From: Nannocystales bacterium
GTDB taxonomy: Bacteria; Myxococcota_A; Polyangia; Nannocystales; Nannocystaceae
Direction of reading: 5' to 3'
NCBI GenBank assembly: GCA_050633305.1
Contig: JBOEGF010000010.1
Span: 704,001-768,000, forward strand
DNA length: 64,000 bases
A program made the position numbers and the translations under genes. This document shows, piece by piece, positions 1 to 64,000 of this stretch. Below the pieces are notes generated by a model. It was not told the DNA's origin. It worked only from the letters and a program-made list of their open reading frames with translations, and made no database searches. Each line of letters opens with the position of its first letter. The stretch's first letter is position 1.

Positions 1-680
1 CAGTTCAAGTCGGGAGCGAACGATCCGGTGGACAGAAACGTCACCTCGCAGGTGTACGAGAAGCCTTGGAACGTCCCGCTCGTTTCGTAGACGCCCGCCA
101 TGTCGACGGGGCCGGGAACCAACAGCGCTCCGTACTCGCCGTCGCAGCCCCAGATCAAGTCGCACCCATCCTGAGACACCGAGCACTGGTCGCCGTTGGC
201 GAGAATGTCCTCGCAGCCCTCCGGCGAGGAGGACGACAGCGTCAGGCTGTAGTTCCCTTGGACATCGGGACAGGCGGGCTCGTCTCCCGTCTCGTCGGTG
301 CTGTCGGCCACACTGTCGTTCGTCTCGGCCGTCTGGGTCTCGCCGGGGTCGCCACCGCAAGCGGGATCTTCGACCGAACGACACAGTCCAGGCTCTCCAG
401 GGTCCGCCGTTCGCAAGTCGCACCACTCGCCCGAACCGCAGTTGAGCGTCTCCAAGCAGCCCGGCAAACACTGAATGAGGCCGCTCTGCGTGCATCGCTC
501 GCCGGCTTCGCATGTGTTGCTTCCGCACTGGGTTCGACCATCGCCGTCGTTCGGCACGCAGATCTCCGCGCTCCCTCCGGTGCCCCCACCGGACCCCGAA
601 GCGTCATCATCAATGCAACCGGCCGCCACGAGGAGGCACGAAAGGCACAGGGACCGGGTGAAAAACTCTAGAACAGACAA
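1..680 (-). CDS. Cys-rich lipoprotein, 3' end runs off the window (absent from ORF track)
   Basis: Manual translation from TTG 680: LSVLEFFTRSLCLSCLLVAAGC-IDDDASGSGGGTGGSAEICVPNDGDGRTQCGSNTCEAGERC...; lipobox VAAGC, Gly/Ser linker, many Cys; in-frame TAA at 692-690 bounds the start. Confidence 0.8.
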   Translation of the reverse strand, partial: MSVLEFFTRSLCLSCLLVAAGCIDDDASGSGGGTGGSAEICVPNDGDGRTQCGSNTCEAGERCTQSGLIQCLPGCLETLNCGSGEWCDLRTADPGEPGLCRSVEDPACGGDPGETQTAETNDSVADSTDETGDEPACPDVQGNYSLTLSSSSPEGCEDILANGDQCSVSQDGCDLIWGCDGEYGALLVPGPVDMAGVYETSGTFQGFSYTCEVTFLSTGSFAPDLN

Positions 681-689
681 GACGTGGTC

Positions 690-728
690 TTAGTCCGAGA
701 AGCCCGTCATCGAGTTCCATGTTTTTTT
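690..728 (-). promoter_or_regulatory. Candidate ECF-sigma promoter
   Basis: Minus strand reads AAAAAAA-CAT-GGAACT-N17-GACTAA, ending 9 nt before TTG 680; resembles GGAAC..(T/G)CTAA-type ECF promoters. Confidence 0.45.
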
Positions 729-1694
729 GGAGCCGCTGCGGGGGGATCGATTTGGCCCGAACCCGCCGGCCCCTTGCACCTACCTCTTACCGCCTACCGG
801 CGTTGAGGCTTCGGAGCGCGTGCTTGCCCTCGTCGGTCGGCGCTTAGGCGAAACTCGCCTTGAAAAGCGGCCAGCGGCCGGTGCCGACAGGAGTCAAGGC
901 TGGGGGCACTGAGGACAGAAGCGGGCGCGCCCAGGGCCGGGTGGGCGTCAGAGGGAGTTTCGAGCGGCTCCGTAGCGCGCCAATGGGCGTACGGATGCCG
1001 ACGCGGTCGCGGTGAGCGGGGGCGTGATGGGGCCGAGCACTCCGGTCATGAACAACATCAGTGTCCGGGAGGTGAGGGGCGCGGTGGCGGCCGAGCGGCA
1101 TGGAGGGCTTCGGCGACCTCATGGGGACGGGCAAGCGGCGACGAGCGCTTCACGCATCGACGTGGGCGTACCGTGTCCCGGTCCTCGGGCCCGCGGTCGG
1201 CCGCCGTATGTGCTGGGAAGTTCGCCAAGGCAACGGTGGGGGAAAACGGTCGGCCTGTCGCGGTGGTGACTTCGGCGACAGGGTGGGGCCAGGGCGGGTC
1301 CGCAGAGTCGTTTCTGAGTGCCACGCGACGTGAGATGGGCAAGCGGGCACCTTGGGTTCACGTCGCGGGCCGCATCCGCGCACTGCAGACGGTGCGCATG
1401 AAACCCGTGTTCGCGGAGTCGAGCACGGTGCTCGACGAGGTCACGAGCACCGTGGGCGCACTAGACCGGATGTGAAGAGTTGGAGCACGGCGCGGTTCAG
1501 CGGAGGTTCGCAGGAAGCGGATGCGCTCCACGATGCCGTTTTCGATGCGTTCGAGGTGCACTCGAAGGGCGAAGCGCTCAACGCCGTCGCGGTCGGTCAA
1601 CGGTAGACGGCGCAAGCACGAGGGCCCCCCGATCCGGGCCAGCCTCAGTTCCGTTCAACCGCCAGGACTACAACGCGAGCTGACGCTGCGCGAG

Positions 1695-2141
1695 TTAGAG
1701 GACGGTGGTGATCTTGGTCCTTACGGAGTTGGCTAGGAAGCACTCTTGGTGGGCTTTGTGGTGGAGCTGCTCGAGTTGATCGGGGGAGAGCTCGACGCCG
1801 GGGGCGAACTTGGTGACAGGGTGGAGTTCGATTCTGGAGAGGACGGGTTTGCCGTTTTCTGCCTTCTCCAAGTAGCCGACGGCGTTGTCGGTGTACTCGT
1901 CGAGGGTCAGTTTTTGGAGGGCACAGAGGGCGAAGAAGGTGAGGGCGTGGCAGCTGGAGATTGAAGCGACGAAGGCTTGTTCGGGGTCGGGAATTTCGGC
2001 GGTGCCGAGGTATTCGGGTGCGGCGGATGCCTCGAGGCTGACGCCGTGGCCGAAGTCGATCTGGTGCTCGCGGGAATACTCTTTGTAGCCGAAGCCGGTG
2101 CCGCCGCGTTTCCAGGAGACGGTGACGGTGTGTTGGGACAT
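1695..2141 (-). CDS. OsmC/Ohr family peroxiredoxin-like protein
   Basis: MSQHTVTVSW..YSREH..DPEQAFVASISSCH..AHQECFLANSV; two conserved Cys; start reassigned to ATG 2141. Confidence 0.9.
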   Translation of the reverse strand: MSQHTVTVSWKRGGTGFGYKEYSREHQIDFGHGVSLEASAAPEYLGTAEIPDPEQAFVASISSCHALTFFALCALQKLTLDEYTDNAVGYLEKAENGKPVLSRIELHPVTKFAPGVELSPDQLEQLHHKAHQECFLANSVRTKITTVL

Positions 2142-2286
2142 GGGGCGACGATAGATGGAGTTCTGGGGGGGCGAGAATAAAACGAGACCGAGGTCGGGCG
2201 GGGTCGTTGAGGGGCGGAGGATGGAATCGCGCCTTGGACGCGGCTCGAGGATGAAGACCGGGTAAGAGCTACAAGTCGCTGCACGA

Positions 2287-2838
2287 CTACTTGCTGGCCT
2301 CGAGCGTGTACTTGAACTTCTTCGAGGCGCTCTTGCCGGCAAGGTGAACGGTGAGGATCTTGTCCTTCATCCCGCCGATCGTTTTCTTCCAGGTCTTTGT
2401 TCCGCCGCCCTTCGGAGCGGTAAACTCCCAGACCTTGACCGCCCGACCAGCCTGGTCGACCGAGCATACGGTCACGTTGGTCTTGGCCTTTCCGGCGAGC
2501 TTCTCAACCCGAACCGTCACATCGGTGGTGTTCAGGGGGGTCTCCGCAATGAACACGCGCTCTCCTGGGCCGACCACGGTGCCTGCGTGCTCGGTGTTGA
2601 CGATGAGGTCTCGGGGTCCGAGGCGGGCCCATGTGCCTCCGACGTTCGAGTTCCAGAACTTGATCATCTCGTCGACCTTCTTGGCATAGGGCAGAGCCGG
2701 GGCGAGAGAGCCGTACTTCGTCCAGATGTCGGATGCCACCGACGTGACGGAACCGCAGGTACCTGCCTCGGCCGGGGAGGGTAGGGCGATGGAGAAAGCG
2801 AAAACGAGCGGGAGGATGGGGATGAACTTGCGAAGCAT
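2287..2838 (-). CDS. Secreted hypothetical protein (paralog A of 6432..7166)
   Basis: Signal peptide MLRKFIPILPLVFAFSIALPSPAEA; basic, beta-rich mature region; colinear similarity to 6432..7166. Confidence 0.8.
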   Translation of the reverse strand: MLRKFIPILPLVFAFSIALPSPAEAGTCGSVTSVASDIWTKYGSLAPALPYAKKVDEMIKFWNSNVGGTWARLGPRDLIVNTEHAGTVVGPGERVFIAETPLNTTDVTVRVEKLAGKAKTNVTVCSVDQAGRAVKVWEFTAPKGGGTKTWKKTIGGMKDKILTVHLAGKSASKKFKYTLEASK

Positions 2839-2852
2839 GGCGTACTCGAACC

Positions 2853-2890
2853 GGTGGAGTTCGCAGCAGGCGGTTCGGATCCATTTTTGT
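2853..2890 (-). promoter_or_regulatory. Candidate promoter motif shared with paralog B
   Basis: AAAAA-N4-TCC-N17-CTCCACC, same spacing as 7173..7210. Confidence 0.3.
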
Positions 2891-3084
2891 CGCTCGGGTG
2901 TGGGCAGGACGGGCTCCAACCGAAGGTAGAGTCGTGGGGGCCGACCTTGGATGCATCAAATCGGAAAACGATTTCCGATTTCCAACCGGTCCTTGCCCCC
3001 CGTGCCTGTGACCTCCACGATGGACCGGTGTCGGGTTCACGAACGCCGCCAGGGGAGTTGGTCCCACCGACCCCCGGTGACACC

Positions 3085-5844
3085 GTGGATGAGGGGCGCA
3101 GCTTTGCGGCCGTCGCTCGGAAGTTGTTCGAGGCCGCGCCCGCCGCTCCGCAGGTGGGGCGCTACTACCTGCTCGAGCGCATCGGGCAGGGCGGCATGGG
3201 GGTGGTCTATCTCGGCTACGACCCCTCGCTGGAGCGACGGGTGGCGATCAAGTTCCTGCGGGACCGACACCGAGGTGGTGACCGGCTTCGAGAGGAGGGG
3301 AAGGCGTTGGCAAACCTCGAGCACCCCAACGTCGTCTCCGTGCACGAGGTCGGCGAGAGCAACGATGGTGTCTATCTGGTCATGGCGCACATCGAGGGGC
3401 AGACGTTCGACACGTGGTTGGCCGAAGGGCCCCGTCCGTGGCGAGAGGTGCTGCGTGTCATGGTCGACGCGGGACGCGGCCTCGAGGCGGTGCATCGGGC
3501 CGGGCTGGCCCATCGGGATGTGAAGCCGTCCAACCTGCTCATCGATGAAGCCGGACAGGTTCGGGTTGCGGACTTCGGCCTGGCCGTCCGTGTCGAACCC
3601 GGCAAGCGCGGTGTTGCCGTTGCGGGGGGGACCGAGGCGTACATGGCTCCTGAACAAGAGGACGGAGGCCTGGTGGGGCCCGCCGCAGACCAGTACGCGT
3701 GGTGTGTTTGTCTTCTCGAGGCGCTCACCGGGGCGCGAGATCGCAGCGGCGGGGTCGAAGGGTGGCGGCGTCGCTCGGTGCAGCGGGACGTGGCAGGGGA
3801 TGCCCCGCCGACCTACGTCTTTGCCGCGTTGATGCGCGGGCTGCAGTGCGAACCCGCGGACCGGTACCCCTCGATGGGTGCCTTGCTTGCCGAGCTGCGC
3901 TTGCGCGAGGAGTCTCGTCGCCCGTTGTGGCTGGGGATCGGCTTGTGCGTGGGGCTGGCAGGCCTTGGGGTTGGGTATGTCATCGCGCCGCACCCCGTCG
4001 CGGTGAGCGAGAACCCCTGCGCTGCTCAGCAGGGGGAGGCCTCTCGATCGTTCTGGACTGACGAGCGCAGGGATGCGGTTCGGGACGCGGCGCCAGATCG
4101 TTTCGATGACCCGCTGTGGTCCCGGTCGTTCGACGACTTGGACGGACTTGCCCGAGCGTGGGACCAGGCCAGCATCGAGGCATGCGAGCTGCACCGAGTC
4201 GGTCGCATTTCCGAGGCGGCTCTCGACGACCGCTCCCGCTGTCTGCAGCGTCAAGGGCGGGAGTTCGGCCTGCTCGTCGCGCTGCTCGCAGGCCCAGAAA
4301 AGGTCACGGCGATGACCGCCCGGGGCGCGATCGCGTCGCTCGAACGCCCCGAGAGCTGCGAGGTCCCCTCCGCGCTGCTGCGACCCGGCGGTGGCCAGAT
4401 CCACGACGCGGATTCACCCGAAGGTAGGCTCGAGCACGAGGTCGCCGACGCCTGGTCCCGGTATCATCTGGGGCTTCGTGAAGGGCTCGACGTTTCGTCG
4501 TTTGAGGCTCGAGCGTGGGCGCAGGAGGACCGAGCGCTCCGAGCGGATACAGCCCGTTTGCTTGCGGAGCTCACGGTGGACGTCGAGGAGAAGTATCGAC
4601 TGTCCGACCTCGCGGTTCGGAGCGCGATCGAGGGGCGGGCGCCGGTGATGCTGACCGCGGCGCTGCTTGATCAAGGGCGAATCCGAGAGTGGCTCGGCGA
4701 CTTGGACGGCGCGGACGAGCGCTTCGCGATGGCGGACGCGGCTGCACATGCCCTGGACCAGCTCTCTGCCGACTTCCCCTCGCTTGGCGACAGCACGAAC
4801 CGGCTGCGGGGGCAGCTCGAGCTTGCCCGGGGAAACCTCGCGCGTCGGCGGGGTGCCTACCGGGAGGGGCTCGCACACCAATTGGGGGCGATCTCCCAAT
4901 TCGAGGCCGCGACCGTTCGCCAACCGCTTGCAGAGGCTCGTGCTTGGATCAACGTTGGGGAGGCGCACCGTCTGCTGGGGGAGTACGACGACGCCGACCG
5001 GGCCTACACCCGAGGCATTCAACTCGCCCAGCCGCTTCTCCTCGAACACGACGCGACCTTGGAGGCGATGCTCGCCAACCGTGGAGCGTCGCGACAGGAC
5101 GCGGGGGACTGGGTTGGAGCCGAGGAGGACTACTCGGCCATCTACGAACCCTACGCGAAGCCGTTGCGGGGAGGGCAGGCTGTGGCGGCGTTCAACCTTG
5201 CGCTGATGGCCGAAGTGCGCGGGGACCTCGCAGCCGCGACGAAACACTGCCATCTGGCAGCATCCGCCGTGGGCCCGGAGGGGGTGGCTCCGACCCCGGC
5301 CATGGCTGCGCTATTCTCCCTGCATTGCTTGGCTCTCGAACACGAACTCGGACTGCGAGAGGTCTCGGTCGAATCGTTCGAGCGCATGTATGCCGAGGTC
5401 GAGACGTATGCGCTCGGGGATTCGAGCTTCCTCGTCTTGGGGCAGCTGCGGATCGCTCGGTCCATGCTGCTCGCTCAGCGGTGGTCGCAGGCTCGGCGGT
5501 GGATCGATACGGCGCGCAAGACCGCGAGTGCACCGGGCAGCTCGAACACGCTCGACCTCGCCGCTGTGAATCATCTCTCCGGCCGCTGGGAGATGGCGCA
5601 GGGCAACCGCGATGCCGCGCTTGCGGAGCAACGCCGAGCGGTTTCCGTGTTCGAGGACGGGGGCGTCGACCAGCACCCCGCCCTTGTCGACGCGCTGTTG
5701 GCACTGGGGGCGCTGGAGCCGGACCTCGGGGCCGCAGGCCGAGCGCTGGAGCGCGCCGGGCAACTCATCGAAAAACACGGCATGCACAAGACCAAGCGGC
5801 AGCGGTGGCTTGGGGTCCGCGCGGCACGGGGTCGCGATGAATGA
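3085..5844 (+). CDS. Membrane Ser/Thr protein kinase with C-terminal TPR-like region
   Basis: GQGGMGVVY, VAIK, HPNVV, HRDVKPSN, DFGLA, YMAPE motifs; TM LWLGIGLCVGLAGLGVGYVIA; helical repeats after; start uncertain (GTG 3085; frame open from 2854). Confidence 0.92.
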   Translation: MDEGRSFAAVARKLFEAAPAAPQVGRYYLLERIGQGGMGVVYLGYDPSLERRVAIKFLRDRHRGGDRLREEGKALANLEHPNVVSVHEVGESNDGVYLVMAHIEGQTFDTWLAEGPRPWREVLRVMVDAGRGLEAVHRAGLAHRDVKPSNLLIDEAGQVRVADFGLAVRVEPGKRGVAVAGGTEAYMAPEQEDGGLVGPAADQYAWCVCLLEALTGARDRSGGVEGWRRRSVQRDVAGDAPPTYVFAALMRGLQCEPADRYPSMGALLAELRLREESRRPLWLGIGLCVGLAGLGVGYVIAPHPVAVSENPCAAQQGEASRSFWTDERRDAVRDAAPDRFDDPLWSRSFDDLDGLARAWDQASIEACELHRVGRISEAALDDRSRCLQRQGREFGLLVALLAGPEKVTAMTARGAIASLERPESCEVPSALLRPGGGQIHDADSPEGRLEHEVADAWSRYHLGLREGLDVSSFEARAWAQEDRALRADTARLLAELTVDVEEKYRLSDLAVRSAIEGRAPVMLTAALLDQGRIREWLGDLDGADERFAMADAAAHALDQLSADFPSLGDSTNRLRGQLELARGNLARRRGAYREGLAHQLGAISQFEAATVRQPLAEARAWINVGEAHRLLGEYDDADRAYTRGIQLAQPLLLEHDATLEAMLANRGASRQDAGDWVGAEEDYSAIYEPYAKPLRGGQAVAAFNLALMAEVRGDLAAATKHCHLAASAVGPEGVAPTPAMAALFSLHCLALEHELGLREVSVESFERMYAEVETYALGDSSFLVLGQLRIARSMLLAQRWSQARRWIDTARKTASAPGSSNTLDLAAVNHLSGRWEMAQGNRDAALAEQRRAVSVFEDGGVDQHPALVDALLALGALEPDLGAAGRALERAGQLIEKHGMHKTKRQRWLGVRAARGRDE

Positions 5845-6427
5845 CCGTGCTCGACTCGATGCGTGGCGCGGCGGCGACGAAGCTGCGGGGCAGGCCCTGT
5901 TCAAGCGGCACTTTTCGGGGCTGTACCGCTTCTTCCGCAACAAGGTTGGGGACGACTGCGACGATCTGATCCAGCGTACGTTCTTTGCCGCGCTCAAGGG
6001 GATCGATGGCTTTCGCGGGCACTCCACGTTCCGCACGTTTCTCTTCGTGATCGCGCGACACGAACTCTATCGCTACCTTCGGGAGCGAGTTCGTGATCGG
6101 GAGCGCTTCGATGCCGAACACACGACCCTGGAGGGATTGGTGCCCTCTCCGAGCAGCGGGGCGGCTCGGGCCGAGCTCGAGCAACTCGTGCTCGACGCGC
6201 TGCGGCGGGTTCCTGTCGACATGCAGGTCGCGCTCGAGCTGCACTACTGGGAAGATCTCACGACCCGTGAACTCGCCGAGACGCTCGAGGTCCCCGAGGG
6301 GACGATCAAGAGCCGAATCCAGCGCGGGCGTGTGGCGTTGGACAAAGAGATCCGCCGCTCGCTCCGACGCGCGGGGCTGGTCGGTGATGAGCAAGCGATC
6401 GAAGCTGCGCTCGGCCTCGCCCCCTAG
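5837..6427 (+). CDS. ECF sigma-70 factor
   Basis: GDEAAGQALF..DDCDDLIQRTF..FRTFLFVIAR (region 2) and ELAETLEVPEGTIKSRIQRGR (region 4); ATG overlaps the kinase stop. Confidence 0.93.
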   Translation: MNDRARLDAWRGGDEAAGQALFKRHFSGLYRFFRNKVGDDCDDLIQRTFFAALKGIDGFRGHSTFRTFLFVIARHELYRYLRERVRDRERFDAEHTTLEGLVPSPSSGAARAELEQLVLDALRRVPVDMQVALELHYWEDLTTRELAETLEVPEGTIKSRIQRGRVALDKEIRRSLRRAGLVGDEQAIEAALGLAP

Positions 6428-6431
6428 CCAG

Positions 6432-7166
6432 TTAGCGAGGCGCGGTGACGGTCCCGTCCTCTCGTGGGGCGGTGTGGGTGTTGTCTTCACGCGGCGCGGT
6501 CACGGTTTGTGCGTCGTCGTCTTCGGGGTGAATCATCCGGGCTCGAACCTTGTACTTGAGCTTGTTGGTGACGCTCTTGCCATGAAGGACCACGGTGATG
6601 ATGTGCCCCTTCGCATCGTCGATGCGGACGGTCTTGATCTTCCCCTTGCGGGCGTCGGGCGCGACCTCGAAGGACTTCACCGCGACGGCCTTGCCCTTGT
6701 TGGGCACCTTGCACACAACGACCTTCACCTTGCCGCCGTGATCGAGCTTGTGGAAGTCGATCTCGACCGGGTTCACGGCGGGAATCCCCGAGATGAACAT
6801 GCGCTCGGTGGGCCCGAGTAGGGTCCCCTTGTTCCACTTCTCGAAGTCGATTCGGCGCGGCCCGATGGTCTTCCAGCTCTTGTCGCCGGAGAGCTTGTTC
6901 CAGATCTTCACGCCCTCGTCGATCAGCTTCAGCGCTTGGATGGCCGTGGCGCCGAACGGCCCAGATTTGGCGATCGCAGTCTTGACGACTCCGGGCGTCT
7001 CCTTCCAGACCTTGCTGCTGACATCTGCGGCGGTCTTGCAGCTGTCTGCCGCGTGCGCCTGGGATGGGGTCGCGAGCACAAACGCGCCAGACAAGAGGCT
7101 GAAACCGAGCGCGAGGGGGCGGATTCGAGCCAACCGTCGAGACTGGGAGGTGCGTAGCGTCGTCAT
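6432..7166 (-). CDS. Secreted hypothetical protein (paralog B) with repeated C-terminal tail
   Basis: Signal peptide ending SQAHA; similarity to 2287..2838 (W..IGPR, GT..GP.ER.FI, V.VC.V, I.TV.L.GKS..K.KY). Confidence 0.82.
   Translation of the reverse strand: MTTLRTSQSRRLARIRPLALGFSLLSGAFVLATPSQAHAADSCKTAADVSSKVWKETPGVVKTAIAKSGPFGATAIQALKLIDEGVKIWNKLSGDKSWKTIGPRRIDFEKWNKGTLLGPTERMFISGIPAVNPVEIDFHKLDHGGKVKVVVCKVPNKGKAVAVKSFEVAPDARKGKIKTVRIDDAKGHIITVVLHGKSVTNKLKYKVRARMIHPEDDDAQTVTAPREDNTHTAPREDGTVTAPR
6435..6506 (-). repeat. Coding 27-nt (9-aa) tandem repeat, about 2.7 copies
   Basis: TVTAPREDN-THTAPREDG-TVTAPR. Confidence 0.8.
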
Positions 7167-7172
7167 CACAAC

Positions 7173-7210
7173 GATAGAGCGCTCACTCGCCTTCTTGGAC
7201 GGCTTTTTTT
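7173..7210 (-). promoter_or_regulatory. Candidate promoter motif shared with paralog A
   Basis: AAAAA-N4-TCC-N17-CTCTATC; overlaps a sigma70-like TATCGT, so ambiguous. Confidence 0.3.
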
Positions 7211-7338
7211 GAAACGAGGACCCGGGATCGGGGGTCCGGGCCCGAACTCAAGGTCTGCACGACGAGGCCGAAGTTCCCTGATATGCGACGTCCCCTGTCC
7301 CTGTGCGCTGCGAAGTCGACCATGAAGCGAGGTTTGTG

Positions 7339-7728
7339 ATGAGCACCCGAGTTCTCGTCGTGGATGATTCCCTGATGGTCCGGGCCCAAGCGAAGCGTGC
7401 GCTGGAGGGCGCCGGATTCGAGGTCGTCGAGGCTGGAAACGGGCTCGAGGCACTCGAGCGTCTCACGGACGACATTGCGTGCGTACTGTGTGACGTCAAC
7501 ATGCCGACAATGAACGGGGTCGAGTTTCTCGAGGCGGCCTCGAAATCGGGCAAAGCCATGCCCCCGGTTCTCATGGTGACGACGGAGTCGGAGGCGAACC
7601 TCATCCGGCGCGCACGTGCCCTGGGGGCGATGGGTTGGATGCTTAAACCCTACAAACCAGAAGCTCTCATCGCGACAGTCAAGAAGCTGGCTGCTCGCGG
7701 GCGATCGGTGCCTCGATGCGCGTCGTAA
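7339..7728 (+). CDS. Single-domain CheY-like response regulator
   Basis: VLVVDDS, CDVNMP (phospho-Asp), VTTE, LKPY. Confidence 0.92.
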   Translation: MSTRVLVVDDSLMVRAQAKRALEGAGFEVVEAGNGLEALERLTDDIACVLCDVNMPTMNGVEFLEAASKSGKAMPPVLMVTTESEANLIRRARALGAMGWMLKPYKPEALIATVKKLAARGRSVPRCAS

Positions 7729-8759
7729 TAGCGATGCCCGCGGGCCCCGTCGGAGAGCGGTTCGAAGACGTTCTGCGGTCGCGGGGGTACGACGTCGTAC
7801 GAACGGTGGAGAAGCTCTCGAAGAGCGGAATCGCGGCGCTCGGCGGAGACACGTTCATCTGCGGAGATCGTCGGGCGTTGCGAGCGATCCAAGGTGCAGG
7901 GCTCAAGCCTCTGCCGCATGTCATCGCGGCTCTGCCGAAGCTCGATGAGAAGTCGGTGGGGGCAGCGCTCGCAGCAGGAGCTGTCGACCTGATGACCCGG
8001 GCGGCGTGTGTGTCGGAGCTCGTGGCTCGTGTCGAGCTCCCTGGCAAGTTCGCGACCGACTCGGAAACCGGAGGGAAGGGGCGCCTGCGCGGGAGCTCGT
8101 CCTGGGACAAGATCCCAGACCTCATGTCCGCCAGTGTGGGCTCGACGCTCGGCACGACGCTGACCCGTCGGCCGCACGACGGAGCGAGACCGGAGGTGGG
8201 ATCTGCACTTCGCGTGACGTGTCGGGACGATGCATCCACGGTGGAGATCCTCGTGGGCTGTTCGAACGAAGCAGGGCGGGCTCTCGTGCGCTCGTTGTTC
8301 GGGCAAGATGGTCCCGAGAGCGCGTTGCCGGACTGTCTGCGGGAGACGGCGAACGTCCTCGCGGGTGTTTTCAAGCAGGCAGTGATGTCGGATGGCATTG
8401 GGGTCACGCTGGGCTTGCCCGATGACTGTCCGCCGAAGAAGTTCGCCGACGCGGAGTCGACCTGGGCGCTGGAGGGCGACGGAATCTCGCTCGTCCTCGG
8501 GTTGCTTCCCGGCCAGGGGGGTCTGCGAACGGTCCAGGTGCAAGAACTCGTGCCCGGAATGGTGTTGCGCAGGGATGTCTTGCTCAACGGCGGGGTGCCG
8601 TTTGTGCGCGCTGGTACAGCGCTGACCGAGCGAACGATCGACAAGCTGGCCGAAGTGCTCGGCAGAGAGTCGTCGGTCTCGGTGGCAGAGGCGACCCTGG
8701 AGTATGCGGACTGCAGCGCGCTCGAGGACGACGGTTTGCTGCTCTTCGAGGCGAGCTAG
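7716..8759 (+). CDS. Degenerate receiver + CheX-like phosphatase + C-terminal LxPGM domain fusion
   Basis: ALAAGAVDLM..ELVARV receiver remnant without acidic pocket; DCLRETANVLAG ExxN motif; VQELVPGMVLRRDV..G..LTERTI tail. Confidence 0.65.
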   Translation: MRVVIAMPAGPVGERFEDVLRSRGYDVVRTVEKLSKSGIAALGGDTFICGDRRALRAIQGAGLKPLPHVIAALPKLDEKSVGAALAAGAVDLMTRAACVSELVARVELPGKFATDSETGGKGRLRGSSSWDKIPDLMSASVGSTLGTTLTRRPHDGARPEVGSALRVTCRDDASTVEILVGCSNEAGRALVRSLFGQDGPESALPDCLRETANVLAGVFKQAVMSDGIGVTLGLPDDCPPKKFADAESTWALEGDGISLVLGLLPGQGGLRTVQVQELVPGMVLRRDVLLNGGVPFVRAGTALTERTIDKLAEVLGRESSVSVAEATLEYADCSALEDDGLLLFEAS

Positions 8760-8765
8760 CTGTGA

Positions 8766-8790
8766 GCAGCGGGGGGTTAGCCCCCGCTGC
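8766..8790. terminator. Hairpin between convergent genes
   Basis: GCAGCGGGGG-GTTAG-CCCCCGCTGC perfect 10-bp stem; no U tract. Confidence 0.45.
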
Positions 8791-8836
8791 ACGTCGAGAG
8801 GGCCAGGACGGCGCATCCGGTGGATGCGTCCGTCAT

Positions 8837-9193
8837 CTAGCGTTCGGCGGTTTGACCGGGGCCGTTGAGGGACCGACCCGGCCAGGAGCCGTCGGCTTGC
8901 TGTTGAGCTCTGAGCCACGCGATGCCGTTCTTGGCGGCTCTTGGTTCGAGACCGGTCGTGCACAGTGCGAGTGTTGCTAGCGTGGTCGTGTACCCGTCAC
9001 CGCGCGAGGTACGACGCGCATGGCCTGGCATGAGTCGCCCGACAGAAAAGCTCCTGTCGGACCGCTGTGCTTTCCGGAGTGCGACGGCGGCGGGCTGTGC
9101 TGGGGTCGAGGCAGCCGCAGGAGTTGGGCCTGCCGTGCTGTGGCATGCCAGCCCGAGGCCGAGGGCGAAGACAAGGAGCGGGCGGGGCAGCAT
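8837..9193 (-). CDS. Small lipoprotein with prenyltransferase/squalene-cyclase (QW) repeats, possibly a remnant
   Basis: Lipobox LGLAC; LRKAQRSDRSF and GIAWLRAQQQADGSW; only 118 aa. Confidence 0.5.
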   Translation of the reverse strand: MLPRPLLVFALGLGLACHSTAGPTPAAASTPAQPAAVALRKAQRSDRSFSVGRLMPGHARRTSRGDGYTTTLATLALCTTGLEPRAAKNGIAWLRAQQQADGSWPGRSLNGPGQTAER

Positions 9194-9209
9194 CGGTGTG
9201 CGCGGAGCA

Positions 9210-10556
9210 CTACGCTGTCGCAGCGATGGCGAGCATCGCTTCTTTGGCGGCGGCAATCGTCTGGTCGATGATCTCTTCGGTGTGGGAGACGGAGACGAAG
9301 CCGGATTCGAACTGCGACGGCGCCAGGTAGACGCCGCGCTCCAGCATGGCGGAGTGCCATTGCGTGAACTGATCGAGGTTGCTGGCCTTGGCGTCTTCGT
9401 AGTTGCGAACTTTGCCGCTGCGGAAGAAGCCGGTGAACATCGAGCCCACGCGGTTGCTCGTGAACGGGAGCCCCGCGGCGTCGGCGGCTTCGACGATTCC
9501 GGTCGCGAGGCGCTCGGTCAGGGCGTCGAGCTTGGCGTACGGTGAGTCGCGCTCGAGGATCTTGAGTGTGGCCATGCCCGCCGCGACGGCGATAGGGTTT
9601 CCGCTCAGCGTACCCGCCTGGTAGACGGGCCCGACGGGGGCGAGCTTCTCCATGATCTCTCGCTTTCCGCCGTAGGCCGCGCAGGGGAGGCCTCCTCCGA
9701 CGATCTTGCCCAGCGCGGTGAGATCGGGTGTGACCCCGAACAGCTCCTGCGCGCCGCCTTTGGCCAGCCGGAATCCGGTCATCACCTCGTCGAAGATCAG
9801 CACGATGCCGTGCTCGGCCGTGAGCTCTCGAAGACCTTCGAGGTAGCCGGGGTCGGGCGGGACGCAGCCCATGTTGCCGCAGACCGGCTCGATGATGATC
9901 GCCGCGATGTCATCGGGGTGCTGCGCGATGATGGCCTTGACTGCGTCGAGGTCGTTCTGCGGCGCGAGAAGCGTTTGTTTTACGACGTCGGCAGGAACGC
10001 CGGCGGTGCCCGGCAGGCCGAGCGTGGCTGCACCGGATCCGGCAGCGACGAGGAGGAAGTCAGCGTGGCCGTGGTAGCCCCCGTCCATCTTGATGATCTT
10101 GTCGCGTCCGGTGTAGCCGCGGGCGAGCCGGAGCGCGCTCATCGTGGCCTCGGTCCCGGAGTTGACCATGCGGACCATGCCGCCTTGCAGGCTCGGCACC
10201 ATCGAGCAGACGAGCTCGGCGAAGTCGACCTCGCCGGCCGACGCCGCACCGAAGCTCAGACCGTCCCGGACCGCCTTCTGCACGGCATCGATGACCTCGG
10301 GTTCCGCGTGTCCGAGGATGGCGGGGCCCCACGTGCCGACGTAGTCGATGAGCGCGACGCCATCCTCCGTGATGATGTGCGCCCCCTTGGCCTTGCGCAC
10401 GAAGGGGGGATCTCCGCCGACCGGACCGAACGCGCGGACCGGGCTGTTCACGCCACCGGGGATCACGCTTTGCGCGGCTTCCATCAGCTCGCGGCTGCGG
10501 TCTCCCGCGCGTCCATCAACCTTCGTTTCGACTGTGGGCGTTTCGCTGGTGCTCAT
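9210..10556 (-). CDS. hemL: Glutamate-1-semialdehyde 2,1-aminomutase
   Basis: IPGGVNSPVRAF, NSGTEATMSA, FDEVMTGFR, LGKIVGGG, YQAGTLSGNP, LAPSQFE. Confidence 0.97.
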   Translation of the reverse strand: MSTSETPTVETKVDGRAGDRSRELMEAAQSVIPGGVNSPVRAFGPVGGDPPFVRKAKGAHIITEDGVALIDYVGTWGPAILGHAEPEVIDAVQKAVRDGLSFGAASAGEVDFAELVCSMVPSLQGGMVRMVNSGTEATMSALRLARGYTGRDKIIKMDGGYHGHADFLLVAAGSGAATLGLPGTAGVPADVVKQTLLAPQNDLDAVKAIIAQHPDDIAAIIIEPVCGNMGCVPPDPGYLEGLRELTAEHGIVLIFDEVMTGFRLAKGGAQELFGVTPDLTALGKIVGGGLPCAAYGGKREIMEKLAPVGPVYQAGTLSGNPIAVAAGMATLKILERDSPYAKLDALTERLATGIVEAADAAGLPFTSNRVGSMFTGFFRSGKVRNYEDAKASNLDQFTQWHSAMLERGVYLAPSQFESGFVSVSHTEEIIDQTIAAAKEAMLAIAATA

Positions 10557-10634
10557 GAGCGCGGAGACTCTAGCAGGAGCCCGCGAGACCCGCGTTGGGT
10601 GTTGTTGTAGGGCTCTGTGGCCCCCATGGTGGGG

Positions 10635-11198
10635 CTACAACAGGAGGTACAGCGCGGTTCCGTTGGCCGTCAGGGTCGCGGCCGCCAGCGATGCCCAGCA
10701 GATCCGCTGAAGCCGATGGAACCGGGCTGCGGCTGGCTCAGGTTCCAGGTCTCCGGAGGCCGCCGCCCGCCGTGTGCGTTGGCTGAGGAGAAACGTGCCT
10801 CCGGCGGCTCCGGCGAAGCTCAGCCCGAGTCCAAGCAGCAGGAAGGTGGTTTCGTAGCGGCCGAGCCCGCCGGCCGCACTCGCGACCCGGCATTGCGACG
10901 GGTCGCTTTCGTCGTAGGCGATCGCGACGGCTTCGACTTCTCCGCAGCGGTTGGTTGCGCCGCCACAGTTGCGGTACGTCTCGCCACCGACTCGGATCTG
11001 ATACTGCGCCCCGCGCTTGGGGTCGCATTCGGCGGTACTGGACATCACGGTGGGGCTGCTGTTGTCCAGCTGCCATGGTGCGGAGACGACCCCCACAAGG
11101 AACCAGAGCACCGAGGCCACGCCGACCAGTCCGACCAGCAGCATCACTGGGGCACGGCCGGTCATGAAGCCGTCGAGCGCGGTTCGTTCCTCGATCAT
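10635..11198 (-). CDS. Hypothetical membrane protein (DUF3592-like layout)
   Basis: TM, small beta domain ending V.IAYD.SDP, TM, C-terminal TM; ATGA-coupled to upstream glycosyltransferase. Confidence 0.6.
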   Translation of the reverse strand: MIEERTALDGFMTGRAPVMLLVGLVGVASVLWFLVGVVSAPWQLDNSSPTVMSSTAECDPKRGAQYQIRVGGETYRNCGGATNRCGEVEAVAIAYDESDPSQCRVASAAGGLGRYETTFLLLGLGLSFAGAAGGTFLLSQRTRRAAASGDLEPEPAAARFHRLQRICWASLAAATLTANGTALYLLL

Positions 11199-12178
11199 GC
11201 GCGCAGGGATAGCAGGGCCGAGTCGATCGCGTCCATGGTCGCGGTTGCGACGTCAGGGCCGCGGCTTGCCACCGGACGGGGGAGCGGGGGGGAGTCCACG
11301 AAGCGGGCGATGCGGGTCGGTGTCAGCGCCTGGAACGAACACCCGTCTCCGAGGCCCGCGTCGAGCACCATCGCCGCGTTGAGCCGCTGCTCATCATCCC
11401 CGTCGGTGTAGAGGGCAAGGATGGGAATGCCCAGCCCCACGCACTCGGAGATCAGCTGGCTGCCGGCGCTGGCGATGACAACGCGAGCCTCCGCGAGCCG
11501 TTCGATGAACCGGTCTCGGCCCTGCGGTTCGTACTCGACGCCCTCGATGCCCGGGTCCTCGGTGGAGAACAGAATCGGGCGCACTCCCTGGGCGACCAGG
11601 GCTCGGAGCACCTCGGGGGCGCCATCGCGGAAGTAGCAAAGAACTCGGGAAGGGGCGGCGACGCGATGCAGTCGCGGGTCCAGCGAGGGGCGAGCCAAGA
11701 CCACGCGGGAGGTACGAGGTTGCAACGGCACGAAGTTCACCGCGACACATCGGTGCGCACCGGCGGACGAGGCAGCAGCTTTGGTGGCTTCCCGGAGCCA
11801 GGGTCCGGCCGGGAGTGCCGGCGGACGCTTGCATTCACTGAAGACCAGGCCGTGCCCCAAAGCGATCGACGGGACTCGAAGGGCGTGCGCGGCGAGGAGC
11901 CCGGGAAGGTCACCATCTGAGACGACCAGCGAAACACGATCCCGTCGCCCGTGGGCGACCGCGTCCCAAGCGCGGCGCGTCAGTCCAAGCGCGGCGCGGC
12001 CCGGTGTTGGGGGAAGCGAGGCGACCTCTGTGCATGGCATTTCACCGGAGAACAGCGGCACCCCGTCGCGCCCGACGAACGCGCGAAAGGAGTGCCCCGC
12101 GTCGGTCAGTGCGCGTGCGACGGCAAGACAACGGGTGGCATGACCTCGGCCTCGTCCATGCACGTACAGGTGAATCAC
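11195..12178 (-). CDS. GT-B glycosyltransferase (MJ1255/GT28-like)
   Basis: YVHGRGRGHATR, VVSDGD, IASAGSQLISE..LGIP, EQRLNA. Confidence 0.85.
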   Translation of the reverse strand: MIHLYVHGRGRGHATRCLAVARALTDAGHSFRAFVGRDGVPLFSGEMPCTEVASLPPTPGRAALGLTRRAWDAVAHGRRDRVSLVVSDGDLPGLLAAHALRVPSIALGHGLVFSECKRPPALPAGPWLREATKAAASSAGAHRCVAVNFVPLQPRTSRVVLARPSLDPRLHRVAAPSRVLCYFRDGAPEVLRALVAQGVRPILFSTEDPGIEGVEYEPQGRDRFIERLAEARVVIASAGSQLISECVGLGIPILALYTDGDDEQRLNAAMVLDAGLGDGCSFQALTPTRIARFVDSPPLPRPVASRGPDVATATMDAIDSALLSLRA

Positions 12179-12243
12179 GGCGGCGCAGCGTACCACCGGC
12201 GCTTTTTTCCAACCCACCCGGAGGGCGACTGGCTAGGGACCGC

Positions 12244-12348
12244 ATGCTCGAAGTCATCACCGTCGCCTTGTTCGGGAGCACGCTCCTGTCGGCTCTCGTC
12301 ACGCTGGGCGGCGCGTACAGCAGTGGATCGATCAAGGTTCTGCGCTGA
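12244..12348 (+). CDS. 34-aa small membrane peptide
   Basis: MLEVITVALFGSTLLSALVTLGGAYSSGSIKVLR; strongly GC-biased third positions; AGGGA upstream. Confidence 0.5.
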   Translation: MLEVITVALFGSTLLSALVTLGGAYSSGSIKVLR

Positions 12349-12627
12349 TTCGCACCCAGGACCAGAGGCGAACACGTCGTCGTGTGGTTCTCCGGGACCG
12401 CCGCGAGAGCCCCCCGATCCCCGATCCTTCGCGGGCGCCGGTGTTCGCGACATCCGCGCTAGGCCCAGTAGGGTGTCGGTGAGCGCCATTCATCGGGCCT
12501 ACCCGGGTTCCCGGAGGGGGTTAGACCCCGTTTCTTGCGGTGGTGGAGGGCCCACGGGCGTTCTGGCTCCACGAACCCCGGAGCTGATTTTGGCTCTGTT
12601 GTCCTGTGGGCACTATCCTGCGCGTCG

Positions 12628-13686
12628 GTGGGGGCCCAACAGCAGCCGCGGACTCGTTCGCCGTACATCGTCTCGCCGCTGTACGACTGGGTGTTCTTTC
12701 TTGCGCCTCCACTCGTCGCGCTGTGGCTGGGGGCGATGGTCGGGCTGGGAGACGTCGGCCAGGAGGTCTTCGTTTGGTGGGACCAAGACGTCACCTTCAA
12801 CAATGTGGTGCTCGGCGTGTTCATCCACGCACATCTCGTCATCGTGTTCTGGCGCAGCCATGGCAACACCGAGGTCCGCACCCGGTTCAAGTGGCGGATG
12901 TTTCTCATCCCTCCGTTGCTGTTCGTCGCCATTCACGTCTCGACCTGGGTCGCGATCTCGGCGTCGGTCCTCGCGACGCTCTGGGACGTCTACCATTCCG
13001 GCGCGCAGACCTTCGGGTTCGCTCGCATCTACGAAGTGCGGGCGGGCAACGATCCCCTCGCCGGCCGGGCCCGAGATTTCTGGCTCAACCAGGTGCTGTA
13101 TGCGGGGCCTATCGTCGCGGGTGTGACGATGCTCGACCACTTCGAGGACTTCGGAGAGTTCGAGGCGGTCAAGGCCGCATTCTTCACCGAGATCCCGGTC
13201 AAGATGGAGTCCAACCAGGTCTACTTCACCTGGGCGATTCTCGGCATTGGGGCGCTGATGTTGCTCCACTACGTCTGGGCGTCGTGGCGTGACCATCGGG
13301 GCGGCAAGCACGTCCCGTGGCAGAAGGTCTACCTGCTGACCAGCACTGGGGTTGTTTCGATCTACTGTTGGGGCTTCAACCCGTGGGGCCAAGCGTTCCT
13401 GGTGATGAACGCGTTTCACGCTCTTCAATACTTCGGGATCGTCTGGGCGACCGAAGGCAACAACATGCAGCGCGTCCTTCGGTTGCGGGACGTTCGGGCC
13501 GGTCGTGTGCTGACCTGGGTCGCGTTTGTGCTCGGCGCGCTGCTGTACGGCCTCGCGGTCGAAGCGTGGGCGGGCTTGGGTGGCTCGCTGTGGAGCTTCT
13601 GGGCTGTGACCATCGTGGTCAGCCTCATGCACTTCTGGTACGACGGGTTCATCTGGTCGGTCAGAAAAACCACGACGACGTCGTAG
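12628..13686 (+). CDS. Polytopic membrane protein with spaced His motifs
   Basis: Many TM segments; HAH, DVYHSGAQTFG, FHALQY, MHFWYDGFIW; GTG 12628 follows TATCCT by 8 nt. Confidence 0.8.
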   Translation: MGAQQQPRTRSPYIVSPLYDWVFFLAPPLVALWLGAMVGLGDVGQEVFVWWDQDVTFNNVVLGVFIHAHLVIVFWRSHGNTEVRTRFKWRMFLIPPLLFVAIHVSTWVAISASVLATLWDVYHSGAQTFGFARIYEVRAGNDPLAGRARDFWLNQVLYAGPIVAGVTMLDHFEDFGEFEAVKAAFFTEIPVKMESNQVYFTWAILGIGALMLLHYVWASWRDHRGGKHVPWQKVYLLTSTGVVSIYCWGFNPWGQAFLVMNAFHALQYFGIVWATEGNNMQRVLRLRDVRAGRVLTWVAFVLGALLYGLAVEAWAGLGGSLWSFWAVTIVVSLMHFWYDGFIWSVRKTTTTS

Positions 13687-13699
13687 AGACGCGGATCCC

Positions 13700-15199
13700 G
13701 TGAGTGAAGCCAAGCGTAGTGTGTCGCGTGATGCGTCGATCCTGGTGGTCGGCAACGTGCTTGCGACCATTGCGGATGTCGTCACGCCGATCGCGATTCT
13801 TCGACTGACCGGCAAGGCCGAGGTCGCGAGCCTCTCCGGCCTGCTGCTGACCTACAACACGATGGCGTTGCTGCTGCTGGCGGGGTTCCACCAGACGGTG
13901 ATGTTCTTCCTTCCGGGGCGGCCGATCGAAGAGCGAGCAGCCATTGCCCGCAAGGTTGTTCGACTCTTGATTGGGCTCGGCGGTGTAGGAGCGGTCATTT
14001 TGGTGGTTCTTGGCGCCTACGCCACACCACTCATCGCTGGACTCGATCTGTTCGACGAGGCCCCGACCGACCTCTCGCCGCTGATGTTCCTGCTGGTGTT
14101 TCCACTGGGGGACCTACCGGCTCGCATCCTGCCCAACCTCGCGGTCGTCGAGCGTCGTCCCCGAACCGCCGCGACGTATGGTGTGTTTCGGTCGCTGACG
14201 ATTTCGATCAGCACGCTGTTACCGATCGCTCTCGGCTATTCCCCGTCGGTCGTCGCGATGAGCATGAGCGCGGTGGCGCTGGGGCAGCTCGCGTTTGTCG
14301 GGGTTGTCATGCGGAAGTGCTACGCCGACTGTCCGCGGGTGCCCTCGCCAGTCACGACGGGGGAACTGGTGCGCTTCGGCCTTCCGCTGGGGGCCACGGA
14401 CATGGTGGCCTCGCTCAACAACCGCTTCGACCAGCTGTTGGTGATCACCTCGTTTCCCGCGCACACATACGCGGTCTATCGAGCTGGCGCGTACCAGATC
14501 CCGGTCGTCACACGGATCCCCTACCTGGTGGCGTCTGCGCTCGCCCCCTCGTTGGTCGAGGCGTTCCGCGAGGGGCGGGCCCGGGATGCGATCGACGCTT
14601 GGAAGGACTCGATCGGCAAGGTGTCGCTCCTGGTTGTCCCGGTCACGCTCGTGTTCTTTGTGGGCGCCGAGGCTTTCATCGAGCTGCTCGGTGGACGGGC
14701 GTACCTGGACGCGGTGCCCGTGTTCCGCTGGTACACGTTGTTGTCCATCGTCAGGGTCGCGGCGTTCGGCACGGTGATCGTGGCCGCGGGCAAGCCGAAG
14801 TACGTCCTGCAAGCGGCCTTGCAGTCCTTCTCGTTCAACGTTCTGCTGAGCATCCCGTTGCTGTTCATCGTCGGCTTTGTGGGCCCGGCGATGGGAACCG
14901 CGCTCGCGTTCTTCCCGATCGCCGTCGTCTACACCCGGTACATCTCCAAGGCGTCGGGCATCCCGCTGCGCGACATCTTCCCGCTGCGCGCCTACCTGCG
15001 GGTCGTGCTCGTCGCGAGTGTCGGGGCTGCAGCGGCCTGGGCCTTTGCCGCGAGGACCGCCTACGGGCCGTGGGCAGAGCTGTTGGGCGTGGCGGGAATC
15101 GTGCTTGCGAGCTTCGCTGTCCTCGGCACGCTCACCCGGACGATCAGCGCCGAGGACTGGGCCTTCGCGACTGCGAAACTCCGGCGCAAGCGAAGCTGA
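13700..15199 (+). CDS. Wzx-type oligosaccharide flippase
   Basis: 499 aa with roughly 12-14 TM; LNNRFDQLLV..YAVY, G.VGPAMGT typical of the MOP/PST family. Confidence 0.88.
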   Translation: MSEAKRSVSRDASILVVGNVLATIADVVTPIAILRLTGKAEVASLSGLLLTYNTMALLLLAGFHQTVMFFLPGRPIEERAAIARKVVRLLIGLGGVGAVILVVLGAYATPLIAGLDLFDEAPTDLSPLMFLLVFPLGDLPARILPNLAVVERRPRTAATYGVFRSLTISISTLLPIALGYSPSVVAMSMSAVALGQLAFVGVVMRKCYADCPRVPSPVTTGELVRFGLPLGATDMVASLNNRFDQLLVITSFPAHTYAVYRAGAYQIPVVTRIPYLVASALAPSLVEAFREGRARDAIDAWKDSIGKVSLLVVPVTLVFFVGAEAFIELLGGRAYLDAVPVFRWYTLLSIVRVAAFGTVIVAAGKPKYVLQAALQSFSFNVLLSIPLLFIVGFVGPAMGTALAFFPIAVVYTRYISKASGIPLRDIFPLRAYLRVVLVASVGAAAAWAFAARTAYGPWAELLGVAGIVLASFAVLGTLTRTISAEDWAFATAKLRRKRS

Positions 15200-15202
15200 G
15201 CG

Positions 15203-16120
15203 CTACGCTCCGGGCCACGCAGCGCGCCACTGCTCAACGACCGCACGCCACTTGTCTCGTACGACGTCGATGTGCGCGTTGGCGAGCGTCCACTCGCGCG
15301 GGGCGTACTGGCGGCTGCTGAGTGAACGCAGAAATGCGGCGAGCTCTCGGTCGAGGTAGTCGGGGTCGGCGAAGGCCTGCTCGGGGTCGACGATGTGCAC
15401 GTCGCGGGGCCGGCCCTCATCCTTCATGAGTCCGACTTTGGTGACGAAGCACGGCAGGTCCATCGCCAGGGCCTCGTTGACCACGATGCTGTTGCCCTCG
15501 TACTTGCTCAAGTGTAGGAAGGCCGCGGCCTTGCGCATGCGGTCCGGCACGTCGCTGGGCTCGCAAGCCAGGGGCTCGAGCTTCCAGTCCGGAAAACGGC
15601 GGGTGAGCCCGGCCACCTCGGCCTCGCCTTTGTGGGCACCCCGAGCGTCGTGCAAGACGAGCTTGGGGTCGGTCTCGGAGCGCTTCCCGTCGAAGCGGTC
15701 CAGGTCGACCTGGTGGTAGATGACGTGTTCGGCTCCGTTGCCGCCCAGGGCCTCGAAGGTGGTGGCGATCCACTCGGCGCACGCGACCCAGATCGTGTTG
15801 TCACGCTTGGCCGCCTTGGCCTGCCTCTTCGCCATCTTGCGGCCCGTCCGGTTGCCCGTGATCGAGGCTTTGACCGCCGCGACGCCATGCTGAAACCCGA
15901 TGACCGGGATGTCGGTCGGCCAGTCGGTGACCCAGTGGTTGTCGCAGACGACCATGAGCTTCTCGCGCCGAACCTTGTCGACATCGAGGTTGCCCGGGAA
16001 CATGAACGAGACCTCGTCGAAGATCAGCCGGAGGTTGCGAGCGAAGGACTCCACGCCGCCGCGATACGTCTGTGGATCGTTGGCTCCGTAGTGAACGACG
16101 CGGGCTGCGACCTTGCTCAT
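15203..16120 (-). CDS. GT4-like glycosyltransferase
   Basis: GGVE.F, QVDLDRF, LSKYEGNSIVVNEALAMDLP (EX7E); GGAG RBS before ATG 16120. Confidence 0.85.
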   Translation of the reverse strand: MSKVAARVVHYGANDPQTYRGGVESFARNLRLIFDEVSFMFPGNLDVDKVRREKLMVVCDNHWVTDWPTDIPVIGFQHGVAAVKASITGNRTGRKMAKRQAKAAKRDNTIWVACAEWIATTFEALGGNGAEHVIYHQVDLDRFDGKRSETDPKLVLHDARGAHKGEAEVAGLTRRFPDWKLEPLACEPSDVPDRMRKAAAFLHLSKYEGNSIVVNEALAMDLPCFVTKVGLMKDEGRPRDVHIVDPEQAFADPDYLDRELAAFLRSLSSRQYAPREWTLANAHIDVVRDKWRAVVEQWRAAWPGA

Positions 16121-16178
16121 GCTCCTGCAAAGGTGCGCGCCGATGGCGACGGGCGCAAGTGCGGGGGCGTGTCCTGCC

Positions 16179-17159
16179 TCAAACCCACGACGGCCACCAC
16201 TGCGCAAGGTCGTCGCGGCCGATCAGCGCGTCGAGGCCCTCGTTTTCGCGTCGGTAGAGCCGAGACAGCGATTCCCGGGCCGCTGGCGCCATCGGTGGAT
16301 ACTTTCGCTGGGGACGGACGCTATCCAGAACTCGGTTGGCGACTCGGGCCAGGGGCGAGTTCCACAGTCGTTCGCGCCAGGGCCCGGACAGCATGCCCGG
16401 GGGATCGCTGGGCTCGGGCAGCAGGCCTCGGTAGCTCTTCTTCACGAGCAGAGGGACGGTGCGGTTGATCCACAGCCGCGTTTCGAGGTTCCGCGGGACC
16501 CTCGCGACGTTGTATCGCTCGCGCTCCAGGGCAGAGCTCGGCGGAGGTGCCAGTCCCAGGAAACGACAAACCTCGCCAGAGACGCGCTCGAGGTTCCTCG
16601 AGAACTCTTCGAACACGAGGACGCGAACCCGCTCGGCACCCAGCGCGTCGTGGTAGCGCTGGATCTGCTCGCGATAGCAGCCGCGTTGTACAACCAACGA
16701 GTCGTGCTCGCGGACCACCTCCTCAAAGGACTGGCGACACCGACCGCGTGAGACGTCGTGCCAGTAGTGGGAGTACGCTCGGGAGACGGGGTCGCGAAGG
16801 AGGGCGATCACCTTCACGTCGGGGCACAGACGAGCGATGCGTTCGGCGGCGAGGGTCGAGGGCAAGTAGCTGGTGGAGTCCTCGCCGCGGAGCTGGCCAG
16901 AGGTGGCGCCCTCGAAGAAGCGTGCGTACCAAGCCTCGTAACACGAGAAATCGGCGTCGAAGTTCCGCGTCACACCCCGGTGCGGCACGAAGTCCGGGTG
17001 CTGAACCGGGTCGTCGATGTCGAAGAAGAAGATCTCTCGGTCGGGGATGAAGACGTCCGGGTGGGCGCCGAGAATGCCGTGCAGCGTGCTCGTGCCCGAC
17101 TTCTGGGCGCCCACGACAATGAAGTGGGGTGGCTTCGAGAGCTCGGCAGCAGGGGCCAT
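16179..17159 (-). CDS. PAPS-dependent sulfotransferase
   Basis: IVVGAQKSGTSTL (5'-PSB), EIFFFD, GEDSTSY, LRDPVSRAYSHY (3'-PB). Confidence 0.93.
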   Translation of the reverse strand: MAPAAELSKPPHFIVVGAQKSGTSTLHGILGAHPDVFIPDREIFFFDIDDPVQHPDFVPHRGVTRNFDADFSCYEAWYARFFEGATSGQLRGEDSTSYLPSTLAAERIARLCPDVKVIALLRDPVSRAYSHYWHDVSRGRCRQSFEEVVREHDSLVVQRGCYREQIQRYHDALGAERVRVLVFEEFSRNLERVSGEVCRFLGLAPPPSSALERERYNVARVPRNLETRLWINRTVPLLVKKSYRGLLPEPSDPPGMLSGPWRERLWNSPLARVANRVLDSVRPQRKYPPMAPAARESLSRLYRRENEGLDALIGRDDLAQWWPSWV

Positions 17160-17220
17160 CGCGCCCGATTGTGCGGCTGCGCCCACGGGGAGGCAACTGG
17201 TGTAGCCTCGCGCCGCAGCC

Positions 17221-18315
17221 ATGCGCATCCTGGTCGTCGCCACCGACATCGTCTTGCCCGGTCGTCACGGAGGGTCCACCCATGTTCGGGAGCTGGTCGA
17301 TCACCTCGGACAACACGGTGAGACGCTGCTGCTCGCCAGCCGCGGCTCCTCCGGCCCGGGGATTGCTCCAGTCGGCCGTCCGATGCGGCGCTTTCCGGCC
17401 GCGATGCGCCACGTGGATGCGGTGCGTACGTTTCTCGATGCGGGCCCCGCAGTCGACAAATTCCAGCCCGACGTGATCTACGAGCGGTGCACGTCGTATG
17501 GCGCCGGCGCGATGCTGGCCCGGGAGCGCGGGATCCCGTTGCTCTCGATGGTCCTCGACCGTCGATACAGCTGGCTCTCGCTGCGACAGGCGAGTCGAAT
17601 CGTCGCGACCGATCCCACCGCGGTCGTGCCGGCCTCGGTTCGCCACAAGGCGGTCAAGGTCAGTTGGGGAGCCAACGAAGGGCGCTTCCATCCCGGAATC
17701 GACGGGCGCCTGGCACGAGAACGCTACGGGCTCGGGGAAGGCTTCGTAGTGGGTTACGCCGGGACCTTCCGGCCTTGGCATGGCGTGGACGTACTCGTCC
17801 GGGCCATCGGTCGGCTTCCCGACGACAGCGTGAGAGTCCTTCTGGTCGGCGATGGCCCGGGGCGCGCCGACATCGAGTCGCAGATCAACGCCGCCGGGCT
17901 TCAGAGTCGTTTCGTGTTCACCGGAGCGGTCGACTATGCCGAGGTCCCCGAGGTGTTGGCCGCGGCAGACATCTGCGTTGCGCCCTTTGAGCCGCGATTC
18001 CACAAGGGGTCGAGAGGCTCGGGGTTCGTGCTGGATCCGCTCAAGGTGTTCGAGTACCTGGCCTTGGGCAAGCCAACCATCACCGTTCGAGAGCCGAACA
18101 TCGCAGCGCTATTCACCGACGGTGAAGACCTACGGCTCACCACGCCTGGCTCGGAGGCCGAGCTCGCCGACGCCATCGTGCATTTTGAGAACGACCGGGA
18201 CTTCGCCGCAGCGACGGCGGAGAAGGGGCGTACCAAAGTCTTGGCGAATCACACCTGGGGCGCGCACGCACAGCAGCTCGCCGGGTTGTTCGCCGAGATG
18301 CTCGAGGAGCGGTGA
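17221..18315 (+). CDS. GT4 glycosyltransferase
   Basis: GGSTHVREL, GYAGTFRPWHG, LVGDGP, PLKVFEYLALGKP. Confidence 0.93.
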   Translation: MRILVVATDIVLPGRHGGSTHVRELVDHLGQHGETLLLASRGSSGPGIAPVGRPMRRFPAAMRHVDAVRTFLDAGPAVDKFQPDVIYERCTSYGAGAMLARERGIPLLSMVLDRRYSWLSLRQASRIVATDPTAVVPASVRHKAVKVSWGANEGRFHPGIDGRLARERYGLGEGFVVGYAGTFRPWHGVDVLVRAIGRLPDDSVRVLLVGDGPGRADIESQINAAGLQSRFVFTGAVDYAEVPEVLAAADICVAPFEPRFHKGSRGSGFVLDPLKVFEYLALGKPTITVREPNIAALFTDGEDLRLTTPGSEAELADAIVHFENDRDFAAATAEKGRTKVLANHTWGAHAQQLAGLFAEMLEER

Positions 18316-18345
18316 GGTGGAGCAGGGCCACCAGGCGGTCTCCGC

Positions 18346-18855
18346 ATGAACGGACTTGCTCTCGCCGTCGCTGTGGCTGCCGCCGGTTCGGGTCCGCGTG
18401 TGCACATCGAGGTCGAGCGAGGACCGGGCGCAGTGGTTCTGGTCGCCCGCGAGGCACAGCGGAATGAGGTTCGAGGCCTACGGCGCGTGCGAGCTCGACC
18501 GGTCTGCTCCGCGCCGTGTGACACGGTGATGAACGCAGATGCTCCCGGATACTTCGTGGCGGGTGAGGACGTTCTACCGTCCTCCACGTTTCATCTCCCG
18601 GAATCGGGGGACGTAACCGTTCGGGTCCGCGCTGGCCGACGATCGGCGTTCCTCACCGGGTGGACACTCGCCGGAGTCGGAGCTCCGGCGCTGCTCGCTG
18701 GAGCGACGATGATGACCTTGGCCGACGACGAGAGGGATCGGCTCCGCGTTGGTGCCGCGGTGGCGGGTGTTGGGGTTGTGATGGTGGTGACCGGGGCTAT
18801 TCTGGTGGCGACCGGTCGTACCAAGCTCCGTTTCGAGCCTGCTGCTGGGTACTGA
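18346..18855 (+). CDS. Hypothetical exported/membrane protein
   Basis: N-terminal hydrophobic stretch, VCSAPC motif, two Gly-rich C-terminal TM segments. Confidence 0.6.
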   Translation: MNGLALAVAVAAAGSGPRVHIEVERGPGAVVLVAREAQRNEVRGLRRVRARPVCSAPCDTVMNADAPGYFVAGEDVLPSSTFHLPESGDVTVRVRAGRRSAFLTGWTLAGVGAPALLAGATMMTLADDERDRLRVGAAVAGVGVVMVVTGAILVATGRTKLRFEPAAGY

Positions 18856-19068
18856 GCCGACCCTGTACGCGGCGAGTCGGCTCGCCCGGAGATCGAATGG
18901 GGTCTCCGGTTGCGACAAAGACGCTGCGCAGGTCGCAGATGCGCTCGACGAGAACGCCAAACGCACCCGTGCCTCCGCGCAGGCTCCTGTGGAGCGGGTC
19001 TTCATCGGTCACCATCAACACTGCGTGCCCCGACCGGAAAAAATCTGACAGCGGTCTCCAAACACCTG

Positions 19069-19107
19069 CGGGGCCGGGCGCCGCTGAAATCGCGGTCCCC
19101 GGCCCCG
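19069..19107 (-). terminator. GC-rich hairpin just downstream of gyrA
   Basis: CGGGGCCGGG / CCCGGCCCCG 10-bp inverted repeat; weak U tract. Confidence 0.4.
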
Positions 19108-19121
19108 TCGGCGCCTGGAGG

Positions 19122-21824
<2,703 letters not shown>

Positions 21825-22182
21825 GCAGATTCCGAACGCGCACTGTACCCGCTGCGCAGCTGGGATAGAACCCCGCCAGATGGCTCAGTTCTGCCGTTTT
21901 CGAGGGAATTCGGAGATCTTCCCGGGCCCCACCAGAACCAGGTGCGGACCGGTGCCACGCGCTCGCAGCGGACAAGCCATGTCGAGCGGTTCCTGGAGGC
22001 CCCATCCTGCCCCTTGGGGCCGGGGAGGGAGGGCGTGAAGTTTGTGGTTCCGCGCCGTCTGAAGCATGGCAGTCGCTCGGGTTGGAGCGCCGGATCCATC
22101 CCCGCCGCGGGCTGTTGATCTCTCGCACGCGCTGGGGGCTCGGTGAAATCTTCCGCCGGTCGCCGTGGGTTCACACGACGTG

Positions 22183-23190
22183 ATGGATTCTTCCAAGGCC
22201 CGTCCAGTCGTCTCCCCCGCGCGGTTCGATGCGCAGCGTGCAACCGAGTGCGCACGTCGAACCCTGGCGAGCCACGATGCGTTGATCGATCGAGCAAGCG
22301 AGCAAGCCCCGGTGCGCGGTCGCAGTCGTCTGCTGTGCGCGGCGCTCGGGGTTCTCGCGCAGGATGCTGGGCGTGCCCTGGGTGCGTCCTGGTCGGGACC
22401 GGCGGTCGCGGAGGCTGCGGCGCTGCTCTCCTTGCTGACGAAGGTCGACGACGAGGTGATCGACAACGCCGCATTTCACGGTGGACCTCTTCGCCGTGGC
22501 GGCCACCGAGCATTGCGCAAAAAGGTGCGCAGCTACCTGGCGCCAACTCTGGACTCGCTGAAGACCGGGCGGCCTGCGTGTTCTGTGCCGCGCTGCGAAC
22601 TCGCGGCAGAGGTGGGCCGGATGCTCTCTTCGCTGGCCGCGACCACGGACAGGCTCGACCGTTTGCACGGTGTCATCGAGGCTGGCTGGGAGACGCAGGT
22701 CCGTGCGGTCGACATGCTCAGCCGGCACCCCGCGGAGAGCTCCATGTCGGAGGTTGCCCATGTGACGGCGGCGATCAGCGGGGACTGGCTGTTGATGATC
22801 ACCATGGTCGGTGGCTTGCCCGAGGACGTGCGGCGAGAAATCTCGGACACTGAGGTGGCGGCGTTCACGGCCTGGGGTTGGCACATCCAGCGGGCGGACG
22901 CGTTGGCGGACTTCGTCAAAGATACGGGCGAGGGGTTGGCCAACAGCTGGGCTGGGCGGTTGTGTTTCGAGCGGTGGGGATCAGCCTACGTGCGGGCGCT
23001 CGCAGCCAAGGAACTCCCGATCCTCGAGTCGATGTTGGATGGGTGTGCACCCGCGTGCCTGGCCCAGCCCCACGCGTTGCGGGGGGCCGAACGTAGCCTC
23101 GCGACGCTGGGGCAGGTCCCCGCCGCGCTGGCATGGATCCAGGCGATGCTTGTTGGACGCTGGCGGGCTCGTCGTGAGGAGGCCTGCTGA
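22183..23190 (+). CDS. Class I isoprenoid-synthase-like hypothetical protein
   Basis: Helical; KVDDEVID and IQRADALADFVKDTGEG resemble first and second Asp-rich motifs. Confidence 0.6.
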   Translation: MDSSKARPVVSPARFDAQRATECARRTLASHDALIDRASEQAPVRGRSRLLCAALGVLAQDAGRALGASWSGPAVAEAAALLSLLTKVDDEVIDNAAFHGGPLRRGGHRALRKKVRSYLAPTLDSLKTGRPACSVPRCELAAEVGRMLSSLAATTDRLDRLHGVIEAGWETQVRAVDMLSRHPAESSMSEVAHVTAAISGDWLLMITMVGGLPEDVRREISDTEVAAFTAWGWHIQRADALADFVKDTGEGLANSWAGRLCFERWGSAYVRALAAKELPILESMLDGCAPACLAQPHALRGAERSLATLGQVPAALAWIQAMLVGRWRARREEAC

Positions 23191-24626
23191 TGTTCGGGAC
23201 TCTTCGCCCTCCTCGGTGTGGGGCCTTGCCCGTCGTCCAGGACTCGTATCGTCGGTTCTACTGCGGCACGTGCCAGGGCCTGGGCGCCCATTTTGGGTTG
23301 GCACGCCGGGCGTTGCTGAGCCATGACGCGGTGTTCATGGCCATCGTCGCCGATGCGGTTCAGGCCCGCCCTGCGGCTCCGAGTCGTTGCCGATGCCCGA
23401 TGATGCCGACCGCATTTCGCGCCACGTTGGCGCCGGAGAGCACTGCGATGCGGTACGCAGCGGCGATTCAGATGCTGCTCGCGGATCAGTGGCTCGCCGA
23501 CCGCGCTGCTGATGGTCAGTGGGCGGCGCGCGTGGTTCGTCCGTGGTTCAGCGACGCACCGGCACGACGCGCGGAGGCACAGCTGGCGGACCTTGGGGTG
23601 AGCCTGCCGGCGCTACGCGGTTTTGAGGGGCGACAGGTTGCGGTCGAGCGAGACGGGGGGGTTCCGCTTCCGGAAATCGCAGCGGCACCGACGGCCGCGG
23701 TCCTCGCAATGGCATTCGAGGCGGCGGCGCTGCTCCCCGGAGCGGCGCCGGCGTTCTCCCTCTCGCTGGCTCGGTCCCAGCTGGCGGAGTTCGGAGCCTC
23801 GATCGGTGCGGCCATCTACCTGCTCGACGCGCTGGAGGACCTGGAGGAGGACGCGAGAACCTGCGACTTCAACCCGTGCCTGGACCCGTACGGAGACCCT
23901 TGCTCCGACCGCACCTCGCAAGCCATCGTTGCACTGCGAGCTGCCCTGGGCGCTGCTGCTGACGGTTGTGCGCAACTGCCATGGACCCGTCACAAGGCGG
24001 TGCTCTCGGCGGTGCTCCGGCGCTTCATCGAGCGATGCAACGAGGCGGAGACATCCGCAACGCGCGTTCTGGAATCCCGCCGGGAAACACTCGCACCCAG
24101 ACGCGTGCGAACCCCAAGCCAACGGGTTTGGGCCCGAGCCGTGTCCGCGGCCACGATGACCTGGGCGTGGGGGGTGTCCTGGGTGGTCTATGCCGCTCCG
24201 CTCCGTGAGGACGTTCCGGGTCCAGACGTCGGCTCCGATGATGTCGACGACTGGACTTCGGATCTCTCACCCGACGTCGGCGACGGCACGGGCACCACCG
24301 GAGAACCCGCGGTCGGAGAACCGGGTGGGGGCTGCAGCGCTTGCGACGGCTGTGGAACCCAATGCGAGAAGGGGTGCGGTGAGTGCTTCAGCGGATGTGG
24401 GTCTGTAGAGTGCGCCCGCTGCTGCTCGGACTGCGTGGCGTGTCCGGGCGAATGCGGCCGCGGATCCGAAGACTGCTGCAGCGGCTGCGCTCAGGGGTGC
24501 GACGACTGCGGCGAGTGCACCCAGGCCTGGAACGGATGCGGCGACGCTTGCAACGGATGCGGGCAGTGTGGTCAAGGGTGCAATGGGTGCGGACAGGGAT
24601 GCAATGGATGCGGACAAGGGTGCTGA
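23190..24626 (+). CDS. DUF5685-like protein with hydrophobic segment and Cys-rich tail
   Basis: MFG.LRP..Y..FYCGTC..L...G...R.LLSHD, CRCP, IYLLDALEDLEED....FNP; TGATG coupling to upstream gene. Confidence 0.8.
   Translation: MFGTLRPPRCGALPVVQDSYRRFYCGTCQGLGAHFGLARRALLSHDAVFMAIVADAVQARPAAPSRCRCPMMPTAFRATLAPESTAMRYAAAIQMLLADQWLADRAADGQWAARVVRPWFSDAPARRAEAQLADLGVSLPALRGFEGRQVAVERDGGVPLPEIAAAPTAAVLAMAFEAAALLPGAAPAFSLSLARSQLAEFGASIGAAIYLLDALEDLEEDARTCDFNPCLDPYGDPCSDRTSQAIVALRAALGAAADGCAQLPWTRHKAVLSAVLRRFIERCNEAETSATRVLESRRETLAPRRVRTPSQRVWARAVSAATMTWAWGVSWVVYAAPLREDVPGPDVGSDDVDDWTSDLSPDVGDGTGTTGEPAVGEPGGGCSACDGCGTQCEKGCGECFSGCGSVECARCCSDCVACPGECGRGSEDCCSGCAQGCDDCGECTQAWNGCGDACNGCGQCGQGCNGCGQGCNGCGQGC
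24531..24623 (+). repeat. Coding 21-nt repeat (CNGCGQG)n
   Basis: NGCGDACNGCGQCGQGCNGCGQGCNGCGQGC with synonymous variation between units. Confidence 0.8.
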
Positions 24627-24866
24627 GGTGGTGTCTGTTGCCGACCCCTCAGCCTCGCGCCTCCTTGCTGGGGTCTCGGAGGATGAGGACAGCGGGCGCG
24701 GAGGGGCCACAGTCGCCGCACACCCGGTTCTTGTGGAGACACGCGTAGGCAGTACCGACGTCTCATGCGTGTTGGCTGTCCTGCATGGCGATCCCGGAGG
24801 GCGCGCAGGCGAAGCTTTGGAGCCGCTGCGCCCGAGTGCATCAAGAGTTGGAGCCTCATGGCGTCC

Positions 24867-25724
24867 TTAGGACTCGCTGCACTCGTGGCACAGCACATCG
24901 CGGACCTGGTGTAGGTGCTCCGGATCCGAATCCACCAAGTGCTCGAGGAGTCGGTCGAATCGGAGCACGCCTCCGCAGGTGGCCGACTCGTCAGGGCGGT
25001 ACAAGGGCAAGGGACGCTCGACCCCTTTGAGGGCGTAGCGATCGAGAAACGTCAGGCACAGCTCGCGGTTGATCTCGTTCATCCGCTTCTGCAGGGCCAC
25101 TCGGTCGGTGTCGTTCGTCGCGGTGCGCTCTTGGGCTCGCAGACTCTCGAAGGTTTGCCCGTGGAAGGCTTCGGCGCAGAGTTCGACCGTGGAGTCTCCC
25201 ACGAGCACGCGCGCGCTCGCGATCAGCTTTGTAAGCGCCTCGATCCGGGCCGCGATGTTAACGCAATGCCCGATGACAGTGTCGACACCCGCGACGGATG
25301 AGCCGGCCCGGATACGGGAGACCTCGCCGGACTCCACGCCGACGCCGAACGACACCGTCGGAAGCTGCGGGTTGGCTTGGTTGTGGCGTTCGCATGTTTC
25401 GATGAGCCCCGCTTCGAGCAGGAACGCTGCGAGCAGTCCCTGCGCGAAGTGCCGTGGGCCCATGAACACGACCAGGAGCCCGTCGCCCGTGCTGCTGACT
25501 GAAATCTGCGGGTCCGCACGCTCTGCTGGCGCCATGGCGAGCATGCAGTGGTCCAGGGTTGCGGCATAGAAGTCGGCGAGCGTGTAGCAGAATCGGTTGG
25601 TCCCGCGTTCATCCACCTCGGCCGCGTTCAAACTGGGGGTGAAGTTGCGCAGGTCGACGATGACACCGGTGGCCGGGACCGGAGGATCGACTTGGGAGCC
25701 AGGGTCGGTTGCGGCGGTCGTCAC
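24867..25724 (-). CDS. Stand-alone class III nucleotide cyclase
   Basis: VIVDLRNFT, TGDGLLVVF, FGVGVESG, TVIGHCVNIAARIE, LKG. Confidence 0.88.
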   Translation of the reverse strand: MTTAATDPGSQVDPPVPATGVIVDLRNFTPSLNAAEVDERGTNRFCYTLADFYAATLDHCMLAMAPAERADPQISVSSTGDGLLVVFMGPRHFAQGLLAAFLLEAGLIETCERHNQANPQLPTVSFGVGVESGEVSRIRAGSSVAGVDTVIGHCVNIAARIEALTKLIASARVLVGDSTVELCAEAFHGQTFESLRAQERTATNDTDRVALQKRMNEINRELCLTFLDRYALKGVERPLPLYRPDESATCGGVLRFDRLLEHLVDSDPEHLHQVRDVLCHECSES

Positions 25725-25892
25725 ACCGCATCATACCCGCCAGCTGCGAAGGACAGGGAACGTCACAAGGGCCGTTTCGAGCGTCCGCATGCGGACGGCT
25801 CGGAACGACCCCTGGAGTCCGCCTTCGGCCTCCCGCCTTGCCAGACGCGCCCAGCGACGCACTCTGCAGGCCGTTTCAAACCGATCGCCGCT

Positions 25893-27746
25893 TTAGCAGG
25901 CCAAGCCTTCGTCGCGGCGTGCGGCCCGACGGTAGGCGTACGCGCCCACGATGAGGATGCCGCCGACCGCGATGAAGCTGAAGCCTCGCACCGGGAGTGC
26001 GGCGTTCGCCGTGTCGAGGAGCGCCAGTTTGGTCGCAGCCACGCCGATCGCCGTGAGTCCGGCGTGACGCCACAGCTTGTGCTCGAGTCTCAGGCCCGCG
26101 ACGACGAGGCCCAACCCAACCGCGGCCAGGACCACCGTCATCACCACCGCGCTGTGACCCACAACGGCCGCACCGAGTCCGCGGAACATCAGCAGTCCCG
26201 CATAGGCGGCCACGACCAGCCCCGTGCCCTCGTACGCGTCTGTTCTCCCGTGGGCCGCGCGGGCCCGGAGCAGCAGGACGGTGCCCGCGGCCGTGAGTGC
26301 GAGGATCCCGACGGTCTCGGGACCGACCGCCGCGTGGGTCCCAAACATCAGGATGCTCGCGCCGAGGGTCACCAACAGGGCCTTCGCCGCCACAGGAAAG
26401 CCGGTCGCCGGCGCCTGAGCTCCACGGGCCAGGATCAGTGCGAACGGGAGCAGGCCGAGCATGTAGCGGCTGTGCATCGCGTCCGGGCCGGCCACATAGA
26501 CGATGGCTGCGTGCAGCAGGACGCCGACCCACATGAGCGACGAACGAGGCGCCGCGCGTGGGGCGGGCCACAGGCCGAGGCTCACAAGCATCAAGGCGGT
26601 CACCATGCCCGCGCCCAGTGTCCACGGCAGTGTCGCAAACACCATCGAGTAGCCCCCGGCACACATCGCGGGCAACAGGGCCCACAACAGAAAGCGCTGG
26701 CGTCCCGACCACACCAGGCCGATGGCGATCACCATCATGGTCCACCAACCGAGCATGGCGGCCATGCCTCCGAGCATCAGCCCTCCGGCACACGCCATCA
26801 CCCAACCCAGGCCCAAGGTCGCCCGATGCAGGGCCTCGTTGCGTCGCGCCATGAAGACGCCGAACGCCAGGTGCCAGGCGGCGAGCAGCAGGGTCGCCAT
26901 TCGCAGGGACGGAAGGTGTCCGCCAAATGCCCAACCCGCCGCCGACCAGGCGGTCAGCCCTCCGGCGAGAACCCGTGCGACCGCCAACCCTGTGTCGCGG
27001 GTGTTGCTCGCCTGCAACGCCACGCGCCAGGTCGAGGCCGCGCCTGCGAGGACCAGCAGTCCCACGCTGAGCATGAACTCCAGCGAAGAGGACGCGTCGA
27101 GATGACGTGCGCCCCAACCCATGAGCAGAGCCCATGTCCCCAGCAGACCCAGCGTGGGGAGCTCGGGCCAGCCGCGGCGCACATCGAGGACGGCGAATGC
27201 TGCGAGCACGCCGGTTTGGTAGATCATCAGCTCGCCCAGCTGCCCGTCGCCCGCCTGTGTGAGCACGGGGGTTGCACAAGCCGCGAGCCCCGCGAGGCCG
27301 GCCATCCATCGCAGTCGCAAGTGGTCGGCGAGGAGCAGACATGCGAGTACTCCGACAACGAGGGCGGCGAAAGCAACTCCGGCCGGGGCAAGGCTGTACA
27401 CATGCCGTGCGACGAGCCAGGTCGAAAACCAGGCTCCCAGACCTGCGCCGCCGAGGGCACCTGCAACCTCCGGTTGACCGCGCTTGGCCAACGGCCATGC
27501 GGCGGCCGTCAACAAGACCGAGGCCGCGCCGCCCATCAGCAGCTTGTGGCTCGTGTCGATCCAGCCCTGCTCCAACACGTGCCATGCGAAGAAGACCAGT
27601 CCCAACAGCAGCGCGACACCACCGGCGATCGCCAGCGGCCACACGGGCGACTCTCGCGGCGGAATCGGGTCGGGAAGCTCGTCATTGTTGGGACCCAAGT
27701 CGGGCGGGGGCGTCGGGGGATTCGCGTCAGACCAATCTTCGACCAT
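25893..27746 (-). CDS. DUF2339-like polytopic membrane protein
   Basis: GGVALLLGLVFF....EQGWI, ALGGAG, C-terminal KL.LLD......R..SFI.VG.ILI. Confidence 0.8.
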   Translation of the reverse strand: MVEDWSDANPPTPPPDLGPNNDELPDPIPPRESPVWPLAIAGGVALLLGLVFFAWHVLEQGWIDTSHKLLMGGAASVLLTAAAWPLAKRGQPEVAGALGGAGLGAWFSTWLVARHVYSLAPAGVAFAALVVGVLACLLLADHLRLRWMAGLAGLAACATPVLTQAGDGQLGELMIYQTGVLAAFAVLDVRRGWPELPTLGLLGTWALLMGWGARHLDASSSLEFMLSVGLLVLAGAASTWRVALQASNTRDTGLAVARVLAGGLTAWSAAGWAFGGHLPSLRMATLLLAAWHLAFGVFMARRNEALHRATLGLGWVMACAGGLMLGGMAAMLGWWTMMVIAIGLVWSGRQRFLLWALLPAMCAGGYSMVFATLPWTLGAGMVTALMLVSLGLWPAPRAAPRSSLMWVGVLLHAAIVYVAGPDAMHSRYMLGLLPFALILARGAQAPATGFPVAAKALLVTLGASILMFGTHAAVGPETVGILALTAAGTVLLLRARAAHGRTDAYEGTGLVVAAYAGLLMFRGLGAAVVGHSAVVMTVVLAAVGLGLVVAGLRLEHKLWRHAGLTAIGVAATKLALLDTANAALPVRGFSFIAVGGILIVGAYAYRRAARRDEGLAC

Positions 27747-27933
27747 GCCCGCTCAACGCGGTGAGCCCTGGCCCTCTTTCCTGCGCAGCCCTGTGCACAC
27801 GGGTGAACCCGCCTGCCCACGGCCGTGAACGACGATTGGACCCCCCGGTTGCATGGGGTCGGCGGCCTGCTTGTCCCCGATCACAGGGACTCGCTGCGCA
27901 GCGGATTGCACTGCGCCCACGTGTGCGCTGACC

Positions 27934-28722
27934 CTACTCCGGCTTTCGATACACGTGGAAGAAGTTCTCCTCCAACAGATCGGGCGCTCGTTCGAACACG
28001 AATCCGGCGGCCTCAAACTCGGCCCGGAACTCCGCTGGGCTGGCTCGGACGTGCTCGAGCACCCACTTCTTGGACTTGCCCTCTTCGGCGATGAAGTCGA
28101 TGACGGCGAGTCGACCCCCGGGCTTGAGGGCCGCGTAGAGGCTGGCGAGATACGTCCGTGGGTACTCGACGTGGTGGAAGACGTCGCACATGAAGATGAT
28201 GTCGACCGTGCCGTCGTCGAGGTTCGCGGAGCGTTGCTCGGCCTTGACGAACGCGATGTTGCTCAGGCCGGCCTTTTTCGCTTTGTCCCGGACGTGGTCG
28301 AGGAAGTAGTCTTGCACGTCGACGGCGAACACGGTGCCGCTGCGCGTGACGGCCTTGGCGAAGGCGAGCGTGTACAGGCCACTGCCCACACCCACGTCGG
28401 CCGCGGACATGCCAGGCTCGATGCGCAGCGCTTCGAGGACGGCGGCCTGGCGGTCGTGAACCTCGCGGCCTTTCCGTTCGAACCGCTTCTCCCAACCTGC
28501 GGCGTCCCCACCCTCGTACTTCTTGTTGATCCGGACCGCGACGGGGTTGGGGGTCTCCGGTTCGGGGACTGGCTCCAGCTGAGAAGGCGCAGGGGCAGGC
28601 TCAGGGTCAGGCTGGGTCTGTGCTGCAGCCACGGCCGGCGCTTGCGGGGCGGGGGGCTCAGAGTCGGGCGTCGGTGCCGACGTGCACCCGGAGAGGGCGA
28701 GGAGGATTGCGGCCGCTCTCAT
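27934..28722 (-). CDS. Lipoprotein class I SAM-dependent methyltransferase
   Basis: MRAAAILLALSGC lipobox, Pro-rich linker, ADVGVGSG, VFAVDV, DVFHH, LKPGGRL. Confidence 0.85.
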   Translation of the reverse strand: MRAAAILLALSGCTSAPTPDSEPPAPQAPAVAAAQTQPDPEPAPAPSQLEPVPEPETPNPVAVRINKKYEGGDAAGWEKRFERKGREVHDRQAAVLEALRIEPGMSAADVGVGSGLYTLAFAKAVTRSGTVFAVDVQDYFLDHVRDKAKKAGLSNIAFVKAEQRSANLDDGTVDIIFMCDVFHHVEYPRTYLASLYAALKPGGRLAVIDFIAEEGKSKKWVLEHVRASPAEFRAEFEAAGFVFERAPDLLEENFFHVYRKPE

Positions 28723-28903
28723 CCCCTCGATGATAGGGGGGGTTACAGATCGGGTCATCGCCCCCTTCCCAATCTGGGGAGGTTCGGGGGCTGCTGCGAG
28801 CCGGGCGCATTCGCGCATGCCGCTAGTCGATTGATATCCGTCGTGAAATTCCGGTTTCCCCTCGTGCTCCACGGTCGGTACGAACCTTGGAATATGGGCG
28901 GGT

Positions 28904-29113
28904 GTGCGACGGGCAAAACAGGCTGCGATGCTGCTGACGATGGCCACTGCGATGGGCTGGTCGGCGCCGTCCGCTGATGCCCGTGCGTCCGATGGCGACA
29001 AGCTCGAGGTGGTCGAAACCGCGCCGGTCGCGATCCCGACCCTGGCGGCGCTGGGGTCCGAGGGCACCCGCGTTGCGGACAGTGAGTGGCGCTACCTCCC
29101 GTCTCGTCGTTGA
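28904..29113 (+). CDS. Small secreted hypothetical protein (69 aa)
   Basis: Signal-like N-terminus ending ADA; GC-biased third positions. Confidence 0.4.
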   Translation: MRRAKQAAMLLTMATAMGWSAPSADARASDGDKLEVVETAPVAIPTLAALGSEGTRVADSEWRYLPSRR

Positions 29114-29235
29114 AAAACTGCCATCCGCTGGGCTGACTTCAACCTCACGACGACGCATCCCACGGAGGGTTGTCGGCCGATCTCGGTGTCGGTACTTCGA
29201 CCTCGCGAAGGTTCCTCCTTCTTCGCACCAGGTCG

Positions 29236-30225
29236 ATGAAACACCTCAAGCTTCTCCTCTGCCTGCCCGTACTGCTGGCCGTCTCCGCCTGCGACGAGGC
29301 TCCTGTCGACGAAAACCGCCTGGCTGCCGCCGCCAGCAATGGGGACCGCGCAGCGGGCTCGTGTTCTCCAGAGGCGTGTGGGGAGTATATCCCCTCGAAC
29401 AGCTGCCAGTGCGATGCGGCCTGTGTGGACTACGGCGACTGCTGCCACGATGTCGACGCCGTGTGCAACGACGTGCCCGTGGATGAGTGCGGGAGCAATG
29501 ACGACTGCCCGGAGTTCTGCGGATGGAATGACGACAACCTTCGGGTGTGCAAGCCGTGGGCGCAGGTCGGTGAGAGCTGCGAAGGGTTCGTGTTGCCAGC
29601 GTTCCGCGCTTCGTGTGCGCCTGGCTTGGAGTGCGAGTTCTCGGAGCCCACGTTCGACATCCCGGGGGTCTGCGTCGATCCCGACGAGGAGCCGGTCTTC
29701 TGCGGTGGCATCGCTGCGATTCAGTGTCCCGCTGGACAGCACTGCCAACTCGAGGGCAGCTTCCCCGATGCGGGCGGATCATGTCAGCCCGGTTCCGCGC
29801 AGGGCGGCATCTGTGGAGGCATCGCGGGCTTCAGCTGCCTTGCGGGTCTGGAGTGCGTCATCGACAACCCCTTCCCCGATGCCGATGGCGTGTGCATGGA
29901 GCCGTGTGTTCCCGCAGGATGCAGCGGTCAGGTCTGCGCCCTGGAGAGTGAAGCGCCCGGCGTGATCACCACGTGCGAAGTGCTGCCCGAGTACATCTGC
30001 TTTGGCGAGACCACTTGCGGACACCACGGCGCGGACGGTGCGTGTGGGTGGGAGCAGAACGACGCCTACCTCGAGTGCCTGGCCGACTTCGAGGAACCGG
30101 TCGAGCCGGCCCCAGACTCCTGCGAGGGACACTGTGGGGATCAGGCCGAAGCGGGCTGCTACTGCGACTCGGTCTGTGCGTACTGGGGTGACTGCTGCGA
30201 CGACAAAGTCGCCATCTGCGGATAG
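29236..30225 (+). CDS. Cys-rich lipoprotein with two somatomedin-B-like modules and an eight-cysteine-cluster-like module
   Basis: Lipobox AVSAC; CQCDAACVDYGDCC and CYCDSVCAYWGDCC; 2x CGGIA; GCSGQVC..TTCE..C..CGW. Confidence 0.85.
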   Translation: MKHLKLLLCLPVLLAVSACDEAPVDENRLAAAASNGDRAAGSCSPEACGEYIPSNSCQCDAACVDYGDCCHDVDAVCNDVPVDECGSNDDCPEFCGWNDDNLRVCKPWAQVGESCEGFVLPAFRASCAPGLECEFSEPTFDIPGVCVDPDEEPVFCGGIAAIQCPAGQHCQLEGSFPDAGGSCQPGSAQGGICGGIAGFSCLAGLECVIDNPFPDADGVCMEPCVPAGCSGQVCALESEAPGVITTCEVLPEYICFGETTCGHHGADGACGWEQNDAYLECLADFEEPVEPAPDSCEGHCGDQAEAGCYCDSVCAYWGDCCDDKVAICG

Positions 30226-30241
30226 AGCGTGAGCGCGACTG

Positions 30242-31861
<1,620 letters not shown>

Positions 31862-31942
31862 TGCGGGACCTGGCGCGCGCAAATGAGCTGCACGGGTCGG
31901 TTTTGGGGGGCTACTGAGGAGTTCGACAACCAACAGTGACCA

Positions 31943-33532
31943 TCAGGCACCGTGGCTTTCGACGGCCTCGCGCACCCGCGCCGTCAAATCGTCGACCTCG
32001 AACGGCTTGCGAACGAGCTGTGCGCTCGACTCGAGGACATCGCCATCGTTCAGGATACGATCCGCCTGTCCGGACATGTACAAGGCGGGCACGTCCGGAA
32101 AACGCTCGCGGGCGCGCTGAACCACCTCGGGGCCGAGCATGTCCGGCATCATGACGTCCGCGAGAATCAGGTCGAGCTGACTCTCGCCCTCGAGGAGCGA
32201 GACGGCGGCCGGTCCTCCGTCGGCAGCGAGCACACGGTACCCCTGCCGACCCAGAATACGCTCGACGATCCGGCGCACGGCTGGCTCGTCCTCAACGACG
32301 AGGACAACTGGGCTCAGAGCTTGGGACCGGGCGTCTTCGTGTTCGGCTGGCTGTGCCCGTGGGAGCCGAACCTCGAACGTGCTTCCTTCGCCTGGCTCGC
32401 TCTGGACCGTGATCGTTCCGCCGGCTTGCGCGACGATCCCGTAGCAAGTCGCCAAGCCCAGGCCCACACCTTCGCTGGTGCCCTTCGTGGTGAAGAACGG
32501 CTCGAAGATGTGCTCGCGTGCGCTCGGTTCGATCCCCGCTCCATCATCTCGAACGCGCAGCACGACCTCGTCTCCTTTGCCCCCCGTTGCGTTCTCCGTC
32601 TCCACCGTGATCATCCCCGACGCGTCGATGGCGTCGCGGGCGTTGAGGACCAGGTTGATCACGACCTGCTCAAACTGGTGGCTGTCGACAAACACGGGCC
32701 AAAGGTCGGGCGCGTTTCGGACGCGGAGCTCGATGCTGTCACCGACGGCGCGCTCCAGGAGTGTGCCGATCTTGGAGGTGAGTTCGCTGAGGACCGTTTC
32801 GGTCGGCGCGATGACCTGCCGCCGTGCGAACGAGAGCAGCTGCGAGGTGAGTCGTGAGGCCGCACGTGTCGCGTCGATGATGTGCCCCAGGTCCGCGGCA
32901 TGCGGGTCGTCGGGCGACAGGGCGCTGCGGACTTCCGCTGCGTTGGCCAGAACGACCGTGAGCAGATTGTTGAAGTCGTGGGCCACGCCGCCCGCAAGTC
33001 GTCCGATCGCCTGCATCTTGTCCGCCTCGCGGAGCTGATCCTCCAGCCGCTTGCGGTCTGTGATGTCCAGGAAGGTGACGACTGCGCCCTGCAGGGTTCC
33101 GTCTTCCTCCTTGACCGGGACGGCGGTGAAGATCGCCCACGCGGTATCGCCGTCGGGTCGCCGGACCCCGATGGTTTGCGCGGGCTGAGCTTCTCCTGTG
33201 GCGAGCGCTCGGGAGACCGGATACTCCTCAACGGGACAAGGCCGGCCATCCTCGAAGAGCGTTTGGGTCTCGAAATCCGACACGTACCGCCTCGAGATGT
33301 CGTCGTAGGACATCCCGAGAATGCGAAGTGCTTCGGCATTGGCCGTTCGAATCGCACCGGCGGTGGTGACATGGATGACCCCGCTTGGCACCGCCTCGAT
33401 GAGTCGACGGGTGAGCTCCTCGCTGCGTCGCAACTCTGTGGCGGTTGCGGCCGCCTGGTCCGCACGTTCCCGAAGCAGCTCGAGCTCAGTGCGATCCTCG
33501 TTGGGCCCAATGTCGTCGGTCGGTTCGACCAT
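31943..33532 (-). CDS. Cytoplasmic PAS hybrid histidine kinase with receiver domain
   Basis: PAS/PAC, AGGVAHDFNNLL H-box, NARDA, DDGAG, FEPFFTTK, GLGLA, VVEDE..DVMMP..KPF. Confidence 0.95.
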   Translation of the reverse strand: MVEPTDDIGPNEDRTELELLRERADQAAATATELRRSEELTRRLIEAVPSGVIHVTTAGAIRTANAEALRILGMSYDDISRRYVSDFETQTLFEDGRPCPVEEYPVSRALATGEAQPAQTIGVRRPDGDTAWAIFTAVPVKEEDGTLQGAVVTFLDITDRKRLEDQLREADKMQAIGRLAGGVAHDFNNLLTVVLANAAEVRSALSPDDPHAADLGHIIDATRAASRLTSQLLSFARRQVIAPTETVLSELTSKIGTLLERAVGDSIELRVRNAPDLWPVFVDSHQFEQVVINLVLNARDAIDASGMITVETENATGGKGDEVVLRVRDDGAGIEPSAREHIFEPFFTTKGTSEGVGLGLATCYGIVAQAGGTITVQSEPGEGSTFEVRLPRAQPAEHEDARSQALSPVVLVVEDEPAVRRIVERILGRQGYRVLAADGGPAAVSLLEGESQLDLILADVMMPDMLGPEVVQRARERFPDVPALYMSGQADRILNDGDVLESSAQLVRKPFEVDDLTARVREAVESHGA

Positions 33533-33738
33533 TCGTGCGGCCAGGGTAACCGGTCAGCCGACTGGCTCCAAGGCTGCGGGGTCGGCTGCGGGGCGGTTCC
33601 CAGCTGCCCCGGGGGCTGGAACGAGAACCGTAGGGCGAGAAACACAATGAACCTTGGCGCGGGCCCCGACAGGTCGCCGAGTCGAAGCTGAGGGCATCTC
33701 GCGGGGCACTGCTGGGCCAGGCTGCTAGGCTCCCAGCC

Positions 33739-34380
33739 TTGACCGACCCCGCCCTGCTCATCGACCGCAAGGCCTCGCGAGAGCGGCTGCAGCTCGACGA
33801 GACGTCGTGGGTCGACGTGGTGCGCGGATTCGCCCCTGACACGGAGGCGTTGTTCCAGCACCTGTACGACACGATGCCCTGGACGCAGGGGAGCAGCATT
33901 CGGGAGGGGCGAAAGGTCCCCGACCCGCGGATGGGCGCAGGCTTGTCCACCACGCAGCTCGCCGCAGTTCCGCTGCTGCATCGAGCTCGACTGGTGCTCG
34001 AAGCTCGCTACCGAATCCGACTCCGAGGCGCCGCGATGGTGCTGTATCGCGACGGTCGTGACAGCGTCGGTTTCCACCGGGACGACGAGATGCTCTACCT
34101 CGAGAAGACGGTGATCGCCGGGTTGAGCCTCGGCGCCGAACGTCCCGTGTCGTTCATGTCCAAGGCGCATGATGTCCGACACGACGTCCGCTTGGGCGCG
34201 GGCGATCTCTACGTCATGGGCGGGCGATGCCAAGCCGATTGGTTGCATGCCGTGCACAAGGTGGAGAGCGCAGGTCCACGGATCTCGGTGGTGTGGCGTT
34301 GGACCTCGCGCCTGGGCCCGCCGTCTTCCAGCCCCTCGCGGGTCGTGCCCGACGCTCCTCGCAAGCGGCGCTGGCGGTGA
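33739..34380 (+). CDS. AlkB-family 2OG-Fe(II) dioxygenase
   Basis: LYRDGRDSVGFHRDDE (HxD), WLHAV, RISVVWR. Confidence 0.9.
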   Translation: MTDPALLIDRKASRERLQLDETSWVDVVRGFAPDTEALFQHLYDTMPWTQGSSIREGRKVPDPRMGAGLSTTQLAAVPLLHRARLVLEARYRIRLRGAAMVLYRDGRDSVGFHRDDEMLYLEKTVIAGLSLGAERPVSFMSKAHDVRHDVRLGAGDLYVMGGRCQADWLHAVHKVESAGPRISVVWRWTSRLGPPSSSPSRVVPDAPRKRRWR

Positions 34381-34383
34381 TGC

Positions 34384-35148
34384 TCAGGCGCTGAGTTGCG
34401 CCGGGTTGCCTTCGAAGACTTCGACGACGAGGGTGCCCGCCGCTGCCTGGGCGACGCCGAACAGCAGGGGGCCCACCAGTGGAATGCTCATCGCGAGCGA
34501 GAAGGGCAGGGCGAAGCCGACCAGGGCTCCGCGGTGTTGTTTGACGAATGCGTGCTGGGCGTCGAAACGAACGTCGAGCTTCTCAAAGTAGGGGTCGAGA
34601 AGCTCCCAACCCAGCGCACGGGACGTGAAGTAGCCCTGCAACACCGGTCCCAGCACGACGCCCGCGACCGGGATCAGCGAGACCGCGAACGCGAAGAGGC
34701 TCAGGCCGATGAACAGCGCCATGCGGATGAGGTTCTGCGGGATCGAGACCCGAAGCGGCAGTCCTTCGAGCGCCGCGAGTTCGTCCGCTCGCTGGGGGTT
34801 GACCGCTCGGACGCCGGCCAGGAACACCCGCTCGCCCAGGATCGGGAACAGGGTGTTGGCGGTGAACAGGGCGAGAATCGGGCAGACGAGGGCGACGATG
34901 AGCATGCCCGCGACCCGAGCGATCCACATGCCCGCGAGGAGCCACCAGGACTCCGTCCCATCGATCGGTGTGTAGTGCAGGACCGCCCAGAATCCGGCGG
35001 CGCTCAGCGTGCCTGCGAGCACGAAGAGCACCGCAACCAGCTGGAAGTAGGTCTTGCCGACCTCGGGCGTGTCGAAGACTCGACGGACACCACGGCCCGC
35101 TGCCCGAAGTCCTGCGCCGAGACCGGGCTTTTCTGCTTCGGGCGTCAT
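34384..35148 (-). CDS. EI24/CysZ-like membrane protein
   Basis: TM pairs, SLIPVAG, LGWELLDPYF, IPLVG. Confidence 0.78.
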   Translation of the reverse strand: MTPEAEKPGLGAGLRAAGRGVRRVFDTPEVGKTYFQLVAVLFVLAGTLSAAGFWAVLHYTPIDGTESWWLLAGMWIARVAGMLIVALVCPILALFTANTLFPILGERVFLAGVRAVNPQRADELAALEGLPLRVSIPQNLIRMALFIGLSLFAFAVSLIPVAGVVLGPVLQGYFTSRALGWELLDPYFEKLDVRFDAQHAFVKQHRGALVGFALPFSLAMSIPLVGPLLFGVAQAAAGTLVVEVFEGNPAQLSA

Positions 35149-35191
35149 TGTTGTCGAAGCTTGGGGCGGCGAGGGCTTCGGTGCAAGGTCC

Positions 35192-36079
35192 TCAAGGCGA
35201 GGGAAGAAACGCCAGAAGCCGCTTGTTCACCTCCGCTGCGGCATCGACTTGCACCCAGTGGCTGTACCCCTCGAGCCTCTCTACACGCACATCCCAAACC
35301 CACCGCGTGGGTGGTGTGGCGTACTCGAGTCCCACGTAGCGGTCCGCGGTTCCCCACAACACCTGGGTGGGACGGTCGATCGGGCGCAGCGCGTGCTGGA
35401 GCTCGCTGCCACGGCGCATGTACGCGCGGTAGTAGTTGAGTGCTGCGGTGGTAGACGCAGGGTCGAGGGCGTCGACGTACTGTTGGACGTCGTGGTCCGT
35501 GAACGCCCCGGGGGTGGTGGGGTCGTTGCGCAGCATGGCGCGGACGCGCGCGTGGTCGTTGCGCCGGATCTGGCGCTCGGGGAGCCGAGGCAGCTGGAAG
35601 AACAACATGTATCCGCTACGCCGCAGCTGCGCCGGGTCGGACATCATGCGTGACCGGAGCCCGGGGTGCGGGCAGTTGAGGACGGACAACGTCCGAACTT
35701 GCTCGGGATGGCGGATCGCGTGCCACCACGCGACCATGCCGCCCCAGTCGTGTCCGACGATGGAGGCCTGCTCGGCACCGAGCGCCCCGATCAGGCCAGC
35801 GATGTCATCGGCCAGAGCCTCGATCTGGTAGGCGTCGATGCCCCGAGGCTTGTCCGTACGTCCGAACCCGCGAAGGTCGGGGGCGACGACTCGGTAGCCC
35901 GCCTCCGCGAGCGCAACCAGTTGGTGTCGCCACGCGTACCAAAACTCCGGAAAACCGTGGAGGAGGATGACCAACGGCGCGCCCACGGCAGCATCGGCCG
36001 ACTCGACGTAGTGCATGCGAATGCCGTCGAGCTGCGCGAATCGGTGGTGGACGCGTCCGTCGACGGTGCAGTCGTTCAT
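35192..36079 (-). CDS. Alpha/beta hydrolase (epoxide-hydrolase type)
   Basis: LLHGFPEFWYAWRHQ, APDLRGFG, VGHDWGG, SHWVQ; ATGA-coupled to mobA. Confidence 0.93.
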   Translation of the reverse strand: MNDCTVDGRVHHRFAQLDGIRMHYVESADAAVGAPLVILLHGFPEFWYAWRHQLVALAEAGYRVVAPDLRGFGRTDKPRGIDAYQIEALADDIAGLIGALGAEQASIVGHDWGGMVAWWHAIRHPEQVRTLSVLNCPHPGLRSRMMSDPAQLRRSGYMLFFQLPRLPERQIRRNDHARVRAMLRNDPTTPGAFTDHDVQQYVDALDPASTTAALNYYRAYMRRGSELQHALRPIDRPTQVLWGTADRYVGLEYATPPTRWVWDVRVERLEGYSHWVQVDAAAEVNKRLLAFLPSP

Positions 36080-36693
36080 GGCTGTTTTTCTCGTAGCGCG
36101 GCCTGGTAGTCGGCCGGGGTGTTGCAGTCTTGAAGGACGCCCGGATCGGGCAGGCTCGAGACTGGGACCTCGTTGCAGCGGAGTCTCTCGAACGTGAGCC
36201 GAAGCGCGCGCTCGTCCTCCCGCAGCAGTTGCGAGATGGCGCTTCGGGCCGGCCCGGCTCGGAGCACACCCGCGAGCGGATGCATGCGGTGGCGCCGAGT
36301 AGACTCTGGGGGATCCATGGGGACGGCTGCGTCGGCGTCGCCGAGGCGGCCGAACATCCACTGCACATGCAGGACGGTCAGGTTCGGCTTGTCGGTCGCA
36401 GCGAGGTAGACCGCATCGTTTGCGTCCAGTGCACAAAGGCCAGCCTGCGCGCCGACCAGCGGGCCCTGGTCGTCGAGCTCGGGAGGGTCGTCCACCCGAA
36501 GGATGTCGGTCGGGAGCGTGGGCAGAGCTTGGCCGGGGTGCGCGACGACCACGACGACCTCGCAGCACGCTTGAAGGGGCTCCAACACCGCCTCGAGCAT
36601 GGTCTTGCCCCCCCAAGGCAGGGTGGCTTTCGGCCGACCCATGCGGACGGATCGACCTCCTGCGAGCACCAAGGCTGTGCGACGTGGCGGCAC
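36076..36693 (-). CDS. mobA: Molybdenum cofactor guanylyltransferase
   Basis: LVLAGGRSVRMGRPKA, DQGPL.G, ATDKP, HPL.G, NTPADY; start approximate. Confidence 0.88.
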   Translation of the reverse strand: MPPRRTALVLAGGRSVRMGRPKATLPWGGKTMLEAVLEPLQACCEVVVVVAHPGQALPTLPTDILRVDDPPELDDQGPLVGAQAGLCALDANDAVYLAATDKPNLTVLHVQWMFGRLGDADAAVPMDPPESTRRHRMHPLAGVLRAGPARSAISQLLREDERALRLTFERLRCNEVPVSSLPDPGVLQDCNTPADYQAALREKQP

Positions 36694-36798
36694 GAGTGCC
36701 AGGAGAATGGCCTGGTCACGCTGTGTGGGCAACTGCGGCCGCGCAGGTGTGCACGGCACCGTCCTCGTCTCCTCGGAGGGCTGCTACGCTCCTGCGCG

Positions 36799-37173
36799 AT
36801 GAAGCTGCGCATCCTCGGAGATTCACTTCGACTTCGGCTCTCGCAGAGCGAGGTCAAGCAATTCGGAGACTCCGCTCGGGTCGAGCAGTCGATCCGGTTT
36901 GGGCCGGCCTCGGTGATGACCTACGCCGTCGAACACGACAGCGCTGTGCAGGAGGTCTGCGCGAGCTTTGAAGAGTCGACCGTCACGGTTCGGATGCCAA
37001 GCTCCGTCGCTGCGGCGTGGGTCGGCAGCGACGAAGTCACGATCCGCGGTGAGCAGCCACTGGAAGCGTCCGCCGTGCTGTCTTTGTTGATCGAGAAGGA
37101 CTTCAAGTGCGCCATCCCTCGGCCCGGCGAAGAGGACTACGACGGCTTCGAGCATCCAACCGGCGGGTGCTGA
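36799..37173 (+). CDS. Conserved hypothetical protein (DUF7009-like)
   Basis: MKLRI.G.SLRLRL.QSEV..LLIEKDF.C; TACGCT 8 nt before ATG. Confidence 0.8.
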   Translation: MKLRILGDSLRLRLSQSEVKQFGDSARVEQSIRFGPASVMTYAVEHDSAVQEVCASFEESTVTVRMPSSVAAAWVGSDEVTIRGEQPLEASAVLSLLIEKDFKCAIPRPGEEDYDGFEHPTGGC

Positions 37174-37176
37174 GAC

Positions 37177-37989
37177 TCAGGCCTGGATACGGTGCGGCGC
37201 CGAGTAGACACACATTCGTGCGTCCCGCAGAAAGGCGACGAGGGTCATCCCCGACTCCGCGGCGAGATCGACAGCGAGGGAACTTGGGGCGGATACGGCC
37301 GCGACCAGCTCCACGCCGCATGCCAACGCCTTCTGCATGATCTCGAAGGACACCCGGCCCGAGACCATCAAGATGGCCCCGACGCGTTGCTCGCAGGAGG
37401 CCACGCCGAGCACCTTGTCCACGGCGTTGTGTCGCCCGATGTCTTCGCGGACGGCGATTGTCTTCAGGGACGCGTCGAACAGGGCTGCCGCATGGACTCC
37501 GCCGGTCGCATCGAAACCCGCCTGGTGCGCTTCGAGCCGACCCGGAAGCGCGTAGAGATCGGAGGGGGCCAGCCGGACGGTGTCGTCGACCTTCCCGGTG
37601 TGGTGCATGGCTTGTTCGATCGACGCCTTGCCACAGATGCCACAGCTGCTGCTCGCAAACAGGTTGCGCCGAAGCGCGGCGAGGTCGACGGCGTGGTTGA
37701 GCACCACCTGCATGACGTTGTCCTCGGCCTCGGGGTGGTCCACCTCCCCACAGTGGCGGACGCTGACGATCGAAGGACTCGATTGCGCGATGCGTTCGGA
37801 GAGCAGAAACCCGCGCACGAGGTCCTCGTCGTGCCCCGGCGTGCGCATCACGACTGCGATCGGGACCCCGGCGATTCGAATCTCCAGGGGGGCCTCGGCG
37901 GCCACGCGATCGTCCGCCGAGCGGGAGGCGCTGCCATTCCACTCCACGCGACGCAGCGCGAGCGTGCTTCCGTTGTCCACGTCGTTCAT
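37177..37989 (-). CDS. fdhD: Formate dehydrogenase accessory sulfurtransferase FdhD
   Basis: MRTPG.D..L..GFL.SE, SSCGICG, TGGVHAAA, REDIGRHNAVDK, SGRVSFE, SAPSSLA. Confidence 0.96.
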   Translation of the reverse strand: MNDVDNGSTLALRRVEWNGSASRSADDRVAAEAPLEIRIAGVPIAVVMRTPGHDEDLVRGFLLSERIAQSSPSIVSVRHCGEVDHPEAEDNVMQVVLNHAVDLAALRRNLFASSSCGICGKASIEQAMHHTGKVDDTVRLAPSDLYALPGRLEAHQAGFDATGGVHAAALFDASLKTIAVREDIGRHNAVDKVLGVASCEQRVGAILMVSGRVSFEIMQKALACGVELVAAVSAPSSLAVDLAAESGMTLVAFLRDARMCVYSAPHRIQA

Positions 37990-38213
37990 GCGTCGAGAAC
38001 ACCCACCGCGGCCGGGGTCGCCTGGGCAGTCATTCATCGAGCCTACAACGTTCATGTAGGACCTGCGCGCGGGTGCCCCGCTGTCCACCTACCTACCGAG
38101 CTGTAGCCAAGAGCACTGCGCTCCGGGCGAGCCTCGTCGTGAGGGTTGGAAGGCAAAAAAAGTGAAAAAAAAAATGGCGGGGGGTTTTGAGAAGACAGGG
38201 ATCCGCGCGGGTC

Positions 38214-38426
38214 TTGGGGCCTAGAGTCCACGCCCCCGAATTCGCCGTACCCTACTGGGGGCTGCAGACCCGAGCGACCTGGGGCTCGTGATGCCCGGAA
38301 CCTTGCCAGCGGGCCGTATCAGCCCGCGATCCGGCACTTCGGCCTGTATGCACGATGCTGCACCACGCGGACGGGATCATGTGGAGTCCGAGCCCCAGGG
38401 GGGGCCGTACGGGGTTGGGGCCTAGA
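38214..38426. promoter_or_regulatory. Repeat-rich, potentially structured intergenic element upstream of the heme-lipoprotein operon
   Basis: Direct repeat TTGGGGCCTAGA at 38214 and 38415; inverted repeat CCTGGGGCTCG 38278-88 / 38389-99; A tracts at 38155-38174. Confidence 0.35.
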
Positions 38427-38597
38427 CCCCCTAAACGGCGTCTAAACCGGCTTTTCGATCCCGAATTCGGCGTTTGCCGACCTCTGACTACCTTGAAGAA
38501 TCTGAGGGGAACCGATTAGGTTCATTCCACGTCGCGCACTGGGAGGCACGGCGTCAAACCGCGAATCATTGATTCGCCAACGGCAGGGGGAAGCACG

Positions 38598-40928
38598 ATG
38601 AACCGCGCACGTTTCAAACGACATCTAGGATTGGGCCTGACGGCACTCTTGGGCCTCACGGTCACGGCCTGTTACGACGGAAGTGACGACGAGTCCGGAG
38701 ACTGTGTCTCCGACGAGGAGTTCTTCCGGGAGACGGTCTACGCGCCGATTCTCGCCGACAACTGTTCGAGCTGTCACAACAGCTCCGGCGCGGCGAAGGA
38801 CACCTCCTTCGTGCTGCGCACGCCCGAGTCGGGTCCGGACTACCTCGAGTCCAACCTCGAAGCGTTCTCCCAGATGTCGAAGCTGCAGTTCGAGGGGCAG
38901 AGCTGGCTCCTCCTCAAGCCGACCCTGGGCATCGAGCACGAGGGTGGCGAGCGCTTCAAAGAGGGCTCCGCCGAGTACAACGCGTTCGTCGAGATGATGA
39001 ACCGTCTGGACGCACCCTCCTCTTGCGAAGAGGGAGACATCACCGAGGAGTTCTTCGATGGTGTCGAGCTCCTCGATGAGCGCGCGACGCTGCGAAAGGC
39101 CACCTTGGCGCTCGCCGGCCGTCTCCCCACGATTGAGGAGGACATGCGGGTTCAAGAGGGCAGCTGGGAAGCCCTCGACGCGATTCTCGACGAGGTCATG
39201 ACCGACCCGGTCTTCTACGACCGCCTCCGCGAGATCTACAACGACAAGTTCCTGACCGACCGATACTACGGCGGCACCCAGGCGCTCGACCTCCTCGATT
39301 ACGAGGAAGACGACAACGGCAACCCCGGCGGAGACTTCCCCAACGCGTACTGGTTCGAAGGTCTGCCCGACGACGAGCGGGACCAAGCCGCCGAGTACTC
39401 CAACAACGGCGTGGCTCGCCAACCCCTCGAGCTGCTCGTTCACATCGTCAAGAACGACCTCCCCTACACGGAGCTGCTCACCGCCGACTACACGATGGTG
39501 AACCCGTTCTCGGCGCAGTCGCTCGGTGCCGACGCCACCTTCGCCAACCCCGACGACTACAACGAGTTCGTCCCCGCGAAGCTCGCTGGCCTGCCGCTCG
39601 CCGGCGCGCTGACCTCGGTCGTTTTCCTCAACCGGTTCCCGACCACCGACACCAACCGCAACCGTCACCGGGCCCGGATGCTCTATGAGTTCTTCCTGGC
39701 CACCGACGTGCAGGCGCTGGGCAACCGCCCGGTGGACGCGACGGCCATCACCGGCCACAACGCCACGCTCAACAACCCCGAGTGCACGATCTGTCACGAG
39801 GTCATCGATCCCGTCGCCGGTTCGTTCAAGAACTGGGACGACCAGGGTCGCTACCGCCTCCCCGAGCAGGGCTGGTTCCCCGACATGCTGCCTCCGGGAT
39901 TCGGCGAGTCGCAGATGCCGGCCACCAACGACCAGGCTGCACTGCAATGGGGCGTTCGCGAGATCGTTCAAGACCCTCGGTTCGCGCTGTCCGCCGTCTA
40001 CATCATGTTCGAAGGCCTCAGCGGCCAAAAGCCGCTCACAGAGCCCGACAACCCCGAGGACGAGAACTACCTCGGCGGAATCGAAGCCGCCAAGACGCAG
40101 CGTGCGGTCTTCAACGACATCGCGCAGCAGTTCACCGACACCAACTACCAGCTCAAGGTGGTGGTCAAGGAGATCATCAAGTCGCCCTACTACCGCGCCT
40201 ACAACTACGAGGCGATCGGTCTGGACGAGGACGCTGCACAGGCTCGCCGGTTCGAGCTCGAGAACGTCGGCATGGGCCGCTTGCTCACCCCCGAGCAGCT
40301 GCACCGCAAGATCACCGCGGTTGCCGGCTTTGAGTGGTCGACCGAAGCGGGCGGCACGGGTTACCTGCTGTCTGAGGACCAGTACATGACGCTGTACGGC
40401 GGCATCAACTCCAACGACATCGTCGGTCGCGTCACGGAGCCCAACGGCATCATGGCGAACGTCGCCAAGCGCATGGCCAACCAGATGGCCTGCCGTGCAA
40501 CGCCTTGGGACTTCAGCAAGCCGGCCGCCGAGCGGATTCTGTTCCCGCTCGTCGAGCCCACGATGCAGCCGGAGGACCTCAACGGGTTCGAGATCCCGAA
40601 CGCCTCGTCTGCCATCCGGAACAACATTCAGTATCTCGTCTCCCGCCTGTGGGGCGAGTACCTCGACGCCGGCGACCCGGAAATCGAGCGTATCTACCAA
40701 CTGTACTTGGACGTCTGGAGAGACGGTCAACTTGGCCTGCAGCGTGCCGACGATGATCCGGAGCGCTACGGCACCGGTCTTGGAAACTGCGGGCTCGGAA
40801 ACAACCCCGTCACCGGCGAAGAACTGCCCGAAGAACAGCGCCTCGGCGAAGACCCCGGTTACACCATTCGCGCGTGGATTGCTGTCACCAACTACATGTT
40901 GTCGGACTTCCGCTTCCTCCACGAATAA
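38598..40928 (+). CDS. Di-heme c lipoprotein (DUF1588/DUF1592/PSCyt-like)
   Basis: Lipobox TVTAC; CSSCH and CTICH; LLKPT..HEGG; TDTNRNRHRAR; acidic; strong codon bias. Confidence 0.8.
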   Translation: MNRARFKRHLGLGLTALLGLTVTACYDGSDDESGDCVSDEEFFRETVYAPILADNCSSCHNSSGAAKDTSFVLRTPESGPDYLESNLEAFSQMSKLQFEGQSWLLLKPTLGIEHEGGERFKEGSAEYNAFVEMMNRLDAPSSCEEGDITEEFFDGVELLDERATLRKATLALAGRLPTIEEDMRVQEGSWEALDAILDEVMTDPVFYDRLREIYNDKFLTDRYYGGTQALDLLDYEEDDNGNPGGDFPNAYWFEGLPDDERDQAAEYSNNGVARQPLELLVHIVKNDLPYTELLTADYTMVNPFSAQSLGADATFANPDDYNEFVPAKLAGLPLAGALTSVVFLNRFPTTDTNRNRHRARMLYEFFLATDVQALGNRPVDATAITGHNATLNNPECTICHEVIDPVAGSFKNWDDQGRYRLPEQGWFPDMLPPGFGESQMPATNDQAALQWGVREIVQDPRFALSAVYIMFEGLSGQKPLTEPDNPEDENYLGGIEAAKTQRAVFNDIAQQFTDTNYQLKVVVKEIIKSPYYRAYNYEAIGLDEDAAQARRFELENVGMGRLLTPEQLHRKITAVAGFEWSTEAGGTGYLLSEDQYMTLYGGINSNDIVGRVTEPNGIMANVAKRMANQMACRATPWDFSKPAAERILFPLVEPTMQPEDLNGFEIPNASSAIRNNIQYLVSRLWGEYLDAGDPEIERIYQLYLDVWRDGQLGLQRADDDPERYGTGLGNCGLGNNPVTGEELPEEQRLGEDPGYTIRAWIAVTNYMLSDFRFLHE

Positions 40929-40960
40929 GCCCACACACAAGGAAACAAAGGAGCATCAAA

Positions 40961-42283
40961 ATGGATCGCAGAGATTTTCTCAAGCTCACCTCGTGTGCAG
41001 GCATGTCCCTCATGGCCCCGGCAGCCTTCGGCGGCCAGGACCTCAGCCACGGGCGAGCCGGCCTCGGCGCCGAAGCCCACACCGGACAGTTCTTCATGCT
41101 GTTCAACGCAGGCGGGGGCTGGGACCCCACCTCGTTTTGTGACCCCAAGGGGTCCAATGGTCCGAATGACCCGGACCCGATGAACCACTATGAGAAGTCC
41201 ATGATCGGGCAGGCGGGCAACCTCCGCTTCCCCATGGAGTTCCCCGACCCCAACAACCCCGACCAGGGCGTGGGCACGGGCATCATCCCGGCGTTCTTCG
41301 AGGAGCACTACCAGGACCTCCTCGTCATCAACGGGATCGACATGGAGACCAACGGCCACGACCAAGGCTCGCGGAACCTGTGGAGCGGCCGTCTTTCCGA
41401 GGGGCATCCGTCGATGGGCGCCTACCTCGCGGGGACGTACAACTCGGCGCTGCCGATGTCGTTCTTGGCCTTCGGTGGCTACTCGTTCACGGCGGGCGTC
41501 GCTCCGCAATCACGGGCCTCCAACATCAACGCGCTGCAGACGTTGGCGTTCCCAACGAGGGCGAACTCCGAGGACGAGAACTCGCAATACCTCAGTTCGA
41601 GGGCTCTGGAGCTGGTCGAGGAGGCGCAATGGCATCGCGACCAGGCGCTGATCGCTGGGCAAGGCCTGCCCAAGATCAACCACTCGATGAGCACGCTCTT
41701 CGAGTCGCGCTCCGGCTCAAACGAACTCAAGCGGCTCACCGAGTTCCTTCCCGAAGATCGGTCCGGAGGCCTTCGCGGTCAGGTTGAGGTCGCCATCGCA
41801 GCCTACCGCGCCGGTATCTCAGTGGCGTGCAACATCAGCGCGGGTGGCTTCGACACCCATGGTGACCACGACGCGCGCCAGATCCCGTCGCTCGAGAACC
41901 TCCTCGACGCGATGAGCTACGCTCGCCAGCTATCGCAGGAGTACGGCATCGGAGACAAGGTCACCCTCATGGCCGGCTCCGACTTCGGACGAACGCCAGG
42001 TTACAACGACGGCAACGGCAAGGACCACTGGTCCATCAGCTCGATGATCATGCTTGGCGGTGACATCCAGGGCAACCGGGTCATCGGAGCCACCACCGAC
42101 GGCCACCGCGCCTACGGCATCAACACCGACCTCTCGGTCGACGAGCGAGAGGATGCGCCGCTGAAGATCAAGCCTTCGCACATCCACTCGGCGATTCGCA
42201 ACCGCTACGCACTGGGTGCGGATAACGAGCTGGCCCAGATGTTCCCGCTCGACAACACCGAAGAGCTTCCCATCTTCGGGTAG
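40961..42283 (+). CDS. Tat-exported DUF1501-family protein
   Basis: MDRRDFLK Tat motif; GGWDP, TNGH, GFDTH, SDFGRTP, GKDHW; AAGGAG RBS. Confidence 0.9.
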   Translation: MDRRDFLKLTSCAGMSLMAPAAFGGQDLSHGRAGLGAEAHTGQFFMLFNAGGGWDPTSFCDPKGSNGPNDPDPMNHYEKSMIGQAGNLRFPMEFPDPNNPDQGVGTGIIPAFFEEHYQDLLVINGIDMETNGHDQGSRNLWSGRLSEGHPSMGAYLAGTYNSALPMSFLAFGGYSFTAGVAPQSRASNINALQTLAFPTRANSEDENSQYLSSRALELVEEAQWHRDQALIAGQGLPKINHSMSTLFESRSGSNELKRLTEFLPEDRSGGLRGQVEVAIAAYRAGISVACNISAGGFDTHGDHDARQIPSLENLLDAMSYARQLSQEYGIGDKVTLMAGSDFGRTPGYNDGNGKDHWSISSMIMLGGDIQGNRVIGATTDGHRAYGINTDLSVDEREDAPLKIKPSHIHSAIRNRYALGADNELAQMFPLDNTEELPIFG

Positions 42284-42342
42284 GCTTCGGCTAGCAGTCA
42301 CGCTGTAGCCTGAGCAACCGGGGGGAAGCTCGGGGTACGGTT

Positions 42343-42381
42343 CGGCCGGTTTCGCGACAAGCGAGGCCGGCCGCTTTTATT
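42343..42381 (+). terminator. Intrinsic terminator of the 38598-42283 operon
   Basis: CGGCCGGTTTCGC-GACAA-GCGAGGCCGGCCG followed by CTTTTATT. Confidence 0.75.
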
Positions 42382-42410
42382 GTGCGCTATCATCGGGGCC
42401 TTCGCGAGGC

Positions 42411-42977
42411 GTGTACGTTCTCTTCTCGCTCCTGGTCGTCGTGTTTGGCGTTCTCTTCCTCCTCGTCGCTGCGTTCTCGGCCTACGGCATCTACGCGATG
42501 CTGCGTGCGAACCAGCGCAACCAGGCGTACCTGCGAGACGCGAAGGTGGAGGAGCCGCTCGCGCTCGAGCATCTCAGCGGGCCGTTGCGGCGGCTGGCCG
42601 AGGACGCCCGCATGCTTCGGGTCAGCTTGGAGGGGCCGATCCGCGACGTGAAGGCGCTGCGGACGGGTGAGTTCTCGCAGACGGCCGGTGCGGACATCGA
42701 GTCGTTCGACACGATGCTGATGAACCTGACCCGCGAGGTCGCGGAGTGGCTGGAGGAGGCGGCTCGTCTCCCGGAGACCGACCGGGCTCGGCTCGAAGAC
42801 CTCGGCGACGCCCCGGTTCGGGTGCGCGAAATGCTCGACCGAGAGGGAGGCTCGTTTGAGCGCCGCCACCTCCGGCGGGCCGGACAACCGCCCCTGGACG
42901 AGCGTCTAGCAGCCCTGGGCGCGGAGCTGAACCAGTTGGAGCTGGCCCTCCAGGCCAACCGCAGCGTCTACCGTTAG
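42411..42977 (+). CDS. Membrane-anchored helical hypothetical protein
   Basis: N-terminal TM, helical body, GC-biased third positions. Confidence 0.7.
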   Translation: MYVLFSLLVVVFGVLFLLVAAFSAYGIYAMLRANQRNQAYLRDAKVEEPLALEHLSGPLRRLAEDARMLRVSLEGPIRDVKALRTGEFSQTAGADIESFDTMLMNLTREVAEWLEEAARLPETDRARLEDLGDAPVRVREMLDREGGSFERRHLRRAGQPPLDERLAALGAELNQLELALQANRSVYR

Positions 42978-43173
42978 GCGGCAGACATCCTTTGCAGGGT
43001 GCACCGGTAGGGCAGCGTACCGTTGCATCCTACGACGTCGGTCTTTGTCCCAGAAACTCCCATCTGTCGGAAATCCAGTGTAGGTTCCGGCAATCGCGGG
43101 GTTGGCATGAACCTCGCTTTCTCCTTGGGTTGAAGCAACTCGCTTCGTCCTCCGTCCGAAAGAACACACCGGC

Positions 43174-43263
43174 ATGCTGACGCCCATCTCCCTGACCCTC
43201 GCGCTCCTCCTTTGCAGCCTCGTCGTTGCTGCGGCCTACATGGCTGCCGACGAGCGCGCCTAG
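43174..43263 (+). CDS. 29-aa small membrane peptide (absent from ORF track)
   Basis: MLTPISLTLALLLCSLVVAAAYMAADERA; GC-biased third positions; terminator 14 nt downstream with U tract on this strand. Confidence 0.55.
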   Translation: MLTPISLTLALLLCSLVVAAAYMAADERA

Positions 43264-43277
43264 GTCAAGACGGACAG

Positions 43278-43310
43278 AAAGCCGCCAACCCTGAGTGGGT
43301 GGCGGCTTTT
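43278..43310. terminator. Bidirectional intrinsic terminator
   Basis: AAAGCCGCCA..TGGCGGCTTTT between the small ORF and the kbl 3' end. Confidence 0.75.
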
Positions 43311-43336
43311 GCGTTGGTTCTGGAGCCGGCGCGGTC

Positions 43337-44524
<1,188 letters not shown>

Positions 44525-44687
44525 CGCCGGCGATGGTAGCAACGCCCGGCGGGGCTCCTTCGTGAGGATGCCACGAGGTCCGAGTTCCTCGTCACGGCGC
44601 CCTCTGTCGGCTGTGGGCCGCAGAAGGGACGAGCGAGGGGCCGCAGAAGGCTCTGCGTGAGACCTGGGGCGGGGGGCGAGTTGGCTG

Positions 44688-47006
44688 CTAGTTACGTTGA
44701 CCTCGCTGCGCATTGGCGGCGGCTCGGACGAGCTCGCGCCGGACGATTCGGGCGGCTTCATCTTCACTGTGCATCAGCAGTCGCTGTGCGAGCGCGAGGG
44801 CCTCGTCGACGTCTGCGGGGCGGCCCCGTTGCAGGAGGAGGCGGACTCGTAGCTCCTCGATCCGGTCGTGGTCGTACTGCGAGAGCTGATCCATCGGCGC
44901 CTCACCGAGGCTCTGCAGGGCCCCGGTCACGTCGTGGCGGGTGGCGGTGGCACGCGCCACGGCGAGGTGTGCCGGCCCCGAGGTGGGGTCGGTGGCACGG
45001 GCGAGCAGGGCGAAGTGCAGGGCGAGCGCGGGGTTGTGACGCTCGGCGGCGAGCTGCCCACGGACCAGCAGCGGGGTGGGGTCGTTGGGATGGGTCGAGG
45101 CGCGAGCCTGCGCCATGACGTCGGCGTGCTCCGTTGCGCCGGCATCTCGCAACGCTCGAACGACCAGCGAAAACGGACGCGGACGCTGGGGCGTGATGGT
45201 GGCGGCGTCGGCCGGGGTGGGGGCATGCGCGAGGACGTACTCGATGAGGGGCTGCGGGGCGGGGGTGCGCAGCCGGTCCAGGGCTTCGGTGAGCGCCTCA
45301 TCGCTGCGCTCGTGATCCCCCTGCCGTGTGTAGACCTCCGCAAGCACGAGGCGTGCATCGATGGATGCCTCTCGGGTGCGGGCGCCAAACGTCGCGTGGT
45401 GCTCGGCGGAGCCCGTGTCCTGCTCGTGTAGAGCCTGCCGAGCGGCGAGTACGTGAAGCTCGCCCGACAACGGGCGCCACCACATCGAACGTTGGCGGGT
45501 CGTCTCCTGTCCGACGGCGGCTTGGTCGGTCGCAGACTCGTAGACCCACGTTTGTGGTGACACGGCCACCACAGCGGTGACGCCGACGACAGCGGCGACG
45601 GCGGTGAAGATCGCGGTGTGGCGTTTGGGTAACGCGGGTCCGGAGTGGCGGGACAGCGCACCGACGAGCGCTGCGAGCGGTGCTGCAACCCCGATGAATT
45701 CCAAGGAGAAGTCCCCGAGACTCTGAAGGCCTAGCGCGGCGATGCCGAGCAACAGCAGGATTCGTGGCCGGCGCTCGCGGGGAGTGGATTGAGCCCGAAG
45801 CGCGACGAGCCACCACGTGAGCGCACCGAGAAGGGCGAGACCACCGACCAGGGGACCCCACTCGACCACCGCGGTCATCGGTACGGATTCGAGATGGGTG
45901 TACAGCCGCTGCGACCCGGGTGCTTGCAGGGGGAACAGGTCGATGAACGTTCCGCGCCCGGTCCCAAAGACTGGGCTGCGGCCGAGCAGTCCGGCGGCCT
46001 CCATCGTGGGCCCAAGCTTCTCGGTCCAGGTCCTGCCGGGGTCGTCGAACAATGTGAGCAGCTCGGCTCCCGCTCCGTGGCGTCCGACAGCGATCGTGAC
46101 CGCGGCGATGACGGTCGCGCCGATGAGGAGCGGCGCCTTGCGGGGCGGGGTTGCCGAGGAACTCCGGCTGGTGGGGCGACCGCGTAGCGCGACGACCAAG
46201 CCGATGGGGCCGGTGAGGGCGAGCGCGAGCAGAGCCCCGCGGGACAATGACAAGAGCAGTGCTGACAGGAGCAGGGCAACAGCGCCGAGCAGCGCCACGC
46301 CCCGGTCTCGGCGTTGATCCACCTTGCTAGCGTCGCGAGCGGTCCTCGCTCCATGGAACTGGTCCACCGCGAGCGCGGCCGCGGCGAACAGCGCCAGCAG
46401 CAGCAGACCGGACTGATGGTTCGGGTTGACGAAGGTGGTGACGAGCGCGGTGCGGGTGCCGAGGTTGGTGTGGATGGGCGCGTACAGGCCGAAGATCTTC
46501 GTCGCGCCGGTCAGCGCGTGGATGAATCCAACCCCGGCGACCAGGACTCCCGTCGCCGAGACGGCGAGTGCGGACAACCGCCAGCTGAGCTGGCCAGCGG
46601 CGAGTGCGAGTCCGCCAAGCCCGATCAGCCGGATGACTTCGAGGAGCGTGTCGGCGGGACGGACCGAGACGCTGGAGGCCGCGGTGAGCTCGCCGGGCCC
46701 CATCGCCTCGGTCACCCAACTCGCAAGCGTCGGGGCGGCCCAGGCTCGCATGCCGGGCACCGGGAGCGCAGCTAGCGCGGTCCATCCTGCGAGGGCGAGG
46801 AGTACCCATGTGACCCGAGGGCACCGCGGTGTGGACTGGGTGCCGAGCCGCAAGACGAGCGCACCGACGACGACGATCCACGCCGCAAGCACCGGTGGGT
46901 GTACGCCTCCCAGCGCGAGTGCAGGCCCTGCGATGGCGAGCCCAAGCAAGCTACGCGTCCAGCCGAACCTGCCTCCGGTCGATCGCTGTCCGGAACCTCT
47001 TGCCAC
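44688..47006 (-). CDS. O-antigen ligase-like (Wzy_C) membrane protein with TPR-like C-terminus
   Basis: [31 protein letters not shown]; helical repeats at the C-terminus. Confidence 0.85.
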
Positions 47007-47101
47007 GTCGCGAGCGTAGCTTGAACGTCGCGGAACACGAATGCCGAATCGAGCGAACCCAGGATTGCTCGCGGCTCGATCCTCCTCCATACCCAACCAC
47101 G

Positions 47102-48295
47102 ATGCTCGCGATCGATGGAGGCTCTCCGGTGCGAACTCTGCCCTGGCCCGCGTGGCCGCAGTTTGAGCTCGACGAACGTGATGCGGTCGCCGAGGTGTTG
47201 GTCAGCGGGCGGGTCAACTATTGGACGGGAACCCGGGGGCGAGCGTTCGAACGGGCGTTCGCGGAGTACACGGGCGTACCGCATGGCATCGCCGTTTCCA
47301 ACGGCACGGTCGCGATCGAAGTCGCGCTCCAGGGGTTGGGTATCGGAGCGGGTGACGAGGTGATCGTTCCCAGCTGTACCTTTGTGGCGACCGCCAGTGC
47401 CGTCATGCGGCTGGGTGCGCGGCCCGTGTTCGCAGACCTGTGCCCCCGCAGCGGCAATCTGACGCCGCAGAGTGTCGACGCCGTGGCGACCGGACGCACA
47501 CGGGCGGTGATCGCCGTTCACCTCGGGGGCTGGCCTGCGCGGGTCGTGGAACTCGCCGAGTTGTGCCGAAACCGCGGGTACGCGTTCATCGAAGACTGCG
47601 CGCAGGCTCACGGAGCGGCGGTTGGCGGCCGGCGTGTCGGGTCGTTCTCCGACGTGGCCGCGTTCTCGTTCTGCCAGGACAAGATCATGACCACCGCGGG
47701 GGAAGGAGGCATGGTCGTGGCGCAGGACGAGACGCTCGCGCGTATGATTTGGAGCGCCAAAGACCACGGTAAGAGCTGGGAGGCGGTGTACGAGAGGGAC
47801 CACCCGCCGGGCTTTCGTTGGCTGCACGAGACGGTGGGGACCAACGGACGCATGACCGAGCTTCAGGCCGCGGTGGGGTTGTGTCAGCTCGAAAAACTGG
47901 ACACCTGGGTCTCCCTGCGGCGGGAGCACGCGGCGCGATTGCAGCAGGCCCTGAGCCGCTACCCGTCGTTCGACACGCCTGTGCCGCCCGATGACGTCGA
48001 TGCGTCCTACTACCGCCTCTACACCCGGGTTCGCCCGGAGGCCCTGGCGCCTGGGTGGGACCGGGACCGACTGATGGTCGCGCTCGAGGCCGAAGGGCTA
48101 CCGTGCCGGGTCGGAAGCTGCGCCGAGATTTACCGGGAGAAGGTGTTTGACGGGCTCCCACGGCCCGAACTTCCCGTCGCCGCGCAACTCGCTCGCGTCG
48201 CGCTGTCGTTCACGACGCACCCGACGCTGGACGAGGACGCGCTCGCAGATGCCGAGCGAATCCTGGACAAGGTCATGGCCGTGGCGGCGGGCTGA
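47102..48295 (+). CDS. DegT/DnrJ/EryC1/StrS sugar aminotransferase
   Basis: SNGTVA, GDEVIVP..TFVATA, IEDCAQAHGA, FSFCQDKIMTTAGEGG, G.NGRMTELQAA. Confidence 0.95.
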   Translation: MLAIDGGSPVRTLPWPAWPQFELDERDAVAEVLVSGRVNYWTGTRGRAFERAFAEYTGVPHGIAVSNGTVAIEVALQGLGIGAGDEVIVPSCTFVATASAVMRLGARPVFADLCPRSGNLTPQSVDAVATGRTRAVIAVHLGGWPARVVELAELCRNRGYAFIEDCAQAHGAAVGGRRVGSFSDVAAFSFCQDKIMTTAGEGGMVVAQDETLARMIWSAKDHGKSWEAVYERDHPPGFRWLHETVGTNGRMTELQAAVGLCQLEKLDTWVSLRREHAARLQQALSRYPSFDTPVPPDDVDASYYRLYTRVRPEALAPGWDRDRLMVALEAEGLPCRVGSCAEIYREKVFDGLPRPELPVAAQLARVALSFTTHPTLDEDALADAERILDKVMAVAAG

Positions 48296-48340
48296 ATCTT
48301 TTTTCACGGAACTCGTGGGCCTCGTGCACGAACCCACGAG

Positions 48341-49675
48341 GTGAACGACGACGGGTATGCACGCCGCGGTAAGCGGGTGCTCGACGTCGCAGTGTCCGGT
48401 GCTGCATTGGCCGTGTCTTGGCCGATGATGCTGGGTGTCGCGGCGCTCGTGCGGACGCAGTTGGGCGCTCCGGTGCTGTTTCGGCAGCGCAGGCCGGGGC
48501 GGGACGGCCGGCCGTTCACGATCCTGAAGTTCCGTACCATGACCGACGAGCGCGGCCCCGACGGCGCCCTTCTCAGCGACACACAACGGCTCACCGCCTT
48601 CGGACGTTGGCTTCGGCGCAGCAGCCTCGACGAGCTTCCGGAGCTGATCAACGTCCTGCGTGGAGACATGAGCCTGGTGGGTCCACGTCCTCTGCTCGAC
48701 CGCTATCGGCCGTTCTTCTCGACCCGGGAGCGAACGCGGGAGTCGGTACGGCCGGGGATCACGGGGCTTGCCCAGGTGTTGGGGCGCAACCATCTCCCGT
48801 GGAGTGATCGGCTCGAAGCCGATGCGCGCTACGTCGAAACGATGAGCTTGGGGCGTGACCTCCGGGTCCTCCTCGACACGGTGCTCGCGGTTGCGAGTGC
48901 CCGCGGTGTGGAGCACGACGCTCCGGCGGCGATGGACGACCTCAACGTCGAGCGGGAACTTCGAATCGCGAACCTCGGGCCAGAGCACGCGGATGCGCTC
49001 GTCGATCTTCATCGAGCATCGTTCGAACCCGCCGAACTCGAAACCACGATCTTCGCGGGGCACGGCGTTGCGCGTTACTACGCCGACGTTCTCGGCCAGG
49101 ACGGGGAGCACAGCGCCGTTGGGGCGTTCGAGTCCGGAACCCTCGTGGGTTACGCACACATCCGAGAGCAAGCAGGGCGCTCCCACCTCAACCAGATCGC
49201 GACCTCCCCAAGCGCCCAAGGGCGTGGTGTGGGGCGGGCGCTCTTCGAGGCTTGGCAGAGACAAGCGCGGTCACCCGTGTTGAGCTTGGATGTTCGCGAG
49301 GGGACCCCAGCCGCAGCCTGGTACCGTCGACGCGGCTTCCAGTCCCGCACCCGGGCGGTCCTGTGGCGGATCCCTCCGGCTCGCGATCCCGACGCTCAGA
49401 TGGGCTACTTGGAGGCGTCGGATGAAGACGTCGCGCGGCATCGTCGGTACGGCTTCTCACGTGCGGTACTGCGAGGTGCGAGGCAGCCGTTGGTCGTTGG
49501 ATGCGTGGGGTCCCACGAACTCCGCATCGAAGCCGGATGCCCCCCTGACGCGCTCGAGGCCGCTCGGAGCGCGGTTCCACAGCGACGGCTGCTCGTGGTC
49601 GGGGACAGGCAGCCACCGCTCCACGACGCACAGCGGCTTCACACCGTTCTTCGGATGGAACGGAACGCCTCATGA
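48341..49675 (+). CDS. PglC-type phosphoglycosyl transferase fused to a GNAT domain
   Basis: KRVLD, FRQRRPG, KFRTM, SLDELPELINVLRGDMSLVGPRP; then QGRGVG..A..WYRRRGF. Confidence 0.9.
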   Translation: MNDDGYARRGKRVLDVAVSGAALAVSWPMMLGVAALVRTQLGAPVLFRQRRPGRDGRPFTILKFRTMTDERGPDGALLSDTQRLTAFGRWLRRSSLDELPELINVLRGDMSLVGPRPLLDRYRPFFSTRERTRESVRPGITGLAQVLGRNHLPWSDRLEADARYVETMSLGRDLRVLLDTVLAVASARGVEHDAPAAMDDLNVERELRIANLGPEHADALVDLHRASFEPAELETTIFAGHGVARYYADVLGQDGEHSAVGAFESGTLVGYAHIREQAGRSHLNQIATSPSAQGRGVGRALFEAWQRQARSPVLSLDVREGTPAAAWYRRRGFQSRTRAVLWRIPPARDPDAQMGYLEASDEDVARHRRYGFSRAVLRGARQPLVVGCVGSHELRIEAGCPPDALEAARSAVPQRRLLVVGDRQPPLHDAQRLHTVLRMERNAS

Positions 49676-50727
49676 ATGCGCCCGTGACCGCAGAGCCTCT
49701 TCGGGAGCATCGCGTCCAGGAGCACGGATGGATCGGTCTGGAGGATGAGGCCGCGTGGGACGAGGCGATCGACGCCGCGGGAGCGGATGTTTTCCACCGG
49801 TCGTGGTTTCACCGACTGGCGCGACTTCGAGGAGAGGGGGAGCCGCAGCTCTTCGTGTGGCGAACCGCTTCGGTGCTGGTGGTCGTGCCGATGCTGTTTC
49901 GCGACATCCCTGGCGGCGTGGGCTGCGATGTCAGCAGTGTCTACGGGTACGTCGGCCCGGCGGTTCGTGGCGCGCCGCGGCCTGGCGATGTCGCCCAGTT
50001 TCGCAGCAGCTTGCGCCGGGCCCTGGAAGATCGAGGGGTGGTGAGCGTGTTCTCTCGGCTGCACCCGCTGCGCGACCGACGGGGCTGGATCGAAGGCCTG
50101 GGGACGCTCGAGTCCTGCGGCCGCACGTTGGCGGTGCCGTTGACCGGGCGATCAGAGGACGACGTGCAATCGGGCTACCGCGGGAGCCACCGACGCGAGA
50201 TCGCACGACTGCGGAACAACGGCTACGCGGTCCAAAGCGAGGCGGAGTCCGTCGATGCGTTCCATGACCTCTACGCCGCTGCCATGGCTCGGTTGGGCGC
50301 TGGGAGCCGGTACACGTTCTCTCCCACGCATCTCCGGATGCTCATCGACGACGGCGGTATGAACCTGCTCGTGGTGCGTCGCGGGGCCGAGGTCGCGGCT
50401 GCAGGCCTGTTCACACGCGGCGAGCTGGGGTCGCACTACTTCCTCTCGGGGACGCACCCTGAGCATCGGAAACTCGCGCCGTCGAAGTTGCTGGTTCACG
50501 CGGGCTGCTGTTGGGCACGACAGCGGGGCGCGGCGTGGATGCACCTCGGTGGTGGTGTGGGCGGAGCCCAGGACTCGCTGTTTCGATTCAAGGCCGGCTT
50601 CGGAGCCCAGTCGCATGCCTTTCATACATGGCGTTGGGTGGTGGATCCCGATCGCTATCGGTGGCACTGCGCGCGCGTTGGGGCCGAGAACTCGTCCGAC
50701 TTTTTTCCTGCGTACCGGCGCCCTTAA
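49672..50727 (+). CDS. FemAB/Acetyltransf_6-like GNAT protein
   Basis: SVYGYVGP, FSRLHP, HYFLSGT, HLGGG....DSLFRFKAGF, FFPAYR. Confidence 0.88.
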   Translation: MNAPVTAEPLREHRVQEHGWIGLEDEAAWDEAIDAAGADVFHRSWFHRLARLRGEGEPQLFVWRTASVLVVVPMLFRDIPGGVGCDVSSVYGYVGPAVRGAPRPGDVAQFRSSLRRALEDRGVVSVFSRLHPLRDRRGWIEGLGTLESCGRTLAVPLTGRSEDDVQSGYRGSHRREIARLRNNGYAVQSEAESVDAFHDLYAAAMARLGAGSRYTFSPTHLRMLIDDGGMNLLVVRRGAEVAAAGLFTRGELGSHYFLSGTHPEHRKLAPSKLLVHAGCCWARQRGAAWMHLGGGVGGAQDSLFRFKAGFGAQSHAFHTWRWVVDPDRYRWHCARVGAENSSDFFPAYRRP

Positions 50728-50775
50728 AAGTTCACGGGATCGCGTGGCTCGCCGCACTCCTTGGCGCGTACTTCG

Positions 50776-52686
50776 ATGGTTGGCAACGCGAACGGAAGCT
50801 TCGTCTCTCGGTGTAGAAGCGCCAGGGGCGAGCTCGGGTGGAAACACCTTCTGGACGGAGGGGTCGTCCTGGTCGGGGTGTTCTTCGCGTACTTCGCTCG
50901 CTTCGAAGCCGTGCCGCCACCGGTCTACGCCACGCAGGCACTGCTGGTGCTTCCCTTGCTGGCGATCAGCCGCGTGTTCGTTCTGCACTACGCGGGGGTG
51001 TATCGGCGGAGCTGGCGTGACACCGACCTCGGCGATGCTATCCAGCTCAGCTTGTTTCACGGCAGCATCTCCGGCGCGCTCATCGTGGTTCGGTTTGCGG
51101 GCCCGCACCTGTTCGCGGACCTCACCCCGGTACCCCTTTCGGTGATCGGCATCGAAGGACTGTTCGCGCTGGGTGGAGGCGCTGCGGTGCGCTCATGGAC
51201 CCGGCGTTCCCACGAACGCGGGAGGAGCTCGATCGATGCTCATGTGGCGACCAAGCGGGCGCTGCTCGTGGGGGCCGGCCGGGAGGGCTGCTACACCGCG
51301 CGTGGCCTCGAAGCGCGCACCGAACTCGGGTACTCGGTGGTGGGGTTCCTCGATGACGAGCGCCGCCGGGGAGAGGTTGTCGGAGGCGTCGAGGTGCTGG
51401 GATCAACGAGGGACCTGCCCGATGTCGCGGAGCGCTTGGGCATCGATCTGGCCGTGCTGACACACGGTGGTCCGAGCGCACGGTTGGTGCAGGACTTCAT
51501 CGTCCAGTGCAAGTCGGCCGGTATTTCGGCACACACCATCCCTCCACTCCCCGACCTGCTCTCGGGTCGCAGGTCGTTGTCCCAGATTCGCCCGCTCGAC
51601 CTCGCCGAGTTGCTCGGGCGCGACGAAGTCGACTTCTCGGCCTCAAGCTGGCGCCGGGTCGCCGACGTCTGCAAAGGTCGGCGTGTCCTCGTGACCGGTG
51701 CTGGCGGGTCGATCGGATCCGAACTCTGCCGACAGTTGGCAGCGCTGCAGCCCGAGCGGATCGTGCTGGTCGACAACAACGAGAACAACCTCTTCGACAT
51801 CGACAACGAGATCCGACGCATCGGCCGCGATGTCGGGCACGCATGTTTGGCCGACATTCGTGACCGTCAGGACCTTCGCCGAGTGTTCGAGGCACACAAG
51901 CCGGAGCTGGTGTTCCACGCGGCGGCGTTCAAGCACGTGCCCATGATGGAGTTTCACCCCTCGGCGGGCGTCCTCAACAACGTCATGGGAACGCGGCTGT
52001 TGTCGGAGGTGGCGCGCGAGAACGGTGTCCAGCGTCTGGTCATGGTCTCGACCGACAAAGCGGTGCGTCCGACCAACGTGATGGGCGCGACGAAACAGGT
52101 CGCGGAGAAAATCGTGCAGTCGAGCAACGCGGGCGAGGCGATGCGGGCGTGTGTCGTTCGTTTTGGCAATGTGCTCGGGTCTCGGGGGTCGGTGTTCCAC
52201 ACGTTTGCCTCGCAGATCGACCGCGGCGGTCCCGTCACGGTGACGCACCCCGAGATCACTCGATTCTTCATGACGATCCCCGAGGCGGTGCGTCTGGTGA
52301 TTCAGGCCGTGTCCGTTGCTGAGGGAGGCGAGGTCTTCTTGCTGGAGATGGGCGAGCCGGTCGCCATCATGGATCTCGCCAAGCAGATGATCGAGTTGTC
52401 CGGCGGGAGTGCCCAGGACATGCCCATCGTCTTCACCGGCCTGCGCCCTGGGGAAAAACTCCACGAGGAGTTGGTCTACGAACACGAGGAGACCGTCGAC
52501 TGCGACGTCGATGGGCTGCTCGTGGCGCGAGGGGAGCAGGTCGACGAGGGCGCCGTTCGGTACGCGGTCGCGGGTCTCGAGCGCGCAGCTAGGCAGGGCG
52601 ATGACCTCGACGTTCGCGACCGGCTGGCGTCGTTCACCGACTGTCCGGTCATCTCCACGCGTCCCCAGCTTCGAGAAGCGCGTTGA
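50776..52686 (+). CDS. Membrane UDP-GlcNAc 4,6-dehydratase (PglF/CapD/WbpM type)
   Basis: N-terminal TMs; VTGAGGSIGSELCRQ, FHAAAFKHVP, STDKAVRPTNVMGATK, VRFGNVLGSRGS, GLRPGEKL; start approximate. Confidence 0.95.
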   Translation: MVGNANGSFVSRCRSARGELGWKHLLDGGVVLVGVFFAYFARFEAVPPPVYATQALLVLPLLAISRVFVLHYAGVYRRSWRDTDLGDAIQLSLFHGSISGALIVVRFAGPHLFADLTPVPLSVIGIEGLFALGGGAAVRSWTRRSHERGRSSIDAHVATKRALLVGAGREGCYTARGLEARTELGYSVVGFLDDERRRGEVVGGVEVLGSTRDLPDVAERLGIDLAVLTHGGPSARLVQDFIVQCKSAGISAHTIPPLPDLLSGRRSLSQIRPLDLAELLGRDEVDFSASSWRRVADVCKGRRVLVTGAGGSIGSELCRQLAALQPERIVLVDNNENNLFDIDNEIRRIGRDVGHACLADIRDRQDLRRVFEAHKPELVFHAAAFKHVPMMEFHPSAGVLNNVMGTRLLSEVARENGVQRLVMVSTDKAVRPTNVMGATKQVAEKIVQSSNAGEAMRACVVRFGNVLGSRGSVFHTFASQIDRGGPVTVTHPEITRFFMTIPEAVRLVIQAVSVAEGGEVFLLEMGEPVAIMDLAKQMIELSGGSAQDMPIVFTGLRPGEKLHEELVYEHEETVDCDVDGLLVARGEQVDEGAVRYAVAGLERAARQGDDLDVRDRLASFTDCPVISTRPQLREAR

Positions 52687-53888
52687 TGCACATTCTGTAT
52701 CTGCATCAGTACTTCGTCGGTCCCGACGGGTCCGGTGGGACACGTTCCCTGGAGATGGCGCGCCGATGGGTGCAGTGGGGTCATCGCGTCACCTTGGTGA
52801 CCTCTTCTGCGTTGTTCTCCGCGGGTCCCCGTGACCGCGTCACTCGGACCTGCGTCGAGGGGATCGACGTGGTTGTTCTACCTGTGCCGTACACCTCCGA
52901 GATGTCCTATGCGCGCCGGATTCAGTCGTTTCTCTCGTTTGCAATGCAGGCGACTCGGTGGGCGGCGAAGACATCTGCCGACGTTGTGTTTGCCAGCAGC
53001 ACACCGCTGACGATCGCGATCCCCGGTCTTCTCGGGGCTGCTGCGCAGCGTGTGCCGATGGTGTTCGAGGTTCGCGATGCATGGCCGGACCTTCCCATCG
53101 CGATGGGGGCGCTGAAGAACCCCGCAGCGATCTGGGGCGCGCGAATGCTCGAGTCTGCGGCGTGCCGAGGCGCAGCACAGGTGATCGCGCTCTCTCCTGG
53201 CATGGCGGACAGCGTGGCGCGTTGCGGTGTGGATCGGGGGCGGATTCACGTGGTGCCGAACGCTTGCGACACGGTCGCGTTCGATGTCGACGAGCAGGAG
53301 GCCCGGGCATTCGTGCGGCGAACGATCCCCGGTGAAGGACCCGTGGTGGTCTACGCAGGGAGTTTTGGCGCGATCAACGATGCGGCCTGGTTGGTCGACG
53401 TCGCAGCCGCATCACCTGGGGTTCGTTTTGCGTTCGTGGGGCAGGGCCCTGGACGAGAGGCCTTGTTGGGACGCGCCCGGGCGCGAGACTTGTTGAATCG
53501 TCGTGTATTTGTTCTTCCGCCGATCGCCAAGCGGGATGTCCCGTTGTTGTTGCGTGGTGCGACGATGGCCACGTCGTTGTTTCTCCCGATCCCGGCGATG
53601 GAGGACAACAGCGCCAACAAGTTCTTCGATGCGCTTGCGGCCAGCACTCCGGTCGGGATCAACTACGGAGGGTGGCAGGCCAAACTGCTCGATGACTCGG
53701 GCGCCGGCATCGTCATGCCCCGGGCGAGGGTCGAGGAGGCCGCAGCCCAGCTCTCGGATGCTGTTCACGACGCGGCATGGTGCGAGCGTGCAGGGCGTGC
53801 GGCCCGGGGCCTGGCTCGTACACGGTTCGATAGGGATCGACTGGCCGGTCGGGCGTTGGACGTCGTGCAGCGGGCTGCCGCTGGGTGA
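52686..53888 (+). CDS. GT4 glycosyltransferase (WbuB-like)
   Basis: YLHQYF..GGTRS, SSTPL, FEVRDAWP, NSANKFFDALAA; TGATG coupling. Confidence 0.92.
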   Translation: MHILYLHQYFVGPDGSGGTRSLEMARRWVQWGHRVTLVTSSALFSAGPRDRVTRTCVEGIDVVVLPVPYTSEMSYARRIQSFLSFAMQATRWAAKTSADVVFASSTPLTIAIPGLLGAAAQRVPMVFEVRDAWPDLPIAMGALKNPAAIWGARMLESAACRGAAQVIALSPGMADSVARCGVDRGRIHVVPNACDTVAFDVDEQEARAFVRRTIPGEGPVVVYAGSFGAINDAAWLVDVAAASPGVRFAFVGQGPGREALLGRARARDLLNRRVFVLPPIAKRDVPLLLRGATMATSLFLPIPAMEDNSANKFFDALAASTPVGINYGGWQAKLLDDSGAGIVMPRARVEEAAAQLSDAVHDAAWCERAGRAARGLARTRFDRDRLAGRALDVVQRAAAG

Positions 53889-55026
53889 ACTGAAGCGTGA
53901 GCAGCATGCCGAACAGGAACACGCCTCGGGAGTCGTAGAAGTCACCAGACACCTGCGCGCAGGCCAGGTGCAGCAGGAAGATCGCGGCGGTGGTCGGGTC
54001 GACGCGGCGACTGCGGACGATGATCGTGGCGACCGGTACGGCCAGGGCAAGCAGGAGCACGAGCAGTCCGAGCACGCCCCCGTCGGTGAGAGCCTCGAGT
54101 TCGACGTTGTGTGGGTAGACGCCATGCCCACGCGCGCGAAACCCGTTGAGTCCGTCTCCGAACCAGGGAGACCGGGCGACCATGTCGAGCGCTGCATCCC
54201 GAAGCGGGCCGCGGCCCGAGTCGTAGCTCTGTTGGAAGGTCAGCACCACGACACGATGTTGGAACCCTTCCAGCGCGGCGCGGCCGATACTGCTCCAGCG
54301 AACGAGCACAGCGAGGGCGAGCGAGCTGCCGACCAGCGCGAGCGCCGTGCGCCCGACCTGGACACGTCGCATGAACAACAGTCCGCCAACCCCGACCAAC
54401 GTTCCCGCGAGCGCCCCCCGAGAACCGCTGAGAATGACGAGCAGGGCCGCGATGGTGAGCCCCATGAGGGGCCAGCCGCGCTTGCCTCCGTCGAGCAGCG
54501 CGCTGAAGCACACGACGAGCAACAGGCCCATGTTTCGGCCGTAGACATTGGGTCCGCCGCCGAGAACCGACAGTCGCCCGCCCCCCGATACGATGCTGCT
54601 GAGGAGACCGATGGCTGCGAACGCGCCGAACAACACCGCGACGACGCGCCACAACTCGCTCGTCGTCGGACGCACACCCGCGAGGAGGGTGAGCCGCCGC
54701 AGACATAACAGTCCCAGCGCCATCACCACGAGGTCGCCCGCCTTGACCGCCGCGAGTGTGTCGTCCGGTGCCCACATCGTCGACATGAGGAAGTAGCCGA
54801 AGAAGGCGAGTAGACCCGCTGGGGGGAGTGCTGGGTGGGCCCGACGGGACACCGGGATCAGCGCGACGAAACCGATGAGGAGTACCAACCAGACGCGCGG
54901 GGCCGTAAGAGCAGAAGCGTCCATCGACAGCACCCGCCCCAGGTCCCATCGACCCGAGAGCAGGAACAGGGTCATCGCGATCGCGAGCGCTGTGCTCCCC
55001 GCGAGTCGGGGGTGGGGGGCGTTCAC
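53713..55026 (-). CDS. Wzy-like polymerase / O-antigen ligase family protein
   Basis: Multi-TM; GGPNVYG, SGSRGA, GDGLNGF, YPHN..LE..GG; last ~58 codons overlap the convergent GT4. Confidence 0.85.
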   Translation of the reverse strand: MNAPHPRLAGSTALAIAMTLFLLSGRWDLGRVLSMDASALTAPRVWLVLLIGFVALIPVSRRAHPALPPAGLLAFFGYFLMSTMWAPDDTLAAVKAGDLVVMALGLLCLRRLTLLAGVRPTTSELWRVVAVLFGAFAAIGLLSSIVSGGGRLSVLGGGPNVYGRNMGLLLVVCFSALLDGGKRGWPLMGLTIAALLVILSGSRGALAGTLVGVGGLLFMRRVQVGRTALALVGSSLALAVLVRWSSIGRAALEGFQHRVVVLTFQQSYDSGRGPLRDAALDMVARSPWFGDGLNGFRARGHGVYPHNVELEALTDGGVLGLLVLLLALAVPVATIIVRSRRVDPTTAAIFLLHLACAQVSGDFYDSRGVFLFGMLLTLQFTQRQPAARRPTPDRPVDPYRTVYEPGPGPHALHARTMPRREQHPRAGLRPPRPSPGA

Positions 55027-56255
55027 GGGCTGTGCCCCGGCCGAGGGAGGCTACGCCAGGCGCGGTGAAGCACCACGGCTGCGAGGCCCATCGCTACGGT
55101 CCAACCCGCGGCGGCAGCCTCCGATGCACCGAGCAGGCCTTGGGTCGGTATGCGGATCCAGCCCACGATGAGGGCTGTCCCGAGCGCGGCTAGGTAGATC
55201 CACGGCTGAGCCCGTCGCCGCTGGGCGGCATTGATCGCGTGCATCAGCGCTCCGAGTACGAACTGAATCGCGCCGGCCCCCATGACCCACGGGAACACCG
55301 GCGCTTCTCGCGAAAACTCGTCTCCAAAGACCGTGGCCAAGAAAGGCTCACCCACAACGAGTGCGAACAGCACGCCGGCAGCACCCAGAGTCGCAGACAA
55401 CCCGACGAGCCGGGCGGTGGTGCGGGCGAACGCGGTGCGATGACCTGCGGCGAACTGGCCGGCCATACGTCGAAGGACCGGGGTGCCCAGTGAGAAGACG
55501 ACCGCGCCGCCCGCAGTCGCGCCGTAGCTCATCACGGCGTAGTGACCGAGGGCTTCGGTGCCGAGCATGGTGTCCACCTGGATCCGCACGGCGTGCTGGG
55601 TGATCGAGTCGACGAAGGTCACCAACCCCAGGGGGGCCGAAACCGCGAGCAGTCCGGCAAGGCTTCCTGGGCCTGTCTGGGAACGAAGGGGGGCGGACCG
55701 GGGCGCGTCGTACAGCGTCGCAACGCCCCATGCCATCGCGGCCATCGCGAACAGCCCAAGCGCCAGATTCCCGGTGAGCGCGAGTGTCCCCCCCAGTGCC
55801 GTCAATCCCAGGACCGAGCGAAGGCCCAGAGACTGCGCGTACAGCCGCATGGCACCCCGGGCTTGGAAGGTGGCGTGATGAAGATCGCCCGCGAGCTCAC
55901 CGGCCTTGTCCACGGCGATGGCCAGCGCGATACCCACGGAGACGGGGACCCATGTCGCCGCGGTCGCGAGACCGACGAGTGCCACGCCGGACGCCGACGC
56001 CCAACGCCGGAGCCTGAGGTGTGTACTCCATCCGAAGCGCCGCTTCACGTCGGTCACGTAGACGATGCGTTGCTGCAGCCCTACGATGACCATGATCGGT
56101 GAGCACAAGGCCATCGCAAGGGCGAGGTCACCCACCATCTGTGCGGACCCGAATCTGGCGGCGAGGACGAGCAGCCCGGCCTGGGCGAGGGCTTGGGCCA
56201 TACGGCCAAGCAGCGTCCAGACGACGGATTGGCGGACCGAGCCGTCCGGTGGCAA
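55023..56255 (-). CDS. Wzx-type flippase
   Basis: Roughly 12 TM in the C-terminal part of the 926-aa track ORF; LG.EALGHYA, GLLGA; start uncertain (TTG 56255 or ATG 56201). Confidence 0.82.
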   Translation of the reverse strand: MPPDGSVRQSVVWTLLGRMAQALAQAGLLVLAARFGSAQMVGDLALAMALCSPIMVIVGLQQRIVYVTDVKRRFGWSTHLRLRRWASASGVALVGLATAATWVPVSVGIALAIAVDKAGELAGDLHHATFQARGAMRLYAQSLGLRSVLGLTALGGTLALTGNLALGLFAMAAMAWGVATLYDAPRSAPLRSQTGPGSLAGLLAVSAPLGLVTFVDSITQHAVRIQVDTMLGTEALGHYAVMSYGATAGGAVVFSLGTPVLRRMAGQFAAGHRTAFARTTARLVGLSATLGAAGVLFALVVGEPFLATVFGDEFSREAPVFPWVMGAGAIQFVLGALMHAINAAQRRRAQPWIYLAALGTALIVGWIRIPTQGLLGASEAAAAGWTVAMGLAAVVLHRAWRSLPRPGHSP

Positions 56256-56306
56256 CCCGCTCGAATGGGGACTCGTCTTGGAGAGGGCTTGCGACGATAC
56301 TGAGGC

Positions 56307-57590
56307 GTGCTCCGAGGGTGCTGGGTGTTGTTGGGCCTGTGCGCGTGCGGGCCCCAAGCGAACGTCGAGGTGAGCCACCCGGCGGCCCCCGGCTTCGCAG
56401 CGAGCTCGTCTTGCGCCCCCGTCGCGACCATCGAAGCGCGCCGAGACATCCCGTTCGGGTTCTACTCGGTTCCTCTCGCGGCGTTCGACCGACTCGCGCA
56501 TGCCGGGGTGACGATGGTGGGGCCGTACTATGGCGCACGTCCCTCCTACGAGTTGCTCGACGCCGCGCAGCGGGCTGGGCTGGGCGTGCTCTACCCCGTG
56601 GGCCTCGAGGCCCCCCGAATGGACGACGAAGGGAGGGCGGAGCTGGTCGCGCAGATCGACGCGGTGGCGGAGCACGAGGCCGTCGTGGGTTGGTACGTGC
56701 TGCCCGAAGAGCTTCGCCCCTGGTCGGAGGCGGAGATGCTTTATGCCGCTCGTGTGCAAGCGGTCGTCCGTACCCACGACCCACTCGACCGGCCGTTGCT
56801 GAGCTACCAACCCAACCATCGAACCCGGGATGACCTCGCTTCGGCCTCGGCATCCTTCGACCGGGTGTTGCGCGGGCTGTACGCCAACTTCGTCGGAGCG
56901 ACGGAGCGCCGGGCGTGGGTTCGGGAAGGCGCGCGCACGATCGTCGCTTCTGCGTACCTCGACCAAGACCCGTGGGCGGTCCTGGAGATGTTCGAAGAGC
57001 CGGCGGAAACGTCGCGCATTGGTGCGTGGGTCCGCCACGACGTGTATGCGAGTTTGGTGGTCGGGGCTCGGGGGGTGGTCGTGTTTTCCGGATGGCCGCG
57101 CTCGGGGTTCCCGGCCTACGAGGCGTATCTCTCGGCCTACCTCGAGGTTGCATCCGAACTGAACGGGCCGCGCGGGCTCGCGACACCGTTGCTTCGCGGG
57201 CTGCCCGCTGAACCGACTGCGCTCGAGGTCGTCGATGGTCCTGCCCGAACGGACGCTGCGATGGGGGATACACCTCGGTGGGTCGACAGCGTCGCGAGCC
57301 GGCAAGTCCACGATGGGGGCGGGCGATGGATCTACACCGTGAACTCCGCGCAGCAGGCGGTGCAGGTGCGGATTGCCCTCGACCCCACCGCCTGCCCTGC
57401 GGTTGCGGTCCTCGGGCCCGACGTTCGAGAGGGCGTGATCGACTTGCCGCCGCTGGGGGTCAGCGTTGTTCGGGTTCCGGACGCGACTCGAGGCGCCGGA
57501 GGAGCTGTCCATGCCAACCACGGAAAAACCGACGGCAGGGCTCGTAGGCGCCCACCGTCGGTTGGTCGGGTGTCGGGGCTCGTTCCGTGA
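56307..57590 (+). CDS. Lipoprotein, putative glycoside-hydrolase-like TIM barrel
   Basis: Lipobox LCAC; PFGFY, VVGWYVLPEE, HDPLDRP, VLEMF, SLVVGARGVVVF pattern reminiscent of clan GH-A. Confidence 0.6.
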   Translation: MLRGCWVLLGLCACGPQANVEVSHPAAPGFAASSSCAPVATIEARRDIPFGFYSVPLAAFDRLAHAGVTMVGPYYGARPSYELLDAAQRAGLGVLYPVGLEAPRMDDEGRAELVAQIDAVAEHEAVVGWYVLPEELRPWSEAEMLYAARVQAVVRTHDPLDRPLLSYQPNHRTRDDLASASASFDRVLRGLYANFVGATERRAWVREGARTIVASAYLDQDPWAVLEMFEEPAETSRIGAWVRHDVYASLVVGARGVVVFSGWPRSGFPAYEAYLSAYLEVASELNGPRGLATPLLRGLPAEPTALEVVDGPARTDAAMGDTPRWVDSVASRQVHDGGGRWIYTVNSAQQAVQVRIALDPTACPAVAVLGPDVREGVIDLPPLGVSVVRVPDATRGAGGAVHANHGKTDGRARRRPPSVGRVSGLVP

Positions 57591-57597
57591 AGAAAAC

Positions 57598-59043
57598 TCA
57601 GTCGCCGAGACCGACAAACACGCGGCCCACGCGACCGCTCGCGTTGCCGTAGTAGAGCGTCCCGCCCCCGAAGTCGTTGTCTCCGAAGCGAAGCCCGCCA
57701 AAGTCCGAGAAGTTGGCGCCGGCCGTGTCGATGTCGCGGACGACCTCGGTCTCCTCGCCTGCGGCGTACCGCGCGACGACGAGGCGATCACCGAGCGGGA
57801 CACCGACGTACAGGTTGTTGGCGCGGTCGAACTGTAGGCCGTCGACGAGCAGGGTCGGGTCGGTGTTGTCGCCGAAGTTCAGGTAGACGGACGGGTCTCC
57901 TGCTTCACCAGACTCGAGGATGGGCACACGGAGCACCTCTCCAGCCACGCCCAGGTACAGGAACCCGTCTTCGGGTCCGGTGATGACAGCCCCGGGCATG
58001 ACGAGGCCCGACAGCAACACCCGCGTGCCCGCTGGGATCGGAGGCTCGCCTCCGGTTGTCCCGTCGTTGTCGTCGTTGGGCGGACTGGGGTCCCAGACCA
58101 GGAGCTGCCCGCCCTCGCCGTTGGTCATGTAGATCTCGCCGTCCATCTGCGTCAGGTGCCGGACGGCTCCGAGCGGCTCGCTGTCGACGGTTTCGTCGGA
58201 GAGGGTCTCGATGTTGCCGCCGTTGATCGTCAAGGCCTCGAGGGCCTGGTTGCCTGCGTTGGCGATGAGCAGCACGTCGATGTCGTCGTCACGGTCCGGG
58301 ACTTGCCCCATCCTCGCGCCGAACGGAGCGCCGGGAATCTCGTGCCGCCCCATATGGGTGGCAAACTCTTCCATGAGCTCGTCGTCGAAGTCGATGTCGA
58401 ACCACGACACGAAGCCCTCCTCCATCACCGCCCACAGCTGACCGCCGCGGAACGAGACAGTGTTGGGGGTGCCCAACTGCTCGAGGTCCATGATCGCCGG
58501 GAGGCCTTCTTCGAAGTTGGCCTCGACGATCTCGATGGTGACGTCGGCCGTCGCCTCGACATCGTTGCGGATCGCGGTGAGCGTGAACGTGAGAACGTCT
58601 CCTCCGGAGGCTCCGGCGGGGACGTCCACGAGGGGGCTCTGGGTGTCGATGCCCGTGACGGTGGCGTCGGGTCCACCGGTTTGGGCCCACGAGAATTCGT
58701 CGGCGAGGATCTCGGCTTCGATGGGGACCCGCAGTCCCGCGATCACCCGGATCGGGTCGTCGGGAATGTCGAACTCGGGACCCGGAACGCAGATGTCGTT
58801 CACGCATTGCAGCGTGCCGATGCAGTTGTTCTCCAGGCAGACACAGGTCTCCTGGCCGGCGATGCAATCGACGGGCCCTGTGGTCGAGGGGCTTGTCGTG
58901 GTCGGGGTCGTGTCGCCGCTTCCCTCCGTGTCCGTGGTCGTTGCGGAGGCGTCGGTTTCGTTCTCGTCACTGTTGCCGGCCTCGCAGGCGGGGAGCGCGA
59001 GGACGACAAGAAAAGTCAGGCTAAGGTGAGCACGCCGCATCAT
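57598..59043 (-). CDS. Acidic lipoprotein: Thr/Ser linker, Cys module, Ig/PKD-like domain, SMP-30-like beta-propeller
   Basis: Lipobox LPAC; CIAGQETCVC..C; FSWAQTGGP..LTFTLTA; DGLQFDRANNLYV. Confidence 0.75.
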   Translation of the reverse strand: MMRRAHLSLTFLVVLALPACEAGNSDENETDASATTTDTEGSGDTTPTTTSPSTTGPVDCIAGQETCVCLENNCIGTLQCVNDICVPGPEFDIPDDPIRVIAGLRVPIEAEILADEFSWAQTGGPDATVTGIDTQSPLVDVPAGASGGDVLTFTLTAIRNDVEATADVTIEIVEANFEEGLPAIMDLEQLGTPNTVSFRGGQLWAVMEEGFVSWFDIDFDDELMEEFATHMGRHEIPGAPFGARMGQVPDRDDDIDVLLIANAGNQALEALTINGGNIETLSDETVDSEPLGAVRHLTQMDGEIYMTNGEGGQLLVWDPSPPNDDNDGTTGGEPPIPAGTRVLLSGLVMPGAVITGPEDGFLYLGVAGEVLRVPILESGEAGDPSVYLNFGDNTDPTLLVDGLQFDRANNLYVGVPLGDRLVVARYAAGEETEVVRDIDTAGANFSDFGGLRFGDNDFGGGTLYYGNASGRVGRVFVGLGD

Positions 59044-59249
59044 CGGGTCGATTGTATCGGCCCAACGCTGCCGCGGCTGTGTGCGATAGCCGACACCAAG
59101 GTGGGTCTCCGCCCCCAATGACACGGCTGAAGTGCGCCGCTTCCCCGCGTCGCGCCCGCGGTGGTCCCGTCCGGCAAAAGTTGCCGCCCACAACCGCGTT
59201 GTGCAGATCGGCCAAACCCAGGTGCAAAGCCGGGCTTTCACGACGTTGG

Positions 59250-60224
59250 CTAGTGGTCGCGTTCGAACAGCTCGGGGTTTTGCTCAACGAGCGCGCGAAT
59301 CTTCGGGACGAGCGCCTCGGTCATCTGGTCGAGCCCGAACTCCGGCTTCCAACCCCAGTCGCTTCGTGCGTTGGAGTCGTCGAGCACCCGCGGCCACGAG
59401 TCGAGGATCGCCTGCCGGTGTGCGTCCGGAGCAAACGTGATCTTCACGCTCGGGATCGCGGTCGAGACGCTGGCCGCGATCTGCTCCGCGGTCGGTGAGA
59501 ACGCCGCGATGTTGTACGTGCTGCGGCGCAAGGAGCCTCGGGGCGCCTCGGAGAGCTCGACCAGGGCACGAATCCCGTCGGGCATGTACATCAGCGGGAT
59601 GCGGGTATCGGCACGACAAAACGCCTCGTAATGTCCAAGCCGAACCCCGTCCGTGTACATGAACAGCGCGTAGTCGCTGGTGCCTCCGCCGGGTAGCGAA
59701 GCGCTGATCAAGCCAGGAAACCGGACGGCACGGAAATCGAGGCCAAACGTACGCCGGTAGTAGTCGCCCAGCAGCTCGCCGGCGACTTTGGTGAGGCCGT
59801 ACATCGTGGTGGGCTGCAGGGGAACGTCATCGACGACGACCTCCGGAAGCCCGGGGCCGAAGACCGCGATCGTGCTGGTGAAGATGACGCGCCCGATCTC
59901 GAGCTTTCGGCATGTCTCGAGGACATTGACCGTGCCGGTCTGGTTGACCCGGTACGTGCGCTGGGGAATCTGTTCGCCGCGAGCACTCAGGATGGCCGCA
60001 AGGTGAAACACGCGGTGCGGTTTGACCTGCGCGAACAGAGACTCCACGGCCTCGGCGTCGGTCACATCGAGGCTGTGCCACGGCACGCTCTCGTCGAGCT
60101 GCGCCGGGCTGGGGCGCGGCGCGATGTCGGAGCCGTGGACCTCAAACCCTCGGGCACGCAAAACGCGAATCAGGTCGAGTCCGACCTGTCCTCCAGCACC
60201 AGTCACCAAGCAGCGGGTCGTCAT
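59250..60224 (-). CDS. tdh: SDR-type L-threonine 3-dehydrogenase
   Basis: GAGGQVG, HLAAILSARGE, STIAVFG, YGLTK, PGGGTSDYA, MYMPD, RQAILDSWP. Confidence 0.85.
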   Translation of the reverse strand: MTTRCLVTGAGGQVGLDLIRVLRARGFEVHGSDIAPRPSPAQLDESVPWHSLDVTDAEAVESLFAQVKPHRVFHLAAILSARGEQIPQRTYRVNQTGTVNVLETCRKLEIGRVIFTSTIAVFGPGLPEVVVDDVPLQPTTMYGLTKVAGELLGDYYRRTFGLDFRAVRFPGLISASLPGGGTSDYALFMYTDGVRLGHYEAFCRADTRIPLMYMPDGIRALVELSEAPRGSLRRSTYNIAAFSPTAEQIAASVSTAIPSVKITFAPDAHRQAILDSWPRVLDDSNARSDWGWKPEFGLDQMTEALVPKIRALVEQNPELFERDH

Positions 60225-60299
60225 TCGGGTTGCCGATGATGGCCTGCCGCCCGGGCGCGAGCAAGGAGCCGTTGGCCTGTGGCGCGGGTGTCCGGAGGA

Positions 60300-61970
60300 C
60301 TACGACGTGAGGCCTGGGTCGGCTTGGAAGAACGCGTTGCGGTCCGGATCCTGATAACTCCGGTAGTCGATCGCCCACGGCGTGACCTTGGTCTCGGACC
60401 CCGTCCGTGAAATCGTGAGCGCCATCGGACGCACATCCCGGTAGTTGCTGTCCTCGGGAAGGTCTTCGTTGGCGACGCCGCCAGCGGAGAAGACGGTCAG
60501 AAGCCGGATGTCGTCGCGCGGATAGTGGTCACGGAACCCGGCGTTGAACTTCTCGTGGCCGCGGACGAGCAGCGAACACCCGACACGATGCATGAACTTC
60601 CGGAACTGCTGCCGACCGAATGAGAATCGAGCCGAGGCCGCTTGCAGGTCCTTGGGGACCATCTCGGCCCGACTTGGGTCGCTCCACAGCATTTGGAAGC
60701 GGATGTCGTCGTCGTTGAGGCTCCACAACCCGTGCCACGTCTTCTGCAGCAACTCGTCGCGGGGGATTCCGCCGTGCACGAAGAGGAGGTTGTCGAAGAG
60801 CAGTGAGTTGGGCATCTGCTCGAAGAACTTCAGGTACCGCTCGAAGACCTCGTCGGGCAGGACGCGCTGCAAGTTGTTGATCGCGTCGGCTGGCTTCACG
60901 CCGCCGTAGATCCGACCGCCGTACTCGATGTAGTACTCGTGGTTTCCGCGCAGCACAAACACGTGCTCGGGTACGGTGTTGAAGAGGTTGAGGACCCCTC
61001 GCAGTACACCGTTGAAGCTGAAGCGTCCGCGGTCGATGTAGTCGCCCAACAGAACCAGACGGACGTCCGGGTTGTTCTCGGGATCGGCCCGAAAGCGCTT
61101 CACCTTCTCCATGAAGTCGCTCTGCATGACGGCCCCCTTGAGGCAGCTGTAGCAGCCGTGCAAGTCGCCCAAGACGATCAGCTCGTAGTCACGGTTTCCA
61201 CCCTGGGGAACCGCATGCACATGGCCGTCGAGAAACTCATCCCCTTCGAGCTGGTCGACGCGTTGCTTGCCTTGGAGTCGACCGTCTCCGGCTTCACGCA
61301 TCTTGGCCCACTTGGCCTCGGTCTTCTCGAGCAGCCGGATATCAGCGTCGATCTGCGCTCGGATCTCTGCAGGATCGGGCGAGTAGTGGTGCTCGAACGT
61401 CTTGAAGAAGGGATGGTCGGTCTTGGCGGTGGGCTTTTCGACCGGCTTCTCTACCGCGACCCGGGCTTCGATGCTCGAGTCGTCTCCTGTCCGCGAGGCT
61501 TGACCTAGGAGTGCGGCCAGCTCGTTGCGGAACTTGACCTCCTCAGGGTGGACGACGCCGTCGGCATTGATGAAGTCGTCGACGACCCGGAGCAGCGCCT
61601 CGCGGTTGCCTTGGCTCAGTCCCTCGAACAGCTCGAAGCAACGAAGCTTGAGCTTCGAGATGACGAAGACGTCGACGTCCTCACCGTCGGCGACGGCCTC
61701 GGTGAAGAGTGACTTCACTTCGTAGTCGACTTGTTGGAACAGCTCGACGTAGTGCTCGTGTTGCTGCTCGATCTGTTCGAAGCGAAGCTCGGGGTCGAGT
61801 TCGCCTTGGGCATCGACTCTGGCCGTGACGAGTTTGCGCAGGAAGGAGCGGACGAAGGACTTCTCTCGAAGGTCGAACTCGGAGTCGATGTAGCCGCAGG
61901 TCGTCAGATAGAAAATGACGGCCTCGATCTGTTGCTCGGCGACCTTCGGGTCCTTGCTCAGCTCGATCAC
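60300..61970 (-). CDS. TerB-like domain fused to a PPP-family Ser/Thr phosphatase
   Basis: IDSEFDLRE and ADGVVHPEE (TerB-like); GDLHG, GDYIDRG, RGNHE, VHGG, LWSDP, RGHE, TVFSA. Confidence 0.88.
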   Translation of the reverse strand: MIELSKDPKVAEQQIEAVIFYLTTCGYIDSEFDLREKSFVRSFLRKLVTARVDAQGELDPELRFEQIEQQHEHYVELFQQVDYEVKSLFTEAVADGEDVDVFVISKLKLRCFELFEGLSQGNREALLRVVDDFINADGVVHPEEVKFRNELAALLGQASRTGDDSSIEARVAVEKPVEKPTAKTDHPFFKTFEHHYSPDPAEIRAQIDADIRLLEKTEAKWAKMREAGDGRLQGKQRVDQLEGDEFLDGHVHAVPQGGNRDYELIVLGDLHGCYSCLKGAVMQSDFMEKVKRFRADPENNPDVRLVLLGDYIDRGRFSFNGVLRGVLNLFNTVPEHVFVLRGNHEYYIEYGGRIYGGVKPADAINNLQRVLPDEVFERYLKFFEQMPNSLLFDNLLFVHGGIPRDELLQKTWHGLWSLNDDDIRFQMLWSDPSRAEMVPKDLQAASARFSFGRQQFRKFMHRVGCSLLVRGHEKFNAGFRDHYPRDDIRLLTVFSAGGVANEDLPEDSNYRDVRPMALTISRTGSETKVTPWAIDYRSYQDPDRNAFFQADPGLTS

Positions 61971-62049
61971 CAACCGAATCTATCAGCTGGAGGCTCGGAG
62001 GTAGCGAAACCCCGTGTAGACCGCGAATTCGGTAGGCTGCCCACAAATG

Positions 62050-62081
62050 AAAAGGGGCCCCTCGCATCGCGAGAAGCCCCT
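62050..62081 (-). terminator. Intrinsic terminator after the TRL-like gene
   Basis: AGGGGCTTCTCGC-GAT-GCGAGGGGCCCCT followed by TTT on the minus strand. Confidence 0.65.
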
Positions 62082-62115
62082 CTCTTCCGACTCCCGCGTA
62101 GCGCGGGAGGGGAAA

Positions 62116-62457
62116 TCACTCGCCGGTGATGACGGTGCAGTGCTTGGTGTACACGACGCCAAGAATGCTCATCTGCGAGTAGTCGACGGTGTCGACGCGG
62201 GTGATTCCGCCGGTCTTCTTGGCGGTGTCGATGCTCATGTCTCCCCAAGCGGCGAGTCCGAGAACGCCGGAAGCACAGGTCTGACCCTGCTTGGGACCGG
62301 GGCGGACGCCGTCGGTGACTTCAGCTTGGGTGGCGGGGCCGACACCTTTGACGCCGGTGTAGAAAACGCCCGAAGGAGGAGCGGAGCCGGGCATTGCGGC
62401 AGCGCAGCCAGTGGTGGAAAGCGTAGCGAAGGCGAGAACAGCAGCGAGTTTCTTCAT
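62116..62457 (-). CDS. TRL-like family small lipoprotein
   Basis: MKKL..TTGC lipobox; K.G..CA..VLGL.A.GD.SI..A....GI....VDY....ILG..Y...CT...GE. Confidence 0.88.
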   Translation of the reverse strand: MKKLAAVLAFATLSTTGCAAAMPGSAPPSGVFYTGVKGVGPATQAEVTDGVRPGPKQGQTCASGVLGLAAWGDMSIDTAKKTGGITRVDTVDYSQMSILGVVYTKHCTVITGE

Positions 62458-62585
62458 CGTGAAAATCTTTCGAGAGAGAGTTGAGCGTTGCCTTCGAAGG
62501 TCAAACGCGCCGGGACTATAGCTACGCGATTTGCCCAGGGTCAACTTGCTCGCGCGGGCAGGGGGTGGCAGGGTTCGCGCCTCCA

Positions 62586-63356
62586 ATGAGGTTGCTCTCT
62601 CTCGCGACTCGGCGGCGGCTGATCTCCGTTGCGTTCCTCTGCTCTTCGGCTGCAGGAATCGAAGGATGTGGCTCGTTCGATCGTTGGCCAGCGCACGTGC
62701 CTGGTATCCAAGCCTCGAGTCGAGAACAACTCTTGCTGCCCGGTGGCGCCGTGGTGTTGTTTTTTCGCCACACTGGACCATTCGAGTCCGCATTCTCTGG
62801 ACTCGTCTCCGATCTGACCGCCGGCGGATGGCAGATCCTGGACAACAAAGGATCCCTGTACTCTCAGTCCATCTCCGGATGTGGAGTGAATTGCGACGAA
62901 CTTCGCTTTTACGCCGTTACGCGGCGAATGGGGCCGATCTCGGAGACGTTGTTGCGGGTGTCGGGTCCGGGGGAGAATCGGCCCGAGGTCCAACTCGAAG
63001 GGGCTTGTGTTCCGGTTCCGGTGGCAAAACGCAGGCTCGATCCTGCCTCCCGATACGGACGTGTCTTCGATGTTGACCTAGATCGGGATGGCCACTTGGA
63101 CGGCTACGTTCCGCGGTTCGACGGTGTGAATGTGGTCTGGGATGCGTACGTGATGCGCGGATCGTGTGGGCATCGCGTCGGGACCTTTGGGAGGCTGCCC
63201 TCCGATCCGCACACCACCGAACTGGGCCCCGCCGGGCTGGTCGCCGTGACCGTCGCGGAGCCTTCGGTCGACAAGGATGGCCGGCGTCGCAAGACTCCGG
63301 TCACTTATCGTTTCGACGGGACTCGCTACGTGCCGCCGAAACCTTCGCGGTCGTGA
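62586..63356 (+). CDS. Hypothetical exported protein
   Basis: Signal/lipobox-like IEGC; DLDRDGHLD Ca-binding-like motif; C-terminal YRFDG.RY. Confidence 0.6.
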   Translation: MRLLSLATRRRLISVAFLCSSAAGIEGCGSFDRWPAHVPGIQASSREQLLLPGGAVVLFFRHTGPFESAFSGLVSDLTAGGWQILDNKGSLYSQSISGCGVNCDELRFYAVTRRMGPISETLLRVSGPGENRPEVQLEGACVPVPVAKRRLDPASRYGRVFDVDLDRDGHLDGYVPRFDGVNVVWDAYVMRGSCGHRVGTFGRLPSDPHTTELGPAGLVAVTVAEPSVDKDGRRRKTPVTYRFDGTRYVPPKPSRS

Positions 63357-64000
63357 AACTCTGAGCGTCCGCATTCGCGGACACCAAGAGCGTTTCGCCG
63401 GGACGTTCAACGACCGCGAGGGCGATTGGGCCCGCACCGACGTCGAAGCGTTGCGTCGCTCCGAAGCGCCCCCCCCCGATCCCAGGGCGGACTTCGATCT
63501 GCTCCCGCTCGGATCGCAGCAAAACGATGTCGAGGTGCCCGTTGCGGTCGACGTCTCGGAGCACGCCGCCGCTCACTGGGCCGCGTACGAGCTTGTCGGG
63601 GCTGTCGAGCCAACCGAAGCCGCTGCTGTACTGAAGCCACGCTCCATCCGGTCCGGTCGCGAGGACGTCCGGCAGACCATCCTCGTCGACGTCCGCCGCG
63701 TCGAGCTGGTGAGGGGACTGCACCTGAGCCCTCCACTCATCTTCGAGTCGCCCGTGCGAGGCGTTTCGAAAGATCCTCAGATGGTCTGGCACCGGGGACT
63801 GCGGAGCGCCGGTTGTGAGCCCGGTGATCACATCCACGTGGCCCTGTCGATCGATGTCGACAAGGAGCAAGGTCGGTGCGGTGCGTCCCTTGGGATCGAG
63901 GGGGACCAACTCCGGCGGTGCGAACCCACCCGCACGTCCGTGCAGGAGATGAAGCTGGGGACGTAAGCCGTCGGAAGCGACGACGATGTCGGTGTCGCCG
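63301..64000 (-). CDS. FG-GAP/VCBS repeat protein, 5' end outside the window
   Basis: Repeats GDTDIVV, DIDRQGHVDV, DVDEDGLPDV, DVDRNGHLDI; frame open to the window edge. Confidence 0.85.
   Translation of the reverse strand, partial: GDTDIVVASDGLRPQLHLLHGRAGGFAPPELVPLDPKGRTAPTLLLVDIDRQGHVDVITGLTTGAPQSPVPDHLRIFRNASHGRLEDEWRAQVQSPHQLDAADVDEDGLPDVLATGPDGAWLQYSSGFGWLDSPDKLVRGPVSGGVLRDVDRNGHLDIVLLRSEREQIEVRPGIGGGRFGATQRFDVGAGPIALAVVERPGETLLVSANADAQSFTTAKVSAARSESRRNDK

Follow-up and report, generated by a model that had tools for sequence, protein, structure and literature searches.

Two coupled isoprenoid-synthase-like genes of a Nannocystales bacterium as a candidate prenyl-transfer system

Two adjacent genes in the genome of a Nannocystales bacterium each encode a protein resembling an isoprenoid synthase, which raises the question of what substrate such a pair might act on. 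The window (the whole stretch of DNA analysed, 64,000 nucleotides) was initially read from its letters as containing a two-gene unit divergent from gyrA and joined by TGATG, and the coordinates, together with a Pfam match for gyrA, bear this out. The locus comprises the following features.

22183-23190, + strand: gene 1, 335 amino acids from its ATG, a class I isoprenoid-synthase-fold protein
23190-24626, + strand: gene 2, 478 amino acids, a DUF5685 protein
23188..23192, + strand: TGATG stop-start overlap (TGA 23188-23190, ATG 23190-23192)
19122-21824, - strand: gyrA, by Pfam match

The gene pair and its distribution

The overlap is immediately preceded on its 5' side by a Shine-Dalgarno-like GAGGAGG, and an alternative in-frame GTG start at 22165 would extend the gene 1 product to 341 amino acids. 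A consensus scan of the locus, uninformative at 68% GC, returned no sigma-70-like promoter or terminator. The 11 Mb host genome carries one copy each of gene 1 and gene 2, along with three PF00348 genes that are possible sources of a prenyl donor. The closest named homologues of the genes are from Nannocystaceae (76% identity by similarity search, with which the tree agrees). A gyrA-like gene lies within 8 kb at only 1 of 44 related loci, and a functional tie to gyrA was therefore rejected.

The wider surroundings contain several other genes. Two glycosyltransferases and one sulfotransferase at 15203-18315 probably form a surface-polysaccharide cluster with no relation to the pair. A convergent ORF of 285 amino acids (24867-25724, - strand) weakly resembles adenylate/guanylate cyclases (E 0.0017, short of the cut-off) and is kept beside the pair in L003 only. 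A DUF2339 membrane protein (25893-27746, - strand) lies downstream of the pair in no relatives but the closest three (L001-L003). A secreted Cys-rich protein with two Somatomedin B domains (29170-30225, + strand) is not kept beside the pair.

A scan for gene 1 using one genome per species gave 44 loci. DUF5685 lies directly downstream of gene 1 at 35 of these, overlapping it by 1 or 16 nt in 28 cases and following a gap of 0-16 nt in seven; no other neighbour of the pair is conserved at the 44 loci. Among the exceptions, the contig breaks off at L012 and L043 and DUF5685 begins another one, L018 has its DUF5685 gene elsewhere in the same genome (locus L087), and L025 and L035 are second copies of gene 1 in genomes that also have an intact pair. 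No DUF5685 was found in the genomes of L021 and L040 or of the fragments L042 and L044. Gene 1 is present in 9 of 251 genomes of a class sample, with DUF5685 adjacent in 9/9, and DUF5685 is present in 12 of 60 genomes of a family sample, with gene 1 upstream in 12/12; these two samples overlap and the homologues are related, so the counts are not independent. In a phylum sample, DUF5685 is present in 16 of 301 genomes. The two genes co-occur beyond this locus.

DUF5685 is present in several phyla, and at actinobacterial-type loci, among others, it has no gene 1 beside it. Across the phylum, gene 1 is upstream of only 7 of 17 other DUF5685 genes. In a quick tree of 61 rows the gene-1-linked DUF5685 proteins fall together in one subfamily (support 84), in which 39 of the 43 rows have gene 1. 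Members of other subfamilies are found without it, so the partnership belongs to this subfamily alone. No fusion of gene 1 to gene 2 was seen among 94 representatives, the longest being 549 amino acids, or among proteins of 917-2615 amino acids, the latter being weak evidence. Nor is there a conserved small same-strand ORF: 448 such ORFs lying no more than 500 nt away from 36 pairs gave no cluster spanning more than three loci.

The pair is patchily distributed, extending to a small number of records from Acidobacteriota and Planctomycetota. ORFs that look transposase-like by eye lie just upstream of it in two cases (L013:7085-8038 and L041:4258-5577), which together with the patchy spread hints at mobility. 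Cultured carriers are Enhygromyxa salina, Plesiocystis pacifica, Minicystis rosea, and Chondromyces apiculatus. A role in lipidation of the MYXO-CTERM tag was considered. The tag is described as universal in Myxococcota in the accessible text of PMC11980579, whereas DUF5685 is sparse (the 12/60 and 16/301 above), and this role was therefore rejected.

Fold, Asp motifs, and the IPP site

Neither Pfam nor NCBIfam has a family that gene 1 matches, and its 91 aligned homologues likewise match no isoprenoid family, PF00348 included. The assignment of gene 2 to DUF5685 is borne out by Pfam: PF18937 covers residues 17-277 (E 1e-28, 101 bits against a gathering cut-off of 26.7), and all 86 gene 2 homologues pass the gathering threshold. 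None of the 86 matches PF00348, and three have a weak IspB NCBIfam match (best E 0.001). Neither protein has a significant sequence match in the PDB, geminin and lectin matches being rejected as coiled-coil noise. Structure comparison nevertheless gives both proteins a class I isoprenoid synthase fold, all-helical with two facing Asp motifs, as the original prediction had supposed. Elsewhere in the family, a 781-amino-acid protein (P0152) joins a partial DUF5685 to an Hsp70-like domain and may be an assembly chimera, and a PF18937 match above cut-off occurs in a well-studied strain of Thermotoga maritima.

The motifs discussed below are as follows.

22441..22464, + strand: first Asp motif of gene 1, K87-V-D89-D90-E-V-I-D94, mapping to FARM
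22888..22923, + strand: second Asp motif of gene 1, Q236-x-x-D239-A-x-x-D243-x-x-K-D247, mapping to SARM
23158..23163, + strand: R326-W327 of gene 1, R-Y in most homologues (R326 91/91, Y327 68/91)
23262..23396, + strand: C25, C28, D46, and C69 of gene 2, a candidate metal site towards the N terminus, in the part that binds IPP in IDS
23499..23513, + strand: first Asp motif of gene 2, D104-R-x-x-D108 (D104 61/61, D/E108 61/61)
23817..23852, + strand: second Asp motif of gene 2, Y210-x-x-D213-A-x-E-D217-x-x-x-D221 (D213 and D217 61/61, D221 60/61)

The strings first read from the letters are in place: KVDDEVID at residues 87-94 and QRADALADFVKDTGEG at residues 236-251 of gene 1, and LADRAADG at residues 102-109 of gene 2. 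The fourth, YLLDALEDLEED....FNP, is found at residues 210-229 of gene 2 with a spacer of five amino acids, not the four that had been written. D90, D94, Q172, Q236, D239, D243, and R326 are invariant in the 91 gene 1 homologues, and K87 (90/91), D89 (89/91), H99 (90/91), and D247 (88/91) are nearly so, a degree of conservation that, judged on the alignment, is more than chance. The expected conservation of the Asp motifs likewise extends to D104, D213, and D217 across 61 DUF5685 domains taken from myxobacterial, actinobacterial-type, and other loci. From the folds, the invariant Asp residues, and the co-occurrence of the genes we infer, soundly in our view, that the pair acts on prenyl diphosphates, as originally proposed.

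Profile alignment to 31 polyprenyl synthases (probability 89-95 for gene 1, 9-50 for gene 2) maps the Asp motifs of both genes to FARM and SARM, the second motif of gene 2 falling on the SARM of IspB. The IPP-binding residues are another matter. In gene 1 the RRG of IDS is replaced by F98-H99-G-G directly after the first motif, and KT by IS; gene 2 conserves neither. Both proteins lack the GK loop that follows SARM, and nothing in either corresponds to GKRxRP, though this mapping is of low confidence. With the Asp motifs kept and the IPP residues lost, the established mechanism of IDS makes diphosphate ionisation by both proteins plausible and chain elongation with IPP unlikely.

Where IPP would bind, gene 2 instead has conserved cysteines. 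C25 and C28 are found in 61/61 domains, C69 in 60/61, and Asp or Glu at position 46 in 61/61, and C69-P70 aligns, with low confidence, to the R-P of GKRxRP. Together these residues may bind a metal close to where the acceptor would sit. An N-terminal cluster of CxxC plus CxC had been described; both C25xxC28 and C67xC69 are present, but C67 is found in only 23/61 domains, which leaves C69 as the sole conserved Cys of the CxC.

An assay bearing on the DUF5685 family may already be in print. Abe et al. 2024 (PMC11234867) searched actinomycetes for class I-like folds, and their type-4 candidate is WP_076043115 from Streptomyces amritsarensis. The primers given for it in the accessible text of PMC11234867 translate to MFGIIRPC and CCDCCD-stop. 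The exact primer pattern has no match in metagenome contigs, while a degenerate forward-primer pattern finds 14 loci, 13 of which match the DUF5685 profile and one of which is cut by a contig end. WP_076043115 is thus probably a DUF5685 protein, although the accessible text does not use that name (PMC11234867). It gave no product from FPP, GGPP, or GFPP/HexPP under a single condition with 10 mM Mg; in the same text no acceptor is listed in the mix, no dephosphorylated product was formed, and the authors call for further tests (PMC11234867). It differs from the protein studied here in belonging to an actinobacterial subfamily and in lacking both gene 1 and the WxW signal-like segment described below. 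The IPP residues missing from both proteins and the lack of product from this probable Streptomyces homologue weaken the case for a plain terpene or polyprenyl synthase.

These data bear on the main rival to the reading we prefer, a small-molecule terpenoid pathway. Gene 1 would then add another class to the non-canonical class I terpene synthases IB-IF, while gene 2 would condense the prenyl unit or transfer it to a small acceptor or lipid in the manner of MoeN5, DabA, or squalene synthase, its tail anchoring the protein or binding metal. The best structural matches of gene 1 are indeed terpene cyclases, level with IDS, and its motifs fit the canonical cyclase spacing (D89-D90-x3-D94 and D239-x3-D243-x3-D247), yet they also map to the IDS motifs. 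R326-W327 may correspond either to the RY pair of cyclases or to the C-terminal Arg of IDS, with which R326 aligns at low confidence. Against a cyclase, the gene 1 profile aligns with trans-IDS, and R196, at the sensor/effector Arg position as mapped by sequence only, is present in just 31/91 homologues. No tailoring genes are conserved nearby, the probable DUF5685 protein assayed alone was inactive (accessible text of PMC11234867), and the Cys string accompanying nearly every DUF5685 protein is left unexplained. We therefore hold this pathway to be doubtful, if a serious contender. Gene 1 represents a family of its own, not covered by any model, that lies between IDS and cyclases. Under any reading it is a promising place to look for new chemistry of terpenes or of prenyl transfer. 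Two distant homologues, P0212 and P0218 (E 7e-26 and 4e-22), are fused to a C-terminal HD domain and retain the KT-region Arg/Lys that the myxobacterial family has lost.

The pair might instead form an obligate heterodimer like HepS/HepT or the small and large subunits of GPPS, in which one chain is catalytic and the other shapes or regulates its pocket. The retention of invariant Asp motifs in both chains, the presence of an IPP site in neither, and the existence of DUF5685 proteins without gene 1 in actinobacterial-type and other loci all make this improbable.

The signal-like segment and Cys-rich tail of gene 2

Gene 2 continues beyond its trans-IDS-fold domain with two features absent from the original prediction.

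24123..24194, + strand: internal signal-peptide-like segment, R312...W325-A-W327...V-Y-A335, with a putative signal peptidase I site
24333..24623, + strand: Cys-rich tail, 28 Cys in 97 amino acids, mostly at 3/4 spacing, ending ...GQGC

The segment following the enzyme domain is Arg-rich, then hydrophobic, and ends in A/V-x-A and polar residues; a disordered, acidic linker leads from it to the tail. A signal-peptidase-like site is found in 58 of 71 homologue segments; among isolated internal hydrophobic segments from the host genome, taken as controls, the figure is 134 of 737 (59/72 against 327/1419 in a looser rerun). The segment is also Trp-rich, with WxW in 40/72 homologue segments and in about 1-2% of controls (12/1419 and 52/3155). 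Gene 2 had been proposed to tether the enzyme to the membrane. A hydrophobic segment is there, but it looks more like a cleavable internal signal peptide placed before a Cys-rich peptide. It is absent in L041, which is paired with gene 1, and in P0093, P0108, P0110, and P0111; WxW is absent in L013 and L031.

The tail is found in 88 of 93 gene 2 homologues, 81 of the 88 having a Cys among the last four residues. Among 73 distinct DUF5685 ORFs, 58 encode the Cys string themselves and five are followed by a gene that does; nine are cut or partial, and the sole ORF without a string is a divergent member below the Pfam cut-off. Where the string lies in the next gene (L051, L056, L059, L113, L115), a tail-less DUF5685 gene is followed by the gene carrying the string, which in L051, L056, and L059 is a membrane protein with the Cys string directly after a hydrophobic helix. 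A very divergent DUF5685-like gene below cut-off (L060:1438-2858) is followed by a J-domain-like ORF, with no Cys string in the available portion of that locus. The shortest paired homologues (L013, L029, L031) have the signal-like segment followed by a peptide of only 17-21 amino acids with three Cys.

Such a tail could have a role in metal handling or sensing, as a released or periplasmic Cu/Zn-binding peptide of the metallothionein or Csp kind, with the enzyme domains hydrolysing or sensing prenyl diphosphates without transferring them. Dozens of Cys per tail do look more metal-binding or disulfide-rich (metallothionein-like) than like prenyl acceptors. The tail has no usable match in Atlas, though, and DUF326 matches it in only 2/86 homologues; the weak metallothionein- and Csp-like matches probably reflect composition. 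The pair has no conserved neighbours for metal resistance or transport, some pairs have tails with only three Cys, and the probable Streptomyces DUF5685 protein gave no dephosphorylated product (accessible text of PMC11234867). This reading is, in our estimate, the least probable of those considered, marginally behind the heterodimer.

A possible peptide-lipidation module and its relation to known systems

We propose, with a probability of roughly 0.45, that the pair is a two-enzyme prenyl-transfer module for peptide lipidation, the peptide being encoded at the end of gene 2. Each enzyme would bind an allylic diphosphate supplied by the host polyprenyl synthases and ionise it with Mg2+, the cation then being caught by an acceptor other than IPP. 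DUF5685 would be the core enzyme, its C25/C28/C69(/D46) metal site activating the thiols of the Cys string. Gene 1 would act as a subfamily-specific second enzyme, either remodelling the prenyl donor or adding a second prenyl group, for which the conserved WxW of the signal-like segment is a candidate acceptor. The peptide would then be exported and cut at the AxA site, while the enzyme stays at the inner membrane. The steps from thiol activation at the metal site onward, including the role of gene 1 and export with cleavage, are the least secure part of the proposal.

Prenyl transfer to the Cys string is the simplest joint reading of a DUF5685 enzyme that nearly always comes with such a string, has a Cys triad and a donor site but no IPP site, and probably needs an acceptor to be active. 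The absence of product from the Streptomyces protein given prenyl diphosphate and Mg alone is as expected if an acceptor or partner is required. We also count in favour the coupling at 35/44 loci with no other conserved neighbour, the three PF00348 genes of the host as donor sources, the PalQ-like Gln pattern considered below, and the minimal homologues, whose short three-Cys peptides may resemble a precursor core.

Several observations speak against lipidation. If the tail is exported co-translationally, it would be out of the cytoplasm before the enzyme could reach it. The known peptide acceptors of this fold are all Trp, so a Cys acceptor would seem to be without precedent. Gene 1 has cyclase-like structural neighbours and HD-fused distant relatives, and stands without an adjacent DUF5685 at L018, L021, L025, L035, and L040; some homologues lack the signal-like segment or WxW, and gene 2 lacks the Gln.

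In its boldest form, the lipidation proposal would make gene 2 a self-contained cassette with enzyme, export signal, and substrate on one polypeptide. A Zn-thiolate DUF5685 enzyme of IDS fold would S-prenylate the Cys residues of its own tail, signal peptidase would release a multiply prenylated peptide, and the second class I enzyme would supply a remodelled (possibly cyclic) donor or prenylate WxW. Taken together, these details are rather unlikely. If true, they would amount to Cys prenylation by an isoprenoid-synthase fold, unrelated to the eukaryotic protein prenyltransferases. The failed assay of the probable Streptomyces DUF5685 protein possibly lacked an acceptor, a metal, or a partner, and this subfamily offers a candidate for each: the tail or WxW, the Cys triad, and gene 1. 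As minimal versions and cultured carriers exist, the question is directly testable.

The fold and the class of chemistry are already known, and the DUF5685 fold appears to be in print without that name. The literature searched has nothing on the family of gene 1, on its coupling to DUF5685, or on an enzyme, a signal, and a peptide joined in this way. That literature, which excludes most subscription journals and bioRxiv supplements, contains no description of the gene pair and no function for DUF5685, which is named only as a list item, with PF18937 and IPR043740 unmentioned.

Among known systems, the trans-IDS (PF00348; IspB, GGPPS, HepT) have an intact DDxxD, whereas here the second Asp is replaced in both motifs: D90-E/Q-x-x-D94 and D239-A-x-x-D243 in gene 1, and D104-R-x-x-D108 and D213-A-x-x-D217 in gene 2. 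Position 91 of gene 1, which can be Glu, Gln, or Asp, provides the exception. MoeN5, the moenomycin prenyltransferase, and the N-prenyltransferase DabA sit in biosynthetic clusters with defined small-molecule acceptors, and no such cluster is found at this locus. Class I bacterial terpene cyclases and the non-canonical classes IB-IF (BalTS/YtpB, PeuTPS) differ from gene 1, which has no Pfam match and no conserved sensor Arg, and has a fixed DUF5685 partner. The PF10776 match, DYLDNLxD, and DY(F/L/W)IDxxED of class IB (YtpB/DUF2600) are all absent from gene 1, and the D(N/D), ND, and RxxKD motifs reported for PeuTPS in the accessible text of PMC11234867 are unlike its own.

Closest to the proposed lipidation are ComQ and PalQ, described in the accessible parts of PMC13290415 and PMC10853753 as IDS-fold enzymes that use a peptide acceptor in place of IPP. 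According to the accessible text of a 2026 review, Trp is the target of every trans-IDS-like peptide prenyltransferase characterised so far, and a Gln before SARM is common to them (PMC13290415). Q236/D239/D243 of gene 1 has the same Q-x-x-D-x-x-x-D spacing as Q197/D200/D204 of PalQ (accessible text of PMC10853753). This Gln is present in 91/91 gene 1 homologues and replaced by Tyr or His in gene 2; since ordinary IDS have it too, it is weak evidence. Whereas ComQ, PalQ, the ChrPC P domain, and Ord1 prenylate the Trp of a separately encoded precursor, no conserved small ORF accompanies this pair, and its candidate substrate is Cys-rich and fused behind a signal-like segment. The pair differs from them also in having two class I enzymes, of which the DUF5685 protein lacks the Gln and instead has an invariant Cys triad.
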